Assembly: GCA_965198945.1 (NCBI GenBank)
Contig: CBDAQI010000004.1
Span: 64,001 to 128,000 of the forward strand
Length of the DNA stretch: 64,000 bases
Source of the DNA: Thermodesulfobacteriota bacterium
GTDB taxonomy: Bacteria; Desulfobacterota_D; UBA1144; Nemesobacterales; Mycalebacteriaceae
Direction: 5' to 3'
In this document: positions 1 through 64,000 of the stretch, piece after piece
Position numbering within the stretch: position 1 is the first letter of the stretch
Layout of the letters: the number at the start of each line of letters is the position of its first letter
Notes under the pieces: generated by a model
The model's database searches: none
Told to the model about the DNA's origin: nothing
The model's input: only the letters and a program-made list of their open reading frames with translations
Position numbers and translations under genes: made by a program

Positions 1-2
1 AA

Positions 3-1124
3 CAGACTGCTCCAGGAACCGAACTTGAATCTTATTACTTTGATTACATCTACGAGGAAATTACTGCATGTATTTTGGGGCGTGATGCGGAAAGAGATGA
101 ATACTTGAATACGGACAAATTTGAAAGGGTTGGGCGCAAAACTACCTTGAAGAGAAAAGCGAGAGAAAAAATCTGGTCTCTCTACAGCACTTGGAGGACA
201 AAGATGCATGAAGAAAAAGTGTTTTCTTTTGAAAAACTACGTTTGTCTGCGATGAGATATTTAGAGTCGGGCAGCGCTTTCAAGGAGCCGCCTTATAGAG
301 CCGTAATTGTAGATGAAGCTCAGGATATGACTTTGGTTGGTATGAAATTATTAAGAGCATTGGTTGCCGGAAAGCCAACAAATCCAATACCGATAGACAG
401 ATTTGTAGCAATTGATGATATGGCTCAACAGATTTATCCGGGCGGGTTTCGTTATTCCTGGTCAGAGGTAGGGTTTGATAATCTGCAATCAATCATACCG
501 TTGCCGGGCAACTACAGAAATAGCCGCGCCATTTTTAATGCGGCTCAAAAAGTGCGGGGCAGGAATTTACTTGTGACAGAAAGTGATCAGGATGAAAAAG
601 CGTCTTTTCCGGAATCTGTTCGTGAGGATGGAGAAATGCCGATTTTTTTCAGAGTGGAAAAAGGACAAGAATATGTGAAGGTTTTAGAGCAACTGAATAA
701 ATTGAAAGAACAAGGATTTAAGGAAGAAGAAATTGCAATACTTTCGCACAGACGAAATTATGTTTACAGATTGCAGGAATTTTTGGAAAAAGAAGGTATA
801 AATTGCCGGCGCTTTTCACATGAGGCATTAGTTGGAAAAAACGACGAGCCGATAAGGAAGGATAGTGTATTGATTACGACCTTTGACAGTGCAAAGGGGT
901 TGGAATTTCGTGCTGTAATTATTCCCAGGATTGGAAAGTCAAGATTTCCACATACAATACGGTCGACTGAAGAAGAATTTTTACAATTAGAGATTGATCG
1001 TTTGTATGTTGCTATGACGCGCCCAACTGAACGCCTTATCTTAATTGCTGATGAAGAGCCATGCGAAGCAATTATGAGCGCGCAAGATGCATTTGACGGG
1101 AATTTGTGGCAACCAAGACTATAG
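3..1124 (+). CDS. UvrD/SF1 helicase C-terminal part (5' end outside window)
   Basis: Frame open from base 3; motifs VIVDEAQD, GNYRNS, TFDSAKGLEF, LYVAMTR typical of UvrD-like helicases. Confidence 0.85.
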   Translation, partial: QTAPGTELESYYFDYIYEEITACILGRDAERDEYLNTDKFERVGRKTTLKRKAREKIWSLYSTWRTKMHEEKVFSFEKLRLSAMRYLESGSAFKEPPYRAVIVDEAQDMTLVGMKLLRALVAGKPTNPIPIDRFVAIDDMAQQIYPGGFRYSWSEVGFDNLQSIIPLPGNYRNSRAIFNAAQKVRGRNLLVTESDQDEKASFPESVREDGEMPIFFRVEKGQEYVKVLEQLNKLKEQGFKEEEIAILSHRRNYVYRLQEFLEKEGINCRRFSHEALVGKNDEPIRKDSVLITTFDSAKGLEFRAVIIPRIGKSRFPHTIRSTEEEFLQLEIDRLYVAMTRPTERLILIADEEPCEAIMSAQDAFDGNLWQPRL

Positions 1125-1190
1125 TCTCTCTGAGTGCTTCTCAGTTTTGCAAAGTGCTTTCCGGGTTTATCTGTATTCTTATAAAGTATA

Positions 1191-1377
1191 ATCGGCGAGC
1201 TTGCCGCTCAAACCGGCGATATGGCACTGGACAAAACAGGCTTTGCTGAACCCCTCCGAGGTAGCACAGTCCGGTTATAGACTCTATGCCGCCGATGCCG
1301 CAAAAACTGTAAAGGAGATACACAAACTACAAAAGGAACGCTGGAGAATCAGCGATATTAAAAAAATGTTGGATTGA
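1191..1377 (+). pseudogene. MerR-family HTH remnant
   Basis: Manual translation IGELAAQTG / (frameshift) HWTKQALLNPSEVAQSGYRLY...WRISDIKKMLD*; no start codon and an internal deletion. Confidence 0.6.
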
Positions 1378-1431
1378 GGTGTGGTCTTTACTGTTTGCTC
1401 TTCCAGGACTTTTCAGTTTGAGAAAGGCTTG

Positions 1432-1536
1432 AAATTAGGTGTACACAATACTTCATTCATCTGAACCTCCAAGCATTGCGTTGTTTTCCACCGATTGCCA
1501 TACTGCCTGACGAGTGCAATACTTGTGTCCCCTGAC
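1432..1536. repeat. ~105-bp REP/MITE-like element, copy 1
   Basis: Aligns by eye with 2924-3032; imperfect terminal inverted repeats GGTGTACACAAT...TTGTGTCCCC. Confidence 0.75.
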
Positions 1537-1538
1537 TG

Positions 1539-2360
1539 CTACTTTTCCACCCTCCCAATGTCCGTTGTGCTTCCGTCCGGGTGCAGTTTCATTATGGTGT
1601 CGTTTCTAACCACAATCGCGTCATAGCCAAGTTTCCGTTTCCGTTCCAGTTCCTTTTTGATTGCTCTCTGGTGGATTTTCCAGACCGTTTCAATATCAAC
1701 ACTGCCGATGTCAATTTTTTTCCCCTTTGTGGATTTTGCTTCGTCCATCTCGTAGGCACTTTCCGCTTCTTTCAATTTCGTCTTTTTCATCTCCGCCTCC
1801 TTTCTAATTTTGTTATACAGCTTTTGGTTTACGATGACAACTTCTTTGCGGCACTGCGTGAATATGGGCTCTCTTTCGGGGTCGGAACTGTCAAGACACT
1901 TCACCTCACTGCAAACCGGAGCGTAAATGAAAAGGTTTCGCAGTGTTTTGCCATAGCGTCTGCGTATATCCTTCTCAGGCACATTATGCCCGCCTTGCTT
2001 TACACGTTGCTTTACTCTGTTCAGAGAGGTTTCCGCGCTTGGTATCCACAGGTAAATAAGATTGACGCGCCAGCCGTCTTTCAGCATGCGGCTTACTCTT
2101 GCCAGGTGCGCCGTGCCAGAAAGGGTCGTCTCAAACGCAAAATTTTCTCTTTTCTCAATGCACTCCTCAACCTTTTGCAAGAAGATTTTTCCAGCCTCAA
2201 TCAGGTTTTTCCCGTCCTCTCCAAGCGGCGACAGAGCTGTTGCTATCATATCGGCGTTCAGAAAAATCTTGCAGTTGGTTTCCGGAAGAAACTCCATCGC
2301 AAAAGTGGTTTTCCCCGCCCCGTTTGGTCCCGCTATGATTGTGCAAACCGGTTGATTCAC
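1539..2360 (-). CDS. Zeta-toxin-like / AAA_33 P-loop NTPase with fused C-terminal ~83-aa domain
   Basis: IAGPNGAGKTT, NADMIA, FAFETTLSG, RVKQGGHNVP motifs. Confidence 0.85.
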   Translation of the reverse strand: MNQPVCTIIAGPNGAGKTTFAMEFLPETNCKIFLNADMIATALSPLGEDGKNLIEAGKIFLQKVEECIEKRENFAFETTLSGTAHLARVSRMLKDGWRVNLIYLWIPSAETSLNRVKQRVKQGGHNVPEKDIRRRYGKTLRNLFIYAPVCSEVKCLDSSDPEREPIFTQCRKEVVIVNQKLYNKIRKEAEMKKTKLKEAESAYEMDEAKSTKGKKIDIGSVDIETVWKIHQRAIKKELERKRKLGYDAIVVRNDTIMKLHPDGSTTDIGRVEK

Positions 2361-2395
2361 TTCGGGATTATAACACTTCGTGTATGATGCTTATT

Positions 2396-2914
2396 ATGAA
2401 CAGTTTTGTCTCCATAGATGTTGAAACCGCCAACCACAGGCGGGGCAGCATCTGCCAAATCGGTGTTGTTGAGGTTCGCCGTGGTGTTTTTACCGATGAG
2501 TGGTCAACGCTTGTTAATCCCGAAGACGATTTTGATGAACGCAATATCAGGATTCACGGCATCTGTTCGGAAGATGTTGCCTCCGCGCCGAATTTTGCGG
2601 ATGTTTCAGGCGTCCTCCGTGCGAAACTCCGAAACCGCATTGTTATAAGCCACACTTTTTTTGACCTTCAGTCGGTAAAAGACGCCAAAAGAAGATACGG
2701 AATTGGGCCCATTGAGTTTCGGGACTGGCTGGACAGCAGAGAATTTGCTTACAAAGCCTTTGACTTGCGAAACGGCTCTTCTCTAAAGACTCTCTGCCGG
2801 GAACTCGGCATTTCATTTAATCACCATAATGCTCTGTCTGATGCAAGAGCGTGTGCCCAAATTGTTATCAGGGCTTGCGAATGCGTAAATTTTTCCGTTG
2901 CGGAATTTGTTTGA
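2396..2914 (+). CDS. DEDDh 3'-5' exonuclease (DnaQ/Pol III epsilon-like)
   Basis: IDVETAN, SHTFFD, HHNALSDA motifs; start chosen at MNSFVSID. Confidence 0.85.
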   Translation: MNSFVSIDVETANHRRGSICQIGVVEVRRGVFTDEWSTLVNPEDDFDERNIRIHGICSEDVASAPNFADVSGVLRAKLRNRIVISHTFFDLQSVKDAKRRYGIGPIEFRDWLDSREFAYKAFDLRNGSSLKTLCRELGISFNHHNALSDARACAQIVIRACECVNFSVAEFV

Positions 2915-2923
2915 AATCAGGGA

Positions 2924-3032
2924 AAATTATGGGGGACACAATGTTTGATTCATCTCAACCCCAAGTATTTCGTTGTTTTCCCCGCCGGTTTTGACACTGT
3001 TTAGTGAGTGCAATAATTGTGTTCCCCCTGAC
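2924..3032. repeat. ~105-bp REP/MITE-like element, copy 2
   Basis: GGGGGACACAAT...ATTGTGTTCCCCC inverted ends; shares ATTCATCT, CGTTGTTTTCC, GAGTGCAATA blocks with copy 1. Confidence 0.75.
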
Positions 3033-3101
3033 CCCCTCACTCTCAACCTTCAATCTCCATGGTGTTTGCGTCTGGGGGAATTTTTATTATGGTGACATTT
3101 C

Positions 3102-3548
3102 TTATAGCAGAGGATTCCGTGTTTTCAATTTAGGGAAGAGCGAGAAGTCACGGTCGCAGGTGAGCAATTCTTCAACACCGTGGGCAACACATATAGCCGC
3201 TATTCGCGCATCATGAACAACTGCTCCGCGCACTTTTGGATGCCTGGCAAAACCACTCAGGATTTTCAGAAAATTTTCCGTTTCACCAATAAGACTGACT
3301 GATGGCAAATTTATCCAGTTTTCAAGCTGTTTCCACGCCTGTTCATTAGTAGCTGCTTTGCTTTTCCATATACGGCGATTTGTTACCACATTCATAAACT
3401 CATAACAGCAGGGCCATGGAATTGCCCAGTATTTGTTGTCTCTTGCGAGTGTATTCAACAATTCAAAAGCATCGGAATGTTTAGGCTCGTCCTTCCTGTG
3501 AGCATAAACAAGCAGATTGGTGTCAACAGCAATCAACTTCGACGCCAA
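3102..3548 (-). CDS. vapC: VapC-family PIN-domain toxin
   Basis: IAVDTNLLVYA, VHDARIAAIC, LTCDRDF PIN motifs; overlaps upstream antitoxin. Confidence 0.9.
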   Translation of the reverse strand: MASKLIAVDTNLLVYAHRKDEPKHSDAFELLNTLARDNKYWAIPWPCCYEFMNVVTNRRIWKSKAATNEQAWKQLENWINLPSVSLIGETENFLKILSGFARHPKVRGAVVHDARIAAICVAHGVEELLTCDRDFSLFPKLKTRNPLL

Positions 3549-3787
3549 TCCTCGTAAATCATTTCACGAATCTCTTCCCAAGAAAGGTTTTCAAGCGGAC
3601 TGGAGTCGCTAGGGTCTCCCGTGCATAGATTAGGATTCAGTTTATAAGATTTTTTGGTGGGAAGCTGCGCGGAAAGTTCCTTGCGCAACCCTTCCTCAAC
3701 CACCGAGCGCAGAGAACGTCCGGTTTTCTTCGCATTACGTTTTGCCCGAATCAGCAATTCATCATTAATATCAATTGTCGTCTTCAT
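3533..3787 (-). CDS. vapB: VapB-type RHH antitoxin (DUF2191-like)
   Basis: MKTTIDINDELL...SLRSVVEEGLR; directly upstream of PIN gene. Confidence 0.85.
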   Translation of the reverse strand: MKTTIDINDELLIRAKRNAKKTGRSLRSVVEEGLRKELSAQLPTKKSYKLNPNLCTGDPSDSSPLENLSWEEIREMIYEDWRRS

Positions 3788-3800
3788 ATTCCCATACTAC

Positions 3801-3818
3801 CCATATCAGTGAATATGG
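3801..3818. promoter_or_regulatory. Putative vapBC autoregulatory operator
   Basis: Inverted repeat CCATAT-N6-ATATGG 14 nt upstream of vapB start. Confidence 0.4.
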
Positions 3819-4080
3819 ACAAGCAATACCTTTTTGGAAATCCGTTTATATAATTGTAATTCTTTTGATTTGTGGAACCGGAGTGTGCTTGCCTGCGGGG
3901 ATGGCGATGAGGAGGACAGGGCTTTTATGCGCGACTTCTGGGTCAATTCGGGCTGCTATTTTCTTTGTGCCGGTTTCCACGGAGTTCCCGTCCGCCGAGA
4001 GCACAAAAAGTCATAACTTTACGGTGTCTTTGGATGGCCACATTGCTGATAAACAACCTAAAATTTGAGATAAATAATGT

Positions 4081-4788
4081 TTATGTGGAGTTTTTATTCT
4101 GTTGATTTCCAACAGGCCTCTTTGCTTCTTCTGCCAAATACATCTTCCCGCACTCATTACAGTAAAAATACCATTCGTAATAATACTTTTGTTTAGGCTT
4201 CAATTTCTTTCTTTCCGGTTTTTTCTTAATCATTGGTTTGGAGCAATGTCGGCACACCTTTTCTATTTTCGGAAGATTAGTTTTTCTTTCCACTTTTTTT
4301 CGGGGCGGAATTCCTGTTTTGCTCGCGTGTGATTTTTCATAGCCTTCGTCAACCTGCAAGTTTGCCGATTTGCATGCCTCAACGGCGAGTTGATCACACC
4401 TCTCGTTTTCCTCTATGCCCCGATGGCCGGGAACCCATTTAAAATTCACATTGTGTTTCCGGTGGACGGATAGAAAGCGTTTCCAAAGATCAGTATTTTT
4501 CACTTTTTCCCAATTTTTTTTCTTCCAACCTGCTATCCAATTCTGATTGACGGCATCAACCACATATTTTGAATCGCTGTAAATAGTTATGTCCAACGGG
4601 GATTCTTTCAGCGTCTCAAGGCCCGCAATGACGGCAAGCAGTTCCATACGACTGTTTGTTGTGAACCGGAAACCCCGCGAAAGCTCCTTTCTGTTTTCAC
4701 CGCTTATCAGAACAACTCCGTAGCCTCCGGGCCCGGGATTTGGTTCGGCGGCGCCGTCCGTATATATGACAACCTTTTTCTTGCTCAT
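4081..4788 (-). CDS. rnhA: Ribonuclease HI with C-terminal Zn-ribbon extension
   Basis: IYTDGA, TNSRMEL, SDSKYV, WVPGHRG, NERCD; extra basic tail with CRHC...CNEC. Confidence 0.92.
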   Translation of the reverse strand: MSKKKVVIYTDGAAEPNPGPGGYGVVLISGENRKELSRGFRFTTNSRMELLAVIAGLETLKESPLDITIYSDSKYVVDAVNQNWIAGWKKKNWEKVKNTDLWKRFLSVHRKHNVNFKWVPGHRGIEENERCDQLAVEACKSANLQVDEGYEKSHASKTGIPPRKKVERKTNLPKIEKVCRHCSKPMIKKKPERKKLKPKQKYYYEWYFYCNECGKMYLAEEAKRPVGNQQNKNST

Positions 4789-5112
4789 TTCAGAAGGCTA
4801 ACCTATCTTATTGTTTGCCGCTCTGCCCGCATTCAAAATCGGTTTGGATTTTACAGTTTACACTTGTGCGGCTGAGTGTATCGTTGCTTTCAATAACAAA
4901 CTTCCGCCCTCGCCATAGAATTTTTTGAAACCGCCAACTGCAAAAAAGGGGCCGAATCTGCCAAATCCGGGCTGTTGAGATTCGCGGGAGTATTTCTACT
5001 GATGAGCGCGTACCCTTTATCCGTCTTTAAGTGAGAATGAAATGGCAATTAAAATAAATCCCGTTTTTTTCCAAACTGCTCTTCGCTTAAACATGCATCG
5101 GAGCGGCGGATT

Positions 5113-5832
5113 TTATTCCCAAATGCGGCTTTTTTGTATTCGCTTTTTGTTCTCTATAAAACTTCTCTGCAGGTTGCTCCAAATATTTATGCCGGCATAC
5201 TGTTCAATCCTCTTGGTTGAAACAAGAAATGATTCAAGGGGATTTTTGCGGGGTTCGTTGGGTATGATGAAAGACCACATATCCAAATCTCCTTCTTTGT
5301 TTTCAGTGAGTACTGACTTAAAGAATGCGTTGGGTATGGGAAGACTGATGCAATTGTCATCACCTGTGCCGATAAATGTTGTGGCCACATCAAAATAGAA
5401 AATAGGCCCCGAAATAACATATGTTTCAAGTATTTCGGGTCTCGCATCCAAATCCCTTACGGCATTTTCAAGCTGCGCCCAGATGCCGCTGTTAAACTTG
5501 TGAACCTGAGGACACATATTTGAAAGCAGAAAAGTTTCACTGTTTTGAAGTTCAAACTCCTGTTGGTCGGCGCTTGCAACCAGATGTCCTCTGTCATAAC
5601 CTGAACCTTTATAGTCAACAAGGTCAGCCCGGAACATTTCGGGTATCCTGTAATCTGTGCGGAAATTATCAGCCCGTTTAGCCCTCATATGGCTTGAGTC
5701 AATAATCTCAAGCGCCCACTTGGCTTGACGAAAATAGTATGAATAGCCAAGCACATAATGGCGTTTGAACACAACCTGATCGGCGGCCGGTATGCCGTAG
5801 CGAATTTCGCGTCTTCCACTCTGTATTTCCAT
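5113..5832 (-). CDS. DNA/RNA non-specific endonuclease (NucA/EndoG family)
   Basis: YDRGHL, FLLSNMCPQ, FNSGIWAQLE motifs; no signal peptide. Confidence 0.9.
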   Translation of the reverse strand: MEIQSGRREIRYGIPAADQVVFKRHYVLGYSYYFRQAKWALEIIDSSHMRAKRADNFRTDYRIPEMFRADLVDYKGSGYDRGHLVASADQQEFELQNSETFLLSNMCPQVHKFNSGIWAQLENAVRDLDARPEILETYVISGPIFYFDVATTFIGTGDDNCISLPIPNAFFKSVLTENKEGDLDMWSFIIPNEPRKNPLESFLVSTKRIEQYAGINIWSNLQRSFIENKKRIQKSRIWE

Positions 5833-5963
5833 TTTTTCGTCCTTCCGTGATTTTATCCCGACATCTATTACACAAAGGTTCGGGCGAGAATATAATCATT
5901 TTACCTCCTTATCAGGCTCCATTATAATTTGTTTTATAAATTCTACTTTGTATTAAAAAGCAG

Positions 5964-6314
5964 ATGGCTGTTCAAAAAAGCAAAAGCTGTTTTGGTGCAA
6001 ACGGTGAACCGCTTACCGAATACGGTTCCCGAAGCGAAGCGCGTGAGGGCGCGGATTATGCAAAATTCCATTTTGGCAATGAAAGCCTGGTGCCTTACAT
6101 TTGCGAGATTTGCGGCTGTTTTCATATCGGACCCAAAGACCGTGCTCCAAGTAAAACATGTCCGGATTGCACAGGATCCGAAGGCGAAAACAAGGATATC
6201 TATCAAACTGAACCCGAAGCGCAAAGAATGGTAAAAATCAAAATGAAAAAGGGAAAATATTTGAGCGCCTATCCCTGCCCGGTTGGCAATGGATGGCATT
6301 TGACCAAAAAATAG
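5964..6314 (+). CDS. Small Cys/His-rich protein with two tandem putative Zn-binding repeats
   Basis: Repeats Y..R.EA...YICEICGCFHI and Y..E.EA...YPCPVGNGWHL. Confidence 0.7.
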   Translation: MAVQKSKSCFGANGEPLTEYGSRSEAREGADYAKFHFGNESLVPYICEICGCFHIGPKDRAPSKTCPDCTGSEGENKDIYQTEPEAQRMVKIKMKKGKYLSAYPCPVGNGWHLTKK

Positions 6315-6352
6315 AGACCGTTTTAACTTGAGTTATGCTTTCCTTTTCTCCT

Positions 6353-6381
6353 TTGACACTTTCAATGATTGTTTATACACT
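6353..6381 (+). promoter_or_regulatory. sigma70 promoter of tRNA-Ile
   Basis: TTGACA-17 nt-TACACT ending 13 nt before the tRNA. Confidence 0.7.
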
Positions 6382-6394
6382 TGGCTTTTCGCGC

Positions 6395-6469
<75 letters not shown>

Positions 6470-6536
6470 AGACAAACGAACGTCAGTCTGATTTTGCGCA
6501 GACGGCACCCGCTTCCAAACCTTGAGACCCGCTTAC

Positions 6537-7552
6537 TTACGCGCTTATTATTATCTTCAGCGTTTTTTCCTTTGCCGCATTGCCGAAGGTGTCATATGCC
6601 GCCATCATCTCCTTCAGTTTGAAATGATGGGTTACAAGATTCTCCGGTTTAAGCCTGCCTGCCTGTGCAACCTTGAGCAGCATGGACGTGGTCTCCGTGT
6701 CCACAAGACGTGTCATCAGCCTGATGTTGTGACACCATAGACGTTCCATATCAAATGTGACAGGTTGGCCGTGAACACCCACATTGGCGTCTGACAGACA
6801 TCAAAGGTGTCAGGCACACCGACCGCCTCAACGGACACATCAACACCCTCACCGTCAGTCATTTTCATTATCTCATTCACAGCTTCTCCTTTGGAATTGT
6901 CAATGGTTGTGGTTGCTCCCAGTTTTTTTGCAACTTTCAGGCGGTTCTTGTCCACATCAACTGCGATTATATGTGCCGGCGCATAGAATTGCGCGGTCAA
7001 TATGGTGGCAAGTCCGACTGGGCCGGCTCCCACAACCGCAACCGTATCACCCGGTGAGACACCTCCGTTGAGAACTCCGCACTCAAAGCCGGTTGGGAGT
7101 ATGTCACTCATCATTACAAGCCCTTCCTCGCTAATCCCGCTTGGAGCGTGATAGAGGCTTGTGTCTGCAAACGGGGTCCTGACGTATTCGGCCTGGGTGC
7201 CGTCAATCAGATGACCAAGTATCCATCCTCCGCCGCTTGAGCAGTGGGAATACATTTTGTTTTTGCACCGGTCGCACTTTCCGCACGAAGTGATGCATGA
7301 AATCAGAACCTTGTCTCCGACCTTGAAGTTTGAGACAGCATCTCCAACCTCCCTTACAATCCCGACCCCTTCATGACCGAGTATGCGTCCCTGAGCCACA
7401 GTTGGCACGTCCCCTTTCATTATGTGCAGGTCCGTGCCGCAGATAGTAGTTTTGGTAATCCGGACTATGGCATCAGTTGGCTCCTGAATGGTTGGCGCGG
7501 GAACCGTTTTCCAGGTTCGGTCGCCCGGACCATTGTAAACCAAAGCTTTCAT
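6537..7552 (-). pseudogene. Zn-dependent alcohol dehydrogenase, frameshifted by an internal deletion near 6790
   Basis: ICGTDLH, GHEGVG, CxxCxxC motifs; after FDVCQ the ~8-residue segment is missing and ANVGVHGQP continues in another frame. Confidence 0.75.
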
Positions 7553-7783
7553 ATTGAACCCTCCTTCAAATAAAGACTGTTTTAATGTAGGTATAAAAGA
7601 CTATAAAAGTCAACTTCTTTTTCAGTTGTTGTTACGCTTTTCCGCTTTTTTGACACGAGACCGTATTGATATAGATTTGAGGTCTTGGCGGAAACAGGCT
7701 GATACCGGTTATCTTGTTACTGATAAGAAAGAGGTTAATGGTTCAAGTAAGTTTGGGTCCGTGAAAATATTTGCCGTAAGATC

Positions 7784-7856
7784 GGGGGTGTAGCTCAGTT
7801 GGGAGAGCGCCGGCTTTGCAAGCCGGAGGTCGGCGGTTCGAGCCCGCTCACCTCCA
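7784..7856 (+). tRNA. tRNA-Ala(TGC)
   Basis: GGGGGTG stem, CCGGC-TTTGCAA-GCCGG anticodon arm, GGTTCGAG T loop. Confidence 0.97.
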
Positions 7857-8058
7857 TGCAAAATATTCCGCAACGGGGTGCGGAAAATGATAATGTCCGT
7901 TTTTTGTGTAGTGAAGGAGAGAAAACATACAGTCTCTTTCTTCTCTGGTTGAAAGAACAGGCCCGACGGATTTTGTTTTCAGACGGTAAGACCAAACTCA
8001 AAAGAAAAAAACAAAACCCTCAATTTTCAGTTATTTTTACCCTGTGAACGGTAAAACA

Positions 8059-8134
8059 GGGGCCGTAGCTCAATTGGGAGAGCGCATCAATGGCATTGAT
8101 GAGGTAGTGGGTTCGAATCCCATCGGCTCCACCA
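8059..8134 (+). tRNA. tRNA-Ala(GGC)
   Basis: GGGGCCG stem, CATCA-ATGGCAT-TGATG anticodon arm, ends ACCA. Confidence 0.96.
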
Positions 8135-9167
8135 CAACCCTTTTTCCGTTTTTCCACTTTGTGACAACCATTGTGTGTCCGGTCTGTCTTCCGTCTGTGT
8201 CTGTGCAAAACTTTCCATAAAAAGTCGTAAAATCCAGTTTTTTCGCTGTTTCCCGCAAGAGTTTGTCGTTCGTGTTTTGGCTTTCAGACACACATTTCTG
8301 AACTATTAAACCAATGTTAAAAGCCTGAGCGGCGGGGTAGTCAGGGGGGCGGCCGTATTCCCTGCGGAATATTTCCGCAAAATCAAAAGACGAAGGACCA
8401 AAATCCGGTTTTTCAAATTCCGTATTATCTTCCTCCCACTGGCTCACCGAAAAAACACCTTCGCTCTTCTCGCCGAGGTGCCGGACAAAATCCTCCACGC
8501 CCGCGGCGACAAAACATAAAAACCCCGGTCTTTTCTTCATTGATAAGACCTTTGCGGCAAGGGCGATGTCGTCTTCCATTCTGCCGCAAGAAAGTAGCGC
8601 TCCTCCGCCTGTTTCCAGTTCGCGCAAAACGGTCTCAAAGTCTGCGGTTCCCGAAAAGTATTCAAAACGGCAAACATTCATTCCCAACTCCCATGCGCGT
8701 TTTTCCGCCCCATCCGCCACGCTTTTTGAAAAACCGCTGTCGTGAGCATTTGCCATTACAATTTTTTTCCCTCCGCTCCGTTTTAGTATTTCAAGAACCG
8801 TTATGAAATAACGGCTCGCGGGAGTTATTGCGTTTACGGTGTTTTCATACCCGCTGATTTCATCAGCCGCTCCGCCGTGATTCCACAGAGTGCGCTTGCG
8901 GGAAAGCGCAGCCTTTGCCGCGGCAACGGTGAGACCGCTTGAATAAGGACCCAAAACAATGTCAACCGTTCGGTCGGCACAAAATTTTTCGGTTATAAAA
9001 GCCGCCTTTTCAGGCGAACTTTCATCATCTTCAATTACGACCTCCATGCGCCCGGCTCCGCGCAGGTCTGAGTATTTTCCCCAGAGTAAAATCCCGTCGC
9101 GGGCTTTTACTCCGAGCGGTGAGAACCTTCCTGTCAAACTGAGCGGGATTGCGGCTTTAAGAAACAA
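8070..9167 (-). CDS. LivJ-like amino-acid ABC transporter substrate-binding protein
   Basis: LSLTGRFS..G, EDDESSP, VLGPYSS, TTFYGKF motifs; lacks signal peptide; 3' end overlaps tRNA-Ala antisense. Confidence 0.8.
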   Translation of the reverse strand: MFLKAAIPLSLTGRFSPLGVKARDGILLWGKYSDLRGAGRMEVVIEDDESSPEKAAFITEKFCADRTVDIVLGPYSSGLTVAAAKAALSRKRTLWNHGGAADEISGYENTVNAITPASRYFITVLEILKRSGGKKIVMANAHDSGFSKSVADGAEKRAWELGMNVCRFEYFSGTADFETVLRELETGGGALLSCGRMEDDIALAAKVLSMKKRPGFLCFVAAGVEDFVRHLGEKSEGVFSVSQWEEDNTEFEKPDFGPSSFDFAEIFRREYGRPPDYPAAQAFNIGLIVQKCVSESQNTNDKLLRETAKKLDFTTFYGKFCTDTDGRQTGHTMVVTKWKNGKRVVVEPMGFEPTTSSMPLMRSPN

Positions 9168-9169
9168 TT

Positions 9170-10366
9170 TCAGGAAAGGAGGGAGACGGCTTTTTCTACT
9201 CTGTTCATACCTTCTTCAATGTTCTCCATTGATGTTGCATATGAAATTCTGACATGGTTTTCCATTCCGAATTCCACACCGGGAACAACGGCGACTTCCG
9301 CCTGACTCAGCAGAAAATCGGCAAAATCAAGGCTGTTGCTTATCTTTCTGTCGCCGAACTTCGCGCCGGTAAATTTTTTGATTGAAGGGAAAATATAAAA
9401 TGCTCCCTGAGGGTTCAGACACTCAAATCCCATCTCCAAAACCCTTGAGACTATAAAGTCTTTTCTGCGTTCAAATTCCTCCGCACGTTTCTTTACGACT
9501 TCCTGACCGCCTGAGAGGGCTTCAATCGCGGCCATTTGCGCCATTGACGGCGGATTTGATGTGCATTGCCCCTGTATTCTTGACATGGCCGCAACCACAT
9601 CAGCATTTCCCGCCGCGTATCCTATTCTCCATCCGGTCATTGAGTAGGTTTTGGAGACTCCGTTTACCATAATGGAGTTTTTTTTCACATCCGCGCCCAG
9701 AGATGCAACCGGGGTATGGGTGGAGCCGCCATAAAGTATTTTGTCATATATTTCATCCGATATTATGAAGATTCCGGCATCCATTACCGCATTCACCACG
9801 GCTTGCAACTCTTTTTCATTATATGTTGAACCGGTTGGATTTGACGGATAGTTCAATATCAGCGCACGCGTCCGCGGAGAAATTTTTTCTTTCAAAGCTC
9901 CGGGTGTGAGTTTGAATCCGTCTTTGAGAAATGTTTCAACAATAACCGGAACAGCTCCCGCGAGCGCAATCTGAGCGGGATATGAAACCCAGTAGGGGGA
10001 GGGAACAATCACTTCATCTCCGGGATTGAGAACCGCCTGGGCTATATTGTAAAGAGTGTGTTTCGCTCCGCATGAGACCATTACTTCGTTCTGTGAATAT
10101 TCAATTCCGTAATCGTCTTTGATTCTTGCCGTTATTGCATTTTTTAGTTCCGGTATTCCGCCGACCGCGGTGTATTTGGTAAATCCGATTTGTATGGATT
10201 CAATCGCCGCATTCTTTACATTGCCCGGTGTGTCAAAATCCGGCTCACCCGCCCCGAATCCTATTACATCCACGCCCTCGGCCCGCAGCTCTTTCACCTT
10301 TGCCGTGATGGCAAGTGTCGCAGACTGTTTTATCCCCGCCGCTCTTTTGGAAATTTCTATGGTCAT
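9170..10366 (-). CDS. aspC: PLP-dependent aspartate aminotransferase
   Basis: GAGEPDFDTP, NYPSNPTG, SDEIY, SKTYSMTGWRIG. Confidence 0.92.
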   Translation of the reverse strand: MTIEISKRAAGIKQSATLAITAKVKELRAEGVDVIGFGAGEPDFDTPGNVKNAAIESIQIGFTKYTAVGGIPELKNAITARIKDDYGIEYSQNEVMVSCGAKHTLYNIAQAVLNPGDEVIVPSPYWVSYPAQIALAGAVPVIVETFLKDGFKLTPGALKEKISPRTRALILNYPSNPTGSTYNEKELQAVVNAVMDAGIFIISDEIYDKILYGGSTHTPVASLGADVKKNSIMVNGVSKTYSMTGWRIGYAAGNADVVAAMSRIQGQCTSNPPSMAQMAAIEALSGGQEVVKKRAEEFERRKDFIVSRVLEMGFECLNPQGAFYIFPSIKKFTGAKFGDRKISNSLDFADFLLSQAEVAVVPGVEFGMENHVRISYATSMENIEEGMNRVEKAVSLLS

Positions 10367-10390
10367 TTTTTCTTCCGCCTTTTCAGATTT

Positions 10391-10876
10391 TTATTTTCCG
10401 CGCAGTTTTTCCCGCAGGTTTTTCTCAACGAAATCCGGAATCAATCCCTCCGCCGAGCCGCCCAGGGCAACTATCTCTTTTATCAGGGATGAACTGATAT
10501 ACGAATAATTTGAGTCAGTAACCATAAACACCGTTTCAACTGCGGGGTTGAGAGATCTGTTTGCCGTTGCCATTTGAAATTCATATTCAAAGTCCGAAAC
10601 ATTTCTCATGCCTCTGATTATCATTTTTATTCCCTTCTCAGATGCGTAATTCATAAGCAGTCCGTCAAAACTTTCAACCCTGACATTGCCTTTGTTCTCA
10701 ACGGCGCTCCTGACCATTTCAACTCTTTCTTCGGATGAAAAAATGGCTTTTTTTGAGATTTTCTTTGCAACCGCAACGGTGATTTCATCAAACACTTGAG
10801 CTCCGCGCTCAATGATATTGAGATGTCCCAGTGTCAAGGGGTCAAAAGAACCCGGGTAAATTGCCGATGTTTTCAT
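10391..10876 (-). CDS. coaD: Phosphopantetheine adenylyltransferase
   Basis: YPGSFDPLTLGH, IRGMR..SDFEYE, ISSSLIKE. Confidence 0.96.
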   Translation of the reverse strand: MKTSAIYPGSFDPLTLGHLNIIERGAQVFDEITVAVAKKISKKAIFSSEERVEMVRSAVENKGNVRVESFDGLLMNYASEKGIKMIIRGMRNVSDFEYEFQMATANRSLNPAVETVFMVTDSNYSYISSSLIKEIVALGGSAEGLIPDFVEKNLREKLRGK

Positions 10877-11436
10877 TGTTTTATACTCGCCCGACCGCAC
10901 TCAAGGATGCTGACTGTTGTTCCCCCATAACGTTTATTAAGGCGTTTTGCTCCGTTTTCACTTTTTGCGCCAGCCGACGCGGTTTCATATTCTATTACAA
11001 TTCTTCCGTTTTCCGACAGCAGAGCCGAGAAGGCATCAGTCAAATCCTTTTCCGAAACCCGCTTGTAGAGCGCATATGGCGGCATAATAAAAACCAAATC
11101 AAAAAATTTCTTTTTTTCAAGCAGACGGGCGGATGTTTTTCTGTAGTCCGAATGCATAATCTCGCACCGGTCTTCAAAACCGCATTCTCTGATGTTATAA
11201 CGGATAATGTCAGCAACGTGCGAGCTTTTTTCAATAAACACAACCGAGTCCGCTCCCCTGCTCAGAGATTCTATTCCCAGAGCGCCCGATCCAGCGAAAA
11301 CGTCCAGAACTCTGGCGCCTTCAATATTTCCCAAGGTGTCAAACACAGACTTTTTCACCCGTGCCGCCATCGGGCGCACACCGCTTGAAGCGGTTCTGAT
11401 TTTTCTGCCTTTTGCCGAACCGGTTATTACGCGCAT
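10873..11436 (-). CDS. rsmD: 16S rRNA m2G966 methyltransferase
   Basis: MRVITGSAKGR, LDVFAGSGALGIESLSRG, PPY; canonical rsmD-coaD synteny. Confidence 0.93.
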   Translation of the reverse strand: MRVITGSAKGRKIRTASSGVRPMAARVKKSVFDTLGNIEGARVLDVFAGSGALGIESLSRGADSVVFIEKSSHVADIIRYNIRECGFEDRCEIMHSDYRKTSARLLEKKKFFDLVFIMPPYALYKRVSEKDLTDAFSALLSENGRIVIEYETASAGAKSENGAKRLNKRYGGTTVSILECGRASIKQ

Positions 11437-11463
11437 GGCGCTGGAAAGGATACTAAAAATTCC

Positions 11464-11805
11464 TTACTCCGCTTTTGCTTGCGGTTCAATGCCTTCGTAT
11501 TTGTGGAGTGAAGCCATCAGTTTTGATATATTGCTCAAACTTGGATTTCCCTCGGAACTGACCATTCTCATTACGCTTCGTGGCTTTTTGTCAACCATTT
11601 TTGCCAGTTTTTCAAACCCTACGGATGCGATTATGCAGTCCCGCAGTATGCCTTTTGCAATTTCCGGCTCTCCGTTGGCAAGACACTCCATCGCTTCTCT
11701 TAAACAGGCAACCCTGAGCTTCGGGCTTTTCCGCAAATCCTCTATCATTCTTTCCGAAAAATCCACAAGCATCTCGCTTTGCTGCGGTGTTAGTTTCAGT
11801 TCCAT
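11464..11805 (-). CDS. Addiction-module antidote protein (HTH antitoxin)
   Basis: LRDCIIASVGFEKLA...MVSSEGNPSLSN; downstream of RelE-like toxin. Confidence 0.8.
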   Translation of the reverse strand: MELKLTPQQSEMLVDFSERMIEDLRKSPKLRVACLREAMECLANGEPEIAKGILRDCIIASVGFEKLAKMVDKKPRSVMRMVSSEGNPSLSNISKLMASLHKYEGIEPQAKAE

Positions 11806-12167
11806 CGGACATCTCCCTCTTTCTTTCTTGCCTTGTATTCTACCCAAAGTTTCTTTGCGGTTTCAATATCGCGTCTCTGGCCTTTTTTCGTTCCTCCGCC
11901 GAGCAGGACGACCAACCTGTCGCCGTCTCTGCCGAAGTAAATGCGGTATCCGGGACCGAAATTCAAGCGGAATTCGCTCACGCCTTGCCCAATCGGTTTT
12001 GCGTTTGAAAAATTTCCTTCCCTCATACGCCTGACTGCAGTTTGAACCTTTGCCTCTGCCCTCTCGTCAAGACTATCAAGCCACTTCCCGAAAGGACTCT
12101 TGCCATCTTTACGCTTGTATTCAAAAATTATTATTTTGCTTTCCAGCAACACTTGCGGTTTGTCCAT
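11796..12167 (-). CDS. RelE/HigB-family addiction-module killer protein
   Basis: DGKSPFGKWLDSL, GVSEFRLNFGPGYRIYF, LLGGGTK. Confidence 0.9.
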   Translation of the reverse strand: MDKPQVLLESKIIIFEYKRKDGKSPFGKWLDSLDERAEAKVQTAVRRMREGNFSNAKPIGQGVSEFRLNFGPGYRIYFGRDGDRLVVLLGGGTKKGQRRDIETAKKLWVEYKARKKEGDVRWN

Positions 12168-12297
12168 TAATTTGGGAGATAGAGCGTTCTAATGGTGGAA
12201 AGAATACTGAAAGAAGTTTGAAGAGTGAAGTTGTCTGCACTGATTGTGCTTCAAACTATCCGCTTCTTGATATATATTCAGCGGTGGAGACGAAGCG

Positions 12298-12504
12298 ATG
12301 AGACAAGTAATGATTTACCCCGGTGAAGACAGCTACTGGGTTGCCGAATGTCCGAGTCTGCCCGGTTGCATATCTCAGGGGAAAACAAAACCGGAAGCCA
12401 TTTCCAATATCAAAGAAGCGATTGACGGATATATCGCCTCTCTTGAAGATGACGGAATGTCCGTTCCGAAAGAAGATTTTGGCGCGATGGTTGTCGCGGT
12501 ATGA
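12298..12504 (+). CDS. hicB: HicB-like antitoxin (short UPF0150 type)
   Basis: WVAECPSLPGCISQGKTKPEAISNIKEAI. Confidence 0.88.
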   Translation: MRQVMIYPGEDSYWVAECPSLPGCISQGKTKPEAISNIKEAIDGYIASLEDDGMSVPKEDFGAMVVAV

Positions 12505-12638
12505 CCGCTTTGCCCGTTGTTTCGGGGCGGAATTGCGCAAAAGCGCTCGGTAAAGTCGGATTTGTTAAGAAGATGAATAATCGTGGCCGTGATTGTGGAA
12601 CAAACAAAGCGTCATCCACGACCAGGTCCCCAGCTTGA
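12501..12638 (+). pseudogene. hicA: Truncated HicA toxin
   Basis: ATGA-coupled to hicB; MTALPVVSGRNCAKALGKVGF then loses similarity before the GSH motif. Confidence 0.65.
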
Positions 12639-12647
12639 CCGGCGGCT

Positions 12648-13037
12648 TTATGAGTGCAGTTCGATCAATTGAATAAGGTTGCCGCAAGTGTCATCAAAAA
12701 TCGCTGTTTTGGCTTCGCCGGCTTTCATTGGCGGTTGCGTGAAGGTGACGCCCGCGGCCTGAAGTCTTTCCACCTCAGCTTCAATGTCATCAACGCTGAA
12801 TGCGGTGAACGGGATGCCGTTCGCCACGAGCGCTTCCTGAAAGGCGCGCGACGCGGGGTGCGCATTGGGCTCCAGCGCCAATTCCACGCCGTCTGGTTCT
12901 TCCGCTGAAACAACGGTGATCCAACGATGCTCCCCAAGCGGAATATCATGCTTGATTACAAACCCCAGCGTTCTAGTGTAGAAAGCCAGGGCTTTCTCTT
13001 GGTCCTCAACGACCACGCTCTTTATGTACATTTTCAT
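12648..13037 (-). CDS. VOC/glyoxalase family protein
   Basis: VEDQEKALAFYT, VELALEP, FDDTCGNLIQL; RBS GAGGTG. Confidence 0.9.
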   Translation of the reverse strand: MKMYIKSVVVEDQEKALAFYTRTLGFVIKHDIPLGEHRWITVVSAEEPDGVELALEPNAHPASRAFQEALVANGIPFTAFSVDDIEAEVERLQAAGVTFTQPPMKAGEAKTAIFDDTCGNLIQLIELHS

Positions 13038-13039
13038 TT

Positions 13040-13295
13040 CGCACCTCTTTATAAAGAATGGCTGGAACCAGGGATTGACAGTGTCCTTGAACGAAGCAAC
13101 CGTCAGCAAATGAGCTTTTTTCCGCTCCCGCTAGGCGGTGCTGATCAATCCTGCCTGCTCAAGCGTATTCAAGTGTCGGGTAATATCTCTGCAAATGCTA
13201 CAGAACGTTCCTCGGTAAGGTAAGCGCACAGCTCAAACAGGCTTTGATCATTCCGTTTTCTCAGCTGTTTGAGAATTAAGAGAAGCGTATCGTCG
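13040..13295 (-). pseudogene. ArsR/SmtB regulator remnant upstream of VOC gene
   Basis: Manual translation GDDTLLLILKQLRKRNDQSLFELCAYL / ITRHLNTLEQAGLISTA*; frameshift, nonsense codon, 5' end replaced by rsmD fragment. Confidence 0.65.
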
Positions 13296-13582
13296 CCGAA
13301 CGCATAATCTCGCACTGGTCTTCAAAACCGCATTCTCTGATGTTCTCACCGATAATGTCCGCCACGCGAGGGCTTTTTTCAATAAATACAACCGAGTCCG
13401 CGCCTCTGCTGAGATTCTATTCCCAGAGCGCCTGATCCAGCGAAAACATCCAGAACTCTGGCGCCTCCGGTATCTCCTAAAGTGTCAAACACAGACTTTT
13501 TCACCCGTGCCGCCATCGGGCGCACACCTTTTGCGGCGGTTTTGATTTTTCTGCCTTTTGCCGAGCTGTTTATTACTCTCAT
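13296..13582 (-). pseudogene. rsmD: Diverged duplicate of the 5' ~285 bp of rsmD
   Basis: Direct repeat of ~11149-11436 (MRVINSSAKGRKIKTAAKGVRPMAARVKKSVFDTLG), frameshifted and truncated. Confidence 0.9.
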
Positions 13583-13640
13583 ATCCCAACAAAGAATACC
13601 GAAAGGGTGTGGAGGTTTGAAGGGGAGTATTAAAGTTTGA

Positions 13641-16600
13641 ATGAAAATTGAAGTAAAGATACAATAAAACGTTTTGAACAACCGGCGATTTACTGCTTCA
13701 GCGCGTCTCGGAGTGTGGGACGCCCTTGATGGCGGACATGGTAGTTTTGTTAAGTTTCTGAATAACGTTTCTCAAACTAATGCCCACGCTGTCATTGAAT
13801 CTGACAGCTTTGAGTTTGCCGATACTAAAGATGATACTATTGCCTCACTAACTGCTATCTGCGACAAAATTATTGTCCGTGGTAATCCAACACTACTGGA
13901 TCTAAAATCCGAACGCCTATTGATGAGCGGACTTTGCCAGCAGTTTCTGGGAGCGGAAGAATTGAACGAAGGACCCACGGTTGGGTTCCGCTTTTCCGGT
14001 GGTTTTAACAAAGATAGAGAACTTCGTGCCGCCCTTGAGGAACTACTGCTTCTTCCCTTTTCAGGCAATTTCCCTTCCCGCGAACTGACTTCTAAAATGA
14101 GAGAAAGCGTTGGTGACGAAGAAGACAGGTTTTTTGACCAGTTCAAATCTGTTTTTGGTAAAGGACTTTCGCTGTTCCTTCACAGTCAGATTAAAATCAC
14201 AGATTTGGCGCAGTATCAGAGGATTGATTCACAATTAAGTAACAGCAGAGTTGACTTTGTTTTCAATGCGAACGGTATCCGCTGGGTTTTTGAAATAGAT
14301 GGTGAACAGCACAAAGAAGCAGCACAAAAGTCTTTGGACAAAAAGAGAGATGCTTTCCTCAAAGAACACGGATGGAACGTTTACCGGTTTTCAAATGAGG
14401 ATGTTCGTCAGGGACTGGAAAAACAACTTTTGGATTTAATGAATTAGGGGATTTGCAATAAGATTCAATACAAGAGGCAGTTTCCAAATCAGAAAACCAC
14501 GCTGTTGCTCTTTACTCGGTTTTATTTCCAATTGCTTTGCAACGGTGTCTTCGCGGGTTGCTCTATCTTTATTTCTGTGAAGTTCTTGATCCCCGCAAAA
14601 GGCAGAGATTGTTGGTCATAGAAGAGGATTTGCCCGTTTTTGCAGAAGCATTTCGAGTTTTTCAAGTCATCTGGGAGAAAATAAACATTCTTACACAGAA
14701 TACGCCAACCCGCTCCCAAACCGGAAATTGACATCGTTTTAGCGAGTGACTTTGCGGATAAGCGCTTCACGGATTCCGAACAGGATAGTGTGCGTTTTGT
14801 TGATTCCCCGAATGGTAATTATGATTTGATTCTCTCTCACAGTTCTTTTTTGTTTGCAGGAGATATTGGACACAAAGAGAAGGTTCATACGGACAAACGC
14901 AATGAGAAAATTGTGCGTATGAGACGTGCTGTAGGTTTATGCGTTGAGCGTTCACTGCAACGGTTTTCGCCTTTACGCTATGAACTTGCCGACCTTGAAG
15001 AGATGATTTCTCAACAAAACTGCGAGAAACTCTCAGCGGGTGCGGAGAGAAAACGGGAAGCACTCCTGTTTTTTTGAGGAATGTATTCGGTAAACGCGAC
15101 TTCCGGGAAGGACAGTTGCGTGTAATTATCCGCCTTCTACAAAGAAAATCCTCAATTGTACTTTTGCCGACCGGCGCAGGGAAGTCTCTCACCTACCAAC
15201 TCAGCGGCCTTCTTTTGCCCGGTATGACACTTGTTGTCGACCCGCTTGTGGCTCTTATGAATGATCAGGTCCAGAATCTGCAAGCTGCCGGGATAGATAT
15301 AGTAGATTCCATAAGCAGCGGTGATCCGTCTTCCAGAAGTGCGGTTTTAGAAAAAATGCAGAATGGTGAGATTGCGTTCCTGTTTATATCTCCGTAGCGC
15401 TTGCAATCCCAGGAGTTCCGGAATCATTTGAGGGCTGTGGTTAATGATTTTCCCGTCTCTCTTGCTGTCATTGATGAGGCGCATTGTGTGTCGGAATGGG
15501 GACATGATTTCCGTCCGTCTTATCTGCATTTGTCTCGCAATTTGAAACACTACTGCGGTGGCGTTAATAACAACCCGCCGACATTTGTGGCACTTACAGG
15601 CACAGCATCTTTTGATGTTCTTACTGACATTCAAATGGAAATGGAGGTCCAAGATGAGGAAGCAGTTGTTTTGCCTAATTCATTTGACCGTCCAGAGTTG
15701 AGGTTTGATGTTCGCGTAGTTCAGTCCAGAGAAAAGATGGGTAAATTGATTGAGATCAAGAGAAATTTGCCCCGCACTTGAGGCTTAACCCTCAGAACTT
15801 CGGTGATTTAAGAGGGGATGAAACAAACTGCGGCATTGTCTTTTGTCCACACGTCAATGGGACCCTTGGTGTTGTGCAAGTTGCTGAAAGACTTGGACAT
15901 AAAAACTACTATTCCGGTAGCAAGCCCAGAGCGTTTCAAGGAAGTGATCAACAGTGGAACCAAAGAAAGATTTCTGTCCAAGAGGACTTTAAAAGAAACG
16001 CCTCCCAGGAGCTTGTTGCCACCAAGTCTTTTGGCATGGGGATTGACAAACCCAACATTCGTTACACAGTTCACTACACCATGCCTCAGTCTGTTGAAGC
16101 GTTCTATCAGGAGGCTGGGCGGGCTGGCAGAAACGGCAGGCAAGGATATGCTTTGTGTTCAATTATTTACAGTGATGATAATTGGGACTATGCCCAGGAA
16201 CTACTCAATGAGCCGGACCATAGCAAAGCCCGCAAGAAATTTGAAACAAACAAAGTTAAATGGGATGACAGAGGTGATATTCTCACCCTGCTTTGGTTTT
16301 TATTCAATTCATATCAAGGACAAGATGAAGGAGAAAAAGCATTTGATTTTTGGAAGCGGAACCTTGCTCCGAAAGTCGAACGTTTGCCGATTGGAGCGAA
16401 AAATACGGCAGATATTTCTTTCACATCTGAAAAAGACCGTGAAACCAAAGAGAAGTCTATTTTTAGACTCATGTTGCTGGGTGTAGTTGATGACTACACG
16501 ATTGATTGGCAGAAAAAACATTTTGCAGTTCAAGTTAATCAAACAGACTCTCTTAAGATCAGGGAACACCTTCACAAATATCTAAGTCAATACAAACTTG

Positions 16601-17322
16601 GAGACTATGCTGAAAAAAAGTTGAAATCATTTCCCCAAGATACGGTTGAGAACTCACTGCAAAAAGCGCTCAGTATCATGATTGATTTCATCTACGATGA
16701 AGTTGTTGCAAAGCGTAAACAGGCCCTTCGCACAATGGGCGAGTTGTGCCGCAATTTTAAAGACGGTGAAAACTTTCGTGAGTCCATTCTTTCATATCTG
16801 CAAGAGTCTGAGTTTTCAGATGAATTGAAAAAGTGGGTTGGCTCTAGTTACAACGACATTGGACTTGAGCGCATAGACAAATTGTTAAAACAAGTTGACG
16901 GACTTGACCAGGCCAAACGACTTGTAGGCACAACGCGTCGCATGTTGGATGAAGACCTGGGAAACTTGGCTCTCCGTTATCTTTCCGTTTGCGCTCGCAC
17001 CATAAGCGAGACGGAAAGTGACAAAGGTATTCTTGATGAAACCAGAACATTAGCAACTCAGATTCAATTGCAGAGAAAAGACTTAAAAGATTGTGATGAT
17101 ATTCTCATTTCTCTCTCGCTTTACATAGATTCCAAGCGGAGTTCCTTGTTGAATAGAGTTGGCAAAATCATTTTTACCCATGCTGGAACGTATGCCTTTT
17201 CGCGGCGTGTATTGAAATCTGGACTTTTGCACAACAAGGTTTTTTATGAAAATTCGGTTGAATTAATTAGCCTCAAAGTTTTTCAAACCTTAAAAGAGAT
17301 GAAGTTTCTCAAAAGCAAATAA
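13641..17322 (+). pseudogene. Large RecQ-like helicase with N-terminal DUF559/Vsr-like nuclease domain, multiply disrupted
   Basis: RVDF...FEIDGEQH...D..RD; LPTGAGKSLTYQL, IDEAHCVSEWGHDFRPSY, FGMGIDKPNIR, YQEAGRAGR; in-frame stops at 13665, 14445, 15395 and several frameshifts. Confidence 0.85.
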
Positions 17323-17338
17323 TTGTTAAAGTCCCGAT

Positions 17339-17974
17339 ATGTCAGATCCTAACAAAATTTTAGAACTGGAAGAAACATTGGAGAAATTGGTTTCTGAACT
17401 TAACCGTATGAAAACTGCGGCGGAAACCCTTCAAGATGCGGGAAAACGCATGGATGAGGTTTTGGGTGCCGCAGAAAATATTGCGACTAAAACAAAACAG
17501 GTTCCGGCTCACATAAAAGGTTTTATAGATGAGACTGAAAAATCTGTGGAACAAGTTATAAGTGAGTCTAAGAAGGTATTAGAAACTCTTTCTAAAACTG
17601 ATTTTAATAAACTTGCGGAAGCCGTTACTACAATCAAATCAGATATAGAGTCTCTTGAGGATGAGTTCCAGAATAGCAACAGACAGACTATAAGTGAATT
17701 GGGTGAAGTTAGGAGCAAGGTTTCTGAAATTGAGTCCTCGGTGCAGGTGTTCAGGAATGAGTTCCGAACTGAAAGAGGGAAAATTGAAGAGGATATTGGC
17801 GGAGTTGATAGCAGGCTTGTTGCTGTTGAGTCTATAATAGAGAAGATGAATCAAAAATCAAAGACAAGACAGTATGTGACAATGAGCTTTGTCATTTTGA
17901 CATTTTTCGTTGCTCTCGCTGTTCTTTTGGGAATATTTGCCCCAAGTGTTATGGAATTGACTTTGCCCTTTTAA
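17339..17974 (+). CDS. Coiled-coil protein with C-terminal transmembrane helix
   Basis: Heptad-rich E/K/L sequence; hydrophobic tail YVTMSFVILTFFVALAVLLGIFA. Confidence 0.75.
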   Translation: MSDPNKILELEETLEKLVSELNRMKTAAETLQDAGKRMDEVLGAAENIATKTKQVPAHIKGFIDETEKSVEQVISESKKVLETLSKTDFNKLAEAVTTIKSDIESLEDEFQNSNRQTISELGEVRSKVSEIESSVQVFRNEFRTERGKIEEDIGGVDSRLVAVESIIEKMNQKSKTRQYVTMSFVILTFFVALAVLLGIFAPSVMELTLPF

Positions 17975-17983
17975 TTCAGTTAT

Positions 17984-18697
17984 TCACCCCTCCGCCATTA
18001 TTTCAATAATTCGCGGGGCAAGGCAGTTCAGCATCAGGGTTTGCATTGGCGATTCATCGCCGGTTTGGTAGAAGTCAATCATCAGGCGGTTGAATTCAAG
18101 CTGCTTGCTTGCGGGCAGATTGATAACGGGCAATCCGCATGAGAGCAGAATGCCGTTCATCATTATTCTGCCAATGCACTTGTTGTCATCATAAAAAAAC
18201 TGTGTTCTTGCCATTTACAGAAAAAGGGATACGGAGTTAGCGTAGGTTCGCTCAATGTCCGCTTCCCGTTGATATAAAAAAGCGGTGTGTTTTTCCTCCA
18301 ACTTCCGCCATTTTTCTCTCAACTCCGAGGCATTCGGCGGTTCGTAATCCGTGCCGGCCATTGTAACGCCGCCGTCTCTGAATTTTTCCCACAAAAGCGC
18401 TTCCCGCTTTGCGAGAATTCCGTGCAGTTCGCAAACAAAACTTTCAGAAAGATTGAATTCATCGGTTTCCAGCCGCTTTAAGAGAAACTTCCACGTTTCC
18501 GCCTGATTCAGCGCAATGGTTTCGTCTTCCAATCGGTGTCCGCCAACTGTTACGCCGTCAAGCAAGGTTTGCACTTCGGGCAGGGTGAAGTTCACCCCTT
18601 CAAGGTTCACCGCATCGCAGACCAATTCGGGCAACTGTTTTGCGGCAAGCAGAACGGCTTTTTTGCGGTTTGGTTTGATTTTTGAAAGGTCAGGCAT
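17984..18697 (-). pseudogene. Fic-domain protein split by in-frame TAA
   Basis: DAVNLEG..FTLPEVQTLLDGVTVGGH; SLFL*MARTQFFYDDNKCIGRIMMNG continues in the same frame. Confidence 0.8.
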
Positions 18698-18822
18698 TGG
18701 AGGCAATAATATACGCTTCGGCCGGGAAAATTGAATGGGCGCACGAAACAAACCGCTGATTGATTAAGCTCCGTATTTGTAATATAGTAAAGGAATTCCA
18801 AACCTTTTCCGGTTTTCAAAAT

Positions 18823-21337
18823 ATGGCAGAAGACACATCCCGTTTCGTTCCCGCAAGCATTGAAGATGAGATGAAGGAGTCTTATCTCTCCTATTCAATG
18901 AGTGTGATTGTGGGCAGAGCGCTGCCCGACGCCAGAGACGGAATGAAACCCGTTCACAGACGCATTCTCTACGGTATGCACGAAGCCGGGAACGCATGGA
19001 ACAGACCTTATAAGAAATCCGCCCGAATAGTCGGGGAAGTGATGGGTAAATTCCCACCCTCACGGCGATTCGGCAATTTACGACACGCTTGTGAGAATGG
19101 CCCAGGATTTCTCAATGCGATATCCGCTTGTTGACGGGCAGGGAAATTTCGGCTCAATGGACGGTGACCCGCCGGCCGCGATGCGCTACACGGAAGTCCG
19201 TCTTGACAAAATTGCGGGAGAGCTTCTGGATAATCTTGACAAAAACACGGTTGATTTTGTTCCAAACTACGATGGCGGAGACGAGGAGCCGGTTGTTCTT
19301 CCGGCGCGTCTGCCCAACCTTCTGCTTAACGGCTCCGCAGGAATTGCCGTCGGTATGTCAACAAACATTCCCCCGCACAATCTCGGCGAACTTGTTGACG
19401 CTATTGCGGCTCAAATAAAAGACCCCAATATAACTACCGCGCAGCTTATGAAACACCTCCCCGGTCCGGACTTCCCGACCGGAGGATTCATCCACGGCAG
19501 CGCTCCCATAAAACAGATATACGAAACCGGAAGAGGGATAATCAAAATCAGGGCGAGAGCCGCCATAGAGAGACAGAAAAAAGGAGATCGCAGCCTGATA
19601 GTGATAAGCGAGGTTCCTTATCAGGTCAACAAAGTCAGGCTCATAGAGCGCATCGCTGACCTTGTCAAAGAAGACAAAATAAAAGGAATAAGCGACATTC
19701 GCGACGAATCTGACAGAGACGGAATACGCCTTGTAGTGGAACTTAAAAGAGGCGAGAATGCCGAGGTAATACTCAACCAACTCTACAAAAACACCCAGAT
19801 GGACACATCATTTGGTGTGATAATGCTTGCGCTTGTCGGCAGCAAGCCGGAGATCCTTCCTCTCAAAAGCGCTCTTGCCAAATTCATAGAGCACCGCAGG
19901 GAAGTCGTAATACGCAGAACCCTGTTTGATCTTGAAAAAGCCGAAGCGCGGCTCCATATCCTTGAGGGTTTGAAAACGGCTCTGGACCACCTGGATGAGG
20001 TCATAAAACTTATAAGAGCTTCAAAAAGTCCCGAAGAAGCCAAAAACGGTCTTATGGCGAAACTCTCCCTGTCCGCCATTCAGGCACAGGCGATTCTTGA
20101 CATGAGACTGCAGCGGCTCACCGCTCTTGAGAGAAACAAAATTGTTGAAGAGAGAGACGAACTTCTGAAGACTGTCGCCGAGGTCAGAAAGATTCTTGCA
20201 AGTGAAGATCTCATCATGGAAATCGTAAGCGATGAACTGAAAGAGATAAAAAAGAAATATTCAGACCCGCGAAGAACCGAGATAATTGAAAACGCCGAAG
20301 AGATTTCAATGGAAGACCTCATATCAGATGAAGATATGGTCGTAACAATTTCCCACGAGGGTTATATAAAAACCACACCTCTCAGCATTTACCGCAGCCA
20401 GAGGCGGGGCGGCAGGGGCAAGAAGGGAATGACCACCCGTGAGAGTGACTTTGTTGAAGACCTTTTTACGGCTTCAAACCATGACCGGGTGCTCTTCTTT
20501 ACCAATCACGGCAGGTGTCACTGGTTGAAAGTTTACGAAATCCCCGAAGCCGGTAGAACCGCAAGGGGCAGGGCCATGGTTAACCTGCTGAACCTCGGCC
20601 AGGGTGAAAAAGTGGCCGCCGTGCTTCCGGTGAAAAAGTTTGAGGAAGACAAGTTTATTCTTATGGCCACACGGCGCGGCATTGTTAAGAAAACGAATCT
20701 GATGGCGTATTCGCGTCCGCGTTCGGGCGGAATAATCGCTCTGAACATAAAAGACGGAGACGAACTTGTCGCAGCGCGCATAACAAACGGAAGCAGTGAG
20801 ATTTTTCTCTCTTCACACGAAGGCAAGGCAATCCGTTTTGAAGAGGAGAAGGTTCGCGCGATGGGCAGGGGGGCGGCAGGAGTGAAGGGAATGGGGCTGG
20901 ACAAAAACGATTTCCTGGTGAGTCTTGAAACCGTTGAAAATCCCGAGGCGCAGATTCTGACGGTTACCGAAAAGGGTTTTGGCAAAAGGACGCGCGTTTC
21001 CGATTACCGGCGGACAAATCGCGGCGGCAAGGGAGTTAAAACCGTTGATATAACAAATAAAAACGGCAAAGTGGTCGGTGTTTTTCAGGTTGCGAACGGA
21101 ACGCAGCTCATTCTTATAACCACCCCCGCCGGAAAAGTAATCAGGGTCAATGTGAGCGAGATAAGGAGCACCGGGCGGGTTGCCCAGGGCGTAAGGATAG
21201 TACGTCTTGACGAGGGTGAAACCATTGCGGCTGCGGCGAAGGTTGTTGAGAGAGAAGACCCTGATATTGAGAAAGATGAAGCTGTTTCACAAACGGCCAA
21301 CGGCGCTGATGAGGCGGCGGAAACTGACGAGGATTGA
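18823..21337 (+). CDS. gyrA: DNA gyrase subunit A (apparent +1 frameshift at ~19053, probably sequencing error)
   Basis: [23 protein letters not shown], GyrA box QRRGGRG; extra C in KFHPHGD codons. Confidence 0.96.
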
Positions 21338-21839
21338 GGCGGGATTGCGCCGCGAAATAGAAAATGTTTTTACATACCTTCCGGGCAACAACTGTTTTGC
21401 CTGCCATCCGGAAAATGAGCTCGGTTTGAAACTGAGGTTTTACGCAGATGACCAAAGCGGTGAGGTTTTCACAACACTCACTCCCGAAAAACATTTCAAC
21501 GGATTTCCCGGAATTCTTCACGGCGGGATCCAGTGCGCGATACTTGATGAACTCGCCTTCTGGGCAATGTTTGACAAAGTGGGCAAGCTCGGCCTTACAA
21601 CCCGGATTGACCTGCGCTATCTCGCTCCGGTCGGTTTTGACGCCCCGCTTGACGCGCGCGCGAAAGTGTTTGAGCAAAAAGACAGAACCGTCCGTGTTTC
21701 AGCCGCAATTAAAGGGAAAAATGGTAGAGACTCGGCAAGAGCCATTGTGACATATACGCTTCCCGACAGAAAAACCCTGAACTCCATTCTCGGAGAGAAT
21801 ACACTTAAGGGGAAGTTTGAAAGGTATATCAAGGAGTGA
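21309..21839 (+). CDS. PaaI-family hot-dog thioesterase
   Basis: [29 protein letters not shown]; start uncertain. Confidence 0.85.
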
Positions 21840-21885
21840 AGGTATTTTCACAGTATAAAATTTATGGAACCCGGAGTAACTATAA

Positions 21886-22917
21886 ATGAAAGATTATAAG
21901 AACAGGTCTTACTTATCCGTGACGGAAGTTGCTTCATATTTGGGAACTACCGTTAAGAATGTTCACAGTCTTGTGCGCTCAAAAAGTTTGAAGAGTTATA
22001 AATCAACAAGTGGTCAATATAGATTTGACATCAAGGATATAAAGAAAGCTGTTCCGATGATAGGTAACAAACCCTTTCAGCATATTGACACAGAAACTGT
22101 AATTGAGATTGAAGAAACAAAGCAGATTCTTTATCTCGGAGATTCTCGTAGGATGAGCAAGGTTGACGATGAATCTGTCCACTTGTCCATTACTTCACCT
22201 CCCTATTTCAATACAAAAATGTATTCCCAGGATAGCAAAAATGATTTGGGCAATATACATGAACTGGAACAGTGGCTGACCGAAATAGGAAAAGTTTGGG
22301 GTGAGGTTTTCAGGGTTCTGCAAGCGGGCAGGAAGTTCTTTCTAAACATAATGAATCTACCTGTAAGACACAAAGGTAGTTTTAGGACACTTAATCTAAT
22401 AGGAAAGACGATTGATATATGTGAGGAAATAGGGTTTGTTTTCAAGAGAGATATAATTTGGCAGAAGACTAACGGTGTTCGTGCCCACTTTGGAACTTAC
22501 CCTTATCCCGGTGGTATTCTTATAAACAACATGCATGAATTTATTCTTGAATTTGACAAACCTGCAAAGCCGGGAACCAAAAAATACTCTCACTTGACAA
22601 AAAAACTGAAAGATAAGTCCAAGTTGACAAAAGATTTTTGGTTGTCTCTAAAAAACTCCGATGTGTGGATTATGAAACCGGAAAAGAGTGGAGGCAATCG
22701 TAAACATATAGCTCCATTTCCTATTGAATTGCCGTTGCGTCTTGTAAAAGCATACAGTTTTGTCGGTGAAACAGTCCTTGATCCTTTCTGCGGTTCTGGT
22801 ACAGCTCTCATTGCGTCTGCACGGGAGGGTCGTAATGGTATAGGATGTGAACTCAATAAGGATTTTCTTAATCATGCAAAGAGTGAGCTTAATAAGGAGA
22901 AAAATCGGCTTCTATGA
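21886..22917 (+). CDS. N4-C/N6-A DNA methyltransferase (beta class) with N-terminal excisionase-like HTH
   Basis: YLSVTEVASYLG...GQYRF HTH; ITSPPYF; HIAPFP; VLDPFCGSGT. Confidence 0.92.
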   Translation: MKDYKNRSYLSVTEVASYLGTTVKNVHSLVRSKSLKSYKSTSGQYRFDIKDIKKAVPMIGNKPFQHIDTETVIEIEETKQILYLGDSRRMSKVDDESVHLSITSPPYFNTKMYSQDSKNDLGNIHELEQWLTEIGKVWGEVFRVLQAGRKFFLNIMNLPVRHKGSFRTLNLIGKTIDICEEIGFVFKRDIIWQKTNGVRAHFGTYPYPGGILINNMHEFILEFDKPAKPGTKKYSHLTKKLKDKSKLTKDFWLSLKNSDVWIMKPEKSGGNRKHIAPFPIELPLRLVKAYSFVGETVLDPFCGSGTALIASAREGRNGIGCELNKDFLNHAKSELNKEKNRLL

Positions 22918-24047
22918 GAGAACTCCTTGATAGCAGAGGAGTCTATGCACAGTCAAGCGATATTAAATCAAGAACTTATCTTGAATATCGCAAGGATATG
23001 AAGAAGAAAGCTATAGCTGAGTTGGAAACAAGGGAGTGGCTTGAAGAGAAACTCAAGAGAATGTACGAAACTGAAAATGTTCAAGTAGTCAAAAGCGGGG
23101 GAGATTCCCACATATGGTTTTTGAGAAAAGGGGGAACTGTGTCAGGTGAGCTGGACTATAAAGCCTTTGTAAATGGTTCCGAATACAACCTTGAATTTCA
23201 ATATACAGACAGAGCCGATTTGGATTTTTACGATTTCAAAGTTTCAAAAGTCGGCAAAAAACAAAGAGGTAAGAATAAAAGGCTGCCTCATAATGACAGA
23301 TTATTTTTTTACATAATCAAACCTTCTTGTCAATTTGCATTGTTTACTTCCAAGTGGATTATGGAAAATGGCAGGGAAGAAAGTGTTCCAGCTTGGGGTA
23401 GCAGGCCCGCTTTTAGAATTCCTGCCGCTTCATTTAAAGAAATTTTTGAGAGCGATGAAAGCTTGGTTCCAATAGTTGATTCAATAAACAAAAAGAATCA
23501 ACTGTTGGATGAGCAGTCGGTTTTTATTGCCAGAGAGAAACTGAAATTTTCCAGTGAATTGCAAGCGGTTGTTGACCGAGAGGAAATATTCAAAATTATT
23601 CCCAGAACAATGGAAGGTTTTTACAGGTCTTGTTTTATTCTGGATAACATTGGCAAATATCCTGATAATCTTCCTCTGTGGTTGGTTTACGGAACAAGCC
23701 TCTGCTCCAAGGATTTGAATTCTTATCAGCACGCCCAGTTGATGTATTCACTTGACTATTTTTATGCGAGGTTGGATCAACCCTCAAATAATGAACTGAA
23801 GGCATTTGTTGGGGCAATGAAAATTTTTTCGGCTTATATTGAAGAAGTCCAATCCAATAATTTTCAAACCTCCGCTGATTTGTCTCCAAGAGAAGAGGTT
23901 GTGAACTTTTTATTTCTGGTCAATTTGTATGAAGATTTAATTCAAGAGTTAAGGTTTACGAACGAGATAGAGGATTTTTTGCCAGTTAACAAAATTTTTC
24001 AATCCATTAAAAAAATAGATTCCATCCTGAATATTCTGGCGAATTAG
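22914..24047 (+). CDS. Putative type II restriction endonuclease (uncharacterised)
   Basis: ATGA-coupled to MTase, AT-rich like it; possible PD-(D/E)xK-like ELD...LEFQ; function inferred from context. Confidence 0.6.
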   Translation: MRELLDSRGVYAQSSDIKSRTYLEYRKDMKKKAIAELETREWLEEKLKRMYETENVQVVKSGGDSHIWFLRKGGTVSGELDYKAFVNGSEYNLEFQYTDRADLDFYDFKVSKVGKKQRGKNKRLPHNDRLFFYIIKPSCQFALFTSKWIMENGREESVPAWGSRPAFRIPAASFKEIFESDESLVPIVDSINKKNQLLDEQSVFIAREKLKFSSELQAVVDREEIFKIIPRTMEGFYRSCFILDNIGKYPDNLPLWLVYGTSLCSKDLNSYQHAQLMYSLDYFYARLDQPSNNELKAFVGAMKIFSAYIEEVQSNNFQTSADLSPREEVVNFLFLVNLYEDLIQELRFTNEIEDFLPVNKIFQSIKKIDSILNILAN

Positions 24048-24063
24048 AAAGGAAAAAACAAAA

Positions 24064-24666
24064 ATGAAACTCTACACACATCCCCTTTCCGGCAACGCTT
24101 ATAAAGCCGAACTTCTGCTGTCTCATCTCGGCGCGGAGTTTGAGAAAATCAACATTGACATATTCAGGGGTGAGAACCGGACTGACGAATTCAGAAAACT
24201 CAATCCCAACTGCAAAATTCCGGTTCTTGTTGACGGCGATTTTGTTATGTGGGAATCAAACGCGCTTCTGTTCTATATTGCCCGCAAATTCGCGCCAAAC
24301 TCTTATCTTCCCGAAGATCCCGAGGCTTTTGGTAAGGTGGCGCAGTGGGTTGTATTCGGAAAAACAACTCTGGACACTTCGCTCGCGCTTGCGCGTTTCT
24401 GGACAAAATATCTTGCTGCGGAAAAGGTTGATGAAGACGCTCTCACGCAAAAACGGAAAGAAGGCAGAGCCGCTCTTGAGATTTTGAACGGCGCCCTGAA
24501 AAACCGAGAATTTCTCTCAGACGGCTACACAATCGCGGATATTGCCTGTTATCCGTATGTTTCGCTCGCAAATGAGGGCGAAATTGACATTTCACCGTAT
24601 CCCGAAGTTTCAAAATGGGTCGGAAGAATTGAGTCTCAGCCCGGATTTGTTCGTATGGGTAAATGA
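24064..24666 (+). CDS. Glutathione S-transferase family protein
   Basis: SGNAYK, LNPNCKIPVL, WESNALL, YTIADIA. Confidence 0.92.
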   Translation: MKLYTHPLSGNAYKAELLLSHLGAEFEKINIDIFRGENRTDEFRKLNPNCKIPVLVDGDFVMWESNALLFYIARKFAPNSYLPEDPEAFGKVAQWVVFGKTTLDTSLALARFWTKYLAAEKVDEDALTQKRKEGRAALEILNGALKNREFLSDGYTIADIACYPYVSLANEGEIDISPYPEVSKWVGRIESQPGFVRMGK

Positions 24667-24739
24667 GCGGGTGGCGGGATTCGAACCCGTGACCTTTTCC
24701 TTGGCAAGGAAACGCTCTAGCCAGCTGAGCTACACCCGC
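24666..24739 (-). tRNA. tRNA-Gly(GCC)
   Basis: Reverse complement GCGGGTG..., TTTCC-TTGCCAA-GGAAA arm, GGTTCGAATCC. Confidence 0.96.
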
Positions 24740-24799
24740 GAAGATGAGGCATAAAGGTATCTTTCACTTTTTTTGTTGTCAACTTGAGTTTGGTAAATG

Positions 24800-24873
24800 A
24801 GCGGAAGACGGGATTCGAACCCGCGACCCTTTGCTTGGGAAGCAAATGCTCTGGCCGGCTGAGCTACTCCCGC
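24800..24873 (-). tRNA. tRNA-Gly(CCC)
   Basis: Reverse complement GCGGGAG..., TTTGC-TTCCCAA-GCAAA arm, GGTTCGAATCC. Confidence 0.95.
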
Positions 24874-24962
24874 AGTATTTTACTTTTGACCGCAAAAGCG
24901 GAAAATATCACCTGCCCGCCCGCCTGTCAATCAGCACCGGTGTGCTTTTTGGTATTTCGCAA

Positions 24963-26102
24963 ATGTCCGGAACAGAAAGAAAATTTGTCTCACGGGTTAA
25001 AACAGCAGTCATAAAGATAGGCAGCAGTATGCTGGTTTCCGACTCCGGGATTGACGAGAGTGTTTTTGCGGGTGTCGCACGGCAGGTTGCGTTTCTGCGC
25101 AAAACGGGAACCAGAGTCATCATAGTTTCTTCGGGCGCAATTGCCGCAGGGATGAAAAAACTCGGTCTGGACTCAAAACCTGAATCAATGCGCCGCAAAC
25201 AGGCCGTTGCGGCTTGCGGGCAGAGCGATTTGATTCGCAACTACGAGAAGGCTTTTTCGCAAAGCGGTTTGTCCGTGGCTCAGGTGTTGCTCACGCAGGA
25301 CGGACTTTCCTCAAGGCGCTGTTTTCTCAATGCCCGCGGCACTTTGAACGAACTCTTGGAAATGGGAGTCATGCCGGTTGTCAATGAAAATGACACAGTT
25401 GCGGTTGAAGAGATAATGTTCGGTGACAACGATAATCTTGCGGCGATTGTGGCCACACTTGTTGAGGCGGATTTGCTGCTTATGCTCACCGATACCGAAG
25501 GCGTTTATGAGACCAATCCCGAAGAAAATTCAAATGCGTGTCTTTTGCCCGTAATAGATAACATAGAAGAGGCGATTGAAAAAAATGGCGGAGACACTTC
25601 GGGAGCAACCACAACGGGCGGAATGAAAACCAAACTTCAGGCGGCGGCAAAAGTTTGCGCTTTTGGCATCCCGGCGATTATCGCGGACGGCAGAAATTTT
25701 GAAAACATCGGGAAAATTTTTGCCGGTGAGGAAATCGGGACGGTGGTTTTTCCGAGTGTGGAAAAACTCGGCGCGCGAAAACACTGGATTGCCCACACAC
25801 TCAAACCCAGCGGAGAGATAAAACTTGACGGGGGAGCCGCAAAAGCGGTCGGAAATTCCGGCGGCAGCCTTCTGCCTTCGGGAGTGAAAAATGTGAAGGG
25901 GCGGTTCGGCAGAGGTGATTCGGTCAGATGCGTTGACCCGGACGGAGTGGAAATTGCCCGCGGTCTGGTTTCCTATTCATCTGATGAGATAAAAAGGATA
26001 AGCGGTTCAAGAGCCTCGGATATTGAAAAAATTCTCGGCTACAAATACGGGGACGAAGTCATACATCGTGACAATCTTGTTTTGTCCGCAAATAAAAACT
26101 AA
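24963..26102 (+). CDS. proB: Glutamate 5-kinase with PUA domain
   Basis: VIKIGSS, VSSGAIAAG, VNENDTV, FGDNDNL, TGGMKTK, IHRDNLV. Confidence 0.96.
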   Translation: MSGTERKFVSRVKTAVIKIGSSMLVSDSGIDESVFAGVARQVAFLRKTGTRVIIVSSGAIAAGMKKLGLDSKPESMRRKQAVAACGQSDLIRNYEKAFSQSGLSVAQVLLTQDGLSSRRCFLNARGTLNELLEMGVMPVVNENDTVAVEEIMFGDNDNLAAIVATLVEADLLLMLTDTEGVYETNPEENSNACLLPVIDNIEEAIEKNGGDTSGATTTGGMKTKLQAAAKVCAFGIPAIIADGRNFENIGKIFAGEEIGTVVFPSVEKLGARKHWIAHTLKPSGEIKLDGGAAKAVGNSGGSLLPSGVKNVKGRFGRGDSVRCVDPDGVEIARGLVSYSSDEIKRISGSRASDIEKILGYKYGDEVIHRDNLVLSANKN

Positions 26103-27337
26103 AGTGTTCCCCTGACAGTTTGAATGCGGCGGGAAAAAGCCGCTTTAATAGGGTCAAAACTGTCTTCGGTATTTTCACTGTTCCGGGAATAGTCAGAGGT
26201 GAATTTGTCTTTGCGCTCAACCTGCATAATGCTTTTGTCATTTCTGAATGCGACGAACTGAGCCCCGTCGGTTTCCTCGGAAATTCTCTGAAGAATTTTC
26301 GGGTAATTTTTTGAGCCGATAAAAATTGAATGTATGCGAATTCCAAGCCGCTGCGTTCTTTTGACGGTTTCACGCAGGGGTCGCGGTTTCGTCCAGTCTT
26401 GCTGAGTGCGGTGCGGCGCCCCGTAATTAAGGTATTCCACGAGCTGCTTTTTCTCGCTGCGCGGACGGGGCTGCTGGACGGGTTGTTCATCGTCTTCAAA
26501 GGATATGTCGCCGGAGGTCGGAATGCCGTCGGTTATGAAAAGAATATGTTTGTTTCTGCGCCCGCGACCTTTGAACTCAACCACGGCATTTTTCAAGGCT
26601 TCCTCATAGTTTGTGTTTCCCGAGCAGTCTGTTGACTCAGCCATATTCATGAGCCACGGGTACTCTCTTGTGAAAAAATTGTTTCTGCCCGCATGCCTTT
26701 TGTAGGGGTCTGCGTTGTGGTTGAACTCAAGGTAGCCAACCCTCATGTTTTTTGTTCTGGCAAGTTCCACCACTCCGCGCACAACCGATGACGCCCATTC
26801 GCTGTATGTTCCCATCATTGAGGTGCTCACATCCCGTAAAATGGCGATTTCCCCTCCGGTTGATTCTTTCTCCCTCATCTGCACACGGGGCAGACTCGGC
26901 GAGGATGTGTCAGACCAGAGGAAAAATTCCGCCGGATCAGTGTCTTCAAGCTCAAAAGAGTTCGTCTTTCTCCATTTTCTCGGCATTCCGCCGGGATGGG
27001 TGGTTTTTGTCGCCATGCTTCTCTGGAAACTGCCCTCCAGCGCTCTCATTATCGTTTTGATGTTTTTTGCCGTCTCGTAGTTTCTGTATGAGGCCGCTAC
27101 GGCTTCATCCACATCACCGGCGCGGGTTGATTTGCTTGATGTGGTTTTCTCCGAAAGCTTTTTATGCTCGTCTTCTTCAGGCCCCTGGTCGGGCTGTCCC
27201 CTGGGATCTGAAGGGATGTCCATCCCTTCGGGCGGGCTCATTTTCTGTTCCTGAAGGTCTTCTAAAACCTGAAAAAAGGTTTCACGGGCGGCGTCATGCT
27301 CTTCTTCGGCTTCCTTGTCGGAGTCTTCATCGGGCAT
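26099..27337 (-). CDS. vWA-domain protein (ViaA/CoxE-like); frame stays open upstream to the A9 run at 27436-27444
   Basis: MIDAS DVSTSM, GNTNY, FITDG; acidic N-terminal linker. Confidence 0.85.
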   Translation of the reverse strand: MPDEDSDKEAEEEHDAARETFFQVLEDLQEQKMSPPEGMDIPSDPRGQPDQGPEEDEHKKLSEKTTSSKSTRAGDVDEAVAASYRNYETAKNIKTIMRALEGSFQRSMATKTTHPGGMPRKWRKTNSFELEDTDPAEFFLWSDTSSPSLPRVQMREKESTGGEIAILRDVSTSMMGTYSEWASSVVRGVVELARTKNMRVGYLEFNHNADPYKRHAGRNNFFTREYPWLMNMAESTDCSGNTNYEEALKNAVVEFKGRGRRNKHILFITDGIPTSGDISFEDDEQPVQQPRPRSEKKQLVEYLNYGAPHRTQQDWTKPRPLRETVKRTQRLGIRIHSIFIGSKNYPKILQRISEETDGAQFVAFRNDKSIMQVERKDKFTSDYSRNSENTEDSFDPIKAAFSRRIQTVRGTL

Positions 27338-27420
27338 TTCTTCTTTTTGCTTTTCGTTCTCGGGCAGGTCTTTGTCAAATTCTGAAAGAGGCTCCGGCTC
27401 CTGTTCATTCTGCGGACGTT

Positions 27421-28386
27421 TCAGCTCGTCCGGGGTTTTTTTTTAGCAATGATTTGCTCAAGGATTGCGTCCATCTGCGCATAGACTTCGGGCGGAATGC
27501 GAAAAACGGTTATGTATTTGAGCACTTCAAGGTCTTTCATCACGCATGATTTTCTTCCTTCAAGAACCGCATGAGCCCTGATTATTTTCAGCGCTTTTAC
27601 AAGAAATGTCCTGTCGGAAATAAGCGAGTTGGTCTCGTTAAGACCGAATTCTTCAACAAGAATGCGTATGAACTCTTTCAGCCCCTGCTGAACCTGTTTG
27701 GGGATTGGAGTGGTTTTTACCTGTTCGTGAAGTTTGTCAAGCAGAGTTCTGTCCAGCAGCTTGGGAACTTTGATTTTCTCATCCCTTCCAGAGTATAGAG
27801 AAATAATTTTTTCCGCGGTTTCCCAGTCGCGTTTGTAGGAAGTTCCGACCGATTTTATTTGAATCACAAACCTGTCAAGATTGGCCGGGTCAAGGGGCTC
27901 GTTGTAGTATTCGTCCGCAGTCGGGTTGCTTGTGGCAATCGCCGTCATCAGGGGAAGGGAGTCTTGAAAGAATTTTCTTTCATTAAGTATTCGCAGAAGC
28001 ACGTTCAGCGATTCTCCGGGAGCACGCGATATGTCATCAAGCAGGCAGATTTCTGCGGTGAGTATCCCGCCCTTTACTATTTTCTGCCGTATTATTTCCT
28101 CGTCTTCATTCGCTTCTTTTGATATTACCATGTCTCCCACGAGCTCTGAAAGACGCGTGTCTCTGTGGAGCTGGTAGAAGAAAAATTTGAGATGGGCGCA
28201 AGACGCTATAATCTCTGAAAGCATGGTTTTTGCGGTGCCGGGGGGACCCTCAATATAGATATGTTCCCTTGATAAAATGCCGAGCAATAACGCGGTTTTT
28301 ACTTCCCTGTGTCCTATGATGTGCTTGTCAAGCTCTTTCTGGAGCTTCTTAAAAACTTCCCTGCTCATTTCAAAATTTTTCTCCAA
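27421..28386 (-). CDS. MoxR/RavA-type AAA+ ATPase
   Basis: EGPPGTAKT, LLDDISRA, LNVLLRILNERKF, ATSNP, LDRF, ISDR. Confidence 0.9.
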   Translation of the reverse strand: MEKNFEMSREVFKKLQKELDKHIIGHREVKTALLLGILSREHIYIEGPPGTAKTMLSEIIASCAHLKFFFYQLHRDTRLSELVGDMVISKEANEDEEIIRQKIVKGGILTAEICLLDDISRAPGESLNVLLRILNERKFFQDSLPLMTAIATSNPTADEYYNEPLDPANLDRFVIQIKSVGTSYKRDWETAEKIISLYSGRDEKIKVPKLLDRTLLDKLHEQVKTTPIPKQVQQGLKEFIRILVEEFGLNETNSLISDRTFLVKALKIIRAHAVLEGRKSCVMKDLEVLKYITVFRIPPEVYAQMDAILEQIIAKKKPRTS

Positions 28387-28499
28387 ACAGTTTTATTTGA
28401 TAAACTTTATACGCCAGTATTTTTTTCCGCAAGCCGCGTTTATCTTGTCCTTGCTTTATCTTCTTTAGTTTGGTAGACTGAAGTATAAATTTTAATCAG

Positions 28500-28982
28500 A
28501 TGAAGTCTACCACTGTAAAAATCAGCATAAGCCAGGACGGCCTTCTTCCGCAGCAAAGCATTGAACTTGGGCGGACGCTTTTGCAGAGTTTCCCCAAAAA
28601 ACTCATGAACGCTCTTGATTTTGAGAAAGTTGACGGTGACAGAAAGAATACGACTTTTATAGGAATAGTTCCTGTGTTTGTGGTGATTGGTGAAAAAACT
28701 CAGGAAATTGAAATAGAGCTGACGGTTGCCCATCCGGAATTGCGTGACAAGGTTGTTGATATTTTCACTTCAAAACAACCCATAATTGCGTCCGCAGAAA
28801 AAAAACAGCCTGTGTCCGGTGAATCCTCAGTCCCAAAAAAGGCCGCCAATTCAAAAACATCCGGAAATGACATAAAGAAAACTCCGGCTCCCGCTTCAAA
28901 GGCCAAACCCGTATCCAAGCTCCGGAAAATCTCCTCCGCTGAGACAAAGAAAAAAGTTTCAAAAGGCGCAAAGAAGCGGTAA
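28500..28982 (+). CDS. Hypothetical protein with Lys/Ala/Ser-rich C-terminal tail
   Basis: 160-aa ORF filling the gap before guaB; no recognised motif. Confidence 0.6.
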   Translation: MKSTTVKISISQDGLLPQQSIELGRTLLQSFPKKLMNALDFEKVDGDRKNTTFIGIVPVFVVIGEKTQEIEIELTVAHPELRDKVVDIFTSKQPIIASAEKKQPVSGESSVPKKAANSKTSGNDIKKTPAPASKAKPVSKLRKISSAETKKKVSKGAKKR

Positions 28983-29013
28983 CCGAACATTTCCCGGTAT
29001 CGGGTGATTTTAT

Positions 29014-30489
29014 ATGGTGGATAATGAGTTTGAAAAAGCCCTTACATTTGATGACATACTCCTTGTTCCGTCTTTTTCAGAAGTTCTCCCTGCGGAGGTT
29101 GATGTTTCAACCTCTCTTACAAAATCAATCAAACTGAAAATTCCCCTCATCAGCGCCGCGATGGACACTGTTACCGAGTCAAAAACCGCAATAGCTATGG
29201 CTCAGGAAGGCGGGATTGGCGTAATCCACAGAAACCTTGATACGGACTCCCAAGTTGCCGAGGTTGAGAAAGTAAAAAAGTATGAAAGCGGAATGATAGT
29301 AAACCCTCTTACGGTGCGTCCGTCACACACGGCTGAGGAAGCTCTTGAGATAATGACCTCAAACGGCATAACCGGTCTTCCCGTAACTGAGGAGGGCGGA
29401 GTTCTTGTCGGTATGATAACCAACCGCGATTTAAGGTTTGAAAAACGGCTGTCCCGTCTGGTCAAAGAAATAATGACTCCCAAAGAAAGGCTTGTGACAG
29501 TCAGAGAGGGAAAGGTTACAACTGAAAAAGCCACTGATCTTCTTCATAAGTTCCGCATAGAAAAACTTCCCGTTGTGAACTCAAAGTTTCGTCTCAAGGG
29601 GATGATAACAATGAAGGACATAGAGAAGATAAGGAAATTTCCGGGCGCGTCAAAAGACGGTCTTGGAAGACTCAGGTGCGCGGCGGCGGTGGGAGTCGGA
29701 GACGACAGAGACGAAAGAGTTGATAAGCTCAGGGCGGCCGGATGTGATATTATCTTCATAGACACGGCGCATGCGCACTCAAAGAGGGTTATTGAAAGCG
29801 TCCGTGAGATTAAGTCAAATTTTTCCGGCCTTGAAGTTGTTGCCGGGAACATAGCAACCGCCGAGGCCGCCAAATCTCTCATAACAGCGGGAGCGGACGC
29901 GCTGAAGGTGGGTGTGGGCCCCGGTTCAATTTGTACGACAAGAGTTGTCGCCGGAGTCGGAATGCCCCAGATAACAGCCGTTTCAAAAGTGTATTCAGTT
30001 GCGCGGAGGCGCGGAATTCCCGTAATAGCGGACGGCGGTGTCAAATTCTCAGGAGATGTGGTCAAAGCGATTGCTTTTGGAGCATCGTCAGTGATGATGG
30101 GCAATATGTTTGCGGGCACTGATGAAGCTCCCGGAGAGGTTGTTTTATTTCAGGGTAGAACCTACAAGGTTTACAGGGGCATGGGCTCAATAGAGGCGAT
30201 GCGCAAAGGGGAAAGCCGCGACAGATACGCCCAGGAAGAAGTTATGGAAGCGGGCAAACTTGTTCCCGAAGGCATAGAGGGCAGGGTGCCATACAGAGGC
30301 AGTCTCGGCGGTATTGTTTATCAGATAGTCGGGGGGCTCAGGGCCGGCATGGGCTATGTGGGCTGCGGCACAATAAAAGAGCTCAACGGATATTCAAAAT
30401 TTGTTCAAATAACAAATGCGGGTCACAGAGAGGGGCATGTTCACGATGTAATCATTACCCGCGAGGCCCCGAACTACAGAATAGAGTAG
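29014..30489 (+). CDS. guaB: IMP dehydrogenase
   Basis: [35 protein letters not shown] pair. Confidence 0.98.
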
Positions 30490-30500
30490 CGGAAAACCGA

Positions 30501-32033
30501 ATGAAGCAGACCGTTCTTGTAATTGATTTCGGTTCCCAATACACCCAGATTATAGCGCGCCGCATCCGTGAACAGGGTGTTTTTTCTGAAATCAGACCGC
30601 ACACAATCACGGCGGATGAAGTCCGTGAAATATCACCGAGCGCAATAGTTCTTTCCGGAGGACCCTCAAGCGTGTGGGACGACGGCGCCCCCGTTCTTGA
30701 CGCCGCCATCCTTGAAACAGACACGCCGCTTCTGGGGATATGTTACGGCATGCAGCTTCTTGTTCATATCCTCGGAGGGGAGATTGAGCGGTCCTGCAAA
30801 AGGGAGTTCGGCCCTGCGAACATTGAAATATCCCTCAGAGACGGTTTGTTTTCCGGGTTTCCCCCTTCGGCCGATGTCTGGATGTCTCACGGTGACAAAG
30901 TTTCGCGCCTGCCCGCCGGTTTTATTGTCACGGCACAAACTTCCAATGCCCCGATTGCCGCGATAAAACACGGCGGAAAAAACATATTCGGCACTCAGTT
31001 TCACCCCGAAGTGGCTCATACTCCCGAGGGGGGTCGGATGATCTCCAATTTTCTTTTCAAAATTGCCGGATGTAAAAAATCCTGGACACCCGAAGCATTT
31101 ATTGAGAACACCGTCCGCAATATCCGGGAGCGTGTCGGGGGATCGCGCGTTATATGCGCTCTGTCGGGCGGGGTTGATTCGTCCGTAACGGCCGCCATTT
31201 TACGCGAAGCGGTGGGCGGCGCACTGTTCTGCATTTTTGTTGACACCGGTCTTTTGCGTTTGGGAGAGGGGGACGAGGTTGTCAATATGTTTGCGGGTTC
31301 CGGCATTGAGGTTAAGCGCGTCAAAGAAGAAAAGCGTTTTCTTGAAAAACTGAGGGGGGTTTCAGACCCGGAGAAAAAGAGGAAGATAATCGGCAATGAG
31401 TTTATAGAGGTTTTTGAGCGCGAGGCGGGGAAGGTCAAAAATGCGGATTTTCTCGCTCAGGGCACTCTCTACCCCGATGTGATAGAAAGTGCGAGCGTTC
31501 CGGGTTCCGCCGCTACTATAAAAACCCATCACAATGTGGGCGGGTTGCCCGAGAGGATGGACTTGAAGCTTGTTGAGCCGCTGCGCGAACTTTTCAAGGA
31601 TGAAGTGAGAAATATCGGCAGACACCTTGGTCTTCCCTCTGCAATTCTTGACCGTCATCCGTTTCCGGGGCCGGGGCTTGCAATAAGAATACTCGGAGAG
31701 GTTACGCCCGAAGCGCTTGATATTCTCAGACGCGCAGACGCCATATACATTGATGAAATAAGAAAGGCCGGTATATATGATGAAATCTGGCAGGCGTTTG
31801 CCGTTTTCCTTCCCGTGCGCACGGTTGGTGTTATGGGAGATAAGAGAACATATGACAATGTTATTGCGCTCAGGGCGGTAACAAGCACTGACGGCATGAC
31901 GGCGGACTGGGCGAAAATACCGCCCGAAGTTCTTGAAAGAACTTCAACGCGCATCATCAATGAGATTGAAGGAGTGGGGCGGGTGGTCTATGACATCTCC
32001 ACAAAACCGCCGGGGACTATTGAGTGGGAATAA
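30501..32033 (+). CDS. guaA: GMP synthase (glutamine-hydrolysing)
   Basis: [36 protein letters not shown]. Confidence 0.98.
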
Positions 32034-32044
32034 GGTTGCAGTTT

Positions 32045-32257
32045 CTATTTTTCTTTCTTCAAAAGCACAAACTCTCCATATGAGCAGACAAGCTCCCAAC
32101 CGCCTTCTCCGAGTTTGTTAAGCTCTTTTTCCATTTTGTTTCGGGATTCTTCCGCTCTCGCTTTCCCCTCTTCAAACGAAACATCTATGTCATGGTTTGA
32201 GGAATCCTTAACAAGGCTTCTCAAAGGCACAATTTTGTATTCCCATTTTTGCATCAT
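32045..32257 (-). CDS. DUF4177-like small protein
   Basis: KWEYKIV...LNKLGEGGWELV. Confidence 0.75.
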   Translation of the reverse strand: MMQKWEYKIVPLRSLVKDSSNHDIDVSFEEGKARAEESRNKMEKELNKLGEGGWELVCSYGEFVLLKKEK

Positions 32258-32259
32258 GT

Positions 32260-32433
32260 TTATTCTTGATTTTTATCCTCTTCCTCTTCTTCGCCGGATG
32301 TAACAAATTCGGCATTATCGCTTGAGTCATTAATCTCTTTGATATGTTCTTCAAAGTCACTCTCTGAGATAACACCCCCGGCAATATTTCTTTCCACCAC
32401 ACGCACATCAAAAACTGAGTTTTTGTCAGACAT
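32260..32433 (-). CDS. Small acidic conserved hypothetical protein
   Basis: FDVRVVERNI..G.IS motif; RBS GAGGGAG upstream of MSDKN. Confidence 0.65.
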   Translation of the reverse strand: MSDKNSVFDVRVVERNIAGGVISESDFEEHIKEINDSSDNAEFVTSGEEEEEDKNQE

Positions 32434-32524
32434 TTTTAGCTCCCTCATTAAAAAATCGGCGCTTTGACAAACCCCGCAGGCTCTCAACCGTAAAGCGCCT
32501 TATAATGTTAAAATCTATACGGTT

Positions 32525-33328
32525 TTGTCTGAACATAAAAACAGCGGGCACAGTTTCATCGCGGTTGACATTGGCAACACGGCCATCTGCGCGGCCGTGT
32601 TTCACAAATGCGATCTGCATGTCAGGCATTGGGAAGTCGGCGGATATGTTGAGGTTGCGCTGTCGGACTCTCACACGTTTGCCGATGCCCTTTCTCGCAT
32701 TTCCGGGGGCTCCCTCACCGGGGCTATTATCGGTTCCGTCGTGGAGAACCGTTTTACGCAAACCGCAGCCGTGGCGGTTGAATCCGTTTTCGGACTCACT
32801 CCTCTTATTGCCGAATGCGGAATGAAAACGGGTCTTGAAATTGCTTATCAAAACCCCGGCGGCCTTGGAATTGACAGACTTGCAAACGCCGCTTCACTGT
32901 TTGCTCTGACCCGTGGGGCGTGCATTGCCGTTGACCTCGGAACCGCCACCACTTTTGACTGCGTATCGGGCGACGGAGTTTATACCGGAGGCGCAATAGC
33001 GGCGGGGCTTGATTCCTTCCGTAAAGCGCTTGTCATTGACGCGCCCGCTCTTCCCCAAATACCGCTTGAGTTTCCTTCCTCCGTTATGGGCTCAAATACT
33101 GAAGACTGCATAAAATCGGGAACGATGTTCGGCTACGCACGGATGGTTGATGCAATGGTGCGGGCTTTGTCATCAGCCATGAATGCTGATCCGCGCGTTG
33201 TTGCCACGGGCGGTTTCTCAAAGATTCTTTTGGACGAATGCGAGACATTTTCCGAGACCGACCGCTTGCTTACTCTTAAAGGGCTTGTGATAATTCTTCT
33301 CAAAAATGGAAAAATTTCTTCTGTATGA
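32525..33328 (+). CDS. coaX: Type III pantothenate kinase
   Basis: AVDIGNT, LGIDRLAN, VDLGTATTFD, VATGG. Confidence 0.93.
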   Translation: MSEHKNSGHSFIAVDIGNTAICAAVFHKCDLHVRHWEVGGYVEVALSDSHTFADALSRISGGSLTGAIIGSVVENRFTQTAAVAVESVFGLTPLIAECGMKTGLEIAYQNPGGLGIDRLANAASLFALTRGACIAVDLGTATTFDCVSGDGVYTGGAIAAGLDSFRKALVIDAPALPQIPLEFPSSVMGSNTEDCIKSGTMFGYARMVDAMVRALSSAMNADPRVVATGGFSKILLDECETFSETDRLLTLKGLVIILLKNGKISSV

Positions 33329-33674
33329 AAAAAAGACGGAAAAGCCGCATTTTTTTCTCATTATAGGGAAAAGGGCTTGGATTGTGCCTTTTCCGGTCCC
33401 TTTTGAAGCGGGAAAAAGGCGGCTCGCCATTGAGGCTGTACCCGATGCGGGGGGAGAACCCCAGCCCGCTTCCGGTTTGGATTTTGTTGAGAGCGGGCGT
33501 GTTGTCATAAATAATGAAAGGGAAGGAAAATTTGGTTTTACTGTTGTTTCAAACACCGGCTCGGTTATTACAGGTAACTTTGTTTTTATTCTGCCCTCAT
33601 GGGGAAGGAATACAAAGAGGAGGCTGTGGCTGCTGGTGAAATCAAAAAAACAACAAGGAGAAAGGCAATGTTAA
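33306..33674 (+). CDS. Hypothetical protein resembling a degenerate LigD 3'-phosphoesterase domain
   Basis: AWIVP, GKRRLAI, GKFGF, GNFVFI, WLLVK spacing mirrors PE domains. Confidence 0.5.
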   Translation: MEKFLLYEKKTEKPHFFLIIGKRAWIVPFPVPFEAGKRRLAIEAVPDAGGEPQPASGLDFVESGRVVINNEREGKFGFTVVSNTGSVITGNFVFILPSWGRNTKRRLWLLVKSKKQQGERQC

Positions 33675-33952
33675 AACACATTGTTATGTGGAGACTGAGA
33701 CAACAGGAGAAGAATGCTCCGGCGCTTAAGGAAATGCTTGAGGGGCTTGCGGACAAGATACCCCAAATTGTGAAGATTGAAGCGGGAGTGAATTTCAATC
33801 CTTCGGAAGCGGCCTCCGACGTTGTTTTGTATTCAGAGTTTGAAAATGCCGAAGCGCTTGCCGTCTACCAGAAACATCCCGACCATGTAAAAGTTGCCGA
33901 GTTTCTTAAAAATCTTGCGACCGACAGACGTGTTGTTGATTATGAAATCTGA
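33668..33952 (+). CDS. Dabb stress-responsive A/B barrel protein
   Basis: MLKHIVMW, DVVLYSEF, YQKHPDH, VVDYE. Confidence 0.9.
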   Translation: MLKHIVMWRLRQQEKNAPALKEMLEGLADKIPQIVKIEAGVNFNPSEAASDVVLYSEFENAEALAVYQKHPDHVKVAEFLKNLATDRRVVDYEI

Positions 33953-35645
33953 CCTCCGGCAGGCTTTTCTTCAAATATGTTTTTTCTTTGCCGTTATCTG
34001 CGCGGCGGTTTGTTCCATTGCGGAAGAAAACCGCCCGGGCGCCGCAATGATCAGCGCCGCCAACCCTTACGCTGTTCGCGCGGGCGCTGAAATTCTTCGC
34101 GCAGGCGGCTCCGCGGTTGATGCGGCGATAGCCGCGCAGATGGTTCTAACTCTCGTTGAGCCCCAGTCTTCAGGCATCGGGGGCGGAGGTTTTATGCTTC
34201 ACTGGGACAATGCCTCAAAAAAACTTACAACTTTTGACGGCAGAGAGACCGCTCCCTTATCCGCTTCGGGCGGGCTTTTCCTTCACAGCGGCAAGCCCAT
34301 TGAATGGAATGAAGCCGCTTCCGGAGCTCTTTCCGTCGGAACTCCGGGCCTGCTCGCCATGCTTGAAAAAGCGCACGAAAAATATGGCAGGCTTAGGTGG
34401 AAAACTCTTTTTGAGCCCGCAATGAAACTTGCGCAAAACGGGTTTACGGTCTCTCCGCGTCTTGCGGAGATGGTTGAAGAAAACCGCGAAAAGGTTCTTT
34501 TCAAATATCCCGAAACACGAGCTTACTTCTTTTCTGAATCGGGGAAAGCCGTTAAAGCCGGTTCAGTTTTGAAAAATCACGATTTGGCTGAAACTTTCGC
34601 TCTTGTGGCGGAAAAAGGAGGTCGCTTTTTCTATTACGGGTCTCCCGCACATGATATTGTCCGCAGGGTTCAGGGCGCGGGCGGGCTTCTTTCAATTTCC
34701 GATTTCCGCCGCTATGAAGCCGTGGAGCGTGAACCCGTTTGCGGCGGGTACCGCTCATACATCGTCTGTTCCATGGGGCCTCCGACTTCAGGCGGCCTGA
34801 CAGTCATGCAAATCCTTAAAATGCTTGAGCCTTTTGATATGGCGTCTTTGCAACCGATGTCGGTCCGGGCCGCGCACCTTTTTACCCAAGCCGCACGTCT
34901 TGCATATTCGGACAGAGACGTTCACATGGCAGATCCTGATTTTCATGCCGTTCCCGTGGCAAAACTGACCGATACCGGCTATCTGAAAGAGCGTTCGCGT
35001 CTCATAGATAAGGGGGCTGAAATGGGCGAAGCGTCTTCGGGGATAGACGGATGCGCCGCCCGGAACGGTGACACAGCTCTTGAGCTTCCCTCAACAACTC
35101 ATTTGTCCGTTGTTGACGAATGGGGCGGCGCAGTTTCAATGACTTCAAGCATAGAGAGCGCTTTCGGTTCGGGGTTGATGGCGGGCGGGTTTGCGCTGAA
35201 CAATCAGCTGACGGATTTTTCTTTTTCAGAGTTTGGCAAAAACGGCTGCCGGATAGCCAACCGGGTTGAGCCCGGGAAAAGACCCAGGAGTTCAATGTCT
35301 CCCGTGATTGTTTTTGATGAACTTTGGCGGCCGCGCCTTATAATCGGTTCTCCGGGAGGAAGCAGGATAATAAACTATGTGGCGCGCACGATTGTAGCCG
35401 TTATTGACTGGGGTCTTGATGTTCAAACGGCGGTAAGCCTTCCGAACTATTCAAACCGCAACGGGAAAACTGAATTGGAAATTGGCACCGAATCTGAAAA
35501 TCTCGCCCCCGCGCTTGAAAAACTTGGACACCAAATCAAAGTCACCGAACTTGTGAGCGGACTTCACGGCATTGAGTTCACGGAAAACGGGGTCCGCGGG
35601 GGCGCAGACCCGAGAAGAGAGGGTATGTTTTTGAAGGCGGATTAG
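33942..35645 (+). CDS. ggt: Gamma-glutamyltransferase with signal peptide
   Basis: GGSAVDAAIA, DGRETAP, TTHLSVVD, LNNQLTDF, PGKRPRSSMSP, GADPRREG. Confidence 0.96.
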   Translation: MKSDLRQAFLQICFFFAVICAAVCSIAEENRPGAAMISAANPYAVRAGAEILRAGGSAVDAAIAAQMVLTLVEPQSSGIGGGGFMLHWDNASKKLTTFDGRETAPLSASGGLFLHSGKPIEWNEAASGALSVGTPGLLAMLEKAHEKYGRLRWKTLFEPAMKLAQNGFTVSPRLAEMVEENREKVLFKYPETRAYFFSESGKAVKAGSVLKNHDLAETFALVAEKGGRFFYYGSPAHDIVRRVQGAGGLLSISDFRRYEAVEREPVCGGYRSYIVCSMGPPTSGGLTVMQILKMLEPFDMASLQPMSVRAAHLFTQAARLAYSDRDVHMADPDFHAVPVAKLTDTGYLKERSRLIDKGAEMGEASSGIDGCAARNGDTALELPSTTHLSVVDEWGGAVSMTSSIESAFGSGLMAGGFALNNQLTDFSFSEFGKNGCRIANRVEPGKRPRSSMSPVIVFDELWRPRLIIGSPGGSRIINYVARTIVAVIDWGLDVQTAVSLPNYSNRNGKTELEIGTESENLAPALEKLGHQIKVTELVSGLHGIEFTENGVRGGADPRREGMFLKAD

Positions 35646-35649
35646 AGTT

Positions 35650-38567
<2,918 letters not shown>

Positions 38568-38605
38568 TTTTGGCGTTTGAAATCGTGAATTAAGGAGAAA
38601 CGATA

Positions 38606-39680
38606 ATGCGGATAACTCAGGACAATTCTGATAATAAAGACAGGGTTCGCGCTCTTGTTAAAAACTATTACGGCGGAGTTCTCAAATCCTCGGCTGATTT
38701 GAAGACAAACTCCTGCTGTTGCGCGGAGCCTGACGGGGAAATGACCGACATTGTTTCACAGATTCACGAGGAAGTGGTTTCAAAATACTATGGTTGCGGT
38801 TCGGTTATTCCGCCCCTGCTTGAGGGGATGAAGGTTCTTGATCTCGGCTCGGGTTCGGGGCGTGACGCTTTTATTCTTTCAAAACTTGTGGGCGAGAGCG
38901 GCTCGGTTGTCGGAATTGATATGACAGATGAGCAGCTTGAGGTTGCAAATCGCCATATTGACTACCACACTGAAATTTTCGGCTACAAAAAACCCAATGT
39001 GTCTTTCAAAAAAGGATACATAGAGCTGCTTGAAGACGCCGCAATAGCGGAGGGGGAGTTTGACATTGCGGTTTCAAACTGTGTTGTAAATCTTTCTCCG
39101 GACAAAAACGCCGTTTTGGAGCAGGTCTACAGGGCTTTGAAGCCCGGAGGAGAATTCTATTTCAGTGACGTGTATGCCGACAGGGCGCATTGCCCCTGAA
39201 GCGGCGCAAGACCCCGTTCTCTACGGAGAATGTCTCGGAGGCGCCCTTTATACGGAGGATTTCCGCCGCATAGCCGCAAAGGCCGGTTTTCCGGACTGCC
39301 GGGTTGTTGAAGGAAAAACAATAGAAATAGGTGATGAGGGAGCCCTCGCTCTTGTCCGTAACGCAAGTTTCGCTTCCATAACATACCGTCTTTTCAAAAT
39401 TGACGGACTTGAAGACGCATGTGAAGACTACGGACAGGCGGTTCGCTATAAAGGCGGCATTCCCGGTTTTCCTTTCCGGTTTGATTTGGACAACGGACAC
39501 GGGTTTGAAAAGGGAAGGGTTTTCCCGGTTTGCGCGAACACTTTTATGATGCTTGAAAAAACAAGGTTCGCGAAGTATTTTGACTTCTTCGGAGATATGA
39601 CGGAACGCCTCGGACTTTTTGCCGATTGCGGAAATTCTTCGTTTGATTCAACTTCTCTCACTGACAGTTCCTGTTGTTGA
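38606..39680 (+). CDS. arsM: Arsenite methyltransferase-like SAM-dependent MTase (+1 frameshift at ~39185)
   Basis: DLKTNSCC, YYGCG, LDLGSGSGRD, SNCVVNLSPDK, LYGECLGGALY; extra G in DRRI codons. Confidence 0.8.
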
Positions 39681-39983
39681 GATACCCTCCGGCAAGGCAG
39701 TCTGCGCCCATTTTTTATACTTGTTTTAGAAGCAAAAAACTGGTGTTCCGAGTCAGTTTTTTTCTGTTTTACATTTTGCTTTATCTATCAAATTCTATAA
39801 TGATTACAAGATGTTATAAATTAGATTTGAAGCGTATTCTTTGTTTTGGCATGTTAAGTGATTCGGTTAACTTGCTGGGGAGTGTTTGATGTGTGCAGTG
39901 AGTGGGTTTTATTTGTTTTGAACATTGTCCGGCCGGTTGCGGTTAGTTTTGTTTCTTCGGTATAAACTTGGGCTGAAATTGCC

Positions 39984-42900
39984 ATGCCGAAGCGAACTGA
40001 TATTGAAAGCGTCCTCCTTATTGGATCCGGTCCGATTGTCATAGGGCAGGCATGTGAATTTGACTACTCAGGCACTCAAGCTTGCAAGGCGCTCAAAGAT
40101 GACGGATACAAAACAATTCTTGTAAACAGCAATCCCGCGACCATCATGACAGACCCTTCGGTTGCGGACCGCACCTACATAGAGCCCATTGAGACGCAAA
40201 CGGTTGCCAAAATAATAGAAAAAGAGCGGCCAGACGCCCTTTTGCCCACCCTTGGAGGGCAGACCGCCCTCAATACGGCGGTCAATCTTGCTGAAAACGG
40301 GATTCTTGAAAAGTTCGGCGTTCGTCTTATAGGGGCAAACCCCGAAGCGATAAAAAAAGCCGAAAGCAGGGAATTGTTCAAAAAGTCTATGCTCAAAATA
40401 GGGCTGGGTCTGCCTGAGAGCGGCCTTGCGCGAAATATGGACGAGGCTTGGGAAGTGGTTGAAAAAGTGGGTTTCCCGGCGATTATAAGGTCTTCCTTCA
40501 CACTGGGCGGCAGCGGAGGAAGCATCGTCTATAACAGAGAAGAATTTCCCTCGTATGCTGAAGCCGGTCTGGACGCCAGCCCGATAAGTGAGATTCTGAT
40601 TGAGCAGTCGGTTCTGGGTTGGAAAGAGTTTGAATTTGAGGTGATGAGAGACCTTAATGACAACGTTGTGATTATCTGCTCCATTGAAAATTTTGACCCG
40701 ATGGGTGTTCACACCGGAGACAGCATAACCGTTGCGCCCGCCCAGACCCTTACAGACAAAGAGTATCAGCGCCTGAGAGACGCCTCCGTATCAGTCATAA
40801 GAGAAATAGGTGTTGAAACCGGCGGGTCAAACATACAGTTCGCCGTCAATCCCGAGAACGGAGAGTTTATCGTGATTGAGATGAATCCGAGGGTGTCAAG
40901 GAGCTCGGCTCTAGCTTCAAAGGCAACAGGTTTTCCGATAGCCAAAATAGCGGCGAAACTTGCCGTCGGATACACGCTTGACGAAATTTCAAACGATATA
41001 ACCCGCTATACTCCGGCCTCTTTTGAGCCCCCGCGATAGACTACGTTGTGGTAAAAATTCCCAGATTTGCCTTTGAGAAATTTCCCGAAACCTCTTCCAC
41101 TCTTACAACTCAGATGAAATCAGTCGGCGAGGCTATGGCAATGGGAAGAACTTTCAAGGAATCACTGCAAAAAGCCGTCCGGTCTCTTGAGACTGATCGT
41201 TCTTTTCTGAGCCCGGTAACGGATGACCCCGAATACGTAAGGCAGAAACTCAGCACTCCCGGCCCCGACAGGCTCTGGTTCATAGCGGACGCTTTCCGTC
41301 TGGGTTTTGAAGAAGATGAAATTTACCGGCTCAGTTCAATAGACCGGTGGTTTCTCCGCAATATTTTTCAGATAGTTGAACAGGAAAAAATCATCAAAAG
41401 TTTTGAGGGTTCAGTTCCTTCCTCCGAAGTTCTGAGACAGTCAAAGGAAAAAGGTTTTTCCGACTTGGCGATTGCCTCTTTGACGGGCAAAAGCGAAGAC
41501 GAAATAAGACGGGAGCGTGTGAGACTCGGCATTGTTTCTTCCTACAAAATGGTTGACACTTGCGCCGCAGAGTTTGAATCTTACACACCGTATCTCTACT
41601 CTTCATATGACCCGCACAGTGAAGCTCCGGCAAGCGATAGAAAGAAAGTTATGATTCTCGGCGGCGGCCCGAACAGAATAGGTCAGGGCATAGAATTTGA
41701 TTACTGTTGTGTTCACGCCGCGTTTGCAATGAAAGAGCGCGGGTATGAAACCATTATGGTTAACTGCAATCCCGAAACGGTCAGCACCGATTACGACACT
41801 TCGGACAGGCTTTATTTTGAGCCGCTGACCCTTGAGGATGTGCTTTCCATAGTTGACAGGGAAAAACCCGAAGGCGTGATAGTGAACTTTGGCGGCCAGA
41901 CCCCGCTCAATCTTGCGATTCCGCTTGAAAGGCGCGGGGTTAAAATCATGGGAACTTCCCCGGACAGCATAGACCTTGCTGAAGACAGAGAGAGGTTTAA
42001 CAAACTTGTTTCGGAACTTGGTTTGAAGCAGCCGGCCGGGGCGATAACGCGAAGCGCCGATGAGGCGATTCGCAGGGCGGATGAAATAGGCTATCCGGTT
42101 GTCGTGCGCCCCTCATATGTTCTTGGCGGCAGGGCTATGGAGATAGTTTACAAGAGGGAAGACCTTGTGCGCTACATCAGCGAGGCGGTGAGGGTTTCTC
42201 AGAACCGGCCAAATACTCATCGATGAATTTATGAAAAATGCCGGGGAGGTTGATGTTGACGCGGTTTGTGACGGCAGAACGGTTGTTGTCGGAGCGGTGA
42301 TGGAGCACATAGAGGAGGCGGGAGTTCATTCCGGCGACAGCGCTATGATAACGCCTCCCGTTTCAATAGATAAAAAGACCGTTGATGAGATAATCGCCCA
42401 GACAAAAGCTCTTGCCCTCGGAATTGATGCGCGCGGGCTTGTAAATGTGCAGTTTGCGGTCAAAGACGGTGAGGTGTTCATAATTGAACTCAACCCCAGA
42501 GCGAGCAGAACGGTTCCGTTTGTAAGCAAGGCAATCGGTGTGCCGCTTGCCAAAGTGGCGACTTATATCATGTCCGGCATGACGCTTGAAGAAATAGGAT
42601 TCACAAAAGAGATTGAGCCGAAACTTTTTTGCGTCAAAGAGTCGGTCTTCCCTTTTCTCCGCTTTTCCGGGGTGGACACCATACTCGGTCCCGAAATGAA
42701 ATCCACCGGTGAGGTTATGGGTATGGATGCCAATATCAAAAGGGCTTTCGCCAAATCTCAAATTGCGGCGGGTAATTCTCTTCCGGTTTCGGGAACCGCT
42801 TTTATAAGCGTTCGTGATGAAGACAAAAATGATACAACGGTTGATGTTGCGCGCCGACTGGGCGCCGTCGGATTTGAAATAGTAGCCACTTCGGGAACTG

Positions 42901-43199
42901 CGCGTTTTTTGTCCGCAACAGGAGTCCTCTGCAAGACGGTTAAAAAGGTCAAGGAGGGAAGACCCAATATTGTTGATATTCTGAAAAATGACGGAGTTCA
43001 TCTTGTTATTAACACCACAACCGGCAAGGAGCAGGTGCTTCAGTCATTTTCCATCAGGCGCACTTCCCTTGTGAACTCAATTCCCTACTTTACAACCATT
43101 GAAGGCGCAAAGGCGGCCACGGGAGCCATAGAGGAAATTTGCGGACAGACCCTTGGGGTTAACGCTCTTCAGGATTTTGAGAATCCGGGTTCAATTTGA
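39984..43199 (+). CDS. carB: Carbamoyl-phosphate synthase large subunit (frameshifts at ~41030 and ~42210, probably sequencing errors)
   Basis: [41 protein letters not shown] domain across three ORFs. Confidence 0.96.
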
Positions 43200-43222
43200 T
43201 AGAATCGTCTACGGGTCAAGTT

Positions 43223-43696
43223 ATGAGTTCCAGAATTCCTATTACGCCGGGCGGCTATGAAAAACTCAAAAAAGAGCTTGCGCGCCTTAAAAATGTTGAG
43301 CGTCCCGATATTATAAAACAGATTGAGTATGCTCGCTCACTCGGTGATTTATCAGAGAATGCCGAATATGAAACGGCAAAAAACAAACAGTCAATGGTTG
43401 AGGGCAGAATCAAAGATATTGAGGCGAAGATAGGACTTGCCGAGGTTATAGACCCTGAACGGATTACCAACAAAGAAAAGGTTGTTTTCGGTCTGACCGT
43501 TACGGTCGAGGATATTGAAACCGGCGACACAAACAAATATCAGCTCGTAGGCCCGGATGAGACTGACCCGGAAGGAGGCCTTATCTCAATAACCTCACCC
43601 ATTGGAAGAGCCCTTGTGGGAAAGGAGATTGAAGACGAAATAAAGGTTGCGGCTCCCGGGGGCATGAGAGAGTTTGTGATTGTGGGGATAGATTGA
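43223..43696 (+). CDS. greA: Transcription elongation factor GreA
   Basis: ARSLGDLSENAEYE, ISITSPIGRALVGK. Confidence 0.96.
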   Translation: MSSRIPITPGGYEKLKKELARLKNVERPDIIKQIEYARSLGDLSENAEYETAKNKQSMVEGRIKDIEAKIGLAEVIDPERITNKEKVVFGLTVTVEDIETGDTNKYQLVGPDETDPEGGLISITSPIGRALVGKEIEDEIKVAAPGGMREFVIVGID

Positions 43697-44239
43697 AAGG
43701 GCTTTCAGGCTTGCTTCCAAAAACCTTTTTGCTTTTTTCCGCGCTTGCGCTTTTGCTTTTTTTGCCGGCCGCTTCAGGCTGTTTTGCGGAGGAGAAAGAA
43801 CCCGCTCACCTTGCCGGAATTGACCCTGAAGATGTTGACTGGAAAGCGAAGACGGACAGTTACTGGCGCGCCGTTCTTTCAGAAAAAACGTTTCAGAATA
43901 TGCAGAAAAGTCGGAACGGAGTATCCCGGCACCGGCAAATACGACAGTTTCTATGAAAAGGGAGTTTACAGATGCTCAAGCTGCGGGCTTGAGTTGTTTT
44001 CCTCAGAAGACAAATACAATTCCCACACCGGGTGGCCAAGTTTCCGGCGTCCGATCAGAGACGGAGCCGTGGCTTACAAAGACGATTTTTCTTTCGGGAT
44101 GAGAAGAACGGAAATTGTTTGCGCAAGGTGCGGCGCGCATCTCGGACATGTTTTTGATGACGGCCCAAAACCGACCGGAAAACGTTATTGCGTTAATTCA
44201 ATATGCCTTTTTCACGAAAAGCCGGGAGGAAAATTTTAA
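43693..44239 (+). CDS. msrB: Exported methionine-R-sulfoxide reductase (+1 frameshift at ~43892)
   Basis: Signal peptide ORF joins GTEYP..., GWPSF, HLGHVFDDGP, RYCVNS. Confidence 0.9.
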
Positions 44240-44739
44240 TGACTGCCGGAAAAAATCGTCAGGTTTTTTTTTAACCGTTTTTGCTGTCTTATCCCTTGAC
44301 AGACTTTCAAAAATGTTTGTTGCGGAGCTGACTGTTCCGGGGTCTTCTTACAGCGTTTTGCCTTTCCTTGAAATTGTTCATTACAGAAACACCGGCATTG
44401 CGTTTGGAATGCTTCAGGGGCTGGGCGGCACTGCCCGGTTTGTGCTTTTCGGAGGAGCTCTTGTCGCGGCGCTGTTTTTTTGCCGCAATTTTTTTAAGAA
44501 GGAACACGGAAGGGAGGTTTTTTCTGGCTTTGATTATCGGCGGCGCGGTCGGAAACTCAATTGACAGGTTTTCGTCCGGGTATGTTACTGATTTTATTGA
44601 GATTCACTGGTTCGGAAGTGAAATATTGCGATGGCCCGCCTTTAATGTTGCAGATTTTTTTATCACGGTCGGTACGGCGGCGCTTGTGATAACATTACTG
44701 AGACAGGGACGGCGGAAAAATGTTTACGGGAATAGTTGA
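44239..44739 (+). CDS. lspA: Lipoprotein signal peptidase II (indels at T9 44264-72 and ~44480)
   Basis: LDRLSK, RNTGIAFG, GGAVGNSIDR, WPAFNVAD; RBS GGAGGA and TAATG coupling to msrB. Confidence 0.9.
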
Positions 44740-45322
44740 AGACACGGGTGTGGTTAGTATGGTGCAACCGGGCGCTGACACTTTTGTCGGAATAAAGCCC
44801 TCGGCAATTAAGCCTGAGTCTTTAGCCATTGGTGAGAGTATATCTGTGAGCGGAGTCTGTCTCACTGCTGTGTCTTTTGAGTCCGGGGCTTTTTTTATTC
44901 AGGCGTCACGGGAAACTTTTTCAAAAACAACAATGTCATCAATATCCGAGGGGTCTTTCGTGAACATTGAAAGATCTGTCGCCGCTGACGGACTCATGGG
45001 CGGGCACATAGTAACGGGCCATATAGACGGGGTCGGAACCGTTGAATCAACCCGTCCCCGCGGTGATTCGGTTGAATTTAGTTTTTCACTGCCGGGCGGT
45101 TTTATGAAGTATGTGACATCCAAGGGGTGCATTGCTATAAACGGCGTGAGCCTGACCGTAAATGATGTTAAGGGCGAACTGTTTTCCGTTAATGTAATAC
45201 CGCACACCCTTTCCCACACGACCTTTGGAAGCCTGTCCGCCGGAGACAAAGTAAACTTTGAGTGTGATATTGTTGCAAAGTATGTTGAGAGGCTGATGAC
45301 TTTTGAAAAAAAGCCGTCTTGA
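44720..45322 (+). CDS. ribE: Riboflavin synthase alpha chain
   Basis: MFTGIVE, GVCLT, GGHIVTGHIDG, NGVSLTV. Confidence 0.96.
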   Translation: MFTGIVEDTGVVSMVQPGADTFVGIKPSAIKPESLAIGESISVSGVCLTAVSFESGAFFIQASRETFSKTTMSSISEGSFVNIERSVAADGLMGGHIVTGHIDGVGTVESTRPRGDSVEFSFSLPGGFMKYVTSKGCIAINGVSLTVNDVKGELFSVNVIPHTLSHTTFGSLSAGDKVNFECDIVAKYVERLMTFEKKPS

Positions 45323-45869
45323 TGAAAAAGTTTTTCTGACCGGATTTATGGGCGCGGGCAAAACCACAGTGGGTCCGGTTCTTGCGAGGCTTCTCGGTGT
45401 GCCTTTTGTTGATATGGATTCAATGATCCGTGAGCGTCAGTCGTGTGAAATTGAAGATATAATGTCTTTGCTCGGCGAGTCGGGGTTCAGGAATCTTGAA
45501 TCCGAAATGCTGGCCGAGATTTGCTCCTCTCCCGGCGCCATGGTCATTTCCACCGGCGGAGGTGTCGTGATTGCGGAAAAAAATCGCCGGGCAATGAAAG
45601 AGTCGGGAATTACCGTATACTTGAAGGCAAAACTTGAAACCATTATGATGAGAATTTCAAAAGAAAACGAGAGGGGCATATCCGTCCGTCCGCTTCTGAA
45701 ATCGGACAATCCTTTTGAAAGAGCGGCCGAGCTTTTTGCGGACAGGATGGAATTTTACGAAAAAGCTGATTTGACAGTGGAAACTGACGGGCGCCGCCCC
45801 GAAGATGTCGCGGAAAAAATCTTGTTCCTTCTGGAGCCCCGACTTGGCAAAACGGAGAAAAAACAGTGA
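45303..45869 (+). CDS. aroK: Shikimate kinase
   Basis: GFMGAGKTT, STGGG, RPLL. Confidence 0.95.
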   Translation: MKKSRLDEKVFLTGFMGAGKTTVGPVLARLLGVPFVDMDSMIRERQSCEIEDIMSLLGESGFRNLESEMLAEICSSPGAMVISTGGGVVIAEKNRRAMKESGITVYLKAKLETIMMRISKENERGISVRPLLKSDNPFERAAELFADRMEFYEKADLTVETDGRRPEDVAEKILFLLEPRLGKTEKKQ

Positions 45870-45879
45870 GGTTTGAAAA

Positions 45880-47484
45880 GTGAAAAAATCAAGTTTTATT
45901 CTGCTTGCGGTTGCGGGGCTTGTCCTTGCCCTGTTAATTTTGCGCGGTTTTTCCACGGAGCGGCCGGGGGGTTCCTCTGCGCCGCCACCCGTTTCCGCGG
46001 AAGAAAAAATTTATGCCGTCCATTCGGGCAAGTCTGAGCAATCTGAAAAAGAAAATGAAGAACCTGAAAAACCTTCAGCAAACCCGGATGTTAGCCGGAG
46101 CGCCAAAGAAGATAAAAGCGAAGATTTTGAAAAAAACAGTTTTCCGTCTTTTGCGGAACTTGTTGAGAAACACAAACCCTCGGTTGTCAACATAAGCACA
46201 ACAACCGTTTCAAAGTCCGGGCCTTTTCCGCAATTTCCGTTTGGCGGAAACAGGGATCTTTTTGAGGAGTTTTTTGAAAACTTTTTCGGTCGCATGCCCG
46301 AACAGGAATTCAGAAACCGCGGCCTCGGCTCGGGATTCATTATTGACGATGAAGGGCACATCGTAACCAACAACCATGTTGTGGCCAATGCCGAAGAGAT
46401 AGAGGTAACGCTTGAAAACGGTTCACGATACAAGGCGAGTGTGGTTGGCACCGACCCCAAAACAGACATTGCGCTCATAAAGATAGAGCCTCGTGAAAAA
46501 CTCATTCCCGTTCAGTTGGGAAGCTCTGAAGAATTAAAAATAGGAGAATGGGTTTTTGCGATAGGAAACCCCCTCGGTCTCGGCTATACGGTCACCGCGG
46601 GAATAGTCAGCGCAAAAGGAAGGTCTCTTGGCATGGGAGCATATGACAATTTCATACAGACCGACGCTCCTCTAAATCCCGGCAACAGCGGCGGCCCTCT
46701 TTTTAATTTGCGGGGTCTTGTGATTGCTGTTAACACCGCCGTTGCTTCGCGCGGACAGGGAATAGGGTTTTCCATTCCGATTGATATGGTGTCGGGAATC
46801 GTCACTCAGCTGAAGAAAAGCGGAAAAGTTATCAGAGGCTGGATAGGGGTTTCAATACAGGAAGTTACCGAAGACCTTGCAAGCAACCTCGGGCTTGACA
46901 CTGCCGCGGGGGCGCTCGTCAGTGAGGTTTTCAAAAGCTCCCCCGCTTCCAATGCCGGAGTGAAGCCCGGTGATGTGATAGTAAAGTTTGACGGAAAAGA
47001 TGTGAAACAGTCTTCGGACCTTCGGATAATTGTCGCCAATTTGAAACCCGGAACAAAAGTAAAAGCGGTTGTTATAAGAGAGGGAAAAGAGAAAACACTG
47101 GATATCAAAATAACCAAAATGGAGGCCGATATTCCGGGATCCAAACAGACTGAAAAGCGGTCCGGAGAAGAAAAAAATAAAGCCTCCTCTCTGGGAATCG
47201 TTGTGTCGGAGGTTACACCCGCTCTTGCGAAGCGTTACCGTCTGGATTTGACGAGCGGAGTTATGGTTTTTCAAGTGCGGAGAAACAGTCCCGCCTTGGA
47301 TTCAGGCATAAGAGCGGGAGATCTCATAATTGAGATTGACGGCGCGACGATAGAGTCTGTTGCGGATTATGAAAAAGCGACTGAAAAAGTTGAGAAAAAG
47401 AAGCGCTCCCTGTTTCTTATACGCAGAAGCGGGGGGAATATTTTTATGACTCTGAGAATTCCGGACGGCAAAGAGAAAAAATAG
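45880..47484 (+). CDS. degP: DegP/DegQ (HtrA) serine protease with two PDZ domains
   Basis: GSGFII, TNNHV, DIALIK, QTDAPLNPGNSGGPL. Confidence 0.93.
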   Translation: MKKSSFILLAVAGLVLALLILRGFSTERPGGSSAPPPVSAEEKIYAVHSGKSEQSEKENEEPEKPSANPDVSRSAKEDKSEDFEKNSFPSFAELVEKHKPSVVNISTTTVSKSGPFPQFPFGGNRDLFEEFFENFFGRMPEQEFRNRGLGSGFIIDDEGHIVTNNHVVANAEEIEVTLENGSRYKASVVGTDPKTDIALIKIEPREKLIPVQLGSSEELKIGEWVFAIGNPLGLGYTVTAGIVSAKGRSLGMGAYDNFIQTDAPLNPGNSGGPLFNLRGLVIAVNTAVASRGQGIGFSIPIDMVSGIVTQLKKSGKVIRGWIGVSIQEVTEDLASNLGLDTAAGALVSEVFKSSPASNAGVKPGDVIVKFDGKDVKQSSDLRIIVANLKPGTKVKAVVIREGKEKTLDIKITKMEADIPGSKQTEKRSGEEKNKASSLGIVVSEVTPALAKRYRLDLTSGVMVFQVRRNSPALDSGIRAGDLIIEIDGATIESVADYEKATEKVEKKKRSLFLIRRSGGNIFMTLRIPDGKEKK

Positions 47485-47498
47485 AAGGGCGGCCGTTC

Positions 47499-47936
47499 TT
47501 ACGCGTTTGGTTGCGCAATGGCCTGTGCAAATTTTTTCGGCACACGCGCCACTTTTTTCTTCTTAAAGTCAAAAAACACAATCCCGGTTCTCACCCTTGC
47601 TATCTCCGTTTTTTGTTTTTTCTCTGAAAGCAGATAGAAGAGGTCCAGCCCGTATTTCAAGGGCTCTCCGCATCCTATTCTGATATTCAGCACATCTCCG
47701 TAGAAAGACTCATTTGAATAGGAAAGAGCGGCTTCTGAAAGAATTATTCCTTTGCCGAACACATCTCCTTCGCCACTCGCTCCGAGGCTTATGAAAAACC
47801 TTACCCGCGCTTCGTGGACTATCGTCAGAAACGAATCGTGCCCGACATGCATTCCATAGTTTATGTCGCTGATCCTGACGGCAATATCGGTGGAGAAGAT
47901 GAATCTCTCAGGCATTTCTATTTTATGTCTGGCCAT
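47499..47936 (-). CDS. Acyl-CoA thioesterase (4HBT/YbgC-like)
   Basis: VRISDINYGMHVG, HEARVRF hot-dog motif. Confidence 0.85.
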   Translation of the reverse strand: MARHKIEMPERFIFSTDIAVRISDINYGMHVGHDSFLTIVHEARVRFFISLGASGEGDVFGKGIILSEAALSYSNESFYGDVLNIRIGCGEPLKYGLDLFYLLSEKKQKTEIARVRTGIVFFDFKKKKVARVPKKFAQAIAQPNA

Positions 47937-48042
47937 TGTAACAAATATAAATCCGTCTCCCGTTCATGCCAAACCGGTTTGATTTTTTCTTTGCCACTGG
48001 TATTGTAAGCCCGTCTTCAGACTTCTGTGGGGGTGATTTGAG

Positions 48043-48261
48043 ATGAACAGAGATGATTTTGAGAAATACTATATTTCCAAGCAAGTAAACATAGAACAGA
48101 AAAAGTTCTTTTTTGACCTGAAAGAAAACCACAAAGGCAAATATGTCCGCATAACCGAAATCAGCGGGGGGCGCTCCTGCATAGTAATTCCGCTCAGCGG
48201 AGCACAATCTTTCAGTGAAGGGCTTGCGGATATTATGAAAGAAGCCCTGGTTCTGGACTGA
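48043..48261 (+). CDS. Single-repeat PUR-family ssDNA/RNA-binding protein
   Basis: SKQVNIEQKKFFFDLKENHKGKYVRITE...RSCIVIP matches Pur-alpha repeat pattern. Confidence 0.8.
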   Translation: MNRDDFEKYYISKQVNIEQKKFFFDLKENHKGKYVRITEISGGRSCIVIPLSGAQSFSEGLADIMKEALVLD

Positions 48262-48262
48262 T

Positions 48263-49351
48263 TTATTTTTCATGCGGGGCGGGGCTGCCGCCTTTTACAC
48301 GGATTTTTACCGATTTTTTGTCTGGGGAAACGCTCATAAGTCCCACTGACAGATTTCTGTAGTCCCTGGTTTCACCGGGCGGCGGCGGATTCTTTATTCT
48401 GAAGTCATTTGATATTCTTGCGCCGCCTTTTCCGGAGAGAAATTCCACGGTCATGGTTACTTCCCGGTAGCTGAGTAAACTTCTGTTTTTCAACCTTAGA
48501 AACTTTATGGTGCCGTCAGAACCCGCCATACCGCTTCCCCACTCAAATTTTTCTATTTCAATGTCGTAACCCGGAACGGCCGATTCCCGGTCGGCTGCGT
48601 AGTTTTCCTCCGGGGTGTTTTTTTCCACTTTCATCAGAGCGGCTCTTTTCCGTGAGACCGGTTCCGCGGAGATTATCTTAACTTCAATCTCTTTTGCAGA
48701 AGGATGTAAAAACCCCGGATTTATATTCTCATAAACGGTTTCCGTTCCCGCCTCAGCTATTTTGTTCATTCTTGCCGAACTTGAACCGACTCTGTCTCCG
48801 CCCGTTTCTCTCTGTATTATTAGAAACTTCACTCTCCCATATGGTGTGGATGAGGGGTTTTCAACGGTTATTTTTTCAATTATTCCCGCTCCGACTCCCT
48901 GGGTTCCGGCCTCCCAGTTCCAACTCTTGACCAAAAGCGGATGACCGGGTTTTGAACCCTCCGCCTCAACCGCTCCCGCAACTTCAAGCTCAACCCTGTC
49001 CATATTAAAATTCATAATTCCGAGACGCACATTGCTGAAAGTTTTTACTTCTCCGGCTTTCAGCCCCTTCTTTATTCTGCCGCGCGCGCTGCCCGCCGGT
49101 TTCCCGTTGAACAGATAAAAACGCGCCTTCAGGGTTACGGAGGAAAAGTCTTTATCATCATTGTTTTTAAGGGTTACCTCGGAAAAAACCGCTTTTCTCA
49201 CGGCTCCGCCGGATTTCCATTTGAAACTCTCAACGCTTATGTCGGGCTTTTTATCTCCGCTAAAAATGCCAATGCGCGGCAGGGCCGCCACTTCATTGTG
49301 GAAAAATGCAAAAAAAATCAATGAAAGGGTTATCAGAAAGAGATTTTTCAT
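48263..49351 (-). CDS. Secreted protein with three tandem ~115-aa beta-rich (FxLYD-like) repeats
   Basis: Signal peptide; repeats (I/V)E.F.W..G...(L/V).N......V. Confidence 0.7.
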   Translation of the reverse strand: MKNLFLITLSLIFFAFFHNEVAALPRIGIFSGDKKPDISVESFKWKSGGAVRKAVFSEVTLKNNDDKDFSSVTLKARFYLFNGKPAGSARGRIKKGLKAGEVKTFSNVRLGIMNFNMDRVELEVAGAVEAEGSKPGHPLLVKSWNWEAGTQGVGAGIIEKITVENPSSTPYGRVKFLIIQRETGGDRVGSSSARMNKIAEAGTETVYENINPGFLHPSAKEIEVKIISAEPVSRKRAALMKVEKNTPEENYAADRESAVPGYDIEIEKFEWGSGMAGSDGTIKFLRLKNRSLLSYREVTMTVEFLSGKGGARISNDFRIKNPPPPGETRDYRNLSVGLMSVSPDKKSVKIRVKGGSPAPHEK

Positions 49352-49424
49352 TTTAATTCTTTGTCAAGAGGCAAAGACACTATACAATTAAGAGAGAAAA
49401 GCCACACCACCGGGAAAACCTGAA

Positions 49425-49742
49425 TTGAACACTTACATCCTGCTCAGCAAATTAACTCCGGAAGGGAGAAAGACCGTCAGAGAGAGGCCCGGCAGAATCA
49501 AGGAAGTTGACAGAGAGCTTGAGAAGTTCGGGGTCAAGGTTCTTGAGCAGTATGCCACTCTCGGTCATTACGACTTTGTCAACATAGTTGAGGCCCCTGA
49601 CAATGAGACCGTTGGTCAGGTGTCGGTTGAGCTTTGCTCAAGAGGTACGATTGAGATTGTAACACTTGTAGCAGTTTCAATTGATTCAATCGTGGACACC
49701 TTTGCGGCGGCCAGAGCCGAAAGAGGACAGTCCAGGCAATGA
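49425..49742 (+). CDS. GYD-domain protein
   Basis: YILLSKLTPEG, TLGHYDFVNIVEAPD. Confidence 0.88.
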   Translation: MNTYILLSKLTPEGRKTVRERPGRIKEVDRELEKFGVKVLEQYATLGHYDFVNIVEAPDNETVGQVSVELCSRGTIEIVTLVAVSIDSIVDTFAAARAERGQSRQ

Positions 49743-49922
49743 ACGGCGGCGGGTTTTTTTCATCTCTTTTTGGTTCAATCAAAGAACAGTCGTCCGATGT
49801 ATACGGTAAGAACGCCGCATCCACACTGTTTTTTTATGTTGTTTTTGCCATTGCGGCGGTTGTTGTTCCGGTTGCCGCGCTTATAGGTATTACTGTTTTC
49901 AACTGGCTCGCATATTAATTTG

Positions 49923-51719
49923 ATGGCACCCGTACGTTTACTTGACGATATATTAATTTCCAAAATCTCCGCCGGTGAAGTCGTTGAGAGACCGGCTTCG
50001 GTTCTCAAAGAGTTTCTTGAAAACTCACTTGACGCCGGAGCGGACAAAATTTCCATCACGCTTGATTCGGGCGGCAAACGTCTTGTGAAGGTTGCCGACA
50101 ACGGTTGCGGCATGTCGCGCGACGATGCTCTTCTCTGTATTGAGCGGCATGCCACGAGCAAGATAAGCGATGAGAAAGATCTCGCCCGTGTAAAGACTTT
50201 CGGGTTCAGGGGCGAGGCGCTTCCGTCCATTGCGGCGGTGTCAAGATTTTCTCTCACAACCCGCCCGGCGGATAAAGAGGTCGGAACTGCAATAGCGGTT
50301 GAGGGCGGAAAAATTAAAGGTGTTAAAGAAACCGGCTGCCCGGTTGGGACAACCGTTGAAGCGCGTTCCATTTTTTACAACACTCGTCCGCGTCTTAGTT
50401 TCCTTAAAACAAACCAGACCGAACTTTCACGATGCGCCGCGGTAATAAGGTCTTTCGCCGCGGCAAATCATCAAGTTGATTTTGAGGTTCTTCACAACGG
50501 CAGAAATTTGTTCCGTTTCACTCCGGCCGATTTTGAAGACAGGGTCAGAGAGGTTCTCGGAGGAACCAGTTTGTATCCCATTGAAGCGTCGGGCCGAGAA
50601 GGCGGGGCCCGAGTGGTCGGATTTCTTTGTTCTCCTTCGGACGGGTTTTCTTCAATGATGCGGCTCTACTGTTATGTAAACGGCAGGTATCTGCGTGACA
50701 GGTTTTTGAACAAAGTTGTGATGGAGTCTCTGGGGCGCACATTTGATGCAAAACGCTATCCCCAGGGAGTCATTTTTATCAGCGTTCCCTCTGAGAATAT
50801 TGATGTCAATGTTCATCCCACAAAGCACGAGGTTCGTTTCAAATCTCCGCGCGAAGTTGCCGGAGTCCTGATGGACGCCATAAAATCTTTTCTGTCCACG
50901 GCTCCCTGGATGACCGGCCGCGAGAAGAATGTGCGGCAATCGGTGGAAACTTTTCTGCGCGAAAAAACTGACGGTGCGGGCGGATTTGAAAAACGGTTTG
51001 ATTTTTCCGGCTCCGCGCGCCCTTCTTCCGGAGGAAATTTCAAGGAGAGTTCCGGTTCGTCCTACTCCGCGGACTCTCCGGAAACCATAAACCGGCTTCC
51101 AATGGGCGATATTAGCGGAGAGGGTTTTTTCTCACAGCTCAAGGTTCTGGGTCAGGCGGGAGATCTTTACATAATATGTGAGGGGAGGGAGGGTCTTGTT
51201 GTTATTGACCAGCATGCGGCGCATGAAAGGGTCAACTTTGAAAGATTCAGAAACAGTTACCGAAATGACGGCGGTTTGACTGCGCAGAAGCTTCTGATTC
51301 CGGAGATTATAGAAATGCGCCCCGAAGACGCGGCTTTATTCACCAGGTTTGAGAACAAGATGAAAAATCTGGGCCTTAAGGCGGAGATGTTCGGAGAAAA
51401 TGCGGTCAGGCTTGAGTCCGTTCCCTCGCTTGTGTCTTGCATGAGTGCAAAAGACCTTTTTATTGACACTCTCGCCCGGTTGGATGAGTCCGGTTGTCCG
51501 GAAATTCCGGGAGAGCTTGACAAAAAAACTGAAGATGTTCTTGCCACAATGGCGTGTCACAAGTCAATAAGAGCCGGATACACAATGGCCGAGACCGAGA
51601 CGAAATCCCTTCTGTCCGATATGGACAAATGCGAGTCTCCGCATTTTTGTCCGCACGGCCGTCCCGTTGCGGTCAATATAACCTACGGCGGTCTTGAGAA
51701 GATGTTCAACAGGAAGTAG
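49923..51719 (+). CDS. mutL: DNA mismatch repair protein MutL with endonuclease motif
   Basis: AGEVVERPASV, GFRGEALPSI, DVNVHPTK, DQHAAHER, ACH, CPHGRP. Confidence 0.98.
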   Translation: MAPVRLLDDILISKISAGEVVERPASVLKEFLENSLDAGADKISITLDSGGKRLVKVADNGCGMSRDDALLCIERHATSKISDEKDLARVKTFGFRGEALPSIAAVSRFSLTTRPADKEVGTAIAVEGGKIKGVKETGCPVGTTVEARSIFYNTRPRLSFLKTNQTELSRCAAVIRSFAAANHQVDFEVLHNGRNLFRFTPADFEDRVREVLGGTSLYPIEASGREGGARVVGFLCSPSDGFSSMMRLYCYVNGRYLRDRFLNKVVMESLGRTFDAKRYPQGVIFISVPSENIDVNVHPTKHEVRFKSPREVAGVLMDAIKSFLSTAPWMTGREKNVRQSVETFLREKTDGAGGFEKRFDFSGSARPSSGGNFKESSGSSYSADSPETINRLPMGDISGEGFFSQLKVLGQAGDLYIICEGREGLVVIDQHAAHERVNFERFRNSYRNDGGLTAQKLLIPEIIEMRPEDAALFTRFENKMKNLGLKAEMFGENAVRLESVPSLVSCMSAKDLFIDTLARLDESGCPEIPGELDKKTEDVLATMACHKSIRAGYTMAETETKSLLSDMDKCESPHFCPHGRPVAVNITYGGLEKMFNRK

Positions 51720-51746
51720 TCTCACCTTTTACGGAGAATAAAATAA

Positions 51747-52313
51747 ATGGTTGTTGAAACAAGTGATTTCCACAGAGGAATGAAGATAGAAATGGATGGC
51801 GGAGTATGGGAGATAATTGAGTATCAGCACTCAAAAATGGCTCAGCGCAGCCCCATAGTAACGGTCAAAGTGCGCAACATCGTCACGGGCGCCGTGCAGG
51901 AGAAAAAGTTTCGTTCGGGCGACAAATTTGATACTCCCGACATCAGAAAAAGAATCATGCAATTTCTTTATTCAGACGGTGATTTCTATCATTTTATGGA
52001 CGCCGAGACTTACGACCAACGTGAGCTTTCAGCGGATCAGGTCGGCAAAGCGGCGGGTTACTTGAGTGAGAATCAGGAAATTCAGGTCAATTTCATCAAC
52101 GGAGAAGCATATGGAATTGAGTTTCCCAAAGTGGTTGTTGAATTGAAAGTTGCCGATGCCGAGCCCGGTGTAAAGGGTGACACCGCCGCAAGCGCGACAA
52201 AACCGGCGACCTTGGAAACCGGGGCGAAGGTGAACGTTCCCCTCTTTGTCAATCCGGGTGATATGATAAAAGTTGACACACGAGACGGAAGTTATGTTGA
52301 AAGGGTGAAATAG
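51747..52313 (+). CDS. efp: Elongation factor P
   Basis: FLYSDG, PGVKGDTA, KPATLETG, VPLFV, DTRDGSY. Confidence 0.95.
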   Translation: MVVETSDFHRGMKIEMDGGVWEIIEYQHSKMAQRSPIVTVKVRNIVTGAVQEKKFRSGDKFDTPDIRKRIMQFLYSDGDFYHFMDAETYDQRELSADQVGKAAGYLSENQEIQVNFINGEAYGIEFPKVVVELKVADAEPGVKGDTAASATKPATLETGAKVNVPLFVNPGDMIKVDTRDGSYVERVK

Positions 52314-53083
52314 GGTTTTTCAAGGGCGGGTTGCGGCTTCTCCGTGAGGGATTCGGCCGCTTTATAAAGTTGTTTTTTCTGTTTTCCGCTTAAAAACAGA
52401 CACTGTCCGGCATACAGTTTTTTCGGAAGTCTGACGGTTCCGAAACGCACTCTCATCAAACGGCTTACCGAACACCCGCATGATTCCCACATGCGCCTTA
52501 CAAACCTGTTTCTTCCCTCTTTTAGCACCACCCTGAACCATTTGTTGCTTTTGTCTTTTGAATTAAGCGCCGTAACTCTTTCAAAACATCCGGTTTTGCC
52601 GTCAAGCGGCAATCCGTGAAGGAGTTTTTCAACGGTCTCTTTCCCGGTATTTCCCCTTACGCGCACAATGTATTCACGTTCAATTCCGTTTGAAGGATGC
52701 GCAAGTTTATGCGCGAGAGAGCCGTCCGAACAAAAAAGCATCAGTCCCGAGGTGTTAATATCCAGCCGGCCGACGGAAACCCATCTGGAATTTTTCAAGG
52801 GAGGCAGGTCGTCAAAAACGACCGGGCGTTTTAACGGGTCGCTCCGGCTTACGATTTTGCCGACCGCTTTGTTGTAGATAATTACCCGGTCATTTTCCTC
52901 AAGCGCCCCGGCGCAGTTTACTTTCACGCCGTCCACCGTTATTGCGTCTTCAGGCTCGGCCTTATCCCCGAGTTTGCAGACTTTGCCGTTGAGCTCCACC
53001 GCGCCCGATTTTATCAACTCCTCAACGCTCCTCCGCGAACCGATTCCCGCGGCGGCGAGCAGTTTCTGTATTCTTTCCGCCAT
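52292..53083 (-). CDS. rluB: 23S rRNA pseudouridine synthase (RluB/RsuA family)
   Basis: ERIQKLLAAAGIGSRR, VGRLDINTSGL, EGRNRFVRR. Confidence 0.9.
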   Translation of the reverse strand: MAERIQKLLAAAGIGSRRSVEELIKSGAVELNGKVCKLGDKAEPEDAITVDGVKVNCAGALEENDRVIIYNKAVGKIVSRSDPLKRPVVFDDLPPLKNSRWVSVGRLDINTSGLMLFCSDGSLAHKLAHPSNGIEREYIVRVRGNTGKETVEKLLHGLPLDGKTGCFERVTALNSKDKSNKWFRVVLKEGRNRFVRRMWESCGCSVSRLMRVRFGTVRLPKKLYAGQCLFLSGKQKKQLYKAAESLTEKPQPALEKPYFTLST

Positions 53084-54160
53084 TTAGAATCTGGATATAA
53101 TTTCGTAGAAAGTATTTCTCTGAGCGGGCTCAAAGCCCGCGCTCTTTATCATGTCGGCAATTTGCTCCGCGCTCGCCTTTGTTCTGTTTTCCGCGCATCT
53201 GAGAACGTTTTCCTCATACAGAGTGCCGCCGAGATCGTCCGCCCCGAAATGCATTGATACGGAACCGATTTTGAATCCCTGAGTGAACCATGAACCCTGA
53301 ATAAAGCGGAAGTTGTCAAGAAAGATTCTGCACACCGCAAGCACGCGCAGGTAACGTTCTCCGCCGGCTTCACTTTTGATTTTGCGCTCAAGGAAGGTGT
53401 TTGTGGGTTTGAAAATCCACGGTATGAAAGCCAGAAAACCGCCCGTTTCGTCCTGCAAAGACCTTATTCTTAAAAGATGTTCAACAATGTCTTCATCGCT
53501 TTCCAAATGTCCGAACATCATTGTTGCCGTGGTTTTGAAACCGATTTTGTGAGACTGCCGCGCAATTTCAATCCATCTGTCCGCATCTATTTTCAGCGGA
53601 CTTATCTTTTTTCGCACTCTGTTTGAAAGGATTTCCGCCCCGCCGCCGGGCATTGTTCTGAGACCCGCGTCCCAGAGTTTTTGCAGGACTTCTTCGGAAT
53701 TCATATTTTCATATTTGGCTATTGCCGCCACTTCGGGCGGGGAAAAAGCGTGGAGATGCAGTTGCGGAATTTCCTCACACGCCCGTTTGACTATTTCCGT
53801 ATAATAGCCGAGCCCGATCTCTGGGTTGTGTCCGCCCTGAAGCAGAACGGTGGTCGCCCCGTTATGGCGGGATGTTTTCATCATCTCAATAAGTTTGTCC
53901 ACCGTAAGCGTGTAGGAATCAAATGCGCCCGGCTGTCTCCAAAAAGCGCAGAAAAGACATTCCGTATCACACACATTTGTGTAGTTGGGATTTGTGTCGC
54001 ACACAAAAGTGACAGTTTTCCCGGGGTTGTTTCTCTGTCTGCACAGAGAGGCAAGCGAACCGAGCTGCGGAAGGGACGACTTTTCAAGAAGCGCCGCCGC
54101 TTCCCCGGAGTCAATTCTTTCACCTTTTTTAACTTTGTCGCATATTTCGGCAAATCTCAT
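53084..54160 (-). CDS. mqnC: Cyclic dehypoxanthine futalosine synthase (radical SAM)
   Basis: NYTNVCDTECLFCAF, LLQGGHNP, PGGGAEIL, ATMMFGH, AFIPW. Confidence 0.88.
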   Translation of the reverse strand: MRFAEICDKVKKGERIDSGEAAALLEKSSLPQLGSLASLCRQRNNPGKTVTFVCDTNPNYTNVCDTECLFCAFWRQPGAFDSYTLTVDKLIEMMKTSRHNGATTVLLQGGHNPEIGLGYYTEIVKRACEEIPQLHLHAFSPPEVAAIAKYENMNSEEVLQKLWDAGLRTMPGGGAEILSNRVRKKISPLKIDADRWIEIARQSHKIGFKTTATMMFGHLESDEDIVEHLLRIRSLQDETGGFLAFIPWIFKPTNTFLERKIKSEAGGERYLRVLAVCRIFLDNFRFIQGSWFTQGFKIGSVSMHFGADDLGGTLYEENVLRCAENRTKASAEQIADMIKSAGFEPAQRNTFYEIISRF

Positions 54161-54262
54161 AACGCACAGTCTAACTTGACACGCCGCTCCGTTCCAGACC
54201 CCCGTTTAAAGGTTTCCCCTTATATTGTGTATGATTTATTTTAATATTCGCGGGTTATCCAA

Positions 54263-54550
54263 GTGAATTCTGTTAGAAAAACTTTCAAAATAGTCAACAC
54301 TCTCGGTCTTCATGCCAGAGCCGCCGCCGGTTTTGTAAAACTGTCAAACCGGTTTTCATCAAGTGTAAAGATAGTGAAAAACGGTTGCGAGGTGGACGGG
54401 AAAAGCATTCTGGGAATACTTTCCCTGGGCGCCTCCAGAGGCACGGAAATAGATATTGAATTTTCAGGCGATGATGTTCTGGACGCCGTCAGTCAAATAT
54501 CCGAATTTGTTGAAAGCGGATTCGGAGAGGGCGCACACGAAGAGGATTGA
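54263..54550 (+). CDS. ptsH: HPr phosphocarrier protein
   Basis: NTLGLHARAA, VDGKSILGILSLGA. Confidence 0.94.
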   Translation: MNSVRKTFKIVNTLGLHARAAAGFVKLSNRFSSSVKIVKNGCEVDGKSILGILSLGASRGTEIDIEFSGDDVLDAVSQISEFVESGFGEGAHEED

Positions 54551-54565
54551 AGCGCCGGAAGCGAT

Positions 54566-55861
54566 ATGAAAATAATAAAAATAGACTCCGCAAACATTGA
54601 GAAAGAGACTGCCCGGATCCGTAAAGCGGCTTCGCCTTTCAATCCGAAAACCGTCGCCGCCGTATCTGAAATTATTGAAAGTGTCAGAAAACGCGGCGAC
54701 TCGGCTCTTTTCTCTCTCACAAAAAAATTTGATCGCGCTCTGCTCTCCGCGCGCACGGTTGAGGTTTCGCCTTCAGAAACGGCCGAGGCGATAGCAAAAG
54801 TCTCGCGCTCGGTCATCAGGGATTTGAAAAAAGCCCGCCGCCGCATAGAGGATTATCAGAAGAAAAAGATGCCGCGCCCCGCCGAACACAAAGATTTATA
54901 TGGCAACAGACTTGGGTGGGCGGTCAGACCGCTTGACAGTGCCGGCGTTTATATTCCCGGCGGCAAAGCCGCTTATCCTTCAACCGTTCTTATGACGGTT
55001 GTTCCCGCAAAAGTTGCGGGCGTGAGTGAAATTGTGATGGTGACCCCGTGTCCCGGCGGTGAGCTGAATCCCGAAGTTATTGCCGCGGCAGGGATTGCCG
55101 GCGTAAAACGGATTTTCAAAGTGGGCGGGGCCCAGGCGGTCGCCGCGCTTGCTTTCGGCACCCGCTCCGTTCCCCGGGTGGATAAAATAGTCGGTCCCGG
55201 AAATATCTATGTGACAATTGCAAAAAAACTGGTTTACGGCGAGGTTGACATAGACATGATGGCCGGGCCGAGTGAAGTGTTTGTTATTGCGGACGGTTCC
55301 TGCCCGGCCGAGTGGGTGGCGGCGGACCTGCTGGCCCAGGCCGAGCATGACGAAATGGCCTCTCCGACACTTGCCACAACATCCCCTTGCTACGCCGCGA
55401 GTGTTAAATCAGCTCTTCTTTCAATGGCTCGCGGGATTGAAAGAAAAAAAATCGCGCTTGCCTCAATAAGGCGCAACGGAAGAATTTTTACGGTCGGAAG
55501 TTTGAATCAGGCCGCGCAAGTGGCAAACGCGGTCGCGCCCGAACATCTTGAAATTTGCGTAAAATCACCGCGCTCCGTCTTGCGTCTTATCAGGAACGCG
55601 GGGGCAATTTTTCTCGGTACCCGCTCCACCGAAGCGTTTGGAGACTATATTTGCGGTTCAAGCCACGTTTTGCCGACCGGCGGCGCGGCGAGATTTTCAT
55701 CTCCTCTGTCCGCGGCGGATTTTGTTAAAACCCCGAGTGTGGCCGAACTCACTTCAAAAGGTTTTGAAAACCTTGCGGACACGGTAATAAACCTTGCGTG
55801 TTCCGAGGGTCTTTCGGCCCACGCTCTTTCCGTAAAGGTAAGACTCGGCAAGACTAAATAG
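54566..55861 (+). CDS. hisD: Histidinol dehydrogenase
   Basis: YIPGGKA.YPS, KIVGPGN, AGPSE, AQAEHD, APEHLE. Confidence 0.97.
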   Translation: MKIIKIDSANIEKETARIRKAASPFNPKTVAAVSEIIESVRKRGDSALFSLTKKFDRALLSARTVEVSPSETAEAIAKVSRSVIRDLKKARRRIEDYQKKKMPRPAEHKDLYGNRLGWAVRPLDSAGVYIPGGKAAYPSTVLMTVVPAKVAGVSEIVMVTPCPGGELNPEVIAAAGIAGVKRIFKVGGAQAVAALAFGTRSVPRVDKIVGPGNIYVTIAKKLVYGEVDIDMMAGPSEVFVIADGSCPAEWVAADLLAQAEHDEMASPTLATTSPCYAASVKSALLSMARGIERKKIALASIRRNGRIFTVGSLNQAAQVANAVAPEHLEICVKSPRSVLRLIRNAGAIFLGTRSTEAFGDYICGSSHVLPTGGAARFSSPLSAADFVKTPSVAELTSKGFENLADTVINLACSEGLSAHALSVKVRLGKTK

Positions 55862-55869
55862 GGATTTCC

Positions 55870-56955
55870 ATGGCGGATATTGAAAAAATTCTGCACAGCA
55901 TTCCGCAGACAGTTCTTGCTTCCTCCGCCTACGATGCTTCAAGACCAGAGTGCCGAATCAAGCTTGACGGCAACGAAAGCCCTTTTGATATTTCTGCGGA
56001 AGTGCGTGAGCGGATTATTGCCGCGGCACAGAGTGTAAAACTCAACCGCTACCCCGACCCCGACTGCGAATGGCTGAGGGGCGTCATTTCAGAACAGACC
56101 GGAGTTTCTCCTGGCGGCATAGTGTTTGGCAACGGTTCCGACGAGTTAATACAGATGGCGCTCACCGCGTTTTGCGGGGCTTCCGAAAATGTGCTGGTTC
56201 CCACGCCCACTTTTTCAATGTATGCGCTCACCGCCGCCAATCTCGGCAAAAATGTCTTTCATGAAAGTCTTGACGGCGCCTTTGACCTTGACGAGAGGGC
56301 GATGCTGCGCTCAATAAAATTGCATAATCCCGATATTGTTTTTCTTGCCTCGCCCAACAGTCCCACGGGCAATCTTTTATCTCAGGCAAAAGTGGAGTCA
56401 GTCATAGCCGCCGCCCCCGGTCTCGTTGTTGTGGATGAAGCTTATTTTCATTTCTGCGGCAAAACACATATTGATCTCATGGAAAAATACGAAAACCTCG
56501 CCGTTATGAGGACTTTTTCAAAAATCGGTTTGGCGGCCATCCGCCTCGGTTTTCTTCTTATGAGACCCGAACTTGCCGTTCAGATGTCAAAGATAAGACT
56601 GCCTTATAATATCAATTCCCTTACTCAGGCCGCGGCGCGCGTTTTTTTTGAAGACCAAACGGCGTTTGAAAAAAATGTGAGAATCATAGTCGCCGAACGC
56701 GAAAAAATGTTTGATTCTCTGCGTTCCATTGACGGAATAAAGGTTTTTCCAAGTGATGCGAATTTTTTCCTGATACGGTTTCCGGACCCCGCCGCCGCGC
56801 AAAAAGTTCACTGCGAGTTGATAAACAAAAGCATTCTTGTCCGGAATTTTCCGGAGGGAGACATTTCCTGCTGCCTCAGAGTTACGGTTGGTCTTGCCGC
56901 AGAGAACCGTGAGTTTGAAAAATGTCTGCGTGAATTTGTTTCCCGGGGTTTATGA
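55870..56955 (+). CDS. hisC: Histidinol-phosphate aminotransferase
   Basis: NRYPDP, GNGSDELI, SPNSPTG, VDEAY, RTFSK. Confidence 0.95.
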   Translation: MADIEKILHSIPQTVLASSAYDASRPECRIKLDGNESPFDISAEVRERIIAAAQSVKLNRYPDPDCEWLRGVISEQTGVSPGGIVFGNGSDELIQMALTAFCGASENVLVPTPTFSMYALTAANLGKNVFHESLDGAFDLDERAMLRSIKLHNPDIVFLASPNSPTGNLLSQAKVESVIAAAPGLVVVDEAYFHFCGKTHIDLMEKYENLAVMRTFSKIGLAAIRLGFLLMRPELAVQMSKIRLPYNINSLTQAAARVFFEDQTAFEKNVRIIVAEREKMFDSLRSIDGIKVFPSDANFFLIRFPDPAAAQKVHCELINKSILVRNFPEGDISCCLRVTVGLAAENREFEKCLREFVSRGL

Positions 56956-57705
56956 ACGACGGCGGCGCGAAAACATAAAAAGCCGCACCGCACCGAAAAC
57001 AATCAGTCCGAAAGCCAGAACCTGTGCGACGGAAAGTCCGTCTATCGGGCTCGGAGTTGTTGTTCTGATGAACTCAACGAAAAATCGCTCAATCCCGGCA
57101 AGTGTTATGTAAACGGCAAAAAGCCACCCCTCGGGCGCGGGTCTACGGCGCAGTTTCCAAAGTATTATAAAAACTCCGGTCATTGAAAGTGTTTCATATA
57201 TTTGTGTCGGGTGAACTGTGTGATATACGGGCGGGTAGCCGTCGGGAAAAGCCATGGCCCAGGGCAGTGAAGACGCCGTTCCGTAATCATCACCGACGAG
57301 CAGGCAGCCGACCCTTCCTATCGCATATGCGATTGCGAGTGCGGGAGCGGTGGCGTCAAGGGTTTTCCAGACACCCGCTTTGTGTTTGCGCGCACAGTAA
57401 ATTCCGGCCGCAAGTCCGCCCAGAAAGCCGCCGTAAAAAGTGAGTCCGTTCCGGGAGAAAATAAGTTCGGAGGGGTTTGCCGCCAGTTGCTCAAAAGTGA
57501 AATTTTGCAGCAGAAAAAAAAGTTTTGCACCCGCTACCGAACAAATGACTATCCACAAAATCATGTCTTCCGCAAGTTTCGGAGGCGCGTTTTTTCTCTT
57601 CAGTTCACGGGCCGTTATGAGGTATGCGGATAGAAATGCGAGAGCCACCATCACACCGAAAGAGTTGATTGAAAAACTCCCAACCGTTAGCAGTTCGGGA
57701 TACAT
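56950..57705 (-). CDS. lgt: Prolipoprotein diacylglyceryl transferase
   Basis: GLTFYGG, IGRVGC, HPTQIYE, RFFVEFIR. Confidence 0.95.
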   Translation of the reverse strand: MYPELLTVGSFSINSFGVMVALAFLSAYLITARELKRKNAPPKLAEDMILWIVICSVAGAKLFFLLQNFTFEQLAANPSELIFSRNGLTFYGGFLGGLAAGIYCARKHKAGVWKTLDATAPALAIAYAIGRVGCLLVGDDYGTASSLPWAMAFPDGYPPVYHTVHPTQIYETLSMTGVFIILWKLRRRPAPEGWLFAVYITLAGIERFFVEFIRTTTPSPIDGLSVAQVLAFGLIVFGAVRLFMFSRRRRS

Positions 57706-57931
57706 CAGCGTTTGTTTTCCCTGGTTTTTTCGTCCGCAGTTTTTTCCGCCCGCGTATTTGATTTTTCAAGCAGAAAAACTGAAATAAAAAAACAGACGCA
57801 TAGCGCCATGTTTAAAAAGAAAAGCTGAGTGAATGTCATTTCAAAAGACATTTATATCTTTTAACCCGGTTTTTTTCAAACATGTCTTTGATTTTTGTAA
57901 TAGTTTTTGTCTGACTGTAGACTTCCCCGTA

Positions 57932-58540
57932 ATGTTGGGTTCTCCGGTTCTTGTTTTAAACAAAAACTACCTGCCCGTCTCCGTAACCAATTTAAGGCGG
58001 GCGTTCATAATGCTTTACTGTGGCGAGGCAAAAGCCGTTTCGGAGAAATATGAGACTTTTGATTTTGACAGTTGGGCAGATATTTCGGCCGCCGCTTCTG
58101 CGGGTCTGAAGGGCGACTACATACGAACGGTTACAAAAATCATAAAAGCGCCCAGGGTTATCATTCTTCTCCGTTACGGCGGTTTTTACAGAAAGCGTCC
58201 GAAATTCAACCGTTTCAACATATTTCGCAGAGACGGCGGAAAGTGCCAATACTGCGGTCGCGCTTTTCCGAAGAGCGATCTTACAATTGACCATGTAACT
58301 CCCCGTGCGCTCGGAGGCACAAGCAGATGGAACAATGTTGTTTGTTCATGCGCTTCCTGCAACCGCAGAAAAGGCGGAAGAACCCCGGAGCAGGCCGGAA
58401 TGAAGCTGCTGACAAAACCGGTTGAACCCCAATGGGGCCCTTTTGCGGGAATGTATGCGCGCGCCGTACGCTACAAAGAGTGGGAACCGTTTGTGAACTT
58501 TGTTGACGCTTCGTATTGGAACGTTGAGCTTGAAGGGTGA
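57932..58540 (+). CDS. HNH endonuclease (McrA/HNH_5-like)
   Basis: VLVLNKNY.P, IFRRDGGKCQYCG, TIDHVTPR, WNNVVCSCASCN. Confidence 0.92.
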   Translation: MLGSPVLVLNKNYLPVSVTNLRRAFIMLYCGEAKAVSEKYETFDFDSWADISAAASAGLKGDYIRTVTKIIKAPRVIILLRYGGFYRKRPKFNRFNIFRRDGGKCQYCGRAFPKSDLTIDHVTPRALGGTSRWNNVVCSCASCNRRKGGRTPEQAGMKLLTKPVEPQWGPFAGMYARAVRYKEWEPFVNFVDASYWNVELEG

Positions 58541-58799
58541 GACCGGCCCACGCGATTTTTCTTTCTGTCTGCGTCACTTTCATAAAAGAGTAATGGCGCC
58601 TCTTTTTCTCATACAGTCCTAAAGACAGGCTCAGTAAATCGGTGAGCAATCCTTAAAACATAGCCGTCATACAATCTGAAAGGTCTTTTTTTAACAGTCT
58701 TATTAACAGGTAAAAAACGAGAAAATGTTTGTAAAATTGTTGACTTTGAAGACCGTTAATATATGTTGTGCCTCAATAATTTCGAATTTTGGAGAAAAA

Positions 58800-60059
58800 A
58801 TGACCTTTAAAGAATTGGACAGTCTTATAAAAGAGGCCGGATACCGTGGCACAAGTGACCTCAGCGGCTCCCACATCACTATTCAAACGATAGATCAATT
58901 TGGAGAAATTTTCGCCGCCGGAATTTCAGAAGAGCTAAGAAAACAATTCTCAGACAGCCTGCCAAAATCTTCTTCCGAGGATGTTCTGCGAGAATTGGCG
59001 GATTACGTTTACGGCTCATGCTATGTAAAAGAAATTTTCCCCGTCAAAGTAAAAATGAGAAAGCCTTTATCCAGGCTTGCCGTGGAATATATAAACAAAG
59101 TTTTTCCTCTCAAAGCAAAAGCAGTTTCGGAACATAATGTGGTGATTGACAAAGACATTGTTTTTGGACCTTCGGCTTCTCCGCAAATTATCAATGCCGA
59201 CACATTAACGTTTGACGGTGGTTCCATAACAGCTGTCACTACAAGTTTAAGCATAAATGCAAATAAGTTGATCATAACAGGTAAGAGCAGTTCCAATCCT
59301 TATCATGTCGGAGTTTTTGGACGGAAAGGTTCGGACGGCGCAGACGGCAATCCCGGCAAGCATTACACTTCCCCCGCTGTGGCGGGTCATGACAGCAGTG
59401 CCCCCACACCGGGCATATGCACTGGTGCGAGTAATGGCGGCAAAGGAGATAATGGTCTTAAAGGATTTCCGGGGGAGGACGGCAAAGACGGAAAAGACGG
59501 CCAGCCCAACATGCCGGCCAATATTTCTATTGCTGATATGGGAGACAAATCCAAAGAGATGCCCGTTTTCTGTCCTTCTTGCGGTACGGCTAATGTTGTC
59601 ATTCTTGATACTGAAACCGCAAACTTTGTTGTCAGCACTTATTCGGGCGCGGGTGGCGCCGGCGGGATTGGACAGACAGGCGGCAATGGCGGAAATGGTT
59701 GCCGCACCGGCTGCGAAGGCACCGACGGGGGCCAGGCCGGCGATGGCGGTGACGGCGGTGATGGGGGCAACGGCGGCAACGGCGGCAATGGCGCTTCGGG
59801 CAACCCGATCACAATTACGTTCCCGATAAAAGACAAGAATTATCTGCAGACAGTCAGCACAACTGCGCCGCTGGGTTCCGGAGGCGACGAAGGCCGGGCC
59901 GGAGTCGGCGGCGATGGCGGTACGGGCGGTGCGGGAGGCAAGCATAAGACCAACGGGTCGTCCGGCGGACAGGGAAAATACGGTGAAAAAGGTAAAAAGG
60001 GCGCGGACGGAACAAGACCGGGCGCTCCGGGCAATATCGTATTTCATTACACTCCATGA
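58800..60059 (+). CDS. Glycine-rich (Gly-X-X / PGRS-like) repeat protein 1
   Basis: RBS GGAGA before MTFKELD; long GxxGxxG and GGNGGDG tracts after a ~170-aa globular region; no signal peptide. Confidence 0.8.
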   Translation: MTFKELDSLIKEAGYRGTSDLSGSHITIQTIDQFGEIFAAGISEELRKQFSDSLPKSSSEDVLRELADYVYGSCYVKEIFPVKVKMRKPLSRLAVEYINKVFPLKAKAVSEHNVVIDKDIVFGPSASPQIINADTLTFDGGSITAVTTSLSINANKLIITGKSSSNPYHVGVFGRKGSDGADGNPGKHYTSPAVAGHDSSAPTPGICTGASNGGKGDNGLKGFPGEDGKDGKDGQPNMPANISIADMGDKSKEMPVFCPSCGTANVVILDTETANFVVSTYSGAGGAGGIGQTGGNGGNGCRTGCEGTDGGQAGDGGDGGDGGNGGNGGNGASGNPITITFPIKDKNYLQTVSTTAPLGSGGDEGRAGVGGDGGTGGAGGKHKTNGSSGGQGKYGEKGKKGADGTRPGAPGNIVFHYTP

Positions 60060-60099
60060 TTTCCCGGTTCGTTATGAAGTTTTTTATCAGAATTGACTA

Positions 60100-61362
60100 A
60101 TGGAATTCTTATACGACTCTGTTGCGGGAAAATCCGGCCCCTGGGGTTATGGGGTCCACCACGAAGAGATTCCCACACTTGAAAGGGCAAAAGAATTACT
60201 TGGCCCGAAAAACGATGAAATACGAAAAAAACGCAGCAGCGTTTATTACAATTCAAAAAACATCAGAATAAGAAGTCGCCTGCCGATTGGGATGCACGAC
60301 AGATGTGAAGAATATGTTTTTGCGGGTGGAAAAATTCATGAAAAGGATGCCCGCCAGCTTAAAAAACATTTTCCCATACAGCTGAAAATTATTCGCCTTC
60401 CGGAACACACCATATGGGAAAATCAAACCTGTGATATAAGCAACAACCACAAAGACTGGACTGAGATAAGTCCCGAAAAGGAACTATATACCTATCTTCA
60501 TGTTGATAAACTAGTCGTCGCACCCGGAGCAAGAATTGTTATTTACGGCAATGTGCTTGTTTTTCACTGTGGGGAAATAGTTCTGGATATGTCTTCATCC
60601 AAGAAAGATTATCCTGAAATGAAAATCCGGAGAATGCATGATTTTAGTGTTGATATCTTCGGAACGAAACACTCAGGGCTTGGCAGTGTTCGCCTCCTTC
60701 AGGCAAAAGACGGCAGACACGGATTTGATGGCAGAAACCAAAATCAAGTGAATCCCGCTGATGATGTTGTTCCGAGCATTTTTGGCCCCTTGGATATTGA
60801 AAAATTATATGACTGTGATCAAAGCCGTATTCATAAGCCCCGACCAAAAAATGGTGAAAACGGTTTTCGTGGTGAAGACGGTTCTGACGGACAAAACGGC
60901 GGCATGTTGCAGTTGGCGAATATAACGATACACAAATTAACAAATTTTCGGGACAGACGTTTCAGGATATTTGCCCAGGCCGGACAGGGACGAAATGGCG
61001 GCGATGGCGGCGATGGCGGCAACGGCGGACTGCCTTCCAATATTTTTGTTCAAATCCCCCAAGCCTACTCTGATCGTCTTTCTTTAATTTCTCAGGCATC
61101 CGTGGGGGGCAGAGGAGGTCTTCCGGGTCAGGGAGGGCTTAAGGGGAAATCTTACAATACTGATACTGCGGAAAAAGTGCCGCGAAATGGAAAATCCGGG
61201 ACGGCCGGAATAAACGGTAAAGACCGGGAGGCCGTGCCTATCTATGTCACGCACCAGACACAACAAATAAACAAGGAGGTTTCATATCTTGAGAAGGCGG
61301 TGGATCAAATAAAGAAAAAATTTGAACCGCAGAACGGGCAAGACGAGTTTCGTCTGTTGTGA
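60100..61362 (+). CDS. Glycine-rich repeat protein 2 (distant paralogue of protein 1)
   Basis: Same layout; YVF/YVYG and FP motifs, GxxG tracts, ANITI/ANISI spacer. Confidence 0.75.
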   Translation: MEFLYDSVAGKSGPWGYGVHHEEIPTLERAKELLGPKNDEIRKKRSSVYYNSKNIRIRSRLPIGMHDRCEEYVFAGGKIHEKDARQLKKHFPIQLKIIRLPEHTIWENQTCDISNNHKDWTEISPEKELYTYLHVDKLVVAPGARIVIYGNVLVFHCGEIVLDMSSSKKDYPEMKIRRMHDFSVDIFGTKHSGLGSVRLLQAKDGRHGFDGRNQNQVNPADDVVPSIFGPLDIEKLYDCDQSRIHKPRPKNGENGFRGEDGSDGQNGGMLQLANITIHKLTNFRDRRFRIFAQAGQGRNGGDGGDGGNGGLPSNIFVQIPQAYSDRLSLISQASVGGRGGLPGQGGLKGKSYNTDTAEKVPRNGKSGTAGINGKDREAVPIYVTHQTQQINKEVSYLEKAVDQIKKKFEPQNGQDEFRLL

Positions 61363-61381
61363 GCAATAGGAGAAATTTGAA

Positions 61382-62050
61382 ATGGCAAGAAAAATCTTTA
61401 TGTCATATAAACATAGTGATAGTGACGTCCATCCTTTAAATGGCGAAACAACTGCTCGTGTATATGTTGACAATCTAATTGAATTGTTTGAAGGAGATGA
61501 AATTTACAAGGGAGAAGGAGATGAAGATTTGAGTGATTTTCAAGATGAGACTATTGCATCTCACTTGAGGGACAAAATATACGACTCCAGCATGACCATC
61601 ATTTTAATTTCTCCGCAGATCAAAGACCCTGCCCAAAGAGACAGCGACCAATGGATACCCTGGGAAATTGCCTATTCTCTTAAGGAAATTACTCGGAATG
61701 ACCGCACAAGCAAAACAAATGCTACGCTAGCAATTGTTTTGCCAGATGGAAACTCATCTTACACTTACTATCTTGAGGAAAATACTTGTCAGTCCTGTCA
61801 TTGCAGACTTCTGAAAACTCACACTCTCTTTCAAATTATGAGAGATAATATGTTTAATCAAAAAAACCCTACTTATTCAGGCTGTCTGAATCATCCCTCA
61901 GGGACTGTTTATAAGGGAGATTCTTGCTATATTTACTCAGTCAAGTGGTCTGATTTAATAAGTGATAAGGACAAATACCTTTGCACTGCTGAGCGTATAA
62001 AAGAGAACATTGGCGATTACAAGATAGTAAAGGAAGTTAAAGATGGATGA
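61382..62050 (+). CDS. ThsB-like TIR protein (MTH538/DUF1863 type) #1
   Basis: RKIFMSYKHSD, SSMTIILISP, WIPWEIAYSL with catalytic Glu. Confidence 0.88.
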   Translation: MARKIFMSYKHSDSDVHPLNGETTARVYVDNLIELFEGDEIYKGEGDEDLSDFQDETIASHLRDKIYDSSMTIILISPQIKDPAQRDSDQWIPWEIAYSLKEITRNDRTSKTNATLAIVLPDGNSSYTYYLEENTCQSCHCRLLKTHTLFQIMRDNMFNQKNPTYSGCLNHPSGTVYKGDSCYIYSVKWSDLISDKDKYLCTAERIKENIGDYKIVKEVKDG

Positions 62051-62522
62051 CAAATCACAAGTAGTAAAACATCTTGAAATGATTCAAGGTGTTGTTAACC
62101 GCTTGAGTCATGATTTTTTTCTAATCAAAGGTTGGAGTATGACCTTGCTGGTCGGTGGGATAATTTTCATAACAAGAAATGAAATTCAAACTTATTGGTT
62201 TATCTGTGCATTTCTTATTCCCGTAATCGGCTTTTGGATTTTAGACGGATATTTTTTATGGCAAGAGCGTTTGTTTCGTGATGTCTATAACGACTTCAGA
62301 AAGAGAAAAATTACAGACTTTGAAATGAATCCGATGAAGCATGAAAACAGTTGGGTTTTATTTGCTTTATGGATGATTACTCTTGGCAAGAAACATTCAG
62401 ATAAGCCAAGACGTAGTTGGTTATCTTCAATTTTTTCAGTAACGCTGAACATGTTTTATGGAATTGAGATTTTGTTTGTGGCAGGGGTATTTTTTATTCT
62501 CAAGTATCAAGGAAGTTATTGA
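62043..62522 (+). CDS. Small multi-pass membrane protein (candidate effector)
   Basis: KHLEMIQGVVNRL...KGWS...FWILDGYFLWQERLFR; 3-4 hydrophobic helices. Confidence 0.8.
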   Translation: MDDKSQVVKHLEMIQGVVNRLSHDFFLIKGWSMTLLVGGIIFITRNEIQTYWFICAFLIPVIGFWILDGYFLWQERLFRDVYNDFRKRKITDFEMNPMKHENSWVLFALWMITLGKKHSDKPRRSWLSSIFSVTLNMFYGIEILFVAGVFFILKYQGSY

Positions 62523-62525
62523 ACA

Positions 62526-63128
62526 ATGAGAAGGGTGTTTTTCAGTTTTGACTGGGATGATGTTTGGAGAGCAAATCAAGTTCGTAATAGTTGGGTTGCA
62601 AAAAGAAGTTATAAGATTGCGGGATTTAGAGACGTTGCTGAAATTGAAAAAGTTAAAAGACATTCAGACAAAGAAATAAAAAATTGGATAGACAAACAAA
62701 TGAAAGGCACATCAGTTACTTGTGTTTTGATTGGTAGCAAAACAAACAAAAGCAAGTGGGTGAAATATGAAGTAGAGAAAAGCATTGAAAAAGGAAACGG
62801 ACTTTTTGGAATACTCATTCATAACTTGAAAAACCCTGAAGGGAAAACTGATAAACAAGGGGAAAATATGCTTGAAGAGTTTAACAAAGAAGAAAATTTC
62901 GGAGCAAAAGTCAAAAAAGCTTTTGTAGGCGGAGGTGTAGGGTTGTGGCTTGCAAGACTTGTATTTCCTCAATTTACCATTCCGTTGACTTTCATGGGTG
63001 CTGTTCTCGGATTAAGCAAATCAGATGATAGTGGTGATGACTACAAAATTTATGATTGGTTTGACGATAATGGATATGAGAACCTCGGCGACTGGATAGA
63101 GAAGTCTGCCCAGCAGGTTGGAAGATAA
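62526..63128 (+). CDS. ThsB-like TIR protein #2 with hydrophobic insertion
   Basis: RRVFFSFDW.D.WRANQVRN, TSVTCVLIG, WVKYEV, YDW...GY.NL..WIE. Confidence 0.9.
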   Translation: MRRVFFSFDWDDVWRANQVRNSWVAKRSYKIAGFRDVAEIEKVKRHSDKEIKNWIDKQMKGTSVTCVLIGSKTNKSKWVKYEVEKSIEKGNGLFGILIHNLKNPEGKTDKQGENMLEEFNKEENFGAKVKKAFVGGGVGLWLARLVFPQFTIPLTFMGAVLGLSKSDDSGDDYKIYDWFDDNGYENLGDWIEKSAQQVGR

Positions 63129-63141
63129 TGGGAGGTTAGAG

Positions 63142-63642
63142 ATGGCACCAAAGAGGCAAGTTTTTTACAGTTTTCATTACCAACCGGATAGTTGGCGAGC
63201 CTCACAAGTTCGCAATATAGGTGTTGTTGAAGGGAATGAACCTGCTTCTGATAATGATTGGGAGAAAATCAAGAAAGGTGGTGAGAATTCGATTAAAAGA
63301 TGGATAAACGAACAGATGAAATATAGGTCATGCACTGTTGTTCTCGTTGGAACAAATACTGCAGATAGAAAATGGATTGATTACGAAATACGCAAGTCAT
63401 GGAATGGTAATATGGGTGTTGTCGGCATATACATTCATGGATTGAAAGACCAAGAAGGTCAATTATCTTTTCAGGGAAAGAATCCTTTTGATTTCATTAC
63501 TTTTACATCTGGCAAAAAAATGTCTTCAATAGTTAAGTGTTACAATCCTCAGGGATTGAACAGCAAAGAAAAATATGATTGGATTTCAAGGCATTTGTCT
63601 AATGCAATTGAAGAGGCTATTCGAATAAGGAGAGGTTATTAG
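63142..63642 (+). CDS. ThsB-like TIR protein #3
   Basis: RQVFYSFHY..D.WRASQVRNIG, SCTVVLVG, WIDYEIRKSW, GIYIHGL. Confidence 0.92.
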   Translation: MAPKRQVFYSFHYQPDSWRASQVRNIGVVEGNEPASDNDWEKIKKGGENSIKRWINEQMKYRSCTVVLVGTNTADRKWIDYEIRKSWNGNMGVVGIYIHGLKDQEGQLSFQGKNPFDFITFTSGKKMSSIVKCYNPQGLNSKEKYDWISRHLSNAIEEAIRIRRGY

Positions 63643-64000
63643 TATTCAACCATGACATTATTTCTATGCCACTCTAAAGATGAAGGATCTGGCAAAGTTT
63701 TTGAGTGGGTGGAGAGTCTAATCTGTTTGCTTTTATAGGCGGCAAGTGATGAATTTTCTTTTATCTCTACGATTCTTTCTGGAACCAAAATGCAATATTT
63801 CTTGTCTATACAAAACATTCCTCTGTCAAAAGCCCAGTGATGTTTGCGGCAGGCATAGGGCAAGCCCGTTTCTAATATCATCCGTGCCAGAGCATCTTTT
63901 CGGCACAATCGGCACAATATGAGCGGCTTCAGTTTCATGAAATCTGGCTAAATCAACCAACGAGTCATTACACATGCAACATTGGTGGTCATACAGATTC
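63639..64000 (-). pseudogene. C-terminal part of HNH restriction-type endonuclease, frameshifted; 5' end outside window
   Basis: YDHQCCMC...EAAHIVP...DDIRNGLALC / RKHHWAFDRG...LEWHR; 9-nt and 4-nt tandem duplications. Confidence 0.8.

Follow-up and report, generated by a model that had tools for sequence, protein, structure and literature searches.

A Thoeris-like cassette of three ThsB-type TIR genes and one small membrane protein gene belongs to the catalogued candidate system PDC-M50

Towards the end of the window, by which we mean the 64,000-nt stretch of contig CBDAQI010000004.1 of a Thermodesulfobacteriota bacterium analysed here, four co-oriented genes encode three ThsB-type TIR proteins and a small membrane protein, in the order TIR-1, MEM, TIR-2, TIR-3 (Table 1). 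The genes are spaced tightly, with an 8-nt overlap followed by gaps of 3 nt and 13 nt, and their GC content is 0.34-0.39, whereas the 5 kb upstream have about 0.45-0.59. The original prediction, made from the letters alone, had described four tightly coupled, AT-rich genes on one strand, and the ORF coordinates, spacings and base composition agree. It had also seen a convergent gene as the end of the operon, and a minus-strand HNH fragment indeed lies there; this HNH restriction-type gene is itself split over two ORFs. All four cassette ORFs are intact, each with a ribosome-binding site. The genes are co-transcribed, and the cassette is an AT-rich accessory islet within a small genome of 1.39 Mb. 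A promoter and terminator scan of the cassette gave counts not above those in shuffles and no plus-strand terminator 3′ of TIR-3. Gly-rich genes upstream were considered as additional members and rejected, with none of 81 other MEM loci matching.

Table 1. Genes of the cassette and the ORF that closes it, in window coordinates
Feature	Coordinates	Strand	Basis
TIR-1, 222-aa ThsB-type TIR, motif QWIPWEI	61382-62050	+	PF08937 and PADLOC ThsB model
MEM, 159-aa membrane protein, proposed effector	62043-62522	+	PADLOC PDC-M50A
TIR-2, 200-aa ThsB-type TIR, motif KWVKYEV	62526-63128	+	PF08937, PADLOC ThsB, PDC-M50B
TIR-3, 166-aa ThsB-type TIR, motif KWIDYEI	63142-63642	+	PF08937, PADLOC ThsB, PDC-M50B
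HNH fragment, convergent ORF closing the cassette	63639-63938	-	ORF list and profile matches

All three TIR proteins pass the cut-off of the Pfam family ThsB_TIR (PF08937), with E values of 2e-5 for TIR-1, 6e-24 for TIR-2 and 2.2e-28 for TIR-3, and all keep the W-x-x-x-E motif, as WIPWEI, WVKYEV and WIDYEI respectively; its Glu is conserved in every aligned homologue that covers the motif. Among the PADLOC ThsB models, PDLC00428 matches TIR-1 over its full length (E 8.7e-77), PDLC00431 matches TIR-2 (E 1e-57) and PDLC00433 matches TIR-3 (E 1.5e-71), the latter two proteins also matching PDC-M50B at E 2.2e-54 and E 8.2e-66. Profiles and motif alignment thus bear out the predicted trio of divergent TIR proteins with a catalytic Glu. 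Close homologues at other loci number 25 for TIR-1 and 17 for TIR-3, and those of TIR-3 mostly follow MEM or TIR-2. TIR-3 could begin at the ATG at 63142 (166 aa) or at an upstream TTG at 63118 (174 aa); since its homologues open with MA(P/T)KRQ, the ATG is supported as the start. In TIR-2 some 38 aa of hydrophobic sequence are inserted (aa ~128-166, with a hydropathy of 1.65 at aa 145-163), an insertion common to loci L073, L079 and L063 and to a congener locus, L096, and the protein probably sits at the membrane beside MEM.

The fourth gene product is, as predicted, a small multi-pass membrane protein. Its 159 residues include three hydrophobic segments (aa 25-43, 54-72 and 135-153; Kyte-Doolittle 1.9-2.1), and its plan is a cytosolic amphipathic helix at the N-terminus, three TM helices and a basic cytosolic loop, the stretch 74-126 holding 12 Lys and Arg residues. 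An apparent fourth helix (about aa 97-117) is a lineage-specific insertion of 18 aa (about aa 101-118) that is missing in the 29 aligned homologues. The predicted topology is N-in/C-out, basic and aromatic residues are conserved on the cytosolic face, and the invariant or nearly invariant polar residues (Q15, R20, K29, D68, E75, R79, Y82, R86 and D92) fall on the parts predicted to be cytosolic. The AF2 model has a mean pLDDT of 78.2 and helices at 3-46, 51-87, 97-113 and 133-155. The original prediction held that the protein has no recognisable ligand-binding domain, and this stands: no Pfam or NCBIfam family matched MEM, no nucleotide-binding domain was recognisable in it, and no solved or named relative was found. 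The proposed fold search likewise returned nothing against the PDB with Foldseek at E<=0.001 (best E 1.0), and a wide VIA-align search gave generic helical-hairpin and coiled-coil rows alone, the best at Z 9.2, below the meaningful level for helical models. A homo-oligomer prediction with four copies, also proposed, scored 0.17 vs a mark of 0.42, which speaks neither for nor against an oligomer. The nearest ESM Atlas clusters are unnamed hypothetical proteins. The one named lead from the same source, 8xMP (PF24838), was considered as a relative and rejected at a score of 0.87, below the reliable range; 2 of 30 MEM family members match it at E about 0.009, under its cut-off, and a literature search on 8xMP gave nothing relevant. 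DUF3278 (PF11683) is a possible remote relative, to judge by matches in 16 of the 30 members (best E 2.2e-4), all of them below the 26.6-bit cut-off. Longer fused forms of MEM did not appear in a weak search.

The pairing of MEM with TIR genes is not new, contrary to the original prediction of a distinct type. MEM matches all four PDC-M50A HMMs of PADLOC-DB v2.0.0 (best PDLC04686, E 6.3e-32), and the adjacent TIR-2 and TIR-3 match PDC-M50B, so both gene families, and with them the pairing, were already catalogued. The cassette is Thoeris-like and a member of PADLOC candidate PDC-M50: a known kind, and not a new principle. The PDC candidates stem from a "guilt-by-embedding" study, according to the part of that source available to us (bioRxiv 10.1101/2024.01.29.577857). 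PDC-M50 is a computational candidate, and the match to it comes close to the match with a described system that would have undercut the original prediction; a full-text literature search for "PDC-M50" returned no paper, and a search for experimental work on the MEM family found none. In PDC-M50 the A and B genes are adjacent, as they are here, and the many solo MEM relatives embedded in restriction-modification (R-M) operons fit the way in which the candidates were found. The cassette differs from the catalogued pair in having three TIR genes, TIR-1 coming from another ThsB subfamily (PDLC00428), and in the 18-aa insertion of its MEM.

How far does MEM depend on TIR neighbours? Its homologues form 1058 sequence clusters, with a patchy distribution that ignores taxonomy, and wherever a source gives the protein a name, it is "hypothetical protein". 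Among 79 genome loci, 47 have a same-strand TIR ORF within 200 nt of MEM. TIR ORFs no shorter than 100 aa lie within 1.5 kb at 46 of the loci (one at 32, two at 12 and three at 2), leaving 33 solo. Gene order is close to fixed where TIR genes occur: TIR-1 lies upstream of MEM in all 22 loci that have it, TIR-2 follows MEM in 22 of 23, and the complete order of the cassette recurs at locus L003. In 25 related genomes searched besides the window's own, 2 have MEM, both as MEM-TIR pairs. On plasmids, a TIR gene lies within one gene of MEM in each of the eight contexts examined (Providencia, Priestia, Klebsiella, E. coli, Campylobacter, Lactiplantibacillus, Streptomyces and Rhodococcus), and the pairing recurs at 28-40% identity in Pseudomonadota, Campylobacterota, Bacillota and Actinomycetota; PDC-M50A is matched by all seven plasmid MEM proteins scanned, the Klebsiella one being left out. 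PLSDB holds the family on 130 plasmids, 82 of them conjugative; Klebsiella accounts for 40 of the records and Escherichia for 36. Many solo copies sit inside R-M operons or beside Shedu, SLFN and AAA_21 genes, and some adjoin metabolic genes (acyl-CoA dehydrogenase, aminotransferase and SHMT). In 5 of 10 solo-MEM genomes checked, a PF08937 TIR is absent from the whole genome. Since the MEM tree intermixes solo copies with TIR-linked ones, with 18 label changes, MEM is not strictly dependent on a cognate TIR. The expected co-occurrence with ThsB across genomes is therefore real as a conserved linkage but is not obligate.

No alternative effector was found that could take the place of MEM. The genome, which is 95% complete, has no match to SIR2_2 (PF13289), Macro, Peptidase_C14 (PF00656, the sole model tried for the caspase type) or DUF2270, and ThsB_TIR matches nothing in it beyond the three proteins of the cassette. 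The statement that no canonical ThsA is visible thus extends from the cassette to the genome as far as SIR2, Macro and caspase-type effectors go, and a canonical ThsA acting in trans, which would have undercut the original prediction, was not found there.

The cassette shares two general features of Thoeris, a ThsB-type TIR with its catalytic Glu and, in MEM, a proposed effector whose gene keeps company with the TIR gene in conserved operons. In a recent survey of Thoeris types, the portions available to us describe TIR signals that gate membrane effectors in types II, V and VII, and present the type V effector ThsF as a protein with three TM helices that lacks a classical ligand-binding domain and is modelled as an oligomeric ring with basic pockets (bioRxiv 10.64898/2025.12.03.692087). 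Small TIR-linked membrane effectors of this sort have accordingly been established since December 2025, by the type V ThsF of the same source. Type V (ThsB with ThsF, DUF2270/PF10028) resembles the cassette in its TIR, in its small three-helix effector and in the basic pockets of ThsF, to which the basic cytosolic face of MEM corresponds; MEM differs in size, at about 140 aa vs about 230 aa for the DUF2270 proteins compared. By profile comparison, MEM is not a DUF2270 protein: at E<=1 none of 30 + 8 MEM family members matches PF10028, the MEM alignment compared by hhalign with three DUF2270 proteins, none of them TIR-linked, gave a probability of 0.3%, and PDC-M50A is matched by neither of the 2 DUF2270 proteins scanned. 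In the window's phylum, DUF2270 occurs in 0 of 120 genomes.

Types II (a TM and Macro effector answering His-ADPR) and VII (a SLATT effector answering cADPR) share with the proposed scheme a TIR signal that gates a membrane-disrupting effector; Macro has no match in MEM or the genome, and SLATT is not among the Pfam hits of 38 MEM family members at E<=1, a comparison at the sequence level. The caspase-like domain of type IV (PF00656) has no match in the genome either. Type I systems with several ThsB genes offer a parallel in layout, multiple divergent sensors beside one effector gene, although the effector of the cassette is not SIR2-SLOG and SIR2_2 is unmatched in the genome. Multiple ThsBs broaden sensing in Thoeris. 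For type IX, the survey reports, in the text available, that the effector failed to respond to 3'cADPR, the product of its TIR (bioRxiv 10.64898/2025.12.03.692087), and non-standard activation therefore exists within Thoeris; a search for a link to type IX through Bacillus cereus turned up no homologue from that species among the Priestia MEM's 120 best relatives. E. coli systems TIR-I to TIR-IX have been tested, and the accessible part of that report mentions a TM domain in one new system (PMC11350192). E. coli genomes gave no match to a DNA query made of the Klebsiella TIR and MEM genes.

By analogy with types II, V and VII, the TIRs most likely make an NAD-derived signal that gates MEM. Each TIR would recognise a different phage cue and convert NAD+ into an ADP-ribose-derived signal; this signal would bind the cytosolic face of a MEM oligomer, which would then breach or depolarise the inner membrane and so abort the infection, several sensors feeding the single effector. 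We consider it moderately probable that the cassette as a whole is such a Thoeris-like anti-phage signalling system, and we infer that it would protect against phage, produce a signal and damage the membrane. The original prediction of MEM as a signal-gated effector remains the best reading, with MEM TIR-linked across phyla and no other effector found, but neither as a new type nor with an obligate TIR linkage.

The same parts could be arranged differently. The roles might be reversed, with the TIRs as NAD+-depleting effectors and MEM as a sensor, anchor or regulator, for example of phage-induced membrane perturbation or injection. The authors of the survey warn, in the portion seen, that the TIR of a type not yet verified may be the NAD-depleting effector (bioRxiv 10.64898/2025.12.03.692087), the hydrophobic insertion of TIR-2 suggests closeness to the membrane or MEM, and MEM lacks a recognisable ligand-binding domain. 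We nonetheless regard the reversal as unlikely, since the TIRs are short (166-222 aa) and match PADLOC ThsB models that serve for signalling Thoeris as well, a single MEM accompanied by as many as three divergent TIRs would fit many sensors and one effector better than redundant NADases, and solo copies of MEM in defence islands would be sensors without an effector. Rather improbable, too, is a different logic among unchanged roles: a constitutive TIR signal that holds MEM off until a phage sponge removes it, or direct contact between TIR and MEM with no diffusible messenger. The former has a precedent in Panoptes, where a constitutive signal keeps a TM effector off, as the accessible text has it (PMC13712596), the latter is compatible with the conserved membrane-type insertion of TIR-2, and the type IX result shows that Thoeris activation can be non-standard; under the inverted logic, however, MEM would be constitutively toxic in those 5 of 10 solo-MEM genomes that have no PF08937 TIR.

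That the cassette is merely a remnant, decaying or without a part in defence, with MEM in some other role and its TIR neighbourhood a reflection of joint residence in mobile islands, strikes us as very unlikely, though 33 of 79 loci are TIR-less, some solo copies lie by metabolic genes and the adjacent HNH gene is split in two. The intact ORFs with their ribosome-binding sites, the gene order, upstream for TIR-1 (22/22) and downstream for TIR-2 (22/23), the plasmid pairing in four phyla at 28-40% identity and the solo copies in R-M operons or beside Shedu, SLFN and AAA_21 genes all argue against decay.

A bolder elaboration of the signalling reading, which we offer tentatively and regard as doubtful, would make PDC-M50A a separate, Pfam-less minimal Thoeris effector, unrelated to ThsF/DUF2270, that reads the TIR signal through cytosolic extensions of its TM helices and serves as a plug-in module for up to three ThsBs, including the membrane-anchored TIR-2; solo copies in R-M operons might then answer signals in trans or a non-TIR cue. 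If MEM works as a Thoeris effector, it would be among the smallest known, and a ligand outside the known cADPR isomers and His-ADPR would add a new TIR signal. The cassette has no hydrolase or HIT gene like that of type XI (hydrolase effector, Actinobacteria scaffold) or PADLOC ThsC2 (HIT family), but on both Actinomycetota plasmids examined, and nowhere else, a HIT-domain gene and a TIR gene lie beside MEM, and these HIT proteins match PADLOC ThsC2.

The four-gene cassette is real, and it is a further member of a catalogued candidate defence system, PDC-M50, inside what is now a broad Thoeris kind. All four ORFs of the original prediction were recovered on the plus strand, with an 8-nt overlap between the first gene, TIR-1, and the gene for the membrane protein MEM, the proposed effector, and gaps of 3 nt between MEM and TIR-2 and 13 nt between TIR-2 and TIR-3. 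A purine-rich ribosome-binding motif precedes each of the four starts; for TIR-3 the ATG at 63142 is favoured by homologues that open with MA(P/T)KRQ. GC content is 0.34 to 0.39 across the cassette versus 0.43 to 0.59 just upstream. All four PDC-M50A models match MEM (best E 6.3e-32) and PDC-M50B matches TIR-2 (E 2.2e-54) and TIR-3 (E 8.2e-66), and therefore the pairing is one listed as a "phage defence candidate" in PADLOC-DB v2.0.0. The earlier claim of a distinct Thoeris-like type gives way to this match. The PDC candidates stem from a guilt-by-embedding study, a figure legend of which mentions multi-gene candidates with TIR (bioRxiv 10.1101/2024.01.29.577857). A full-text literature query for "PDC-M50" returned no paper, and a literature search found no experimental test of the family. 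The interest of the PDC-M50 effector family is that it is large, frequent on clinical plasmids, minimal and uncharacterised.

Features of the cassette and its surroundings (G000:C4, the contig that holds the window; L084, the locus covering the downstream HNH gene)
Feature	Position	Strand	Product or remark
Gly-rich proteins, adjacent pair	58725-60059; 60100-61362	+	444 aa; 420 aa
TIR-1	61382-62050	+	222 aa
MEM	62043-62522	+	159 aa
TIR-2	62526-63128	+	200 aa
TIR-3	63142-63642	+	166 aa; 174 aa if TTG at 63118 used
HNH_2-type gene, split	63639-63938; 63826-64000, on to G000:C4 ~128449 (L084 7639-8449)	-	

TIR-1, TIR-2 and TIR-3 all pass the cut-off of Pfam ThsB_TIR (PF08937; E 2e-5, 6e-24 and 2.2e-28, respectively), and each matches a PADLOC ThsB model at full length (in the same order, PDLC00428 at E 8.7e-77, PDLC00431 at E 1e-57 and PDLC00433 at E 1.5e-71). 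Alignment with homologues at other loci (25, 24 and 17, respectively) shows the W-x-x-x-E motif conserved together with its Glu. The sole deviation is one TIR-1 homologue in which R replaces the W ahead of the Glu; a truncated TIR-2 homologue and a truncated TIR-3 homologue each end past the motif. The profile matches and the conserved motif bear out the proposal of three TIRs with a catalytic Glu. TIR-2 also carries an insertion of about 38 aa (aa ~128-166; window 62907-63023), with a Kyte-Doolittle value of 1.65 at aa 145-163, common to the Nitrospirales loci L073, L079 and L063 and the congener locus L096. A hydropathy scan found no such hydrophobic segment in TIR-1 or TIR-3, and the insertion may be a membrane anchor.

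MEM matched no Pfam or NCBIfam family. Its homologues fall into 1058 clusters at E<=0.001, usually of about 140 aa; the few that are named at source are all "hypothetical protein", and none carries a precomputed Pfam domain. The small multi-pass membrane protein of the original prediction resolves into an N-terminal amphipathic helix and three TM segments (TM1 aa 25-43, TM2 aa 54-72, TM3 aa 135-153), with a basic cytosolic stretch between TM2 and TM3 (12 K+R in aa 74-126); from this layout an N-in/C-out topology is predicted. An AlphaFold2 model built on 76 sequences (mean pLDDT 78.2) places helices at 3-46, 51-87, 97-113 and 133-155, of which 97-113 corresponds to an 18-aa insertion in the window MEM, and that helix was left out of the family architecture because 29 aligned homologues lack it. 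In the same 76 sequences, the predicted cytosolic parts hold invariant or nearly invariant polar residues, including Q15, R20, K29, D68, E75, R79, Y82, R86 and D92.

Linkage of the family to TIR genes was examined in 79 MEM loci (L002-L080) from species-representative genomes, a sample dominated by MAGs of Poribacteria, Binatia, Latescibacterota, Nitrospirales and Gammaproteobacteria. A TIR ORF lies on the same strand within 200 nt of MEM in 47 of the 79, and one of at least 100 aa lies within 1.5 kb in 46 (32 single, 12 double, 2 triple). Gene order is fixed, with TIR-1-type genes upstream in 22/22 loci and TIR-2-type genes downstream in 22/23; L003 reproduces the window order exactly. Among 25 related genomes besides the window's own, MEM occurs in two (1/5 congeners, 1/20 others), both with MEM-TIR pairs. 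In PLSDB, relatives occur on 130 plasmid records (among them Klebsiella 40, Escherichia 36 and Campylobacter 10), 82 of them conjugative. In all eight plasmid contexts examined, from Pseudomonadota, Campylobacterota, Bacillota and Actinomycetota (identity 28-40%), MEM and a TIR gene are separated by one gene at most, and PDC-M50A matches 7/7 of the non-Klebsiella MEM proteins among them. On a Lactiplantibacillus plasmid (L093 2450-2911), a 153-aa ORF between the TIR and MEM genes aligns with CBASS oligonucleotide-cyclase HMMs at their C-terminal end only (E 1.6e-33).

TIR linkage holds for most loci, but 33/79 MEM copies are solo, with no TIR neighbour. A Pfam scan of 113 ORFs neighbouring 32 solo loci placed many solo copies in or beside defence genes (type I, type III and Eco57I-like R-M, Shedu, SLFN/AlbA_2, AAA_21 with DUF4276, an E2/JAB module; among them L005, L009, L010, L036, L050, L057, L075 and L077). 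The Latescibacterota loci L047, L062 and L077 have a small gene with a DnaJ domain immediately upstream of MEM. Other solo copies adjoin metabolic genes. Ten solo-MEM genomes were checked for PF08937, which was found elsewhere in 5 and gave no match in 5. In a tree built from 80 MEM proteins, solo copies are scattered among TIR-linked ones: the label must change at least 18 times, with at least 4 changes forced by well-supported branches, and therefore the solo copies are repeated derivatives rather than a separate paralogue. The overwhelming majority of the closest relatives belong to MAGs (Poribacteria, Binatia, Latescibacterota and Nitrospirales), and the tree is out of step with taxonomy, a pattern that points to exchange among members of a shared community.

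Yirmiya et al. list 29 putative Thoeris configurations in their survey and verify types V to XI, with the effectors ThsF (type V; DUF2270, three TM helices, signal 3'cADPR), DUF6650 (VI), SLATT (VII, signal cADPR), a CMP hydrolase (VIII), ThsJ (IX), an ion channel (X) and a hydrolase (XI) (bioRxiv 10.64898/2025.12.03.692087). MEM would resemble type V in its proposed working, but by sequence it appears to fall outside it: at E<=1, PF10028 was matched by 0/38 family members; set against three DUF2270 proteins (a shallow alignment with no TIR-linked member) in a profile-profile comparison, the MEM profile reached a probability of 0.3%; and PDC-M50A matched 0/2 DUF2270 proteins scanned. Family profile scans likewise gave no match to SLATT, Macro, DUF6650 or channel families, and the best 120 matches to the Priestia MEM include no Bacillus cereus relative. 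In a Streptomyces and a Rhodococcus plasmid (L094, L095), a HIT-domain gene matching PADLOC ThsC2 lies between MEM and TIR, the trio being partly on opposite strands. These neighbourhoods may be related to type XI; the window cassette differs in having no HIT gene.

An effector acting in trans was sought across the window's genome (1.39 Mb, 95.3% complete, 14 contigs). ThsB_TIR matches nothing there except the three cassette TIRs, which also account for the TIR_2 matches, below cut-off. SIR2_2, Macro, Peptidase_C14 and DUF2270 have no match there, in keeping with the predicted lack of a canonical ThsA.

In the mechanism that we propose, the TIRs would respond to infection by making an ADP-ribose-derived signal, a MEM oligomer would read it, and the signal-bound oligomer would then damage the membrane; one effector would be fed by up to three sensors, of which TIR-2 is probably membrane-associated. 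The roles could be reversed, with the TIRs as NADase effectors and MEM as the sensor, or MEM gating could be inverted (Panoptes-like) or depend on contact only. The cassette could also be a decaying or non-defensive remnant. The intact ThsB TIRs, the conserved three-TM partner with its basic cytosolic face and the fixed synteny, together with a mobile, patchy distribution and no other effector in the 95.3%-complete genome, support MEM as a TIR-fed membrane effector.

As first noted, a convergent ORF closes the cassette. It is part of an HNH_2 gene that resembles a phosphorothioate-DNA restriction endonuclease and is split into ORFs of 207 aa and 99 aa, and is therefore probably frameshifted; beyond it lie a 94-aa ORF and alaS. 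Upstream, the second of two Gly-rich genes stops 19 nt short of TIR-1. Both proteins contain long Gly-rich runs (GGxGGxGG, GxDGxDG), are mutually similar in one short weak stretch only, and scored above cut-off against no family of Pfam, NCBIfam or PADLOC; with 0 matches in 81 other MEM loci, they were rejected as cassette members. Farther upstream, 57833-58540 (+) encodes an HNH_5/HNH endonuclease of 235 aa, whose PADLOC matches are weak and PtuB-like.
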